A stretch of DNA of 49,640 nt. Source: a virus (lineage: Duplodnaviria > Heunggongvirae > Uroviricota > Caudoviricetes). Location: IMG/VR virus record IMGVR_UViG_2718218452_000011; one strand, written 5' to 3'. A program made the translations under genes and the position numbers. Positions within the stretch are counted from its first letter, which is position 1; the number at the start of each line of letters is the position of its first letter. The notes beneath the pieces were generated by a model. It had not been told where the DNA came from, did not search any database, and worked only from the letters and a program-made list of their open reading frames with translations. Below, in pieces: positions 1 through 49,640 of this stretch.

Positions 1-1236
1 CTACGATAACCGCGCATTCAACATGGCTATCTGTTCGTCGTTCATGTCATCAATCCACATACCGTAAATTTCATACACCATCTGCGCAGTTTCATGCCCC
101 ATTTGGCTGGCTATAAATGCCGGGTTCGCTCCTGCCGTCAACAGCCAGCAGGCAAAAGTATGCCGCGTATGGTACGGATTACGGCGGCGAATACCAGCAC
201 GTTTTACTGCTGCATTCCACCTTGCCCCCAAACTGCTTACCGAGTAATAAGGTTTCTGTTTTCCGTTACACACCCTTGGCATGAAAACAAAATGCAGTTT
301 TTGCTTTTCGGTTCTGCCGTACTCCCGATGATAAAAGGTGATTTCGCTTTTGCGATGATGCCCGGTCAGTTTGTATTGCTCCTTCAGTGCTTCAAGAGCA
401 GGCTGCAGTAATGTTACCGTCCGGATCCCGGCATTTGTTTTTGGGGGACCGAACATATCAAGTATCGTCAGGTTTCTTCTGACATTCACAATTCCCTTCT
501 CGAAATCCACATCCTCCCACGCCAGAGCTGCCAGTTCCCCGTGACGAAGCCCGGAGTAAACGGCAAATTTCCACAAGTTTTGGCTCTGTCCTTTTTCACT
601 TTCCATTAATGCATTGAATTCTGTTTTAGATAACGGGTCAGGCTTTATTCTGTTTCGCTGTAATTTTTTTACTCCTTCAAATGGTTTGGTTGATATAAAT
701 CCCGACTGATACGCAAAACGTAACAGCGAACAGAGCAGGGCGATATAGTTATCAACTGTGCGCACGGTTCTTCCTTTTTTGTTGGATCTTGGATTATCCA
801 GGTAAAGCGTTTCTCCATGCAGCAGTTCATTCCGGTAGTTTAAGATATCGCTATAACGAATATATGATATCGGGGTACTTTCACAAATTATTATTCTGAG
901 TGTTTTTAATTGTGATTTCGTTTTCTTCATTGTGTTTGTTGTTAACTCTGTCTCTTTAATTTTTGTCCAGATATCACAAAGCTCCCCGAACGTTTTTATG
1001 ACTCTCGTTGTCACCATTTTTGCCCCAGTGCTGGACTGGGGAAAACGTCTTAAATACTCAAATTCACCGGAGTTTATTTCATGAACTATCAGCGCTCTTA
1101 AATTTCCGGCCTTTTTAATATTACTGTTTGTAATCTCCCAGCCTTTTAATGTTTCCCGACATCGTTTTCCTCGAAACATGAACCAGATGCGAATGTTTCT
1201 ACCTCTAATCTCGACACCTGTTGGTAATTTAGACAT
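1..1236 (-). CDS. int: Phage integrase, tyrosine recombinase family (411 aa)
   Basis: Track ORF; C-terminal catalytic region with R..HTRHT..Y-type motifs (..RRNPYHTRHTFACWLL..MVYEIYG..); first gene of prophage, adjacent to xis. Stop codon lies at window positions 1-3. Confidence 0.9.
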   Translation of the reverse strand: MSKLPTGVEIRGRNIRIWFMFRGKRCRETLKGWEITNSNIKKAGNLRALIVHEINSGEFEYLRRFPQSSTGAKMVTTRVIKTFGELCDIWTKIKETELTTNTMKKTKSQLKTLRIIICESTPISYIRYSDILNYRNELLHGETLYLDNPRSNKKGRTVRTVDNYIALLCSLLRFAYQSGFISTKPFEGVKKLQRNRIKPDPLSKTEFNALMESEKGQSQNLWKFAVYSGLRHGELAALAWEDVDFEKGIVNVRRNLTILDMFGPPKTNAGIRTVTLLQPALEALKEQYKLTGHHRKSEITFYHREYGRTEKQKLHFVFMPRVCNGKQKPYYSVSSLGARWNAAVKRAGIRRRNPYHTRHTFACWLLTAGANPAFIASQMGHETAQMVYEIYGMWIDDMNDEQIAMLNARLS

Positions 1237-1237
1237 A

Positions 1238-1453
1238 TCATGAGTCTTTGATAAACTGATTTATCTTTGGATAGTTGTACCAGATAATCCCTCGTTTGCT
1301 GTCTGGCTTACCTAAAGGAGATACTCGTTTGAAGTGGAAGCCCTCCACCCAACAGTTCTGGCGATATGCTTCAATTTGTCTGGCCCCCAGACCAGTGCGA
1401 AGCATCAGGCCGTATTCAACCATCCACTCTTCATTAAAGATTACTTGTGCCAT
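1238..1453 (-). CDS. xis: Excisionase-like small DNA-binding protein (71 aa from ATG at 1453; track ORF begins at TTG 1477)
   Basis: Small ORF immediately upstream of int on the same strand; GAGGTG RBS about 6 nt before the internal ATG; length matches recalled Rac YdaQ (71 aa). Confidence 0.6.
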
Positions 1454-1552
1454 CGCATCACCTCTGGCAGGCGCCAATGTTAGACTGAAATTGACGCCTG
1501 ATGTTGATTATTTATAATCAGCTATGAAGTTTTAATTTGAATACAATGCAAT

Positions 1553-1753
1553 TCACGAGGACTGAAGTTTCTCGCAATTAAAATTTATCAGTTTTACTTT
1601 CTGCTCTCTGGAAACGCCTGCTTCTTTTTTCCCTGAGAGCATTTTTTCGCATTCCGATTTGGTTAACTTTGTTTTTGAGTACCTTGTCCAGCTGGTAGGA
1701 GTGCCACCTTCCTTTTCAATAGTGGCGGTAATTTTATACATGAACACCTCCAT
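1553..1753 (-). CDS. Small hypothetical protein (Rac ydaC position); start uncertain
   Basis: Track ORF 1553..1813 overlaps the Lar ORF; internal Met starts (1753 or 1741) reduce the overlap. Lys/Glu-rich, no recognised motif. Confidence 0.4.
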   Translation of the reverse strand: MEVFMYKITATIEKEGGTPTSWTRYSKTKLTKSECEKMLSGKKEAGVSREQKVKLINFNCEKLQSS

Positions 1754-1928
1754 TATTATTTCCAGTGGTTCGTTTATTCCATCTTTCGAGTGCTTCTTTT
1801 TCACTTCCACCATAACCGGTTCGGGATTCGCATCCGTTACACTTTGCGCGGTAATATCCTGAAATGGCTTTCACCGTTACTGATGGACAACCACAAAACG
1901 GACATGGTTTGACTTTTTCATACCGCAT
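1734..1928 (-). CDS. ralR: Restriction alleviation protein, Lar family (64 aa from second ATG)
   Basis: KPCPFCG...C..C zinc-ribbon signature typical of Lar; purine-rich RBS before ATG at 1928; location between xis and the recombination genes as in Rac. Confidence 0.65.
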   Translation of the reverse strand: MRYEKVKPCPFCGCPSVTVKAISGYYRAKCNGCESRTGYGGSEKEALERWNKRTTGNNNGGVHV

Positions 1929-1991
1929 TGTCTTTTCTCTCATATAATAAAATTTTGTGATGGCGGTGAGGCTACGCCGCCAAAGTCAATA

Positions 1992-3095
1992 TTAGGAGCC
2001 GATATATTCTGGTTTCATATCTGTCAGTGTCGTTTTATACGCCTCATATAATTCACCCAGATGTGGTCGTGCAGCATTCAGCGTATTTTCCAGAGCAGTA
2101 AATTTTTGTTCTGCTTCTGGATCACCTGATGAAGGCAGGTCATTTATCATCTTCTCGATACTGGCAATAGCATTGAGACGGTGATGGCGCCGAACCACTT
2201 TTCCTTTAAGCTCGGCAAAGAATTCGCCGATCTGGTTTTTCTGATCCTCTATCTCTTGGCGTAATGCAGTGGTTTCCTCAGTCGTGGCCGCGCTTTCGAC
2301 ACGCTGCCGGAATTCATCAATCCACGCTTCGTCAATACGCTGTTCGATGGTTTCTGTTCGCTGCTCGCTTACCTCGCTATAATTCTGTACCGGCACAGGA
2401 TTGATGATTTTTTCCTGTGGCTCTTCCAGTTCGTCGGGGGTATACACGCCCAGGATGACGTCAGGACAATAAAGGCGAGCCCAGTATTTCAACGCCAGAT
2501 AGGCGAGCTGTTGTTTCGGGTTTGAGGTCCATAAAGGAGAATTACGCGTAATCACGCTGGAAAGAAACACCGGTTCTCCCCAGGTAATCTCACTTTCACC
2601 GCGAAGAACTGCACCCACTCGAACTGATAGACCATACTCATCTTCACTGGTCCAACATGGGATCGTTTCTTTTTTCTCATAGATTCCGCCTCCTTTGGCC
2701 GTTTTCTTAACGGTCTCCACTCGGGTGCGAGAGCATTTCTCCCAGTCTCCCTCGTACTTGTAATGGAAGCGCCCTACAATTGCACTTGAGCTAGAGATCA
2801 CAGCGTTAACCAGTTGTGCTTCATAACCCAGAACTCCGTTTACCAGGTGTGTTTTCTGAGCCACAGCGTAGGGGTTCATGCCCCATTGCATGGCTTGCAT
2901 GATGATTGCCATGCAGTCGGCAGGTTTTCCGCGAAGGTGATCGGGAACTGTGACGGTGGCCTGTGACATCAACCCGGCTACTTCCTGAAGTTGCGTCAAC
3001 GCCTGAACGTTAAAAATAGTGTTACTGGCAGAAATGGTATTTGGTGTCTGCTCTGTCGTGATGATATTGGTATTTTGCATGGTCAGGTTCTCCAT
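1992..3095 (-). CDS. Single-strand annealing protein, RecT/Redbeta superfamily (367 aa)
   Basis: Region ..GMNPYAVAQKTHLVNGVLGYEAQL.. resembles the lambda Bet core as recalled; C-terminal coiled-coil tail; stop/start coupled (ATGA-type) to the upstream exonuclease gene, classic exo-annealase pair. Confidence 0.6.
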   Translation of the reverse strand: MENLTMQNTNIITTEQTPNTISASNTIFNVQALTQLQEVAGLMSQATVTVPDHLRGKPADCMAIIMQAMQWGMNPYAVAQKTHLVNGVLGYEAQLVNAVISSSSAIVGRFHYKYEGDWEKCSRTRVETVKKTAKGGGIYEKKETIPCWTSEDEYGLSVRVGAVLRGESEITWGEPVFLSSVITRNSPLWTSNPKQQLAYLALKYWARLYCPDVILGVYTPDELEEPQEKIINPVPVQNYSEVSEQRTETIEQRIDEAWIDEFRQRVESAATTEETTALRQEIEDQKNQIGEFFAELKGKVVRRHHRLNAIASIEKMINDLPSSGDPEAEQKFTALENTLNAARPHLGELYEAYKTTLTDMKPEYIGS

Positions 3096-6000
3096 TAAGC
3101 CAGATGCAGTGCTTCAAGACGACGAAGATCAAAGTCGTTTAATTCGTCGGTGTAACTTTCGGTAATCGGTGCTGGCCAGTTGTTTGTCTCTAGGGCTTCG
3201 TTTATCTGGCGTAGCGTCCGGCGATATTCCTGTCGACCAAGTTCCAGGAGTTCCTGCGAGGCTTCCACGACAGCCACCCAGTGATAGCCAGCATCTTTGT
3301 TGACGAAGATCCAGAAAAATTTGTCCAGGTTTGCCACATCGCAATACATTGCGGCGCTGAGGTGATAATCACGCTCAATAATTTCACGGTGCAGGCGATC
3401 TTTAAGTCGTTCCTGCCGCACATAACCGAGGCTGACTGACTTCACGTCAGCGCAAATGCTTTCGTATGGCAGCCGGATTTCGATATCAGGACGGACCCTG
3501 ATTTCCAGCCCGGTTTCTTCATCAAACCCGAAATAGCTGATTTCAGATTTGCGATCCGGGTGGTTGAGTAGCCTTGCTGCATCGGTATTGTTTTGCAGTG
3601 CCGCGTGAATATTTTTTGCCTGTTCATACATATCCGGACTGATAAACGTTTTCCCGGCGTTTTCTTCTTGCTGGCGTTTTTGCCAGTCCTCCAGTGTCAC
3701 CAGTTCCGGGCGAATTTTCCGTGCGATTTCGGTTAATTGCTCTTTTGTGCCACTGATGTTGTAAGGCAAAGATTTAGCACGTTCTTTTTTTGCCAGTTCT
3801 GGGTCTACAGTTTCAATTTGATCCAGAAGCTGCTCCCGTGCTCCACTGGTTTTCAACAGAGGAGGGAGGCTTGCGTTGTATTCTTTAATACAGGCTTTCA
3901 TTGCTGATGCTGTATGTTTTTCCCCCTCAGGAATACGCCGAAATTCCACCGGAAGCGAACCGTAAAGGATGCCTGTTTCTTCGGCCCCAGCACTTACAGA
4001 CAGTGGCTGTATAAGAGTGCTGTTGTAGCTTTCGATCCACTCTTTCATCTGCTCTGGTGTCATCAGTGCTGGCAGACTGGCATTGTGTTTTTTAATGATG
4101 GCGATCAGTTCGTTAGAAGTAGTAACCACATATTCAGGAACCGGTACCGGAATGGCATATTCATCAGCGAATTTATCCGTTTCCAGAACATAGCTGTGAA
4201 TGATCCGCCCACGCAGCAGTGCATCACTTTCCTCGTTCGGAATAGTTCCGGCAATGTGCCGCCCGTGGTAATACATCAGGCTGATACGGGCATCCTTCAG
4301 CATCGTGCTGCTTATTCCGTTGGCGGAGTGATAAACCTCGTTCGGGAGGTTTTCATAGCGGCCTGGCTCGAAATATGACGGCCACATGATTTCAGTTGCT
4401 ACAGGAGCTGACGCTTCGCCAGTTTCATCACTGCAATCGCGATGCGGATCGCTGCCAGCATTCTCATTGTGCGGATGTTCAGCGCCTTCCATTTCCTCCG
4501 GATCTTTTTCCTGATATTCATTCTGATTTTCTTCATTAAAGGTTTTCTGATACGTTGCGTCGCCCATCACCGCACCACAATCAGGGCAGTTGCCGCCGCC
4601 GGTCTGACCGCAGGCGGTGCAGATCTTTTCCGGTTCCTGTTGCACTACTGGTTCAGGTTGTTTCGTTTCTGGCTCGTTTTGTAACGCATTTGAGCTGTTT
4701 TGTTCCGCTTTCTGGTCGTTCCGTTCCGATTCTTGCTGGTTCTGGTTCACAGAATCGCGGGTTTCAATCCCCTTCACCCATTTCGGATCATTCGGGTCGC
4801 TAATCCCTGCAACAAATTCTCCGCGAGAGGCAGCAAGCAGTTCATTAGCGTCAGGCTGGCTGATATTGGCTGCCTGCATAATTTTGTTTACTTCGTCAGC
4901 GGTAACTTTTACCTGATTAACCGGATCTATCTGCGCCTGAGTATCCAGCGATTGCGTGTTTTGGCGATGTTCAGTCGTACCCGACTCCATTGCTTCAGTC
5001 GTTGCCTGTTCATCTGCCATTGCGTCAGACGGTTGTGATTTTTCCTCATTATTTTTTTCTTCTTCTGTTTCGCGTTTAGCAGCCAGTTCGCGGTTAACTT
5101 CTTCCAGGATATCTTTTTCCGGTGTATGTCGTGCAGCAGCGAGAGTTTCCTCGGTAGGGTTCTCGTGATCAGTCTCCGTTAAATAGGCGTTGATATACCC
5201 CTGAAGGCGCCCCGGGTAGTGATAAAACTCAGGGTGTGCGCTTCGGATAAGTGCAAAAATAGCGGCACGGGAATAATCCAGGATACCCGGGATTGCGCGA
5301 AGTGCTGCGGACCATTCTTTGAACGGACTTTCTTTCTTCCGGACGACTTCTTTTGCGCGACGATAAACGCTGCCCGGAATTTCATAAATATTAAAATCCA
5401 TCGGAAGTGTGGCTGCTGCAATCTCCACATCCAGCGTATCGAAGGTGTGTACTAAATTCGGATTGCGATCGGTTTTGTTCCCGCCGCCAGCATTAGCACC
5501 GGAAGGCGTGCGGGTGATACGTGAAACACGATTTCCCTTCATCCACTCTTTTGTCAGCAGACCGCGATCGGTGTAGTCAGCGCCCAGGTATGCTTCGAAA
5601 AAAGCGGTCATCAGTCCCAGGTCTGAATTACCAGGATTAGGGAAAACTTTGTCAGTGTCGCGTACCAGTTTGTGGAGATCGCGAATTTCCAGTGGTTCGA
5701 GTTGCGCTGCTTTATTTGAGATGGCCAGCGCGGCAACGGCGGGAAGTTTTTCATCCTGTGCGTTATGTAATGCGCGCAGTTCGTCCCGCGAAACGTGAGT
5801 GATCGGTTTTTCGCTGCCGTGCTGTGCCAGCCATCGAACAGGCAGAATCTGACCTGAAACCGGCAGGAGCATGTTCTCCTCAATCTCAGCCATGTCTTCG
5901 CCGTTGACGTTGGTATTGTCAGTGCTGGCTGGTTTATCCTGAACAGAGGGCGAGGGCGCGATAAATACCATTGTGATGCCATCTTCCCCGCCTTTTTCGT

Positions 6001-6256
6001 AACGGTTGCAGAATTCCGTATCAAATACGCCTTCTGGCGGGAGGTCATCAACAACGGGCAAATTGACGCGAACCGGTTTTTTGAAGTCATCTTCATCGTA
6101 GCCAGCATCGTCAATCGCAACAGCACCACGGGAGATGGCAATGGATAATTTTTTCGCTTCAGCCCAGTAAAAACCGCCTTTAATACCGAGACGTTTTCTT
6201 ACTTTGTCATTTTTTGCTTCGTAATACAGTGGGTAAACTTGTTTATCGGTGCTCAT
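3095..6256 (-). CDS. recE: RecE-like exonuclease VIII (1053 aa) with PD-(D/E)XK-type C-terminal nuclease domain
   Basis: Very long ORF upstream of the annealase; C-terminal region (..RPDIEIR..ADVKSVS..ERDYHLSAAMY..) consistent with a RecE/YqaJ-type nuclease; long acidic low-complexity linker and a CxxC...CxxC motif (CTACGQTGGGNCPDCG). Confidence 0.6.
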   Translation of the reverse strand: MSTDKQVYPLYYEAKNDKVRKRLGIKGGFYWAEAKKLSIAISRGAVAIDDAGYDEDDFKKPVRVNLPVVDDLPPEGVFDTEFCNRYEKGGEDGITMVFIAPSPSVQDKPASTDNTNVNGEDMAEIEENMLLPVSGQILPVRWLAQHGSEKPITHVSRDELRALHNAQDEKLPAVAALAISNKAAQLEPLEIRDLHKLVRDTDKVFPNPGNSDLGLMTAFFEAYLGADYTDRGLLTKEWMKGNRVSRITRTPSGANAGGGNKTDRNPNLVHTFDTLDVEIAAATLPMDFNIYEIPGSVYRRAKEVVRKKESPFKEWSAALRAIPGILDYSRAAIFALIRSAHPEFYHYPGRLQGYINAYLTETDHENPTEETLAAARHTPEKDILEEVNRELAAKRETEEEKNNEEKSQPSDAMADEQATTEAMESGTTEHRQNTQSLDTQAQIDPVNQVKVTADEVNKIMQAANISQPDANELLAASRGEFVAGISDPNDPKWVKGIETRDSVNQNQQESERNDQKAEQNSSNALQNEPETKQPEPVVQQEPEKICTACGQTGGGNCPDCGAVMGDATYQKTFNEENQNEYQEKDPEEMEGAEHPHNENAGSDPHRDCSDETGEASAPVATEIMWPSYFEPGRYENLPNEVYHSANGISSTMLKDARISLMYYHGRHIAGTIPNEESDALLRGRIIHSYVLETDKFADEYAIPVPVPEYVVTTSNELIAIIKKHNASLPALMTPEQMKEWIESYNSTLIQPLSVSAGAEETGILYGSLPVEFRRIPEGEKHTASAMKACIKEYNASLPPLLKTSGAREQLLDQIETVDPELAKKERAKSLPYNISGTKEQLTEIARKIRPELVTLEDWQKRQQEENAGKTFISPDMYEQAKNIHAALQNNTDAARLLNHPDRKSEISYFGFDEETGLEIRVRPDIEIRLPYESICADVKSVSLGYVRQERLKDRLHREIIERDYHLSAAMYCDVANLDKFFWIFVNKDAGYHWVAVVEASQELLELGRQEYRRTLRQINEALETNNWPAPITESYTDELNDFDLRRLEALHLA

Positions 6257-6356
6257 TGTTTTTTAACCTCAACTCAGATTAAAATGCGTTTGTTCAGTGA
6301 ATAATCTTGCCGGATACACACTGTTCATAGCCTGCGCCATACGCAGGCTATTTCTT

Positions 6357-6632
6357 TCAGATTTCACCTTTTAATTTCATTGCAATCAGAGTTGCCAGAA
6401 ATTCGGCTTTTTTTTCTGCGGGCAGATTCTTTCCGATATGCACCAGGCACATTTTTTTGACGCCTTCGTTAAGTGTTTTAACGTTGCCTGATGGACCGTC
6501 GATTTCAACCACAGTGAAAGGGGTTTCTTTATTTTCTGTTTTAATCACGTAGCCAATACGCTTTCCTTCCAGGCTGACTTCGTGAACAATGTCATCAGTA
6601 GTAACAACAGTGGCTTCATAACTGGTAATCAT
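6357..6632 (-). CDS. racC: RacC-like protein (91 aa from internal ATG)
   Basis: Track ORF 6357..6680; the product from Met-17 (MITSYEATVVTTDDIVHEV...) matches recalled Rac RacC in sequence and length. Confidence 0.55.
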   Translation of the reverse strand: MITSYEATVVTTDDIVHEVSLEGKRIGYVIKTENKETPFTVVEIDGPSGNVKTLNEGVKKMCLVHIGKNLPAEKKAEFLATLIAMKLKGEI

Positions 6633-6706
6633 GTTTTTCTCCTTAATTAAGGTTGAGCGAATCCCTGCCATTGCTGGCATAAATTCAGTTTCGGATAGTC
6701 AGTTAA

Positions 6707-6877
6707 TTAAAGTTCGTGTGCCATCTGGTCTTTTTCGGCACAGATTTCACTACAATATTTTTTCATTTCCGTCGTTGGTATAACTCCACGCATGAAATGA
6801 AGTGGTCTTTTAATGCTTTTGCTTTCTTCAATTCCTTTATTGCAAAGGTGGTAAGCACATTTTATTTTCTTAGTCAT
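6707..6877 (-). CDS. ydaE: YdaE-like small Cys-rich protein (56 aa); below the ORF-track size cut-off
   Basis: Hand translation of minus strand: [56 protein letters not shown]; start overlaps the kilR stop (ATGA); length equals recalled YdaE. Confidence 0.55.
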   Translation of the reverse strand: MTKKIKCAYHLCNKGIEESKSIKRPLHFMRGVIPTTEMKKYCSEICAEKDQMAHEL

Positions 6878-7098
6878 CACCATGACTCCGCCTTTACAGG
6901 TAAACCATCACGACCGAGGAAGACTTTAATCATGCAGTCAGAAATGCATGTTTTTGTAGTCAGGTTACGAATATAAAGTTTTCGCTTTTTAATATTGTTT
7001 GCCGAGGCGATATATGTCCGACCTTCATGAAGAACATAATCGCCAGGAGTCACACACTGACGTGGTATTTCATCAGTTCCGAAGTGATGAGTAATCAT
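6877..7098 (-). CDS. kilR: KilR-like killing/cell-division inhibitor protein (73 aa from Met-5)
   Basis: Track ORF 6877..7110; ..[58 protein letters not shown] matches recalled KilR; length 73 aa from second start. Confidence 0.6.
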
Positions 7099-7110
7099 AA
7101 TTATCTCCAT

Positions 7111-7493
7111 TTTTACAAATGAATTTTGTCGATGCGGTGCCTGGTGCCTCCAGGTGACGTTAACCAGTTAACAATTAACGCCGGATAATCCACCCATAAC
7201 ACTGATGCTTTTAACTGTGCCGCGTGCGCTTAGCCGCATTCACCGCATCACAAAATTCACTTTAAAAAGGGCGGACATCAGTCGAACTTCAAGAAAAAAC
7301 TGATGCCGCCAAGACTACACACAGCAGTGTTGTTATTCACAACTGGAGGCGCACTCCCACCATTTAAATTTAACAGACAAGACCGACTCTTTATGGATAT
7401 CGGAAGTGCGCCTTCGTGTTGTATGCCTGTCTTTTTACCACTTCAGGCTCGGTGGTATACTGGAGTTCTCACACAACCAGTAAGGAATTGCTT
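7111..7493. promoter_or_regulatory. Long non-coding divergent control region (about 380 bp) between kilR (leftward) and a rightward small gene; candidate early promoters
   Basis: No ORF with RBS; contains a TTTACC..(16-17 bp)..TATACT promoter-like pair about 35 nt upstream of the ATG at 7494. Confidence 0.3.
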
Positions 7494-7727
7494 ATGCCTA
7501 TTCAATCTCAACACAAAAATATTGATTATCTTTCCGCCAGATTAGAGGCTACCGCGCTTGTTCTTGAAGAACTTGTTAAACTTCTTACGCCAGAGCAGCG
7601 TGAAAAACTGAATCTGGCAATTGCCGGGCGTTGTCCGGGCGTGAAAAATGCATCTCTCAGGAATAGAAATTCTCCAGCATATCAATTATTACAGTTCATC
7701 AATGATGGCGTCGGCAGCAGCGATTAA
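7494..7727 (+). CDS. Hypothetical protein (77 aa)
   Basis: Internal ATG of track ORF 7416..7727 preceded by TAAGGAA RBS; occupies the position where sieB lies in Rac but is not SieB-like (no membrane helices). Confidence 0.4.
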   Translation: MPIQSQHKNIDYLSARLEATALVLEELVKLLTPEQREKLNLAIAGRCPGVKNASLRNRNSPAYQLLQFINDGVGSSD

Positions 7728-7994
7728 TTTTTCTAATGCCTCTTCGACATGATAATTGTATGGTTGTAGTGACCTGACATCTGCAATGGCATCAGCCAGG
7801 TTTCGTGCCATTACGGCTGGTGCGATTTTTTTTGCTGCTGATACCCGGCTGGCGAGTTCCAGTGCGAGACGAGCCTGCCCCGGAGTCAGCTCTCTTTCTT
7901 TTGCCATTGTTGATGCCTGTACAGACAATTCATATGCCAGACAAAACACAGCATTATTCGTTTCTAGCGGGTCAATACCCTGAGTAAATGTCAT
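7689..7994 (-). CDS. Hypothetical protein (101 aa)
   Basis: Track ORF with strong RBS (AAGGGGAGAG) upstream of the ATG at 7994; 3' end overlaps the convergent 7494..7727 gene by 39 bp. Confidence 0.45.
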   Translation of the reverse strand: MTFTQGIDPLETNNAVFCLAYELSVQASTMAKERELTPGQARLALELASRVSAAKKIAPAVMARNLADAIADVRSLQPYNYHVEEALEKLIAAADAIIDEL

Positions 7995-8185
7995 CTTATC
8001 TCTCCCCTTAACGCCGGGTGGCGGAACTAAAACCTACAGCGCCGTGCTGTTCTTGATATAAATATTAGTAACGCGGATATTTTAAGTCAACAGTATGGCG
8101 TATAATATTTTTGATTTGGTAACTATGTAAATGTTTTTCAAGGGAAAAAATATTAGTTATACAGCTGATTTGCAGAAGTTATGGC

Positions 8186-8218
8186 ACAAAAAAACCGACT
8201 AAGACGTCGGTTTTTTTG
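8186..8218. terminator. Bidirectional rho-independent terminator-like hairpin (A-run, GC stem, T-run)
   Basis: AAAAAAACCGAC-TAAGAC-GTCGGTTTTTTT located just downstream (minus sense) of racR. Confidence 0.5.
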
Positions 8219-8243
8219 TTGTGGATGGGGTAATGAGCGGTGG

Positions 8244-8705
8244 CTACTGGTTACGTTTCTTTAGTGCCAGCATGTTCTCGAAGGCTTCCTCGTAGAGCTT
8301 GTTTAGTCCACGTAGCTGGTTAAGGAGTTTGGCTTTTTCTGACGCAGGTAGAATCTCGAAGAGGTTAAGTAACTCTGCCTGTTCTTCATTGACCAGCCTC
8401 CATCCTTTGCCTGAAAAGCTATCATCATAAGTATCTGATGATCTTACATAATTCATTAAGTCTTTAAGGTCTTCTCGAATGTCCTCTGGTTTTACCTTTA
8501 ACAGAGCCGCAAATTTTAGCGCAGCGTCGGTATTTACCGGTATCTTGCCGTTCAGATACTGGCTAACGGTGCCTTGAGATTCGAATCCTAACAACTCAGC
8601 CGCCAGCTCTTGAGTCAGCTTCAGCTCTTTTTTTCTTGCATTCCATGCGGCTTTTAAATTCTTGCTCGCTTCTGGAGTTGCAATCACTTCGCGTGTTTTT
8701 TTCAT
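8244..8705 (-). CDS. racR: Prophage repressor, XRE-family HTH (RacR-like, 153 aa)
   Basis: N-terminal HTH (..LKLTQELAAELLGFESQGTVSQYLNGK..); divergently arranged with a Cro-like gene across a 100-bp control region. Confidence 0.8.
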   Translation of the reverse strand: MKKTREVIATPEASKNLKAAWNARKKELKLTQELAAELLGFESQGTVSQYLNGKIPVNTDAALKFAALLKVKPEDIREDLKDLMNYVRSSDTYDDSFSGKGWRLVNEEQAELLNLFEILPASEKAKLLNQLRGLNKLYEEAFENMLALKKRNQ

Positions 8706-8806
8706 ACATAGAGTTTATTTGTTTTACCAATATTATCAAAGATAGTCTGACTATTGATCTTTAAAATTAGCGGAGCTAATATTTGCTCGAGGCATAACGT
8801 AGAAGG
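8706..8806. promoter_or_regulatory. Divergent promoter/operator region between racR and ydaS
   Basis: AT-rich 100-bp intergenic region with an imperfect inverted repeat (..CAAAGATAGTC TGAC TATTGATCTTT..), plausible repressor operator. Confidence 0.45.
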
Positions 8807-9088
8807 TTGGCTATGAACTTAAGAGACTATTTAAAAGAGAAACATATCACCCAGCTACAGTTTGGGAAGCTAACGGGTTTATCTCAGGTGCATGTAAGTC
8901 GAGTGCTGGGGGGCTATGAAAGATTCAGCCCTGAAAAAGCATTACGTGTTGCTGAAGTAACGAATTTCGAGGTTACACCTCATGAACTCCGGCCTGATAT
9001 CTACCCGAATCCGACCGATGGTTTACCTGTTGGATGTAAGGCTAACACACAAAATGCACAGGAGTTGATTCATGAAAATCAGGCATGA
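8807..9088 (+). CDS. ydaS: Cro-like HTH protein YdaS (93 aa)
   Basis: MAMNLRDYLKEKHITQLQFGKLTGLSQVHVSRVL.. HTH; position and sequence as recalled for Rac YdaS. Confidence 0.75.
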   Translation: MAMNLRDYLKEKHITQLQFGKLTGLSQVHVSRVLGGYERFSPEKALRVAEVTNFEVTPHELRPDIYPNPTDGLPVGCKANTQNAQELIHENQA

Positions 9089-9494
9089 GCACATCGAATC
9101 AGTGCTGTTAGCCCTGGCTGCTGAAAAAGGGCAGGCATGGGTAGCCAATGCAATTACTGAAGAATATCTGCGCCAGGGGGGCGGCGAATTGCCCCTGGTT
9201 CCAGGCAAGGACTGGAACAATCAGCAGAATATCTATCACCGTTGGTTGAAAGGTGAAACGAAAACGCAAAGAGAAAAAATTCAGAAGCTGATCCCAGCAA
9301 TTCTGGCAATCCTTCCGCGCGAGCTGCGTCACCGACTCTGCATCTTCGATACCCTGGAACGCCGTGCATTACTGGCGGCGCAGGAAGCGTTGAGTACGGC
9401 AATTGATGCGCATGATGATGCAGTCCAGGCCGTTTACCGGAAAGCGCATTTCAGCGGCGGTGGTTCGTCCGGCGATTCTGTTGTTGTTCATTAA
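9072..9494 (+). CDS. ydaT: YdaT-like protein (140 aa)
   Basis: Overlaps the ydaS 3' end; sequence as recalled for Rac YdaT. Confidence 0.7.
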   Translation: MKIRHEHIESVLLALAAEKGQAWVANAITEEYLRQGGGELPLVPGKDWNNQQNIYHRWLKGETKTQREKIQKLIPAILAILPRELRHRLCIFDTLERRALLAAQEALSTAIDAHDDAVQAVYRKAHFSGGGSSGDSVVVH

Positions 9495-9506
9495 GGTGAT
9501 GTGGTG

Positions 9507-9803
9507 ATGGAAAAATATGAACTGAAAAAATACCGACTTAAAACACTGGAAGGCGAAACATTGCTTCAGCGTATAGCCCGAAATGTTGCCTGGTATGCCA
9601 TACGACTCTCTCTGCATCGCCATCTTGTTAACGGGTATCCCTCGTCAACGCTGTTGTTCATCAATATCAAAGATAAAGAAAAAGCCGCAGAACACATTCG
9701 GTGGATGGAACTGGCGCAGGGACAAGCTCTTGATATTGAGTATGGCGATGAGATCGACTACAGCAAAGCTCAACCGCTGCGCCACGTAATTTTTAGGGGG
9801 TGA
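9507..9803 (+). CDS. Hypothetical protein (98 aa)
   Basis: ATG with AAGGTG RBS; no recognised domain. Confidence 0.45.
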   Translation: MEKYELKKYRLKTLEGETLLQRIARNVAWYAIRLSLHRHLVNGYPSSTLLFINIKDKEKAAEHIRWMELAQGQALDIEYGDEIDYSKAQPLRHVIFRG

Positions 9804-10055
9804 TTATGACATCTTTTCTTTTAGCTTTTGTAGGGCAACGATCAGTTCATCAATTTGGGTTGCATCCATTATCAACTCTAGTTTGTGATAAGCCCCGTAA
9901 TTTAGCTCCTGTGTGTGGAATTCCTGGGCAAGTATTTTTACTCCTCCGCGATTGAGCATTCCTGAGGTGCTAAAAATTTTTGACTCGGTTCCAGTAATAC
10001 TGTCCACCCAAAATTTTTGGGGGAATGGAGCAGACTTATCAAATGTAAAAGACAT
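9804..10055 (-). CDS. Hypothetical protein (83 aa), reverse-oriented AT-rich insert
   Basis: Strong AGGAGG RBS 6 nt upstream of ATG on minus strand; visibly AT-rich relative to flanks (by eye). Confidence 0.5.
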   Translation of the reverse strand: MSFTFDKSAPFPQKFWVDSITGTESKIFSTSGMLNRGGVKILAQEFHTQELNYGAYHKLELIMDATQIDELIVALQKLKEKMS

Positions 10056-10134
10056 GTCGAACCTCCTTTGGTTCTGTTGATTGGGGAATCACAGATTATA
10101 TCCGGAGGAAGGTTCGACACCAGATGAGGCAATT

Positions 10135-11259
10135 ATGGTTAAGGCTAAAAATATGCCAAATCCCATGCCAAAAACTAAGGCAAACAATGAGCCTTATCGC
10201 AAGGTAAAAATAACGATATGGGATGATCCCAAATTTAGGGCGTTATCTCCTCTGCCTCCAAGTGGACAGAGTTTGTTTATTTATCTGCTGACCAGTCCAT
10301 TTACCGGGATTATTCCTGGGTTGTTTAAAGCCGGGCGGGCAGCAATGGCTGAAGAGTTGGGGTGGGATATCGAAGCCTTTGACTTAGCCTTAGGCGAAGC
10401 CATGAATCTTGGCATGGTGAAAGCAGATATCAAAGCCAGAGTTTTTTGGCTCCCGAATGCTGCGAAACACAATCCGCCAAACTCGATAAATGTCATTAAA
10501 TCCTGGGCAAAGGCATTCGCTTTAATTCCTGATTGTCCTCTCAAATGGGAGGCCAGGGAATCGCTGAGAGCCGCGTCCTACGGGGTTTCTGAGGCTTTTG
10601 GGATGGCATTCGATAAGGAAATCCCTTTGCCTGAGGATAAGCCTAAGGATAAGGCTAACGCTTTGTCATGCGGTATCCAGATAACAGATAACAGATATAT
10701 AAACCCCACACATAACGCGCGCGTGCGCGAGAGTGCTCCGGCCAGTGAGGCAAATGGCATGCCGTTGCAGACAGCGGAACCTGATTACCTGGAAGGCCTG
10801 AGCGAACCCATCGGGAAATTTCCGATGACCGATGGCTGGCATCCGTCGCCGGATTTTCGACGACGGGCTGCGCTGTGGGGCGTGGCTCTTCCTGAGCCGG
10901 AATTTACACCAGCTGAACTTGCCGCCTTCCGGGACTACTGGGCAGCGGAGGGCAAAGTGTTCACGCAGGTTCAGTGGGAGCAGAAATTCGCCCGTCACGT
11001 AAATCACGTCAGGGCGCAGGTTAAACCAGTCAGCAAGGGGGGGAGCCATGCAGCCGCACCAGGTGGCACCGCATCACGGGCAGTTCAGGAAATTCGGGCA
11101 GCACGTGAGCAGTGGGAACGTGAAAACGGATTTATCAGCGACGGAAACGGCGTGGAAGCTGTGGGAACTCATGGGGGAGGTTTATTCGAACCGCTGGACC
11201 CAGAAGAACGGGGCCGCACCTTCGAAGCTCTGGATTGCACAGATTGGCGCGATGACTGA
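10135..11259 (+). CDS. Putative replication initiation protein (O-like position; DnaT-like C-terminal region)
   Basis: Track ORF 10081..11259 (TTG); likely ATG at 10135 with GAGG RBS; first gene of the replication pair upstream of the P-like gene. Confidence 0.55.
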   Translation: MVKAKNMPNPMPKTKANNEPYRKVKITIWDDPKFRALSPLPPSGQSLFIYLLTSPFTGIIPGLFKAGRAAMAEELGWDIEAFDLALGEAMNLGMVKADIKARVFWLPNAAKHNPPNSINVIKSWAKAFALIPDCPLKWEARESLRAASYGVSEAFGMAFDKEIPLPEDKPKDKANALSCGIQITDNRYINPTHNARVRESAPASEANGMPLQTAEPDYLEGLSEPIGKFPMTDGWHPSPDFRRRAALWGVALPEPEFTPAELAAFRDYWAAEGKVFTQVQWEQKFARHVNHVRAQVKPVSKGGSHAAAPGGTASRAVQEIRAAREQWERENGFISDGNGVEAVGTHGGGLFEPLDPEERGRTFEALDCTDWRDD

Positions 11260-11713
11260 GCAGCAAATCCGGCTGGTCTGCCGCCAGTGCATGGACCGCT
11301 GCCGGGCGGGTGAAACATGGCCTCCGGACCTGGCTGAGTTTGTGGCGCTGATTTCGGAAAGCGGGGCAAATCCATTTGGTCTGACGGTGGATAACGTGAT
11401 GGAGGAATATCGCCGCTGGCGCAATGAGTCCTGGCGATACGACGGAAGCGATAAATACCCGTGGTCTCAGCCTGTGCTGTATCACATTTGCCTCGAGATG
11501 CGTTCAAAGGGGATTGAGCGCCAGATGACCGAAGGGGAGTTAAAACGGCTTGCAGAACGGCAGCTGACGAAATGGGCAAAGCATGTTGGTAACGGCCTGA
11601 GCGTTCCGCCAGTCCGGCGGCAACTGGCAGCACCAGAACGCCCGTCGGGGCCAACACCAATTGAGTTGCTGAAACAGGAATATGAACGCCGGAAGGCAGC
11701 TGGTTTTGTTTGA
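11048..11713 (+). CDS. Replication protein P-like DnaB helicase loader (221 aa)
   Basis: C-terminal two-thirds aligns by eye with lambda P as recalled (..PPDLAEFVALI..YPWSQPVLYHICLEM..GELKRLAERQL..); strong AAGGGGGGGAG RBS before ATG 11048; overlaps upstream gene by about 210 nt. Confidence 0.65.
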   Translation: MQPHQVAPHHGQFRKFGQHVSSGNVKTDLSATETAWKLWELMGEVYSNRWTQKNGAAPSKLWIAQIGAMTEQQIRLVCRQCMDRCRAGETWPPDLAEFVALISESGANPFGLTVDNVMEEYRRWRNESWRYDGSDKYPWSQPVLYHICLEMRSKGIERQMTEGELKRLAERQLTKWAKHVGNGLSVPPVRRQLAAPERPSGPTPIELLKQEYERRKAAGFV

Positions 11714-11747
11714 GATTGGTAAATAATTTTTAACGGGAGAAATTTTA

Positions 11748-12533
11748 ATGGAAACGTTGATTGATACGTTAAAAGCGATGCAAAAGGTGACGTGCACTGA
11801 GCTTGCTACCAGTTTGGGCATTGCACCGGCTGAGGCGATTAAAATGTTGCGGGAGTACGAAGAGCAGGGAGAAGTTGTATCGGTTAATGGTTACTGGTCT
11901 GTTTCAGAACGACAAAGTGGCGTGAAAGAAAAAACAGTGCCGGTGTGTAAAGCGGAAAGAAAATCCCGCATGGTGGTCAGCAGAAAAGACCGTGAGCCAC
12001 TGAATCGCTGCGACATCCTGTCCACACTTGCTCATGGTGGGGCAATGACCACCGCTGAGATTGCAATTGCTGTGGGGCGTGCTGATTGCGTCAGGTCGCT
12101 GGTTTCTGCGATGGAAAAGCTTTGCCGCGATGGCATGGCGATTAAGCTGGGACAGGGGAAGGGGTGTAAGTGGATGCTGGTAAAAGAAACCGGGGAAAAT
12201 TTACCAGCAGAGCCGAAATTTGTATCGGTAGCGAAAACACCTGGTAAAGCCTTTTCTCAGCCAGCCGGTGTTGCGTTACCAGTACAGGAGGTTGCAACAC
12301 AGGAAGATATTAAAACAGAAACTGTGGCGGACATTGTGCAGTCGCTGCCATCGTTTACCGAAACGCGTGCGAATGACCTGATTTTACCATCGCTGCACAT
12401 GGCAAACCGCGAACTGCGTCGGGCGAAAAATCATGTCCGGAAGTGGGAGCGAGTTTGCGCGGCGCTGCGGGAGCTTAACAAGCACCGGGATATTGTACGG
12501 CAGATGAATTGTTCCAGAGAGGATGTGAAGTGA
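11748..12533 (+). CDS. Hypothetical protein (261 aa) with N-terminal winged-helix-like region
   Basis: Track ORF with GGGAGA RBS. Confidence 0.5.
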   Translation: METLIDTLKAMQKVTCTELATSLGIAPAEAIKMLREYEEQGEVVSVNGYWSVSERQSGVKEKTVPVCKAERKSRMVVSRKDREPLNRCDILSTLAHGGAMTTAEIAIAVGRADCVRSLVSAMEKLCRDGMAIKLGQGKGCKWMLVKETGENLPAEPKFVSVAKTPGKAFSQPAGVALPVQEVATQEDIKTETVADIVQSLPSFTETRANDLILPSLHMANRELRRAKNHVRKWERVCAALRELNKHRDIVRQMNCSREDVK

Positions 12534-12883
12534 GATGGCGTGGCTGGGTGCGGGCTGAAATCCTTATTCTGCGGCAGTGCGCGGGAACAATGAAGGTAAA
12601 AAGCATCGGCAGTCTGATTGGTCGTAGTGAGGCGGCTGTCAGGACGAAAGCCCGGGAGATGGGAATAAGTCTGATTCTGCGTGGTGATTTTCACCAGTCA
12701 GCAAAATATCTTCAGAGCGATATTGAGCTGGCGCGACAACTGCATCAGCGTGGCGTGTCCAGGAGAGAAATCGCCATAAAATTTGGAATGCCGTTGCGCA
12801 CAGTGAATAACACGTTTATTTCGACAGGAGAGTTCAGGAGTGAGGGTGAGAGTTTATATTGCCGGCCCAATGACGGGATATAA
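12530..12883 (+). CDS. Hypothetical small protein with HTH-like segment
   Basis: Track ORF 12509..12883 (TTG); GTG at 12530 overlaps the upstream stop (GTGA) and has a GAGGA RBS. Confidence 0.4.
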   Translation: MRWRGWVRAEILILRQCAGTMKVKSIGSLIGRSEAAVRTKAREMGISLILRGDFHQSAKYLQSDIELARQLHQRGVSRREIAIKFGMPLRTVNNTFISTGEFRSEGESLYCRPNDGI

Positions 12884-13136
12884 AAATTTCAACCGTGAGG
12901 CGTTTCACAAGGCGGAAGAGGAACTGAAACGTGAAGGGCATACCGTCTTAAACCCGGCAGTACTTCCGGACGGACTGACTCAGTTGCAGTACATGGATAT
13001 CTGCATGGCGATGATACGTTGCGTGGATGCGATTTATATGCTGAATGGCTGGCAGCGGTCGGCAGGTGCTAAGGCAGAACTGGCACTGGCGGAGAAGCTG
13101 GGGCATGCGGTTATTTTACAGAAGGCGATGCAGTGA
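12840..13136 (+). CDS. DUF4406-like / nucleoside 2-deoxyribosyltransferase-like fold protein (98 aa)
   Basis: N-terminal VYIAGPMTG Rossmann-like motif; family assignment from memory, not verified. Confidence 0.45.
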   Translation: MRVRVYIAGPMTGYKNFNREAFHKAEEELKREGHTVLNPAVLPDGLTQLQYMDICMAMIRCVDAIYMLNGWQRSAGAKAELALAEKLGHAVILQKAMQ

Positions 13137-13315
13137 ATATGTTCTGGATAATCAAAATTGAGCTGTTTGTTATTGTATTCCTGATCAGTGCATTTCTGGC
13201 AGCGGCTTTTATTATCTGGGAAAATCCTTTTCGACATATCAGTCCACTGTTTGCAATCAGGGTGTTAATAGCATCGGTTGTAGTGGTGTGGTTAATTTGT
13301 TTTGCATTATTTTAA
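13133..13315 (+). CDS. Small hydrophobic membrane protein (60 aa)
   Basis: Track ORF; two hydrophobic helices; ATGA-type overlap with upstream gene. Confidence 0.3.
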   Translation: MNMFWIIKIELFVIVFLISAFLAAAFIIWENPFRHISPLFAIRVLIASVVVVWLICFALF

Positions 13316-13328
13316 TGGAGTTAATGTT

Positions 13329-13643
13329 ATGAACGAAATCAAAGAAATGCCGGTAGAACGTGATGCATATGGCTGCTGGACACATCCTGAATATGAAAAA
13401 TTTTGTGATGGCCGGGAGTATATTTCGACGGAAGAATTTAATGCCTGGATGAAGGCAAATAATCTTCAGTGGACCATTCGCGCAATGGATGAAGATGATT
13501 TTAATCCGGATGCGGATGGTCCTGATATTTCCGCATGGGAGCCGGAACGACCAGAGGGTGATGGGTGGTTTATTGGCTCCATTCATGACACGGAAGACGG
13601 TCCGGTTTGTATCTGGTTGCGGAATTGTGAGGTGACACAGTGA
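13329..13643 (+). CDS. Hypothetical acidic protein
   Basis: Internal ATG of track ORF 13302..13643 with GGAG RBS. Confidence 0.4.
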   Translation: MNEIKEMPVERDAYGCWTHPEYEKFCDGREYISTEEFNAWMKANNLQWTIRAMDEDDFNPDADGPDISAWEPERPEGDGWFIGSIHDTEDGPVCIWLRNCEVTQ

Positions 13644-13969
13644 ATCAGATTAACTGTCAGGCACTGCGTGAGGCGGCAGAAGCAATAAAAACAGCAGCCA
13701 CACCACAAAAATTGCTGGCATTTCGTATGAAAGCCACACCGCAGGTTGTGCTGGCTTTGCTGGATGAGCTGGAAGCCAGAGACAAACGCATTGCAGAGAT
13801 GGAAGTAAGGGATGTGCAGTTACCGACTTGCTATGAGCCTCGATATGGTCATCCGATAAATACTGATGAGCGATGCGTCATGATACCCAGTGAGCATGGA
13901 CGCTGGCTTTATCTGGCTGACTTAGAGCATGCACTACGAGTGGCAGGTATTCGCATCAAAGGAGAGTGA
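13640..13969 (+). CDS. Ead/Ea22-like protein (109 aa)
   Basis: Resembles the Ead/Ea22-like family of lambdoid early regions (from memory); translationally coupled to neighbours. Confidence 0.45.
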   Translation: MNQINCQALREAAEAIKTAATPQKLLAFRMKATPQVVLALLDELEARDKRIAEMEVRDVQLPTCYEPRYGHPINTDERCVMIPSEHGRWLYLADLEHALRVAGIRIKGE

Positions 13970-13970
13970 C

Positions 13971-14327
13971 GTGGAAATAACCCCAGAAGATGAGTCCGGG
14001 AATATTGTTTTATTTCCGGTAAAAGAGGATGACCCACGTAATCAGGTGAATTTTCTTTATGAGCCATCGGAAAGACCATACTGCCATCACGCTTCTGTCC
14101 GGGTTGACGAAAAAGAGCGTCAGGTCCGCTGTAAAATCTGCGGTGCAGTTGTGGAGCCGTTTGACTGGATGCTCTCAGTGGCGAAAAGAGAAACCAGACT
14201 GGCAGATGATGTAAAACAATTGCGTCAGGAGGAACGGGAAAGACGTAAAAATATAGAAAAGCTAATTCAGATTGAGCGTAATGTGAAAGCGCGGATACGC
14301 AGGGCGACAAAACTTAGCCCAGAATAA
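13971..14327 (+). CDS. Hypothetical protein with putative zinc-ribbon (CHH..CKICG)
   Basis: GTG start just after the upstream stop with GGAGAG RBS; track ORF 13929..14327. Confidence 0.4.
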   Translation: MEITPEDESGNIVLFPVKEDDPRNQVNFLYEPSERPYCHHASVRVDEKERQVRCKICGAVVEPFDWMLSVAKRETRLADDVKQLRQEERERRKNIEKLIQIERNVKARIRRATKLSPE

Positions 14328-14417
14328 TCAACATTATTATTGAAAATATAATCCTTAACCGGAGGGATTTCTGCACCCTCAGAACATCAGGAGGCCGCCC
14401 GAAATGGCGGTAAGACA

Positions 14418-14591
14418 ATGCGAAAAATCAAAATAGTTATCGAAACGAGGATTGTTGGTAACGTGCGTGAAGATGTATTTGAAGTGGATGATGACGCGAC
14501 TCCTGAGGAAATAGAAAACGAGGCAATTGATGTTTTCTTTAATCACTGCAATTACTCAATTTACGAAATAAAAGACGAAGTGGAAGAGTAA
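14418..14591 (+). CDS. Small acidic hypothetical protein (57 aa), below the ORF-track cut-off
   Basis: Hand translation [57 protein letters not shown]; fills an otherwise empty gap; stop 1 nt before the next ATG. Confidence 0.3.
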
Positions 14592-14592
14592 A

Positions 14593-14955
14593 ATGGCGAC
14601 TTTGACCAAAGAAGAACGGTTTACCAAAGAGCAGTTAATAGCCCACGCAGAGGAGACTATTGAATCACAGAGACTGTGCATACCAGGCACAATCGACCAT
14701 GACCTCATTCGCGCATATAAGATGGATATTGCTGTTCTGGAAATTGCACTGCAATTGCTGGCAGCAGCGCCAGTTGGTAAATTTTATGAATACAAACCAG
14801 TGGGGTATCAGCGTCTGGTCGACGAGTTAACCATGCAGGTAAAGCGGTTAGCCTGGCAACTGAGGAAAGCGAAGCCGGACTGCAAACTGCCGGATAAGGC
14901 GATGGACTACCTGGAGCGAAACGGACTGAAAAGCGAGGAGGATGTTTTACGATGA
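14593..14955 (+). CDS. Hypothetical protein (120 aa)
   Basis: Track ORF. Confidence 0.45.
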
Positions 14956-15035
14956 CCTGGCCTGAAGCATTCACAACGGCAGGAATTGCGATGGCGGTGG
15001 CGCTGGTGGTGTATTCGATTTGCCGCTGGGGATAA
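14952..15035 (+). CDS. Putative 27-aa hydrophobic peptide
   Basis: [27 protein letters not shown]; ATGA overlap with upstream stop; followed directly by a strong terminator. Confidence 0.25.
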
Positions 15036-15040
15036 CAAAC

Positions 15041-15072
15041 AAAAACCCCGGATTGACGGTCCGGGGTTTTTG
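15041..15072 (+). terminator. Rho-independent terminator
   Basis: AAAAACCCCGG-ATTGACGGT-CCGGGGTTTTT hairpin plus T-run. Confidence 0.6.
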
Positions 15073-15249
15073 AAGGAAACAAACAGAAACAACAATTGCC
15101 GTTATCTGTTGCCACCAATGACAAGTAAACGTATCTCAGGCGAGCGCATTGCGCCGTTCTGACGCGGATACATTAGCCTGGGCAGAAGGTTCTGGCAATA
15201 AAAAATAGCGTTTTCTTATCGGTGTCGGTAAGATTGTTGCGGGTGCTTG

Positions 15250-15409
15250 AGGCTGTCTGCCTCGGGCATGCCACTGTAAGGCAGACAGAGAAAAGCCCCA
15301 GTTAACATTACGCGTCCGGCAAGACGCTTAACATTAATCTGAGGCCCAATCTATGCTACACAAACGTAGGTTAGCCTCTTACGTGCCGAAAGGCAAGGAG
15401 AAGCAGGCT
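15250..15409 (+). promoter_or_regulatory. hok mRNA leader with stem-loop; expected location of Sok-like antisense RNA / mok-type control
   Basis: 9-bp inverted repeat CTGTCTGCC...GGCAGACAG (about 15254..15288); in-frame upstream extension of hok; AAGGAG RBS before hok ATG. Confidence 0.35.
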
Positions 15410-15565
15410 ATGAAGCAGCAAAAGGCGATGTTAATCGCCCTGATCGTCATCTGTTTAACCGTCATAGTGACGGCACTGGTAACGAGGAAAGACCTCTGCG
15501 AGGTACGAATCCGAACCGGGCAGACGGAGGTCGCTGTCTTCGTAGACTACGAATCTAGAGAGTAA
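15410..15565 (+). CDS. hok: Hok/Gef-family type I toxin (51 aa)
   Basis: MKQQKAMLIALIVICLTVIVTALVTRKDLCEVRIRTGQTEVAVF.. has the Hok/Gef signature (TM helix then RKDLCEV..R.G..EVAAF). Confidence 0.8.
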   Translation: MKQQKAMLIALIVICLTVIVTALVTRKDLCEVRIRTGQTEVAVFVDYESRE

Positions 15566-15635
15566 GAGTGACCAGGCGGGAGAGTAATCTCCCGCCACCT
15601 CTGATGTGTCAGGCATCCTCAATGCACCCACACTT

Positions 15636-15668
15636 AACCCGCTTCGGCGGGTTTTTGTTTTTATTTTC
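15636..15668 (+). terminator. Rho-independent terminator after hok (fbi-like 3' region)
   Basis: AACCCGC-TTCG-GCGGGTT followed by a long T-run. Confidence 0.5.
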
Positions 15669-15786
15669 AACGCGTTTGAAGTTTTGGATAGTGCCGGAAT
15701 AGAATCAAAAATACTTAAGTAGCGCGCAGGGAGAAGAGGGATGGACCCCGAACAGGGGAGTGCTATTTATCTGGAAGGATTCTGAA

Positions 15787-15961
15787 GATGAAAATCGAAG
15801 AATTGCGTGAAATTTTTAGTGAAGATGGCCTCTATGCTGTGCGCGTTGAGAATGGAGAAGTTATCTACACAACGTTAATTCCTGATGATCATGTGATTTT
15901 ATCTATCGAGGCATTCATTGAATACCTTGAAAGGCTCGGTTTCAAGGTGGTTCGCGAATGA
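15787..15961 (+). pseudogene. Small ORF apparently split by a +1 frameshift (20-aa and 45-aa pieces)
   Basis: ATG 15787 with GGAAGG RBS reads MKIEELREIFSEDGLYAVAR then stops; the adjacent frame continues ..RVENGEVIYTTLIPDDHVILSIEAFIEYLERLGFKVVRE to 15961. Removing one G in GTGGCGCG would give one 57-aa ORF. Confidence 0.3.
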
Positions 15962-16020
15962 GTTATAATTCGTAAGCCAGCCTGAACAACTGGCAACCTA
16001 CAGCGCCATTGGAGACAGCA

Positions 16021-16620
16021 ATGGCGCATATACAACTGGTCAAACAAACTTCTTCTGGTTTACTTCTCCCGGCGACGCCGGAGAGTTGCGATTTTCTGCA
16101 TCAAATCAAAATAGGTGAGTGGATACACGCAGACTTTAAGCGTGTGCGTAACTACGCATTCCACAAGCGTTTTTTCAAACTCCTGCAACTGGGTTTCGAT
16201 TACTGGACTCCGGTCGGTGGGGCGATCACGCCTCGCGAACGAAAACTGGTGTCCGGTTTCGTTGATTACCTGTGTGAATCAGTAGGCCGGGAACATACGC
16301 CAGCTCTGAGCGAAGCCGCAGAGCAATATCTGAATACAGTTGCGACACACAGAACCCGTGATACGGCATTGCTAAAGTCGTTTGAGGCTTTCCGCGAGTG
16401 GGTAACCATTCAGGCCGGATTTTACACCGAGCATATTTATCCGGACGGTAGTCGTGGGCGTCGGGCGAAATCCATCGCGTTTGCGAATATGGACGAAACC
16501 GAGTTTCAGCAGGTTTATAAATCTGTACTGAATGTGCTGTGGAACTGGATTCTGTTCCGTAAATTTTCCTCTCCGGAACAAGTCGAAAATGTGGCCGCGC
16601 AGCTACTGGAGTTTGCGTAA
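16021..16620 (+). CDS. Hypothetical nin-region protein (199 aa)
   Basis: Track ORF 16009..16620 (TTG); ATG at 16021 with GGAGA RBS; no recognised domain. Confidence 0.45.
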   Translation: MAHIQLVKQTSSGLLLPATPESCDFLHQIKIGEWIHADFKRVRNYAFHKRFFKLLQLGFDYWTPVGGAITPRERKLVSGFVDYLCESVGREHTPALSEAAEQYLNTVATHRTRDTALLKSFEAFREWVTIQAGFYTEHIYPDGSRGRRAKSIAFANMDETEFQQVYKSVLNVLWNWILFRKFSSPEQVENVAAQLLEFA

Positions 16621-16910
16621 TGGTGGATTTACGTAAAGCGGCGCGGGGCCAGATGTGCCAGGTCAGAATCCCTGGCTACTGCAATCACAATCCCGAAACT
16701 TCTGTGCTGGCGCATTACAGGTTGGCGGGAACGTGCGGAATGGCGATAAAGCCACACGATATGCAGGCAGCGATTGCCTGTAGCTCGTGCCACGATTTAA
16801 TCGACGGGCGGGTAAAAACAAGCGATTACACCAAAGAAGAATTACGCCTGATGCATGCAGAAGGTGTTTTTCGCACGCAAGAAATCTGGAGAAAGGAAGG
16901 TTATTTATGA
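16620..16910 (+). CDS. YbcO-like putative nuclease (DUF1364-type, 96 aa)
   Basis: Cys/His-rich (..CQVRIPGYCNHNPETSVLAHYRLAG..CSSCHDLIDG..) resembling DLP12 YbcO as recalled; nin-region location. Confidence 0.55.
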   Translation: MVDLRKAARGQMCQVRIPGYCNHNPETSVLAHYRLAGTCGMAIKPHDMQAAIACSSCHDLIDGRVKTSDYTKEELRLMHAEGVFRTQEIWRKEGYL

Positions 16911-17449
16911 TTTACCCAACAAATACAGGCAAAAGCGGGGAACACCTTCGTCTCACCACGCTGGAAAGTGTCTGGATTCAGGGAAAACTGCGCATGTGGG
17001 GGCGCTGGTCGTATATTGGCGGCGGTAAGACGGGGAATATGTTCAACCAGTTGTTGGCCTCTAAAAAGCTGACAAAAACGGCAATTAACGAGGCGCTCCG
17101 GAGGATGAAAAAAGCAGGTCTGAACAAGTCTGAACTTGAGGCTTTTTTGCGGGATATGATTAACGGTAAGCAAAAGAGCTGGCTGGCGCATTGTACTGAT
17201 GCAGAGGCGTTATGTATTGATCGGGTCATAAGTGAGGTGCTGGCAGAGCATCCAGGATTGATTAGCGTCCTTCGTCAACGGTATGAGGGGCGGGGGATGA
17301 CCAAACGCAAAATGGCTGAATTGCTAAATGATGCACACCCAGAGTGGTGTTTTAGCACATGCGAAAAGCGAATTGCTAATTGGTTGGCCGTTGCTGAGTA
17401 TGCGCTATACATTCCTATGCGAGAATCATTCGCTCAAAAAACGGCTTGA
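16907..17449 (+). CDS. Putative late-gene antiterminator Q-like protein (180 aa)
   Basis: ATGA overlap with upstream stop and AGGAAGG RBS; ..LRMWGRWSY.. motif reminiscent of Q-family proteins; last gene before a terminator and the late region. Confidence 0.5.
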   Translation: MIYPTNTGKSGEHLRLTTLESVWIQGKLRMWGRWSYIGGGKTGNMFNQLLASKKLTKTAINEALRRMKKAGLNKSELEAFLRDMINGKQKSWLAHCTDAEALCIDRVISEVLAEHPGLISVLRQRYEGRGMTKRKMAELLNDAHPEWCFSTCEKRIANWLAVAEYALYIPMRESFAQKTA

Positions 17450-17532
17450 TTTTTTACGCATAAACCGCTTCAATTTTGCTAAGCTTCGCAAAGCTGTATC
17501 GCGAGGTGAACCAAGCGCATGAACTTTGATAC

Positions 17533-17557
17533 AACCCGCCATTGAGCGGGTTTTTTA
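17533..17557 (+). terminator. Rho-independent terminator downstream of Q (tR'-like)
   Basis: CCCGC-CATTGA-GCGGG followed by TTTTTT. Confidence 0.55.
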
Positions 17558-17678
17558 TGTCCGAAAAACGGCAGAGAACATAAAACGTGCTGGTGGTTGC
17601 GAATACTGGTCTTTCGGCTTGTATTTTTGTAAATCGATATATACTTATCTTGTGACCAGTAATGTCAGGGCAATTGAT

Positions 17679-18420
17679 ATGAATGAAGCCTGTTCTGTTG
17701 TTTTTGTTCATTCCCCGTTTGTTGTGCTCTTTGAAGGAAAAGAGCTCTCTCTTGAAAGTGGTAGTGCACTTCTTGTCAGGGGGGGGGCTGGATCGTTATT
17801 GCCCTTTTCGGAATGTTTTCGGCGAATAAGTCTCAGTGAATCGACAATTAGCCGTTACCTGTTGTGTGGAGACGAAAAACAGGATGTAGTTTTAGTCCGG
17901 CAAATACCACGATATCTTTGCGTGAGTTTTCCGAAGGCAGAATTGATGGGCATCCTGATTGATTATCTTTGTGAGGAAAAGATTCATACGGACAATTTAG
18001 CGGAAATGCTTTCCTTTTCGTGTCTGGCGTTTTTCTCATCAGAGAAGATGTTTTCGTCGTTTCTGACCGCGTGTATTAGCAATATTAGTGACAGGCTTAG
18101 TGCATTGTTTCGTACGGACATTGCAGCAAACTGGACTCTGAGAGATGTGTCTTCGGTTATGTATCAGTGAAAGTTTGTTAAAAAAAAGACTGAAAGAAGA
18201 AGGCACCTGTTTCAGTGAGTTGTTGCTTACAGAGAGAATGAGAATGGCAGCAATGCTGTTGAATCAATCTCGTTGCGCCATCAACAGAATCGCTGCTCAG
18301 TGCGGCTATAATTTTACATCTTATTTTATCAGCGTATTCAGGAGTTATTTTGGTGTTACACCGGCAGGTTACAGGATGGCTGCATTCAATGAGATGAGTT
18401 TAAGTGTTACTCAAGAATAA
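17679..18420 (+). pseudogene. AppY/GadX-like AraC-family transcriptional regulator, interrupted by a frameshift near 18165
   Basis: Track ORFs 17526..18170 and 18145..18420 overlap in different frames; the second carries the AraC HTH signature (..AAQCGYNFTSYFISVFRSYFGVTPAGYR). The junction (..DVSSVMY / ISESLLKKRL) is contiguous with recalled AppY (..IYTSESLIKKRL). Confidence 0.6.
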
Positions 18421-18595
18421 TTGAATTTTGCACTCATTGAAAACAGGCTCGCTGCGGCGGGCCTTTTTCATATCCGCGCCGCGCCCGGCGCACATCACAT
18501 CAGATAACACCACACAAAAGGCATCTGCGGGTGCCTTTGACAGGGTGTTTTTACGGGCCGCTGGAGGCCCTTTTTTATTTGTGGGAGGAAAAAGC

Positions 18596-18988
18596 ATGTC
18601 TGAACCCTTATCCGGTTCCGGTACGGCTGTGGCGCTCGGCGGGGCGACGGTATTCGGGCTGTTTACCGGAACGGATTTCGGGATTGTGTTTGGTGCGTTC
18701 GCCGGGGCGTTATTTGTGGCAACGATGCCGCAGGCGCTTTCAGCCTGGCGTGTGGCGGCGCATTTTCTGGTGTCGTTCATTATCGGCGTGCTGGGCGCAG
18801 AGGTTCTGGCATCCTGGCTGGTAAAGCATACAGGGTTTGACGGTGCGCCTGTCGACGCACTGTGTGCAGTGCTGGTGTCAGTGGTGTCGGTGAAGATTCT
18901 CTCGTTCATCCACCAGCAGGATATTGCATCACTGGTGTCCGGCCTGTTCTCCCGTCTGCGGGGTGGAGGAGGCGGCAATGTTAAGTAA
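18596..18988 (+). CDS. Putative holin/antiholin-like membrane protein (130 aa)
   Basis: Internal ATG of track ORF 18428..18988; Gly/Ala-rich predicted TM helices; directly upstream of second membrane protein and endolysin. Confidence 0.4.
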   Translation: MSEPLSGSGTAVALGGATVFGLFTGTDFGIVFGAFAGALFVATMPQALSAWRVAAHFLVSFIIGVLGAEVLASWLVKHTGFDGAPVDALCAVLVSVVSVKILSFIHQQDIASLVSGLFSRLRGGGGGNVK

Positions 18989-19253
18989 CCTTCCCGGATT
19001 GCTGAATGTAGCGTTATGCACGGTTATCGTGCTGACGCTCTTTTTTTATCGTCGCCGTGATTCCAGACATAAACCGCTGATGTCATGGCTGGCGTGGCTG
19101 CTGATGCTGCTGTATGCCTTTGCGCCCCTCAGCTATCTGTGTGGTCGCCCGTTAGCAACGGGCTGGCTGGAAGTGTTTTTTAACCTGCTGTTCTGCGTGC
19201 TGGTGATACGCGCACGCGGGAACGTCACAAAAATCTTTCCATTGTTGAGGTGA
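18978..19253 (+). CDS. Putative holin (91 aa, 2-3 TM helices)
   Basis: Internal ATG of track ORF 18924..19253; small hydrophobic protein immediately before the endolysin gene. Confidence 0.45.
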   Translation: MLSNLPGLLNVALCTVIVLTLFFYRRRDSRHKPLMSWLAWLLMLLYAFAPLSYLCGRPLATGWLEVFFNLLFCVLVIRARGNVTKIFPLLR

Positions 19254-19255
19254 AT

Positions 19256-19633
19256 ATGTCGGGTAAATTCAGATTCAGCCGTCGCAGTGAAAAAAATCTG
19301 GAGGGCGTTAAACCACAGCTGGTTGCTGTCGTTCGCCGTGCGCTGGAGCTGACGGAGGTTGATTTCGGTATTACGGAAGGGCTGCGCACGAAAGAACGCC
19401 AGAAACAGCTGGTCGCGGAAGGGAAAAGCCAGACCATGAACAGCCGCCACCTGACCGGTGATGCGGTGGATGTTGTTGCCTGGGTTGGCAGCCAGGTGTC
19501 ATGGGACTGGCCTCTGTACGAGAAAATCGCGCAGGCATTTAAGAAGGCTGCCGCAGAGCTGGGAACTGCCATCGAATGGGGCGGGGACTGGAAAACACTG
19601 AAAGACGGGCCTCACTTTCAGTTGAAACGCTGA
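19256..19633 (+). CDS. Endolysin, peptidase M15 family (L-alanyl-D-glutamate peptidase type)
   Basis: ..GLRTKERQKQLVAEGKSQTMNSRHLTGDAVDVV..DGPHFQL matches M15 peptidase endolysin motifs as recalled; GAGG RBS; follows the holin-like genes. Confidence 0.7.
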   Translation: MSGKFRFSRRSEKNLEGVKPQLVAVVRRALELTEVDFGITEGLRTKERQKQLVAEGKSQTMNSRHLTGDAVDVVAWVGSQVSWDWPLYEKIAQAFKKAAAELGTAIEWGGDWKTLKDGPHFQLKR

Positions 19634-19647
19634 TAACCAGGTGTGTT

Positions 19648-19830
19648 ATGAGCAGAAAACACTGGACACACAGAATGCCGCGAACGGCGGCGAAATGGGC
19701 ACTGGTAGCGATACTGGTGCCTTTTTTCCTGGTGGGATGCGTTAGCCTGGATAAGGCGCGCCAGCTTTTCGATACGGCTTCTCAGGTCTGCGAAATTGTC
19801 GACAATGTTCGGCAGCGTGTGCAGAACTAA
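19648..19830 (+). CDS. Small lipoprotein (60 aa; signal peptide and LVGC lipobox), possible lysis accessory/spanin-like
   Basis: MSRKHWTHRMPRTAAKWALVAILVPFFLVGC...; AGGTG RBS; last gene of the lysis cassette. No separate Rz-like gene recognised. Confidence 0.4.
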   Translation: MSRKHWTHRMPRTAAKWALVAILVPFFLVGCVSLDKARQLFDTASQVCEIVDNVRQRVQN

Positions 19831-19954
19831 TCGCCTGCCAGAGCAGAATATTTTGCTGAAAAATGAAGAGTGCTCCAGCGTCCGGAAAGCATAAAATTCG
19901 GTTATCTAATCTGGTTGATATATGAATGTGGGGGAAGTTCTCCCCCACTAAAAG

Positions 19955-20167
19955 TTAGCCTACCTTACGGTATGGATACACATTCTTTATGAACTGGTGA
20001 AAATACTGGCCTTTTGAACTGGCATTCATAAGCCCCTGATAGATCCTGGATGGAACGCCAGAGTATTGATAGATACCTCCATTGTGAAAGGCTATTTCCA
20101 GTGTGAGAGTTGCTGAATCATACCCAACAGACTGGAGATTTGATGATGAAACATAATTACGAATCAA
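19955..20167 (-). CDS. KTSC-domain protein (70 aa)
   Basis: ..YDSATLTLEIAFHNGGIYQYSGVPSRIYQGLMNASSKGQYFHQFIKNVY.. matches the KTSC domain pattern as recalled; reverse orientation. Confidence 0.55.
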   Translation of the reverse strand: MIRNYVSSSNLQSVGYDSATLTLEIAFHNGGIYQYSGVPSRIYQGLMNASSKGQYFHQFIKNVYPYRKVG

Positions 20168-20322
20168 AACAATATCCTCATATTGTGGGGAAAAGTCCCA
20201 ATGAAATTATTGATATATTTCGGCGTTATAACTTTGTCGATGATCATGGTCATCGTCTTGAAATGTGTCAGGACTTCATTGACTTAGTTAATGCGAAATC
20301 ACAACAACATCAGGATGGTTAG
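20143..20322 (+). CDS. Small hypothetical protein (59 aa)
   Basis: Internal ATG of track ORF 20110..20322 with GGAGA RBS; AT-rich. Confidence 0.3.
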   Translation: MMKHNYESKQYPHIVGKSPNEIIDIFRRYNFVDDHGHRLEMCQDFIDLVNAKSQQHQDG

Positions 20323-20439
20323 GTATTACAGCAGCCCTTCAGCGAGGGGCTGCGATAATGCCAGGCTCACCAGCAGCACCCGCCGCGCACCCAGCGCACT
20401 GGCTGCTGGTGAGCTTTTTTATATATAAAGCGAGGCTGT

Positions 20440-21228
20440 ATGAGCGAGAAATTGAAGATCGTCTATCGCCCGTTACAAAAACTGTCTCCATATGCGCACA
20501 ACGCCAGGACCCACAGCCCTGAGCAGGTGGCTCAACTGGTAGAAAGCATTAAGCAATTTGGCTGGACTAATCCAGTGCTGATTGACGAAAAGGGCGAAAT
20601 TATTGCTGGTCACGGTCGCGTTATGGCGGCTGAAGTGCTCAAAATGGATTCCGTCCCGGTCATTGTTCTGTCTGGTCTGACGGATGATCAGAAAAAGGCG
20701 TACCGCCTGGCAGATAATCGTCTGCCGCTTAACGCTGGCTGGGATGAAGAGCTGTTACGGATGGAACTTTCAGAGCTAATCAATGCTGATTTTGATATCT
20801 CCCTGACAGGATTCAGCCCAACAGAAATTGACGAACTGTTGATGGAAGTTTTGCCAGGTACCGGAAATGAGGAGGAGCCGTACACGACGAAAATTGATAC
20901 GCCTGTTTATGAGCCGTCAGGCGATAAACCGGATATCGGCGAACTGTACGACGATACGAAAACTCAGGAGCTGGTCAGCCGGATACGTTCGGCGTCCCTT
21001 GATCCTGATATCGAAAAATTCCTCCTGTGTGCAGCAGAGCGTCACACGGTGTTTGATTTCAGCAGAATTGCGGACTATTACGCTCACGCCCCGGCTGAAA
21101 TTCAGCACCTTTTTGAGGAGTCGGCGCTGGTGATCATTGATTATCAGCAGGCCATTGAAAATGGATTTGTCCGGATGACGCAACGCATGGTGGAGATCAT
21201 GCACGGCGGGGAGGAGGAATATGCGTGA
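20440..21228 (+). CDS. ParB-like nuclease (ParB/Srx) domain protein (262 aa)
   Basis: N-terminal ..PYAHNARTHSPEQVAQLVESIKQFGWTNPVLIDEKGEIIAGHGRVMAA.. ParB N-terminal domain signature. Confidence 0.7.
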   Translation: MSEKLKIVYRPLQKLSPYAHNARTHSPEQVAQLVESIKQFGWTNPVLIDEKGEIIAGHGRVMAAEVLKMDSVPVIVLSGLTDDQKKAYRLADNRLPLNAGWDEELLRMELSELINADFDISLTGFSPTEIDELLMEVLPGTGNEEEPYTTKIDTPVYEPSGDKPDIGELYDDTKTQELVSRIRSASLDPDIEKFLLCAAERHTVFDFSRIADYYAHAPAEIQHLFEESALVIIDYQQAIENGFVRMTQRMVEIMHGGEEEYA

Positions 21229-22153
21229 TGATTTTTGCGCCTTTATTCTGACTCACGGGCGACCGGACAAAGTTCTGACTTACCGAACATTACGTCGAGC
21301 TGGCTATACCGGTAAAATTTTTATCGTCGTTGATGATGAAGATAAAACCCGGCATCAGTACATAGCTGAATTTGGTAAACAGGTGTTGGTGTTTTCTAAA
21401 GCCGATATCGCCAGTCGTTTTGACGAAGCCGATAATTTCGGTGACCGTCGCTCAATTTTTTACGCACGTAATGCCTGCTTCGACCTGGCAAAACAGGTCG
21501 GGTGTAAATACTTCATTCAGTTCGATGATGATTATCATGAGTTCCAGTTTCGGGTGGATCACAACTATGACCAGGCCTATTTCCCGATAAGGAAACTGGA
21601 CGCAATCCTTTCTGAAATGCTGGCGTATTACGAATCAATTCCTGCGCTTTCCATCGCTATGTCGCAGGGGGGGGATTTTCTTGGTGACAATGGCGGCCAT
21701 GCTTCATGGGTGAAACGCAAGGCAATGAACAGCTTTATCTGTTCGGTTGAGCGACCGTTCTCATTCATGGGGCGCATTAACGAGGATGTGAATACTTACA
21801 CGAATCTCGGTCGCCGTGGTGAATTGTTTATGACGATTGGTGCTGTCCAGTTGGGACAGAAACAGACGCAGAAAAACAGCGGCGGAATGACCGAGCTGTA
21901 TCTGGATTCCGGAACCTACGTTAAAAGTTTTTACTCCGTCATGTATGCGCCCTCGTGCGTAAAAATCTCACTGATGGGGGCCAGCCATAAACGCATTCAC
22001 CATCAGGTCACCTGGAACAACGCTGCAGTAAAAATCCTTAACGAAAAATACAGGAAGAAGACACCCTGCATACCAATGGGGGTGACAAATGATTCCGTAT
22101 TCGAAAGTCGAGTCTCTGGCTGCGTGCCGGATGACCGCACAACAAATCGCTGA
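21221..22153 (+). CDS. Hypothetical 310-aa protein, possible GT-A-like nucleotide-sugar transferase fold (speculative)
   Basis: Translationally coupled to the ParB-like gene (8-nt overlap); ..IFIVVDDED.. and ..FIQFDDDYHEF.. acidic motifs resemble DXD-type signatures; no confident family assignment. Confidence 0.4.
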   Translation: MRDDFCAFILTHGRPDKVLTYRTLRRAGYTGKIFIVVDDEDKTRHQYIAEFGKQVLVFSKADIASRFDEADNFGDRRSIFYARNACFDLAKQVGCKYFIQFDDDYHEFQFRVDHNYDQAYFPIRKLDAILSEMLAYYESIPALSIAMSQGGDFLGDNGGHASWVKRKAMNSFICSVERPFSFMGRINEDVNTYTNLGRRGELFMTIGAVQLGQKQTQKNSGGMTELYLDSGTYVKSFYSVMYAPSCVKISLMGASHKRIHHQVTWNNAAVKILNEKYRKKTPCIPMGVTNDSVFESRVSGCVPDDRTTNR

Positions 22154-22340
22154 TGTTCTGGATGTTGATCTGAACCGACTGAAAGAAAATCGGGAAGCAA
22201 TGACAAATTTTTACGCATCCATCCGTAAGGGAAGAGCGAAAGGTGAAGCCGAGCTACGAGCCGCATTGTTTAAGCTTGCCAGAAAAGGGGATGCCTTTGC
22301 TCTGCGTGAGTTACTCAGGGTGGATAAAAATCAGGACTAA
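22089..22340 (+). CDS. Small hypothetical protein (83 aa), possibly DNA-binding
   Basis: Track ORF with GGGGTG RBS; overlaps the 3' end of the upstream gene; directly precedes the terminase small subunit. Confidence 0.35.
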   Translation: MIPYSKVESLAACRMTAQQIADVLDVDLNRLKENREAMTNFYASIRKGRAKGEAELRAALFKLARKGDAFALRELLRVDKNQD

Positions 22341-22343
22341 CTG

Positions 22344-23435
22344 ATGAACAGACCGGACTGGGGGGCGTTGCAGCAGGAATATATTGCTGAATACACCCGC
22401 TCCGGTGTATCTCCGGTGGCATGGTGTGAGGCAAGGGGACTGAATTACGCAACAGCCCGTCGTTACATCAAAAAACCTCCGAAAAATGCGCAGACAGAAA
22501 TGCGCAAAACTGCGCAACAAAGTGCGCAGAAAAAATCTGCGCAGACTGCGCAAAAGCGGAACGGAAAATCTCAGAAAAAAAAGCCAGTATCCGATGCGTG
22601 CCTGAATGAGGGCGACGCGGAGGAATTTTCGTTCTGCCCCGATGAATTCGGCATTTCTGACCAGCAGGCTAAGTTTGCGATGCTTGTTGCTCAGGGGAAA
22701 AAGCCGACAGAGGCATACCGACTGGCTGGTTATGAGGGGCAAGGTGCGACAGCTAACAGCAACGCCAGCCGTATGCTTAGAAATGCCAGGGTTTATCGTG
22801 CTATCAGCTACTTCCGCAATCAGTATCAGAAACGCTATACCGCAGACCTGGATTTACTGGTGAGTCAGTTGATGGCTATTGTCCAGGCCGACCCCAATCA
22901 GTTGGCACAATTTCGCCGTGTTAACTGCCGTTATTGCTGGGGCGAGAATCATCTCTACCAGTGGCGTGATATTGCAGAATTCGATAAGGCAGCGGCACAG
23001 GCCTCCAGAGATGGCAAACCCGAGCCGGAATATGGAGGCCTCGGCTTTGTTGATAACGCCATACCCAATCCGGATTGTCCGAAGTGCTGCGGTGAGGGAA
23101 CGGGACAGCTTTATATGGCTGATACCACTCTGCTTGATGGGGATGCGCGACAATTATATGCAGGGGCAAAGCTCGGGAAATTTGGTGTTGAGATCCTGCT
23201 GGAGGATAAGGCTGCCGCCCGGCGCGAACTTATCAAGCTGATAATGGCGACGAAAGGAAGTTCTGCTGGTGGTGCAACTGACAGTCGCAATGATCTGGAG
23301 CTTGAAGGACTGAGGCTTCGCAACGAAAAGCTGCGCACTGAGATTGAAAACCTCAAAAAAGGCGTGGGTGGTGAGAATAACGAAATAATTATCCACAACT
23401 CTCTGCCGATGCCGGGAGTGGATAATGTCGATTGA
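22344..23435 (+). CDS. Terminase small subunit (363 aa)
   Basis: ..KFAMLVAQGKKPTEAYRLAGYEGQGATANSNASRMLRNARVYRAISYF.. matches the terminase small-subunit (Terminase_2-like) pattern; precedes and overlaps the large subunit. Confidence 0.65.
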   Translation: MNRPDWGALQQEYIAEYTRSGVSPVAWCEARGLNYATARRYIKKPPKNAQTEMRKTAQQSAQKKSAQTAQKRNGKSQKKKPVSDACLNEGDAEEFSFCPDEFGISDQQAKFAMLVAQGKKPTEAYRLAGYEGQGATANSNASRMLRNARVYRAISYFRNQYQKRYTADLDLLVSQLMAIVQADPNQLAQFRRVNCRYCWGENHLYQWRDIAEFDKAAAQASRDGKPEPEYGGLGFVDNAIPNPDCPKCCGEGTGQLYMADTTLLDGDARQLYAGAKLGKFGVEILLEDKAAARRELIKLIMATKGSSAGGATDSRNDLELEGLRLRNEKLRTEIENLKKGVGGENNEIIIHNSLPMPGVDNVD

Positions 23436-24753
23436 AATCTACCTCCCAAAACCTCATGAGGGGCAAATAGCTGCATGGACGGCGGCAATAGAGGAACGCT
23501 TCCACGCGGTATGCTGTGGTCGTCGCTGGGGTAAAACGGTGATGCTGGTAAACATCGCTACCAGTTTCGCTACGCGGAAATTTGCCGTTCCTACCACCGG
23601 GCAACTTATCGCGGGTAGGGTGGGGATTTTTACCGCACAATACCGCCAGTACCAGGAAATCTGGGATGAAATTAGCGCCGTTCTGCAACCGCTGATCCTC
23701 AGCCAGTCAAAAAATGAAAAGCGCATTATTCTCCGTAATGGGGGGCGCATCGACTTTTGGGTAACGGACAATAACAAACTGGCCGGGCGTGGGCGTAAAT
23801 ATCACGCTGTGCTGATTGATGAGGCCGCATTCACTAAATCGCCGGAAATGCTCGAGGAAATCTGGCCCCGCGCTATACGCCCGACGCTTGTTGATTACCG
23901 TGGCTGTGCGTGGGTATTTTCCACACCAAACGGTATCGACGAGAGCAATTTTTTCTACGCGATATGCCACGATGAATCCCTGGGATTTGTCATGCACCAT
24001 GCGCCAACTTCATCGAATCCGTATATTCCGAAAGAAGAACTGGAGGAAACGGAGAAGAAATCCGATCCGCGTGTCTGGCAGCAGGAATATCTTGCCGAGT
24101 TCGTGGACTGGTCCAAAGACGCGTTACTCGATGTCGATAAGCTGCTGGTGGACGGTCAGCCGATTGAGATGCCGCCGTACTGCGACATGATTTTCGCAGT
24201 GATGGATACGGCGCTGAAAGGCGGGACCGAAAATGATGGTACTGGCGTGTTGTATTTCGCTTATGAGTCAACGTATTCGGACGAGCCAAAACTGACGATT
24301 ATTGACTGGGATGTGACGCAAATTAAAGCGTCATTGCTTCCTGAATATATCCCCGGCGTTTATGAAAACCTCGAGCGCCTCGCGAAATTATGCCGTCCGC
24401 GTCTGGGCTGCCAGGGAATTTTTATGGAAGACGCCGCGATGGGGGCAATCCTCAACCAGAAGGCGGAAACCGAAGGCTGGGATATGACGCCGATTAAATC
24501 GGCACTAACCAGCAAAGGTAAAGAAGAACGGGCGGTGATGGCATCCAGCTACCACTATCAGGGGATGTGCAAAATCGTCCGGGAGGCTTACGACAAGACC
24601 GTTTCATTCAAACGTACCACCGCAAACCACCTCATTAAACAAATCGCCGGGTTCCACCTGGCAGACAAAGACGCGCATAAACGTGCTGATGACCTTTTCG
24701 ATTGTTATACCTATGGATTGATTATCGCGCACGGTAATTACGCGGCGTTGTAA
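23425..24753 (+). CDS. Terminase large subunit (442 aa)
   Basis: Walker A-like CCGRRWGKT; ..VLIDEAAF.. Walker B-like; nuclease-domain acidic residues; canonical position. Confidence 0.85.
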   Translation: MSIEIYLPKPHEGQIAAWTAAIEERFHAVCCGRRWGKTVMLVNIATSFATRKFAVPTTGQLIAGRVGIFTAQYRQYQEIWDEISAVLQPLILSQSKNEKRIILRNGGRIDFWVTDNNKLAGRGRKYHAVLIDEAAFTKSPEMLEEIWPRAIRPTLVDYRGCAWVFSTPNGIDESNFFYAICHDESLGFVMHHAPTSSNPYIPKEELEETEKKSDPRVWQQEYLAEFVDWSKDALLDVDKLLVDGQPIEMPPYCDMIFAVMDTALKGGTENDGTGVLYFAYESTYSDEPKLTIIDWDVTQIKASLLPEYIPGVYENLERLAKLCRPRLGCQGIFMEDAAMGAILNQKAETEGWDMTPIKSALTSKGKEERAVMASSYHYQGMCKIVREAYDKTVSFKRTTANHLIKQIAGFHLADKDAHKRADDLFDCYTYGLIIAHGNYAAL

Positions 24754-24768
24754 AAAATCAGGATATTT

Positions 24769-26208
24769 TTGATGGCAGAGATCGAGATTACTGGCGGCCT
24801 CGGTTCAGCACTGATGCATATTCTTGAGGCTGAAGAAATTCAGCCGGGAACCGACATTGGCTATGAATTGTGTAAGCAGCTGTGGCAATTCCATCCTCTG
24901 GGCGGAAAACTTGTCGAAAAACCCATACTGATGGCGATGTGTAAGCCGCGCCAGTATAACGTGGAGACAGACCCTGACGAGAGGGTTGTGAGGCGTTTTC
25001 AGGAGGTATGGGAACGCATGAAGGTCAACGAGAAGATTAAAAATCTGTTTTTTCTGTCTCGTTGCTACGGTGCTGCAGCGATCGGCGTGGGCACCGACAG
25101 CGTTCCATGTCGTGAACCGCTTCCGACGTTCGGACTGACAGAAGATGACGTGTATATCAACGCGTGGGACCCGTTGAACGCTTCCGGTTCGATGGTGACT
25201 GACCAGAACCCCAACAGCCCGTTTTTCCAGGAAGCCAATAAAAAACTGAAGATTGGTGGGAAAGACTGGCATCCGTCACGCACACTGAAAATCTTCAACG
25301 GCACACCGATTTATCTGGAGTTTCAGAGTTCATCGTTCGGATTCACCGGACGTAGTGTGTTTCAGCGCGTTCTTTATTCCCTGAAATCCTATATCAACAC
25401 GATGGAGGCGAATGATCTCGTCAGCCAGAAGGCGGGCGTACTGGTAGCTAAAGTTGTGCAGTACGGTTCGAAACTTGACGGGATCATGGCTGCCGCCACG
25501 GGACGAAAAAGGGAAAACGTCAAAGAGGCAAAAAATAAAGGTGTGCTTAGTATCGGGAAGGATGAGGACGTTACCTCGCTAAATCTACAAAACATCGATG
25601 GTGCGCTAAACGCTGCACGCGACAATATTATTTCCGATATTGCGTCAGGGAGTGACGTTCCGGCGATCCTCATCAAAGAGGAAGCCTTTTCGAATGGTTT
25701 CGGTGAGGGGACCGAAGATTCGAAAGCCATCAGCCAGTATATCGATGGTGTACGCCAGCAGATTGAACCCGTGATGGATTATTTCGAACGCCTGGTGCAG
25801 TACATCGCCTGGAACGAGGAATTTTATCAGTCGCTGAAAAATGATTACCCGGACATCATAACTGATGACTATAAAACCACGTTTTACCAGTGGCGACGTG
25901 AATTTACCGCGACATGGCAGGAGCTGGTGGAGGAGTCGCCGGACAAACGCCGGGAAAGCGACAGTAAAGTGATTCAACAGGCGATAGCACTTTTCTCTGC
26001 CGTGTCGCCACAGGTTGATCCTGAAAACCGTGCCGCCGTCACTGAATGGCTGGCAAGCCTTGTTAATGCCACGCAAACCTATGGCGAAGCTCCACTCATC
26101 ATTGATGTGGACGCGCTGGCGAATTATGAACCACCGAAGCAGGAGACGCCTGATGGCAATTTCCAGCCGGGCGGTGAGGAAGAAGAAACGGATCAGGACG
26201 CTATATGA
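24769..26208 (+). CDS. Portal protein (479 aa), putative
   Basis: Size and position immediately after the terminase large subunit; acidic C-terminus. Confidence 0.6.
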   Translation: MMAEIEITGGLGSALMHILEAEEIQPGTDIGYELCKQLWQFHPLGGKLVEKPILMAMCKPRQYNVETDPDERVVRRFQEVWERMKVNEKIKNLFFLSRCYGAAAIGVGTDSVPCREPLPTFGLTEDDVYINAWDPLNASGSMVTDQNPNSPFFQEANKKLKIGGKDWHPSRTLKIFNGTPIYLEFQSSSFGFTGRSVFQRVLYSLKSYINTMEANDLVSQKAGVLVAKVVQYGSKLDGIMAAATGRKRENVKEAKNKGVLSIGKDEDVTSLNLQNIDGALNAARDNIISDIASGSDVPAILIKEEAFSNGFGEGTEDSKAISQYIDGVRQQIEPVMDYFERLVQYIAWNEEFYQSLKNDYPDIITDDYKTTFYQWRREFTATWQELVEESPDKRRESDSKVIQQAIALFSAVSPQVDPENRAAVTEWLASLVNATQTYGEAPLIIDVDALANYEPPKQETPDGNFQPGGEEEETDQDAI

Positions 26209-36061: not shown

Positions 36062-38136
36062 TGGCTGGTAACCAGATGCCAGTTCTGACGCTGGATGTTA
36101 ATGAAGAACACCTCAGGCGGCTTGAGGCGATATTTGAAAAGTATCGCAACGGACTGATGATTGGCCCTGCCGGTACGCCGCTTAAAATACCTTCAAATAC
36201 AGGTCCGGGAGGTGGCTCTTGGCAGACAACCACAGGCGGAGAAGCCAATCAGGCTCCCAGGAAACCATCTTCACCCGCGCCAGTTCTGGCTGCTTCCACT
36301 GATGGACGTTTAAGGGATGAAAAATGGCGCTTTGTTGGCAGCGGGAAAACACCTGATTCGCTGGTGAGCAACTATAAAGGTCGCGGCGAAACGATGTTTG
36401 ATAAGTACCTCAGCGGGCTGGGGAAAAAAGCCAAACAGACGCTGAAAACTTACAAGCAGATCAATTCTACGCTACGGACGACCACTTCGAGATTAAACAA
36501 CCTGTTTAAAACCACCGTATCGTGGGGGACAAAACTTGCGGTTATGGGCGTTGCCGGGCCGTTTGGCTTTGGCATGATGGCTCGTAATGTTGTAGAGAAA
36601 CAGAAAAATGCTGATGAATTGCAGGCAACGCCAGGAGAGCTAAAGGCGGCAGAAAGCACTTATTCGCCTTATTTTTCCGGTGTTGGTAATTTGCTCAATA
36701 CACTGGCAGCCGCGCAAAATGACACTCAGCATCCTGCCTACAACGGGCTAATTGGATTAGGGATAAATCCTAAAAAAGGGGCAGCAGAAAATCTTCCTGT
36801 ATTGTTAGAAAGAGTTGCTGCTCTTGCAAAGGAGTATGAGGGAACCGGACTTACTCAGAGCATGCTCAGAGGTCGTGGCCTTGGATGGGTAAATTTTGGT
36901 ATTGCTAACCAGTTAGTCAAATATCAGGACAAAATACCTGAACTCAACAAAGAGTTTTTATCGCGAGCTTCTCAGAATGACTCGTTGCTCACCTCTGGAC
37001 ATACAAGCCAGTATCAGAATCTTACCAGCAACTTAGAAAATAACTGGGATCAACTTACCAGCGGATTTCAGGGGGCAATGTCGGGTAACTCTGTACAGCT
37101 AATTAGAATATCTAATGGTGTAAAGAATGCTGGTCTAAATTTCCTTAACGGTGAGAACTTTAAAAGAATTTTGACTGATGTTGAAACAGGTCTGGATAAA
37201 CTTGGTAAGTATGTAAATGGCCCGCATTTTAATAACGACCTGAATAATTTTGCCGAAAATGTTGCAAAGGTTGTTAAGGCACTTAGCGGGTTTGTTGGTT
37301 TTGCGGTTGAACATCCCTGGCTTTTTGGGGCCGCAGTACTTGCTGGACCATCGAGAGTTGGTGCTGTGGCAGCCACAACGACCGGAGTTGCCGCCCGTGT
37401 TGTTGGTGGAAGTCTTCTTGGGGCTACAGCCGGAACAGTAGCTGGATTGGCTATTCCTACAAATGACACACCTACCACCAGTGAGGAAATGAAAGGGCTG
37501 GAGGGGCGTTTCAACTTTGATTATTTTAACGAAGTGCAGGAGTGGCAAAAAAACAATCCGGGTAAGGTCTGGCCTGGAGGATTGCAGGGATTTTCAAATC
37601 AAGTAAACAGATCTGCATATTTATCCAGAGGGATCAGGAATAACAATCCCGGAAATCTTAATTTCGCAGGACAAAAAGGGGCTACCCTGGAATCGGGGCC
37701 AAATGCCCGTTTTGCCAGCTTCCCGACGATGCTGGAAGGCATTGCTGCCTTAGATCGGCAAGTAATGCTATACCTGAAACGCGGCAAAAATACGATTGAT
37801 CAGATTATTGATATTTATGCCCCTTCATCTGATGGAAATAACACATCGTCCTATAAAAGCTATCTCTCTCAGTACACTGGATTAGGTGTTAAGGAGAAAA
37901 TCGATGGTTCTAATTTTGAGATAATGAGAAAGCTAATTCAGGGCATTATTAACCATGAAAATGGGGACGCCGCTCGTGCAGTAAGTGGCGATGATGTGAT
38001 GCGGGCGCTGGCAATGAACCGGGGGAAGGTATATTCACCAAATAATACTTCTCAGGTAATCAGGCTCGACGTTCAACAAAAACCAGGTTCCGACATACTG
38101 GCACAACTCGCCGGAATGCAACAAATACCGGGGTAA
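36058..38136 (+). CDS. Putative tail tape measure protein (692 aa)
   Basis: Largest tail gene, downstream of the chaperone pair; central Gly/Ala-rich hydrophobic segments. Confidence 0.5.
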   Translation: MMAGNQMPVLTLDVNEEHLRRLEAIFEKYRNGLMIGPAGTPLKIPSNTGPGGGSWQTTTGGEANQAPRKPSSPAPVLAASTDGRLRDEKWRFVGSGKTPDSLVSNYKGRGETMFDKYLSGLGKKAKQTLKTYKQINSTLRTTTSRLNNLFKTTVSWGTKLAVMGVAGPFGFGMMARNVVEKQKNADELQATPGELKAAESTYSPYFSGVGNLLNTLAAAQNDTQHPAYNGLIGLGINPKKGAAENLPVLLERVAALAKEYEGTGLTQSMLRGRGLGWVNFGIANQLVKYQDKIPELNKEFLSRASQNDSLLTSGHTSQYQNLTSNLENNWDQLTSGFQGAMSGNSVQLIRISNGVKNAGLNFLNGENFKRILTDVETGLDKLGKYVNGPHFNNDLNNFAENVAKVVKALSGFVGFAVEHPWLFGAAVLAGPSRVGAVAATTTGVAARVVGGSLLGATAGTVAGLAIPTNDTPTTSEEMKGLEGRFNFDYFNEVQEWQKNNPGKVWPGGLQGFSNQVNRSAYLSRGIRNNNPGNLNFAGQKGATLESGPNARFASFPTMLEGIAALDRQVMLYLKRGKNTIDQIIDIYAPSSDGNNTSSYKSYLSQYTGLGVKEKIDGSNFEIMRKLIQGIINHENGDAARAVSGDDVMRALAMNRGKVYSPNNTSQVIRLDVQQKPGSDILAQLAGMQQIPG

Positions 38137-38139
38137 ACC

Positions 38140-38808
38140 ATGTCACTTAATTACTTTGGACAAGCTTTCAAACTGGCGTTTGAAGTATCGCCCATTCTTT
38201 TAGTTGATGGCATAGCGTCGAAAATTCCCGGCGGGGTGATGCCGATTGCTGTTTTGACCGAAGGCCTAAGCATTGTGAACGGTCTGCTGCATGGCGAGAT
38301 TCGTACACGCTCGATGGCGGCATTTACCCCGATGGCGGGGACAACGTTGGTTCAGCAGGATATTTGCAACCTGAATTTCTATAACCAGGTAACGGCAGCG
38401 AATGCGACCGTCAAGAAGCCTAACCGGGTAGTCATGCAGATGATCCGTCCGGCATCAACGGAGGACGGTGGCTACATCACTAAGGGGATGACATTCACGG
38501 CGCTGAAAATGGCGCTCGATATGCATAACCAGTATGGCGGTTGTTACACCGTAATGACGCCATCTTTCATCTACACGCGCTGTCTGATGCGGTCGTTTAT
38601 CGATACATCCGGTTTCTCTGAGCAGAACAAGCAGGTTCAGCACACCTGGCAGATTGAGTTTGAGCAACCATTGTCGTCTGTCGAACAAACGGTAAAAACG
38701 CTGGCGAGCGTTCTGGATAAATTTGATAAAGGGATGCCGTCAGACGGGGCGCTATCGTGGTCAGGTATTAAGAACCAGGTCGTGCAGGAGTTTGGTTTTG
38801 GCTTATGA
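38140..38808 (+). CDS. Putative tail protein (Mu gp43/N-like position)
   Basis: Position only. Confidence 0.35.
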   Translation: MSLNYFGQAFKLAFEVSPILLVDGIASKIPGGVMPIAVLTEGLSIVNGLLHGEIRTRSMAAFTPMAGTTLVQQDICNLNFYNQVTAANATVKKPNRVVMQMIRPASTEDGGYITKGMTFTALKMALDMHNQYGGCYTVMTPSFIYTRCLMRSFIDTSGFSEQNKQVQHTWQIEFEQPLSSVEQTVKTLASVLDKFDKGMPSDGALSWSGIKNQVVQEFGFGL

Positions 38809-39071
38809 CAACGTTAATTCCTTTCAAACCTGACGGGCGAGGACCATTTCAGTTCACTGCCAGAATCGGAGAATATGAAACATTCGCCCGCGTTCCGTTT
38901 AATCTGTATGCAAATCGTTACTACCTGGAACTGAAAGACAGTTCAGGCGACGTGATTGTATACATGCCTTTGATCGCGTCACCTGACAGTTACGACATCA
39001 ATCTGGCGCTGCCTTGCTCTCCGGGGAAACTTGTTTTTCGCGAAAGTACGAATCAGTTTGAGGTTTCGTAA
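38805..39071 (+). CDS. Small putative tail protein (88 aa)
   Basis: Position; ATGA-type coupling. Confidence 0.3.
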   Translation: MTTLIPFKPDGRGPFQFTARIGEYETFARVPFNLYANRYYLELKDSSGDVIVYMPLIASPDSYDINLALPCSPGKLVFRESTNQFEVS

Positions 39072-40078
39072 TGCGTTATTACCGACTGGAAATTATTAAT
39101 CCTAAAACAGGCAAGCCGCCAGTGGATAGCAATGGAAAACCCATTGGACCTTTTGATACCAATGAAACACCAGGATGTGGGTTGCATGTTGAATTTGACT
39201 TTGAAGTAACCGGCCTGGATGTAGTCTGTTCGGGTACGATGCTGACGATCTATGGATTACCAATTGACATGCTGAAGCAAAGCGTAAGTTTGCAGGGTTG
39301 TCTGGTACGTATGAAAGCAGGCTTTGTTCAGGGGTTACCACTGGCAAATAAGGATCAACAGGGGGAGGTAATCTATGGTGAAATTTATCTGGCCTATGCC
39401 AACTGGATCGGCACGAACCAGACTTTAAACCTGGTAATAAATCCAAGCATACGCAAAACCGATGACGGTAACCCTTTTTCAATTGAGGGGCAGGGGGAAG
39501 CAGGGGAAAGGGTGGGTGATGTTTTAGTCCGCGCTTTGCAAAAAGCATATCCCAATAAACTTATTGATTGCACAGTCAGCGACAACCTGGTTTTGCCAGA
39601 GCCGTGGACGGGCAAATATACGGAGATTGGTTCGCTGGCTATGGTCGTAAAAAACGCCTCTATTGCGATGATGCGTAATGAAAGGTATAGCGGAATCGCC
39701 ATCAGTATTCTTTCCGACAGAATACGAATCTACGATAACGCATCGGCAAAGTGGGGTGAGCCAAAAACAATTCATGCCCATGAACTGGTCGGGCAGCCGA
39801 CATGGATAGCGCCGTTTACCGTCAGTTTCAAATGCCCTATGAGAGGCGATATCAGATGTGGTGATGTGGTTAAACTGCCGGAGGGGCTATATTCTGGCGC
39901 TGCGTCGATTGTGATGGCTAATACAACGGTACCCAGCGTTATCGCAAAAAATTCGACCACGTTCACCGGGAAATTTCTTGTGAAATCAGTCAGACACATT
40001 GGTTCGTATCTGACAGCCGATGGCGATGCCTGGGTGACGGTATTTGAGGCATATGCTGAGAACTGGGCGAGGGTGTAA
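39071..40078 (+). CDS. Putative baseplate hub / tail protein D-like (335 aa)
   Basis: Position between tape measure and spike-like gene. Confidence 0.4.
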   Translation: MRYYRLEIINPKTGKPPVDSNGKPIGPFDTNETPGCGLHVEFDFEVTGLDVVCSGTMLTIYGLPIDMLKQSVSLQGCLVRMKAGFVQGLPLANKDQQGEVIYGEIYLAYANWIGTNQTLNLVINPSIRKTDDGNPFSIEGQGEAGERVGDVLVRALQKAYPNKLIDCTVSDNLVLPEPWTGKYTEIGSLAMVVKNASIAMMRNERYSGIAISILSDRIRIYDNASAKWGEPKTIHAHELVGQPTWIAPFTVSFKCPMRGDIRCGDVVKLPEGLYSGAASIVMANTTVPSVIAKNSTTFTGKFLVKSVRHIGSYLTADGDAWVTVFEAYAENWARV

Positions 40079-40791
40079 TGTCAAACGCTCAAAAATTACC
40101 GTTTCTCCGAACACTGTCGGAGATGATGACCAGTTCTGGTAACCAGCAAGCCGAGCTTAAAGGCCGCGAATTGCCCTGCCATGTTGTCGATATCTGCGGG
40201 CAAATAGTGACAGTTCAGTTTGATATGCTGCCGGAGGGGATCAACTTCCCGCAGATAACAATCCCTGTCGCCACATTCCCGTATATCCGTTACCCGATAC
40301 AGCCGGGCGATCGAGGAGTAACAATTGCCGCTGATGTATCACTGCGCGGTGTGTCCGGATTGGGAACCGGTATGGCAACGCTTTCTTACTCGATGTCGCT
40401 CACTCCCCTGTTTTTCGTGCCATTGGCAAACAAGGAGTGGTCCGACGAAGATCCGCAAAAAATCGTTTTGTACGGTCCGGATGGCGCGATCCTCAAAACA
40501 GAGGACGGCAGTAGCTCGGTAATGGTGGCTCTGGAAGAAATCAGGCAAAAGTCGAAAGCTGTTTACCTCGAGGCCGAAGATATTTTCCTGAACGGGAAAA
40601 TTCACCTCAATGGACCGATCGTCCAGGACAAAGCCCAGATGAAGGATACAACCGCTTCGCTGATTGGTCCTCTTAATGTCGAGATGGATGCAGTTATCAA
40701 CGGCGTGAGCGTCAGCGGCCACAGCCACGATGTGACTGGTGTTCAAAGCGGCAGCAGCACGATTACGTCGAAGAAACCAAATCCTGGTTAA
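40078..40791 (+). CDS. Baseplate assembly protein V-like (spike), 237 aa
   Basis: C-terminal ..GVSVSGHSHDVTGV.. resembles the conserved HxH spike motif of gpV/Mu gp45-type proteins as recalled. Confidence 0.55.
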   Translation: MSNAQKLPFLRTLSEMMTSSGNQQAELKGRELPCHVVDICGQIVTVQFDMLPEGINFPQITIPVATFPYIRYPIQPGDRGVTIAADVSLRGVSGLGTGMATLSYSMSLTPLFFVPLANKEWSDEDPQKIVLYGPDGAILKTEDGSSSVMVALEEIRQKSKAVYLEAEDIFLNGKIHLNGPIVQDKAQMKDTTASLIGPLNVEMDAVINGVSVSGHSHDVTGVQSGSSTITSKKPNPG

Positions 40792-40829
40792 TACCGGTTC
40801 ATTTCACTTTAAATTCTGACCATAAAACG

Positions 40830-40865
40830 AAAACCCCGACTGTTGGCCCAGTCGGGGTTTTCTGT
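40830..40865 (+). terminator. Rho-independent terminator-like hairpin
   Basis: AAAACCCCGACTG-TTGGCC-CAGTCGGGGTTTTCTGTTTCT. Coordinates +/-1 nt. Confidence 0.5.
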
Positions 40866-40945
40866 TTCTCACCTTGAATACGCAAGGGATGATTACGTAT
40901 GTTTGGAGGTCTTCCGTGATTAATTTTAGCGGAGGAGACTGGATT

Positions 40946-41077
40946 GTGAAAGCCTTAAAATTAGTGGCAAAAAGCAATACCTTACGACGCATGTATTACA
41001 CCGCTGCACTCGTAGCTTTAGCATTTGCCTTTTCACCAGTACTGACAGAGTTAGTTAAAGTGATGGGGGCACGATGA
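40946..41077 (+). CDS. Small membrane protein (43 aa from GTG)
   Basis: GGAGGAG RBS 7 nt upstream of in-frame GTG (codon 25 of track ORF 40874..41077); hydrophobic; ATGA overlap with next gene. Confidence 0.3.
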   Translation: MKALKLVAKSNTLRRMYYTAALVALAFAFSPVLTELVKVMGAR

Positions 41078-41421
41078 GAACATGGGGCCGCGTCACCGAC
41101 GCGAACGGCAACAAAAAATGGGTTGCAGTAGAATCTGACGCCAACGGTGATTTCTCCTACGGCTGGCTGACGACGCTCATTCAGACGTTAAAGCTGGGAT
41201 TGGGGGAGTCGCCGTTTTACGCGAATTACGGTATTCCTGCACAGCAGTGCATCGTGCAGCAGATTTACCCAGACTACTATGTGAACATGGTTCAGCAACA
41301 GTTTGCTGGGTATTTTGCATCACTGGCAATTTCAAAGGTAGATGGAGCAGATAACCCCACCTATAACATCGATGTTGTGTTTTTTAATGGGACCAGTTAC
41401 CGGACGCAGGTGCCGGTATGA
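41074..41421 (+). CDS. Baseplate wedge protein W-like (gp25-like), 115 aa
   Basis: ..LIQTLKLGLGESPFYANYGIP.. resembles the gp25/GPW motif (G.R...P.FG) as recalled; size matches P2 gpW. Confidence 0.5.
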   Translation: MRTWGRVTDANGNKKWVAVESDANGDFSYGWLTTLIQTLKLGLGESPFYANYGIPAQQCIVQQIYPDYYVNMVQQQFAGYFASLAISKVDGADNPTYNIDVVFFNGTSYRTQVPV

Positions 41422-41570
41422 ATCACAGTTTTATGATAAAACTTTTACCTTGGTTTGGAGTGCTGTAGAGAGATATTTTAGGGGGGCGAGTAATTTTCTA
41501 AGCTGGAGCATATTGACATATATTATTTCGGATTTGCAAAATACATATTGTTACCATGGAGGAGACAAGC

Positions 41571-42731
41571 ATGGAAAATTTTGCAAATAAGTTAAAAATA
41601 CACACAGAGCATGTTGCAAAAATGGGGGTGTTTTGTACAACTGAAGAAACGACAAAACAAGCACTCATTATGCCATTACTAGATATTCTTGGTTTTACTC
41701 CGTATGATCCAAGAAAAGTCAAAGCTGAGTATAGTGCTGACTTCCCCGGGGTTAAGGCTAATGAACGGGTTGATTACGCTTTATTTTGTCATGATGTTCC
41801 TGTGATGTTCATTGAGGCGAAATCGTTTTCAGAACAAATTGATAATCACTGCCCACAGCTATCAAGATATTTTAATTCAACACCGGAAGTTACTATATCA
41901 GCCATTACAAATGGTGTTGAATGGCGTTTTTTTACGGATTTGAAACAAAAAAACATAATGGATTCAACGCCGTTTTTAAAAATAAGAATGGATTCTCTAA
42001 CTCACTCCGATATTACACAATTATTTCGTTTTCGTTATGATAAATTCAAACCAGAGGCTTTACGGACACTGGCTGAAGAAAGTGTTTATTTGAATTCATT
42101 TACTAAAACAATCAGTTCTAGTCTTCGTGAAGTTGATCTGGAGTTTGTTCGATATGTTGCTAGTCGTTCAAATATTGAGAGACAACTTAATCAGAGATTT
42201 CTTGAGTTCGTGACTCCATTAGTTAAACAGGCCGTTGAGCGCGCTGTTAGCGCAATGGTGGTTTCCGGGCTATCTACACAACCGGTAGAGCAAACTAAAG
42301 AAAATGATGCAACGGATACACAAGTTAATAACGCCATTGTTGATGAAGAAAACCCCAACATAATAACCACAGCCAAAGAATTGGAGCTATTTGAAAGGGT
42401 AAAACAAATCATACAAACAGAAGATAATATAGAATATAAAGATACTGAGTCATATTTTGGTGTGCTATTGAATGGTAAAACTAATAGATGGCTGTTAAGA
42501 TTTTATGATAAAAAATCTTCATTTATAACTTTACCTATTTCGCTTAGTGAAGTTCAGTTGAATGAAATAAGACGAGCTCGACTTGATACGGATGGTAAAA
42601 GGATACATATAACTAATCCGGAAGATATACTTCGCATATCTGGTTTGATTCTGGATTCATACGAGTATGTTAAAAATGATGATAATTTCCGCCGAGGGTC
42701 CAGAGTGAGCAGTTTAGAAGAGGTTGAATAA
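41571..42731 (+). CDS. HsdR-N/Mrr-like PD-(D/E)XK nuclease-domain protein with uncharacterised 240-aa C-terminal domain; candidate defence gene
   Basis: GGAGGAG RBS 6 nt before ATG 41571; motifs ..ERVDYALF..(16)..VMFIEAKS..Q..Y...TNGVEWRFF fit the type I R-subunit N-terminal nuclease fold; AT-rich, own promoter-like sequence and terminator; inserted between baseplate W-like and J-like genes. Confidence 0.6.
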   Translation: MENFANKLKIHTEHVAKMGVFCTTEETTKQALIMPLLDILGFTPYDPRKVKAEYSADFPGVKANERVDYALFCHDVPVMFIEAKSFSEQIDNHCPQLSRYFNSTPEVTISAITNGVEWRFFTDLKQKNIMDSTPFLKIRMDSLTHSDITQLFRFRYDKFKPEALRTLAEESVYLNSFTKTISSSLREVDLEFVRYVASRSNIERQLNQRFLEFVTPLVKQAVERAVSAMVVSGLSTQPVEQTKENDATDTQVNNAIVDEENPNIITTAKELELFERVKQIIQTEDNIEYKDTESYFGVLLNGKTNRWLLRFYDKKSSFITLPISLSEVQLNEIRRARLDTDGKRIHITNPEDILRISGLILDSYEYVKNDDNFRRGSRVSSLEEVE

Positions 42732-42733
42732 GT

Positions 42734-42759
42734 AAAAAACCCGCGAAAGCGGGTTTTTT
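42734..42759 (+). terminator. Rho-independent terminator
   Basis: AAAAAACCCGC-GAAA-GCGGGTTTTTT three nt after the nuclease stop. Confidence 0.65.
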
Positions 42760-42771
42760 AATGGAGTAAAT

Positions 42772-43998
42772 ATGTCAGAAATACCAATTACTATGACCAG
42801 TGCGGGGGCGCAGCCTACGCCACCCAATGATTTGCTTGCAGATCTTATCATCAGAGTTGCTGAAAAAGTACCTGGATATACAGCCAACCTTCCGGCGGGG
42901 CTTATTACTGACCTTGCCAGCACGGCAGTCGGGGCGCTGGCATTAATAGACCAGGCGCGGGTGGACCTTATTAACTCCGTAAGCCCATACGGCGCAAATA
43001 TTCCGTTATTGATGCAACTCGGAAACATTTATGGAGCACAGAAGGGATTAAGTACAAATACGGCGGTATACGTGGTGTTTGAGGCGTTGCCGGGGTTTGG
43101 TATCCCTAAAGGATTTGTTGTCGGTGACGGCAACTACCAGTATGCAGTTTCCCGCGATACGGTGGTGCCGGAAAGCGGGCAGACTGAGCCAGTCTACTGT
43201 GTGGCCACAACGTCAGGCTCATGGGCTGTACCGGAAGGAACCGTAACGCAGGTCATTACATCGGTACCCAAAGATCAGCCTGTAAAATGCACGAACCTTA
43301 CCGCAGGGATGCCAGGTCAGGAGGCGCAAACGTGGGCATCTTACCGCGCCGAAGTCATGGAGTCCGGCATGTTTGGTGTGCAGGGAACACCGGATTGCTT
43401 TAAAGCGATGCTCAAATCAGTAAGCGGTGTGCGAGAAAACCTGATTTCTTTCCGGCAGTCGTCGCTGGGGAAATGGGTTGCGGTTGTTGGTGGCGGTGAT
43501 CCGTATGATGTGGCTTATGCTATTTACAAATCTGTACCGGATATTTCGAAACTGACCAACGATGTTAGCAATCCATCTGGTGCGGCAGTGGAAAAACGCA
43601 CGGTTTCAATAACCGTTTCGCCAGATGTTTATCAGGTGCCGTTCGTTATCCCGTCATCACAAAACGTCATGGTGCTAATCACCTGGAACACTGTATCTGA
43701 TGATTATGTTGATCCGGCGGGTATTGCTATGGCTGTGCAGCAAAACGTTGCTGATTACATCAATTCTATTGAAGTCGGACACCCGATAAATCTGCTGCGA
43801 ATCCAGGATATTTTTACCAGTTCCGTCAGATTGTTGGTTGATGCGACGTTGATCTCAACAATCAGTGTGAGCATTGGCATTAATGGCCATATTGTTCCTC
43901 CGGCAAAAGACACAAGCCTGGTTTATGGCGATACCTATTCCTATTTTTCGACGGTGGCATCACAGGTTCAAGTTAACAAGTATGCAATATCTGACTGA
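42772..43998 (+). CDS. Baseplate J-like protein (408 aa)
   Basis: Size and position after the W-like gene, followed by I-like and fibre genes (P2/Mu order). Confidence 0.55.
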   Translation: MSEIPITMTSAGAQPTPPNDLLADLIIRVAEKVPGYTANLPAGLITDLASTAVGALALIDQARVDLINSVSPYGANIPLLMQLGNIYGAQKGLSTNTAVYVVFEALPGFGIPKGFVVGDGNYQYAVSRDTVVPESGQTEPVYCVATTSGSWAVPEGTVTQVITSVPKDQPVKCTNLTAGMPGQEAQTWASYRAEVMESGMFGVQGTPDCFKAMLKSVSGVRENLISFRQSSLGKWVAVVGGGDPYDVAYAIYKSVPDISKLTNDVSNPSGAAVEKRTVSITVSPDVYQVPFVIPSSQNVMVLITWNTVSDDYVDPAGIAMAVQQNVADYINSIEVGHPINLLRIQDIFTSSVRLLVDATLISTISVSIGINGHIVPPAKDTSLVYGDTYSYFSTVASQVQVNKYAISD

Positions 43999-44608
43999 AA
44001 AAATTCTCCCTGCTTATCCGTTTGTGCAGTACAGAGATGATCCGAATGTTGTTGCGTTCTTTGATGCATACAATGAAATTGCTCAGGAATACCTCGATTC
44101 ACTCAACAATCTGGCATTGCCATGCTGGACATCGGAATCAATAACCGGGCAATTGCTGGACTGGATTGCTCTCGGGATTTATGGCGTTGAAAGGCCTTTA
44201 CTACAGGTTTCCGAGGAGGCTATTGCACGCGGCGCATACGATACCATTGAATACAATACAATCCCTTATGCGGCAATGCGGAATTATGTTCCGGGGCAGG
44301 CATCGTATGTTCCGGATGATTATTTCAAGCGAATATTAACTTGGAATTTTTATAAGGCTGACGGTTCGCATTTCTGCATTGACTGGTTAAAGCGCCGTGT
44401 GGCACGGTTCATTCATGGGAAAAACGGAATAGACCCGCCGTTGCAGCACACTTTTGATGTGAGCGTGACTGTATCGGACAGTGTTTTTTCTATTCAGATA
44501 CCAGAATATGGTGATGGTATAGGCTATTTTCTGAAAGATGCCATTGACCAGAAATATGTAAAACTCCCTTTTATTTATTCCTATGCAACAACGGTGATTC
44601 AAAAATGA
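43982..44608 (+). CDS. Tail protein I-like (DUF2313-type), 208 aa
   Basis: Internal ATG of track ORF 43874..44608 overlapping the J-like stop by 17 nt; position before the tail fibre. Confidence 0.45.
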   Translation: MQYLTEKILPAYPFVQYRDDPNVVAFFDAYNEIAQEYLDSLNNLALPCWTSESITGQLLDWIALGIYGVERPLLQVSEEAIARGAYDTIEYNTIPYAAMRNYVPGQASYVPDDYFKRILTWNFYKADGSHFCIDWLKRRVARFIHGKNGIDPPLQHTFDVSVTVSDSVFSIQIPEYGDGIGYFLKDAIDQKYVKLPFIYSYATTVIQK

Positions 44609-46158
44609 TTCTTGGATTCGGAAATAACGTTGTTTCAGCACTGGCTGGTGATATTACGACGATTCAGACTGATATTCCGGTGATGCCGGGCACGGGAGCT
44701 AAATTTGCAAAATTGCTTTCTGCCGATTTTGAAAATAAATCGAACGGGCAACGCGTCTATGCAAAAATTACGCTTACCGATAATAAAGAGTCTGCATTTG
44801 AGATTTGTCACCTGGTATCGGTAAGCGGTGATGTGCTGAAAGTTATTCGTGGGCAGGAAGGAACAACCGCGAAAGGTTGGTCCCTTAATGACGTTGTGGC
44901 TAACTTTGCCACGCGTGGGTCGGAAAACCATTTCGTACAGATTGCGCAGCTTCAGAGCGGTCATTATATTGCGGGTGTTGCTGGTGGCACTGCAAACACA
45001 CTGACGCTGGAACTTCCCTCGACGTTTTTTGTTAATGAGGGTACAGATTGGACGCTACGAACCCCGATTATCGTTTTCCCCGTTCAGAACAATACCAACG
45101 CGGCGACACTTCAACTAACACTAGGCGGAAAGGTTCTTGGTACGTTCCCACTTTATAAGGGGAACAAGTCCGAGCTGGTGGCGAATGATATCATTAAGGG
45201 TATTCCTTTGATTTGCCTTCTTGATAGCGAGAAAAGCTATTTCAGCGTGATAAACCCCGGCAATATCTATTCAGATTTTGATCTGCGATATGTAAAAAAA
45301 TCTGGTGATTTGATGACCGGGGAGCTGAAAATCCGTGGTTTTAATGCGCTGAGGATTTTCAACGAAGCCTTTGGTCTGATTTTTCGTCGTTCGGAAGAGT
45401 GCCTGCATCTCATTCCTACCAGGGAAAATCAGGGCGAAAACGGCGATATTGGTCCACTTCGCCCGTTCACTATTAATCTGCGGACGGGCGAAATATCCAT
45501 GTCGCATAAAGTGTCTGTTGGCGGTGGTTCGCAGGTCAATGGTGCGCTGGGTATCGGCGTTCAGAACGCGCTGGGCGGAAACTCAATTGCTTTCGGGGAT
45601 AACGATACGGGTATAAAACAAAACGGCGACGGCATTCTGGATGTTTATGCGAATGGACAGCATGTATTTCGTTTCCAGAATGGTGTGGCGATAGCGTTAA
45701 AAAATATTCAGGCCGGAAATGCTAAAAAATTCACGTTATCCAGCGCCAACAACTCCACGAAAAACGCAACGTTTAATTTATGGGGTAATTCATCCCGACC
45801 TGTAGTTGCAGAGCTTGGTGATGATTCCGGCTGGCATTTTTACAGCCAGAGAAATACGGATAACAGTATAACGTTCGCTGTAAACGGGAAGATGGTTCCA
45901 TCAAACTACGGAAACTTTGATGCCCGTTACCAGCAGCGAAATGGCGGCGTGCAGGATGTGCGTTATGGCTCCGAAATGTTTTATAACCCGGGAGGTAACG
46001 AAAAATCCTGGACATTTCGCTCACCTTCAGGCCACGGATTATCCGGTATTAATGTGCAGGATACCGGAAAAAATTCAGCAGATAACATCGGCGGCGTGTA
46101 TTACCGACCGCTTCAGAAACTGATTAACGGCACCTGGTATAACGTGGCGAGTGTTTAA
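44605..46158 (+). CDS. Tail fibre protein (P2 gpH-like position, 517 aa)
   Basis: Gly/Asn/Ser-rich C-terminal region typical of fibre receptor-binding tips; followed by a chaperone gene. Confidence 0.55.
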   Translation: MILGFGNNVVSALAGDITTIQTDIPVMPGTGAKFAKLLSADFENKSNGQRVYAKITLTDNKESAFEICHLVSVSGDVLKVIRGQEGTTAKGWSLNDVVANFATRGSENHFVQIAQLQSGHYIAGVAGGTANTLTLELPSTFFVNEGTDWTLRTPIIVFPVQNNTNAATLQLTLGGKVLGTFPLYKGNKSELVANDIIKGIPLICLLDSEKSYFSVINPGNIYSDFDLRYVKKSGDLMTGELKIRGFNALRIFNEAFGLIFRRSEECLHLIPTRENQGENGDIGPLRPFTINLRTGEISMSHKVSVGGGSQVNGALGIGVQNALGGNSIAFGDNDTGIKQNGDGILDVYANGQHVFRFQNGVAIALKNIQAGNAKKFTLSSANNSTKNATFNLWGNSSRPVVAELGDDSGWHFYSQRNTDNSITFAVNGKMVPSNYGNFDARYQQRNGGVQDVRYGSEMFYNPGGNEKSWTFRSPSGHGLSGINVQDTGKNSADNIGGVYYRPLQKLINGTWYNVASV

Positions 46159-46160
46159 CA

Positions 46161-46706
46161 ATGTTGCATTTAAAAAATATTACTGCAGGCAATCCGAAAA
46201 CCGCAGAACAATATCAGATGACAAAACAACATGGTATCACCTGGCTTTTTTCGGAAGATGACAAAAACTGGTATGAAGAGCTGAAAAATTTTGCCAGTGA
46301 CACCATAAAAATGGTTTACACCGGAGACGGGCGCGTGGTGTGGGTCGGTAAGGATGTGACAGGCATTGAACCCCGTAACGCCAGTGTAATTGAAGTTCCT
46401 GATATTACCGCTAACCGCCGTATTACCGTGCCTGGTTACTGGTTTTACCGCGACGATAAATTTGTCTTCGACTACAAACTTAAAGCGAAAGATGAGCGTG
46501 ATGCCCTGTTACAACAGGCCAGCATCATGACCAGCGAATGGGAAAAAGACCTGCTGCTGGGATTAATCAGTGACGAAGACAGGGAGAGGCTGAAAGCGTA
46601 CCGCATTTACGCGAAATCGCTGCAGGCGATGGATTTCAACATTATCACTGATAAAACCTCATATAACGCCATTGAATGGCCCGTCTCTCCGGAAGCCTCT
46701 TCCTGA
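46161..46706 (+). CDS. Tail fibre assembly chaperone (181 aa)
   Basis: Position immediately downstream of the fibre gene; size typical of Tfa/gpG chaperones. Confidence 0.5.
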   Translation: MLHLKNITAGNPKTAEQYQMTKQHGITWLFSEDDKNWYEELKNFASDTIKMVYTGDGRVVWVGKDVTGIEPRNASVIEVPDITANRRITVPGYWFYRDDKFVFDYKLKAKDERDALLQQASIMTSEWEKDLLLGLISDEDRERLKAYRIYAKSLQAMDFNIITDKTSYNAIEWPVSPEASS

Positions 46707-46729
46707 TTTAATTTATCGCGAGAAAAACT

Positions 46730-48163
46730 ATGTCTGTAGTGATATCAGGTGCGCTGATTGATGGCGCAGGCATCCCCATGTCCGGATGCCACATAATTCT
46801 GAAATCCCGGGTAAACACCTCAGAAGTGGTGATGCGCACAGTTGCTGATGTGGTAACGGGCGCTGACGGTGAATATTCATTTGAAGCACAGACCGGGAAA
46901 TACTGCGTATATCTGAAACAGGACTGGCGCGACGAGTACTGTGTTGGCGATATTGCTGTATACGATGACTCAAAGCCTGGCACGTTGAACGACTTTCTGA
47001 CCGCTCTCGATGAAGGCGATCTTAAACCGGATGTTGTGAAACGTTTTGAGGAAATGGTGGGGCAGGCGCAGCAGAGTGCGGAAGCCGCCGCCGGAAGTGC
47101 GCAGGAAGCAGGGAAGCACGCTGCCAGCATCGAAGAAGCTAAAGAGCGTGTTGAAACGCTGGCCGGGGAGGTTAAGCAGAACGCTGATGCTGTTGCGAAA
47201 GACAAGCGGCAGGTCGAAACCCTGGCATCACAGGTTGAGGGTACCGCCTCAGTAGTCAGACAGGATGCGGAAGCGGCAAAAAAAGCCGCATCCGATGCAG
47301 AACAAGCCAGGGATGATATTGAAACCGCGTTATCTGCGACACTCAAAACTGCTAATCACCTGTCTGAAATTGCCGCAGCAGGTCAGAATGCTCTGCAGGA
47401 ATCACGCTATAATCTGGGATTAAAAGACGCAGCCACAATGGATGTGCAGAGCAGCATTTACGACCGGACTGAAGGCCGAGTAGCAATACCGGGGACTTTA
47501 GGATATGGGGCGTATTACCGGACTAAAAAGACATTCAGCGCACAGAATGGCCCTGCAGAATTTCTGTCCTGGGTGCAAGAAACTCCGCCTGGTAAATATG
47601 CAGTTACTCAGAATGGCGGTGCAAATTATAAACCGATTATAAATGGAACTACTAACTTTACTGGAATTATCGAAATACAAATACTTGATGTATTAGATGA
47701 TGATAGCAATCAAAAAAATAAAGATAAGAAGCTGACCTTCGAGAATGTTAATGGCGAAACCTATTCGTGTATGATGCGCGCGGTATCCAGCGCGGCTTTT
47801 CTGACTGACTGGATAAATGAAAGTCTGCAGGCTGGTGATGTTCTCAGCGTTCTTTTATCTAAAACAAATACGTACGGCGACCCTGGGCTGAATGGACTCA
47901 TCCTCGCAGCTTACCAGGGAAATGCTGACAATGACGCGTATATCACTCTTACGAGAGGGGCTTCATACTCTGGCTCATCATTAACGGTTGTATCAATTTC
48001 CGTACTGAACAACAGAAACAATAAAGCCACTTCCACGCCTACAGTTACGACTCGTGGATGTCGGGGATGGAGTTTGCCGGGAGTTTATACAGCACTAAGT
48101 GGGGCCGCCGGCAATGCTACTGGTGATAAAGCGATTATTGGTCTTTTTATGCGAGTGAGGTAA
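46730..48163 (+). CDS. Side tail fibre protein (lambda Stf / Rac StfR-like N-terminus), 477 aa
   Basis: N-terminus MSVVISGALIDGAGIPMSGCHIILKSRVNTSEVV...YDDSKPGTLNDFL resembles the conserved prophage tail-fibre N-terminal domain as recalled; Ala/Glu-rich coiled region follows. Confidence 0.65.
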   Translation: MSVVISGALIDGAGIPMSGCHIILKSRVNTSEVVMRTVADVVTGADGEYSFEAQTGKYCVYLKQDWRDEYCVGDIAVYDDSKPGTLNDFLTALDEGDLKPDVVKRFEEMVGQAQQSAEAAAGSAQEAGKHAASIEEAKERVETLAGEVKQNADAVAKDKRQVETLASQVEGTASVVRQDAEAAKKAASDAEQARDDIETALSATLKTANHLSEIAAAGQNALQESRYNLGLKDAATMDVQSSIYDRTEGRVAIPGTLGYGAYYRTKKTFSAQNGPAEFLSWVQETPPGKYAVTQNGGANYKPIINGTTNFTGIIEIQILDVLDDDSNQKNKDKKLTFENVNGETYSCMMRAVSSAAFLTDWINESLQAGDVLSVLLSKTNTYGDPGLNGLILAAYQGNADNDAYITLTRGASYSGSSLTVVSISVLNNRNNKATSTPTVTTRGCRGWSLPGVYTALSGAAGNATGDKAIIGLFMRVR

Positions 48164-48732
48164 TGATGTCGGAGATTGCTGCTATCAGGAATGCACGGTA
48201 TCTGGAAAATGGCGCGGTTGACTGCGAGGTTTTGTTCAGTGACCTTCCGAATTTTCTCCCCTATACAGCAACCAGTACCGATTCTGCCGAAACAGGACGT
48301 CGGGTGTGGCAAGAACTACAAAGCGGGAGATGGGGTGAGATTACCCCGTTCGTCGTTACACCAGAACTGCTGGAGGCCGTAAAAGCAGCCAAACGTCAGG
48401 AAATAGAAGAATGGCGTACAGAGCAGGAGGCGCAGCCATTTATTTTTGAATATAACGGTCGCACCTGGAACGCTGGCCCCGACTCAATGGCTCGTCTTTA
48501 TCCGGCAGTAATGGCATCAAAGTCTGAAACAGCGCGAAAAACCATGGTATGGAGCGATGCGGAAAACCAGCAGGTGAAGCTGTCAATGCCGGAACTGGAA
48601 GAACTGGCAGCAGCAATGGCGCAGGCTGTTGTTGAACGCAATGACGAGATTTATCGCCGTCAGCGAGAGAAGAAAGAAGCGTTAGACACTCTGGAGGATT
48701 TAGATGCGATACGAGCATTTAATGTTGAGTAA
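48163..48732 (+). CDS. Tail fibre assembly protein (Tfa-like, 189 aa)
   Basis: ATGA-coupled to the Stf-like gene; sequence type typical of lambdoid Tfa (from memory). Confidence 0.65.
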   Translation: MMSEIAAIRNARYLENGAVDCEVLFSDLPNFLPYTATSTDSAETGRRVWQELQSGRWGEITPFVVTPELLEAVKAAKRQEIEEWRTEQEAQPFIFEYNGRTWNAGPDSMARLYPAVMASKSETARKTMVWSDAENQQVKLSMPELEELAAAMAQAVVERNDEIYRRQREKKEALDTLEDLDAIRAFNVE

Positions 48733-48904
48733 CGAATAGGTCGCAGTGAGTTGTTCTGGTATCTGAAGAATGAGGCTCCGGTTGCTGGCTGCAGTCGGAG
48801 GTTTATGATGTGTACTCTCACATTGTTGAAGAAATCAATTGCGCAATTGGAGAGCAGGAACGTAAGAAAACAAGAGAAAGTCTACAATCGCTTGTAGGGT
48901 GTCA

Positions 48905-48945
48905 CTTCTTGATTTTTGCATAAATTTTATGATAAAATCATGAAG
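48905..48945 (+). promoter_or_regulatory. Candidate sigma-70 promoter for the terminal cargo gene
   Basis: TTGATT..(about 18 bp)..TAAAAT in an AT-rich spacer; a perfect 14-bp palindrome CAATTGCGCAATTG lies about 60 bp upstream (about 48836..48849). Confidence 0.3.
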
Positions 48946-48968
48946 TAAAAGTGATGGGAGAAACTTTC

Positions 48969-49640
48969 ATGAATATGCCTCATTGTGTTCTGCATACAGG
49001 AATTGATTCGGATTTTGTACTTAGTAAACTGGGCTTTACAGAAAATGATATTCGCGATGCGTTAATGTCTGCTTTATACGAGCGACGCAAATCCAGTAAG
49101 CTCCACCCTAAAGTGGATGCTGGATTCCGCTTTTGGAGTGAGATGGTTGCCGCGCTTCGCCGTATTCTGATTGGTAAGGGTAACGGCTGGTCTTCTGAAG
49201 TAGTCAATCGCATGGAAATGGTCGTTAATTCAAGCAAAGGGGTTAATCTGATTATTACCTCAGGTGACGGACATACCGGGCGTCCTGATGGATTGCCTAA
49301 AACCAAAAATGCAAAGGGAGAGGCAACTCGCTCGATTGTTCACAACAATCCGGGTACATTTGATATGTTCCAAGCAGATACCTTACATTCAGGCAAAGCT
49401 GAGATCACGCCGATAGATAGCACCCGAACTTATATCGTTCTGTATTATTATGATGCGGCAAATAAAGAAATTCGCTGTGAGGTATCGTATCCGGTAGGGA
49501 TGGTGAATCAGGACGGATTTGCCAGAGTAAGCGCGTGGAGTGAGCGAATTATTTTAGCTCCTCTGCAATTTGAAGGTGCGGATATTTTCCCTGAACAGGA
49601 TTTTGATGATGACATATCAATTTCAGTTGAAAGCAAATGA
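48969..49640 (+). CDS. Hypothetical 224-aa protein of unknown function (cargo gene at the fibre-distal end)
   Basis: Track ORF 48951..49640; GGGAGA RBS before ATG 48969; AT-rich relative to the tail genes; no recognised domain. Stop codon coincides with the window end. Confidence 0.45.
   Translation: MNMPHCVLHTGIDSDFVLSKLGFTENDIRDALMSALYERRKSSKLHPKVDAGFRFWSEMVAALRRILIGKGNGWSSEVVNRMEMVVNSSKGVNLIITSGDGHTGRPDGLPKTKNAKGEATRSIVHNNPGTFDMFQADTLHSGKAEITPIDSTRTYIVLYYYDAANKEIRCEVSYPVGMVNQDGFARVSAWSERIILAPLQFEGADIFPEQDFDDDISISVESK

Follow-up and report, generated by a model that had tools for sequence, protein, structure and literature searches.

A probable RosmerTA toxin gene with a conserved promoter-spanning dyad at the right end of an Escherichia coli Rac-site prophage

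What does this prophage carry beyond its tail-fibre genes, and how might that cargo be controlled? We analysed a window of 49,640 nucleotides of caudoviral DNA (IMG/VR record IMGVR_UViG_2718218452_000011) in which the last Tfa-like gene (DUF4376; stop at 48732) is followed by a spacer and an open reading frame. The original prediction described this frame as an uncharacterised AT-rich cargo gene with its own promoter, a possible palindromic operator and perhaps a partner gene outside the window. We consider it likely (probability of about 0.85) that the frame is rmrT and encodes the toxin of a RosmerTA anti-phage toxin-antitoxin system carried as cargo by the Rac-site prophage of E. coli C7. 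The gene and its junction with the next one are as follows.

48969–49640, plus strand: rmrT, probable RosmerTA toxin gene (PADLOC, verified homologue, start comparison, AlphaFold)
49637–49640, plus strand: ATGA overlap, with ATG 49637–49639 as the rmrA start codon (E. coli C7 annotation and sequence)

The open reading frame is certainly a real gene. It spans 224 codons including the stop and encodes a soluble alpha/beta protein of 223 amino acids, one fewer than first counted; its TGA stop codon forms the final three bases of the window, as had been read. The GC content of the frame (43.6%) lies below that of the window (48.1%), the spacer being at 40.3%, so the label AT-rich is right in direction but the effect is mild. 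The position of ATG 48969 is the start in all 17 homologues compared. PGAP places the start at the equivalent of this ATG in strain PapRG and at 48954 in strain C7, and because the 17 homologues and the PapRG call agree, the C7 start is probably five codons too long. We dropped both 48954 and GTG 48951 in favour of ATG 48969 on the basis of homologue starts, PapRG and the upstream comparison.

The encoded protein matches the PADLOC RmrT profile PDLC03935 end to end (E 1.4e-59, profile positions 10–206 of 207) and a second RmrT profile more weakly (PDLC03932, E 5e-11). It shares 29% identity over almost its entire length (E 4e-19) with the verified RmrT of E. coli OLC-716, whose sequences we took from the supplement of Millman et al. 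(bioRxiv 10.1101/2022.05.11.491447). Aligning the RmrT profile with this verified protein by hhalign gave a probability of 97.9%. The PADLOC profiles and the verified homologue thus assign the protein to a recognised toxin family: the search with defence-system profiles that had been proposed yielded a name, and the gene is no longer without a known relative.

Searches of Pfam, NCBIfam and PHROGs with RmrT gave no meaningful match, and Pfam searched with 140 diverse family members returned three stray weak hits, none of them credible. A HMMER scan identified 1485 cluster representatives of the RmrT family (E ≤ 1e-3), nearly all 210–235 amino acids in length. The family comprises at least 1485 clusters at 50% identity and has neither a Pfam model nor a solved relative. 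Close homologues are rare, with 19 clusters in a set of 5.8 billion proteins, all from Enterobacterales.

E. coli C7 (NZ_CP010240.1) matches the window at 100% identity. In that genome rmrA begins at the window-terminal ATGA (position 49637), encodes 368 amino acids and extends 1107 bp past the window, which bears out the expectation that a partner gene would lie outside. The two genes are adjacent and in the same orientation, and form a toxin-first pair that is translationally coupled through the ATGA overlap. This overlap recurs in all 12 loci with a complete rmrA.

RmrA matches its best RmrA profile at E 6.6e-143, together with 13 further RmrA profiles. Pfam identifies Peptidase_M78 (E 4.6e-21) and HTH_3 (E 3.8e-10) domains, as in RosmerTA antitoxins. 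The HELAH motif is intact at residues 207–211, and few parts of the protein are as well conserved as the HTH region (residues 21–60). By these sequence matches, RmrA joins an Xre-type HTH domain to a Zn-metallopeptidase of the ImmA/IrrE type. Its identity to the verified OLC-716 RmrA is 44% over the full length (E 1e-106); matches to CapP (E 1.3e-19) and CapH (E 1e-5) fall on the peptidase region and the N-terminus, respectively.

About 55 bp 3′ of the rmrA stop, E. coli C7 has a strong intrinsic terminator made up of a 15-bp perfect hairpin and a U-run (dG -24.9 kcal/mol, z -6.3). Rfam searches of the spacer, the operon and the downstream region returned only sub-threshold hits, located on this terminator hairpin. 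We also noted that the public rmrA call in two Serratia marcescens loci (L007 and L009, 6750–7781) starts 72 nt past the rmrT stop and gives a 343-aa protein lacking the HTH domain. The frame in both loci is open from the ATGA overlap and yields a full 368-aa RmrA, the same as in locus L008; the public start is likely a miscall.

RosmerTA is already known. The OLC-716 system defends under its native promoter, and a deletion of its rmrA could not be transformed (10.1101/2022.05.11.491447). Like the C7 pair, it is a toxin-first two-gene operon whose antitoxin, of about 370 amino acids, has an N-terminal Xre HTH domain and a Zn-peptidase. The two toxins (about 220–240 amino acids) belong to the same family and share the blocks TxxHP, G..TG, P.T..KG, R.E.S.P and W..R. 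Inspection by eye of the OLC-716 construct also reveals an inverted repeat, ACCTCA-AA-TGAGGT, between -35-like and -10-like hexamers. However, the C7 pair belongs to a different subfamily: its best PADLOC profile, its candidate operator sequence and its HTH recognition region all differ, and it sits at the end of a Rac-site prophage.

A second RosmerTA system, RmrTA of Gordonia phage Kita, has an ImmA-protease antitoxin and confers narrow-spectrum defence (Ernits et al., 2023, PMC10440598). The Kita RmrT (node D5) is the sole RmrT with a studied mechanism; it depolarises the membrane and is predicted to contain transmembrane regions (PMC10440598). Both pairs are phage-borne RosmerTA, but C7 RmrT is a soluble alpha/beta protein of another family with a restriction-enzyme-like predicted fold. 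Membrane depolarisation, which the secondary literature attributes to RmrT, should not be assumed for the C7 protein. Our literature search found no mechanistic work on this RmrT toxin family.

An AlphaFold model of RmrT built on a 140-sequence alignment reached a pLDDT of 88.6 and a pTM of 0.83 (a shallow alignment gave pLDDT 69.6). It consists of N-terminal helices followed by two three-stranded meanders with helices between them. All structural matches with more than 125 aligned residues are PD-(D/E)xK restriction enzymes (ThaI, BglI, SfiI, SwaI, EcoRV). RecU (101 residues) and Hje, found by Foldseek, are weaker echoes; apart from Rep15 (123 residues), everything else aligned over short helical stretches. 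No PDB entry reached E ≤ 0.001 in Foldseek, and profile comparison of RmrT with restriction endonucleases gave no significant sequence match.

RmrT is 7–12% identical to EcoRV-type endonucleases (NaeI 1EV7, ThaI 3NDH, BglI 1DMU, SfiI 2EZV, SwaI 5TGQ, EcoRV 1EO3). It differs from these enzymes in having no identified canonical catalytic motif and no partner methyltransferase, the antitoxin standing in that role. Residues G52, R64, W74, G99, T103, G104, P110, K116, G117, N127, R169, E171, S173, P175, W190 and R193 are invariant or nearly so across the RmrT family, and D100, D162 and E167 are conserved at 70–81%. Judged from the secondary structure of the model, the invariant residues (G99, T103, G104, K116, G117, N127, R169, E171 and R193) lie off the canonical D...(D/E)xK pattern on predicted strands 82–87 and 92–98.

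Speculatively, the model suggests that RmrT is a soluble protein with a PD-(D/E)xK-like fold that may target nucleic acid rather than membrane. A nucleic-acid target is our preferred guess, a tentative one that falls short of even odds, because the long structural matches are restriction enzymes despite the lack of a significant profile or Foldseek match. It is close to an even bet that RmrT is instead a non-nuclease, in which the fold serves as a scaffold to block an essential host factor or to modify a nucleotide or protein. That reading must contend with the fact that the sole long structural matches are to DNA-cleaving enzymes, and with the conserved D100, K116, D162, E167, R169, E171 and R193, which would suit a metal-dependent phosphodiesterase.

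One further observation bears on the conserved TxxHP block. The clpP-dependent E101 toxin-antitoxin pair yielded the suppressor mutation T46S (Rousset et al.), and the conserved threonine of TxxHP is T46 in the verified 239-aa RmrT. We treat this link between RmrT and the E101 pair as a lead only.

The window is a whole Rac-site prophage, with intR, xisR, ralR, recET, kilR, ydaS/T and the genes from terminase to tail fibres. A 26-bp direct repeat, TTGTTCAGGTTGTATTGTTCTTTCTT, forms the att core; one copy lies at the 5′ end of ttcA, and downstream inspection located the second 328 bp past the rmrA stop. This makes rmrTA the final pair of genes within the element. The stretch occurs in 7 of 5426 complete E. 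coli genomes, always at the same site, and the identical RmrT protein is found on hundreds of E. coli and Salmonella draft contigs, everywhere labelled "hypothetical".

The expectation that the position after the tail-fibre genes is a cargo hotspot held up, in that the slot is variable. In the sister Rac-site prophage of E. coli GmM062 (NZ_CM183653.1) it is filled by a gene for a 317-aa hypothetical protein of no known family, located on the opposite strand between the DUF4376 gene and uspF (locus L020, 5132–6085, minus strand). Another relative prophage, at a different site, has nothing in that slot. The 317-aa protein has no Pfam match and no PADLOC match; the gene is an uncharacterised alternative cargo and arguably more novel than rmrTA.

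Several other features of the prophage deserve mention. An IS3-family transposase gene (28043–29256, minus strand) is inserted in the DUF2213 head-module gene and is followed by a truncated NUDIX fragment; the prophage is probably defective and may be decaying, with rmrTA itself intact. A 386-aa "type I restriction endonuclease" (41571–42731, plus strand) is encoded in the baseplate module, immediately 5′ of the baseplate J gene. This protein has only an HSDR_N/HSDR_N_2 N-terminal domain, has no PADLOC hit and is conserved in sister prophages; its gene may be additional cargo or a moron, or else may encode a structural protein with a nuclease fold. The 478-aa gene directly 3′ of the large terminase gene (24772–26208, plus strand) is labelled "anti-CBASS protein Acb1 family" by PGAP; its position suggests a portal protein, and the Acb1 label may be an annotation artefact. 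Outside the window, the stretch from the rmrA terminator to the attR core holds two copies of the motif AAATGGGGCAA(A), and a further copy lies beside attL (L001 11755–11805, L019 2558–2569). These repeats are candidate arm-type binding sites of the IntR integrase.

The same gene pair occurs in unrelated settings. In Yersinia, rmrTA lies in an AlpA/YfjJ island; in Serratia, it lies in the early region of lambdoid prophages, between the replication genes and Q. Additional copies were found in Kluyvera, Atlantibacter, Pragia, Enterobacter, Enterobacillus and one Pantoea MAG. Homology to structural or tail-fibre proteins did not emerge from our searches, and a structural or tail-fibre role is ruled out because rmrTA occurs away from tail genes, in the Yersinia AlpA-type island and the Serratia early region. 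The Yersinia copies (loci L004, L005 and L006) lie 1.2 kb upstream of an 838-aa SIR2_2 plus nSTAND NTPase gene (L004 8961–11477, plus strand) in an IS-flanked island, which looks like a small defence island.

We think it very unlikely that rmrTA is mainly an addiction module that retains the prophage in the chromosome and has no real defence role. Such a function would fit the classic type II toxin-antitoxin layout with overlapping genes and the consistent location of rmrTA on mobile elements. It would also fit what is known of essentiality: rmrA is essential in three Pectobacteriaceae strains where it is present, and cells with Rosmer-type toxins cannot do without clpX or clpP, a hint that such toxins are restrained in part by Clp proteolysis. 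However, the homologous OLC-716 pair (44%/29% identity), expressed from its native promoter, protects E. coli from phages, and the Yersinia copy adjoins a defence-type gene. Addiction and defence roles are, moreover, mutually compatible.

The remaining question is how the RosmerTA pair is controlled. The 236-bp spacer, the 14-bp palindrome, the TTGATT/TAAAAT pair and the good ribosome-binding site of the original prediction are all present in the sequence, and the spacer contains the following features.

48733–48968: spacer between the Tfa-like gene and rmrT, 236 bp
48733–48903, plus strand: left portion of the spacer, restricted to the E. coli Rac-site lineage and outside the mobile rmrTA module (locus comparison)
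48776–48800: weak terminator-like hairpin 3′ of the Tfa gene
48836–48849: perfect 14-bp palindrome CAATTGCGCAATTG, made of two CAATTG hexamers end to end, with no supported function
48904–48946: 43-bp dyad ACTTCTTGATTT-nnn-CATAA-nnn-TTATG-nnn-AAATCATGAAGT, candidate operator (inverted-repeat search and comparison)
48909–48938, plus strand: predicted sigma-70-type promoter (-35 TTGATT at 48909–48914, 18-bp gap, TG at 48930–48931, -10 TAAAAT at 48933–48938)
48956–48960, plus strand: ribosome-binding site GGGAG, 8 nt 5′ of the ATG (sequence; GGAG/GAGG equivalents at the same distance in other loci)

Positions 48733–48903 are unrelated to the upstream sequence in Yersinia, Serratia, Kluyvera and other genera. 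Among three E. coli strains this part carries only 2 substitutions, and the whole 236-bp spacer carries 3. A 48-aa open reading frame within it (48751–48897) has no counterpart in the other loci. The upstream alignment shows an abrupt onset of homology about 65 nt 5′ of the start codon.

A scan for promoters found the TTGATT/TAAAAT pair with 9 of 12 matches and an extended -10 TG. We found 8 promoter-like sites in the 2.8 kb scanned, against 5.0 ± 2.4 expected, so the match alone is unremarkable. It becomes convincing through conservation across loci: the -35 is invariant, and the TG is supplied in all loci by the conserved inner TTATG of the dyad. The claim that this cargo gene has its own promoter after the Tfa genes thus gains support from sequence comparison.

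We examined 18 loci, comprising 17 that were fetched (from at least eight Enterobacterales genera) and a refetched copy of the window. All 18 contain the dyad in a single copy, always 21–33 nt 5′ of the rmrT start, with the general form ACTTCTTGATTT-nnn-CAT(A/T)A-nnn-TTATG-nnn-AAATCATGAAGT, that is, with outer halves spaced N19. Among 13 distinct sequences, 33 of the 43 columns are invariant, and mean column identity is 0.90, compared with 0.54 and 0.48 in the flanks. The dyad is nearly invariant across loci in which RmrT has diverged to 52–54% identity. The half-site has no other occurrence in the window. rmrTA and its promoter dyad move as one unit between unrelated mobile elements.

The -35 hexamer falls within the left outer half-site of the dyad, and the -10 overlaps the right one. 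The three variable triplets, as read from the alignment, show no mutual complementarity and no covariation. We therefore ruled out an RNA or DNA hairpin, and selection appears to act on the half-sites as protein contacts. From this pattern, the 43-bp dyad is probably the operator of the RmrA HTH domain, an arrangement that would make the operon autorepressed.

We give next to no credence to an orphan uncharacterised cargo gene regulated through the CAATTGCGCAATTG palindrome. In favour of that reading, the spacer holds a perfect palindrome that three E. coli strains share, but these strains are so nearly identical over the whole spacer that its conservation there is uninformative; the gene, moreover, has a clear family (RmrT) and a partner (rmrA). 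The palindrome is the sole perfect 14-mer of its kind in the window, against 3.2 ± 1.9 expected from shuffles and thus within chance, and its distance to the -35 downstream is 59 bp. It is confined to the E. coli Rac-site loci, being present in none of the 14 rmrTA loci from other genera. Its chance-level occurrence and its absence from these loci rule it out as an operator, the role first proposed for it; the conserved element is the 43-bp dyad instead.

Domain resemblances to other systems point to a possible mode of action for the RosmerTA pair. In ImmR/ImmA (ICEBs1), DdrO/IrrE (Deinococcus) and CapH/CapP (CBASS), an Xre HTH repressor is cleaved by an M78/COG2856 metallopeptidase upon a stress signal. 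RmrA likewise combines an HTH with an M78 peptidase whose HExxH is intact. RmrA differs from these systems in that a single 368-aa chain carries both domains, where CapH/CapP and ImmR/ImmA have a separate repressor and a separate M78 protease, and in that the gene under control is a toxin. The resemblance to CapH/CapP and ImmR/ImmA may therefore indicate how RmrA works and does not denote membership. RmrA has been described as an ImmA-protease antitoxin hub, and cleavage of its HTH has been proposed (PMC10440598).

We infer toxicity, neutralisation, defence and operator binding for rmrTA of C7, and propose the following mechanism. The operon would be transcribed from the TTGATT/TG-n-TAAAAT promoter. 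The HTH domain of RmrA would bind the four-part 43-bp dyad that encloses this promoter and repress the operon, and RmrA would additionally neutralise RmrT. Phage infection would remove or inactivate RmrA, either because the peptidase cleaves the HTH in cis or in trans (cf. ImmA/ImmR, IrrE/DdrO, CapP/CapH) or because synthesis is shut off. Freed RmrT would then halt growth, so that the infection is aborted and the lysogen population is protected.

A bolder, joint version of this mechanism strikes us as unlikely. It holds that the RmrT family is a divergent branch of the restriction-endonuclease fold whose active site has been relocated to K116/E171/R193, and that RmrA is a single-chain "ImmR-ImmA" that cuts its own HTH. 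If the single-chain part were true, the trigger of defence would be transcriptional derepression with a burst of toxin, as opposed to plain antitoxin decay.

Our results leave the RosmerTA category unchanged. The rmrT subfamily already has its own PADLOC profile, and the locus is ordinary prophage-end defence cargo; the conserved candidate operator and the model with its restriction-enzyme-like fold add useful detail, and our literature search found neither described. The "hypothetical protein" copies in E. coli and Salmonella records can now be named as RosmerTA toxin. Where a prophage or window boundary is set at the end of rmrT, a two-gene system is split, and a defence-finder would have recognised RosmerTA in a window extended by 1.1 kb. 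The 43-bp promoter-operator dyad, the confident toxin model and the invariant residues provide handles for experiments on RosmerTA mechanism.
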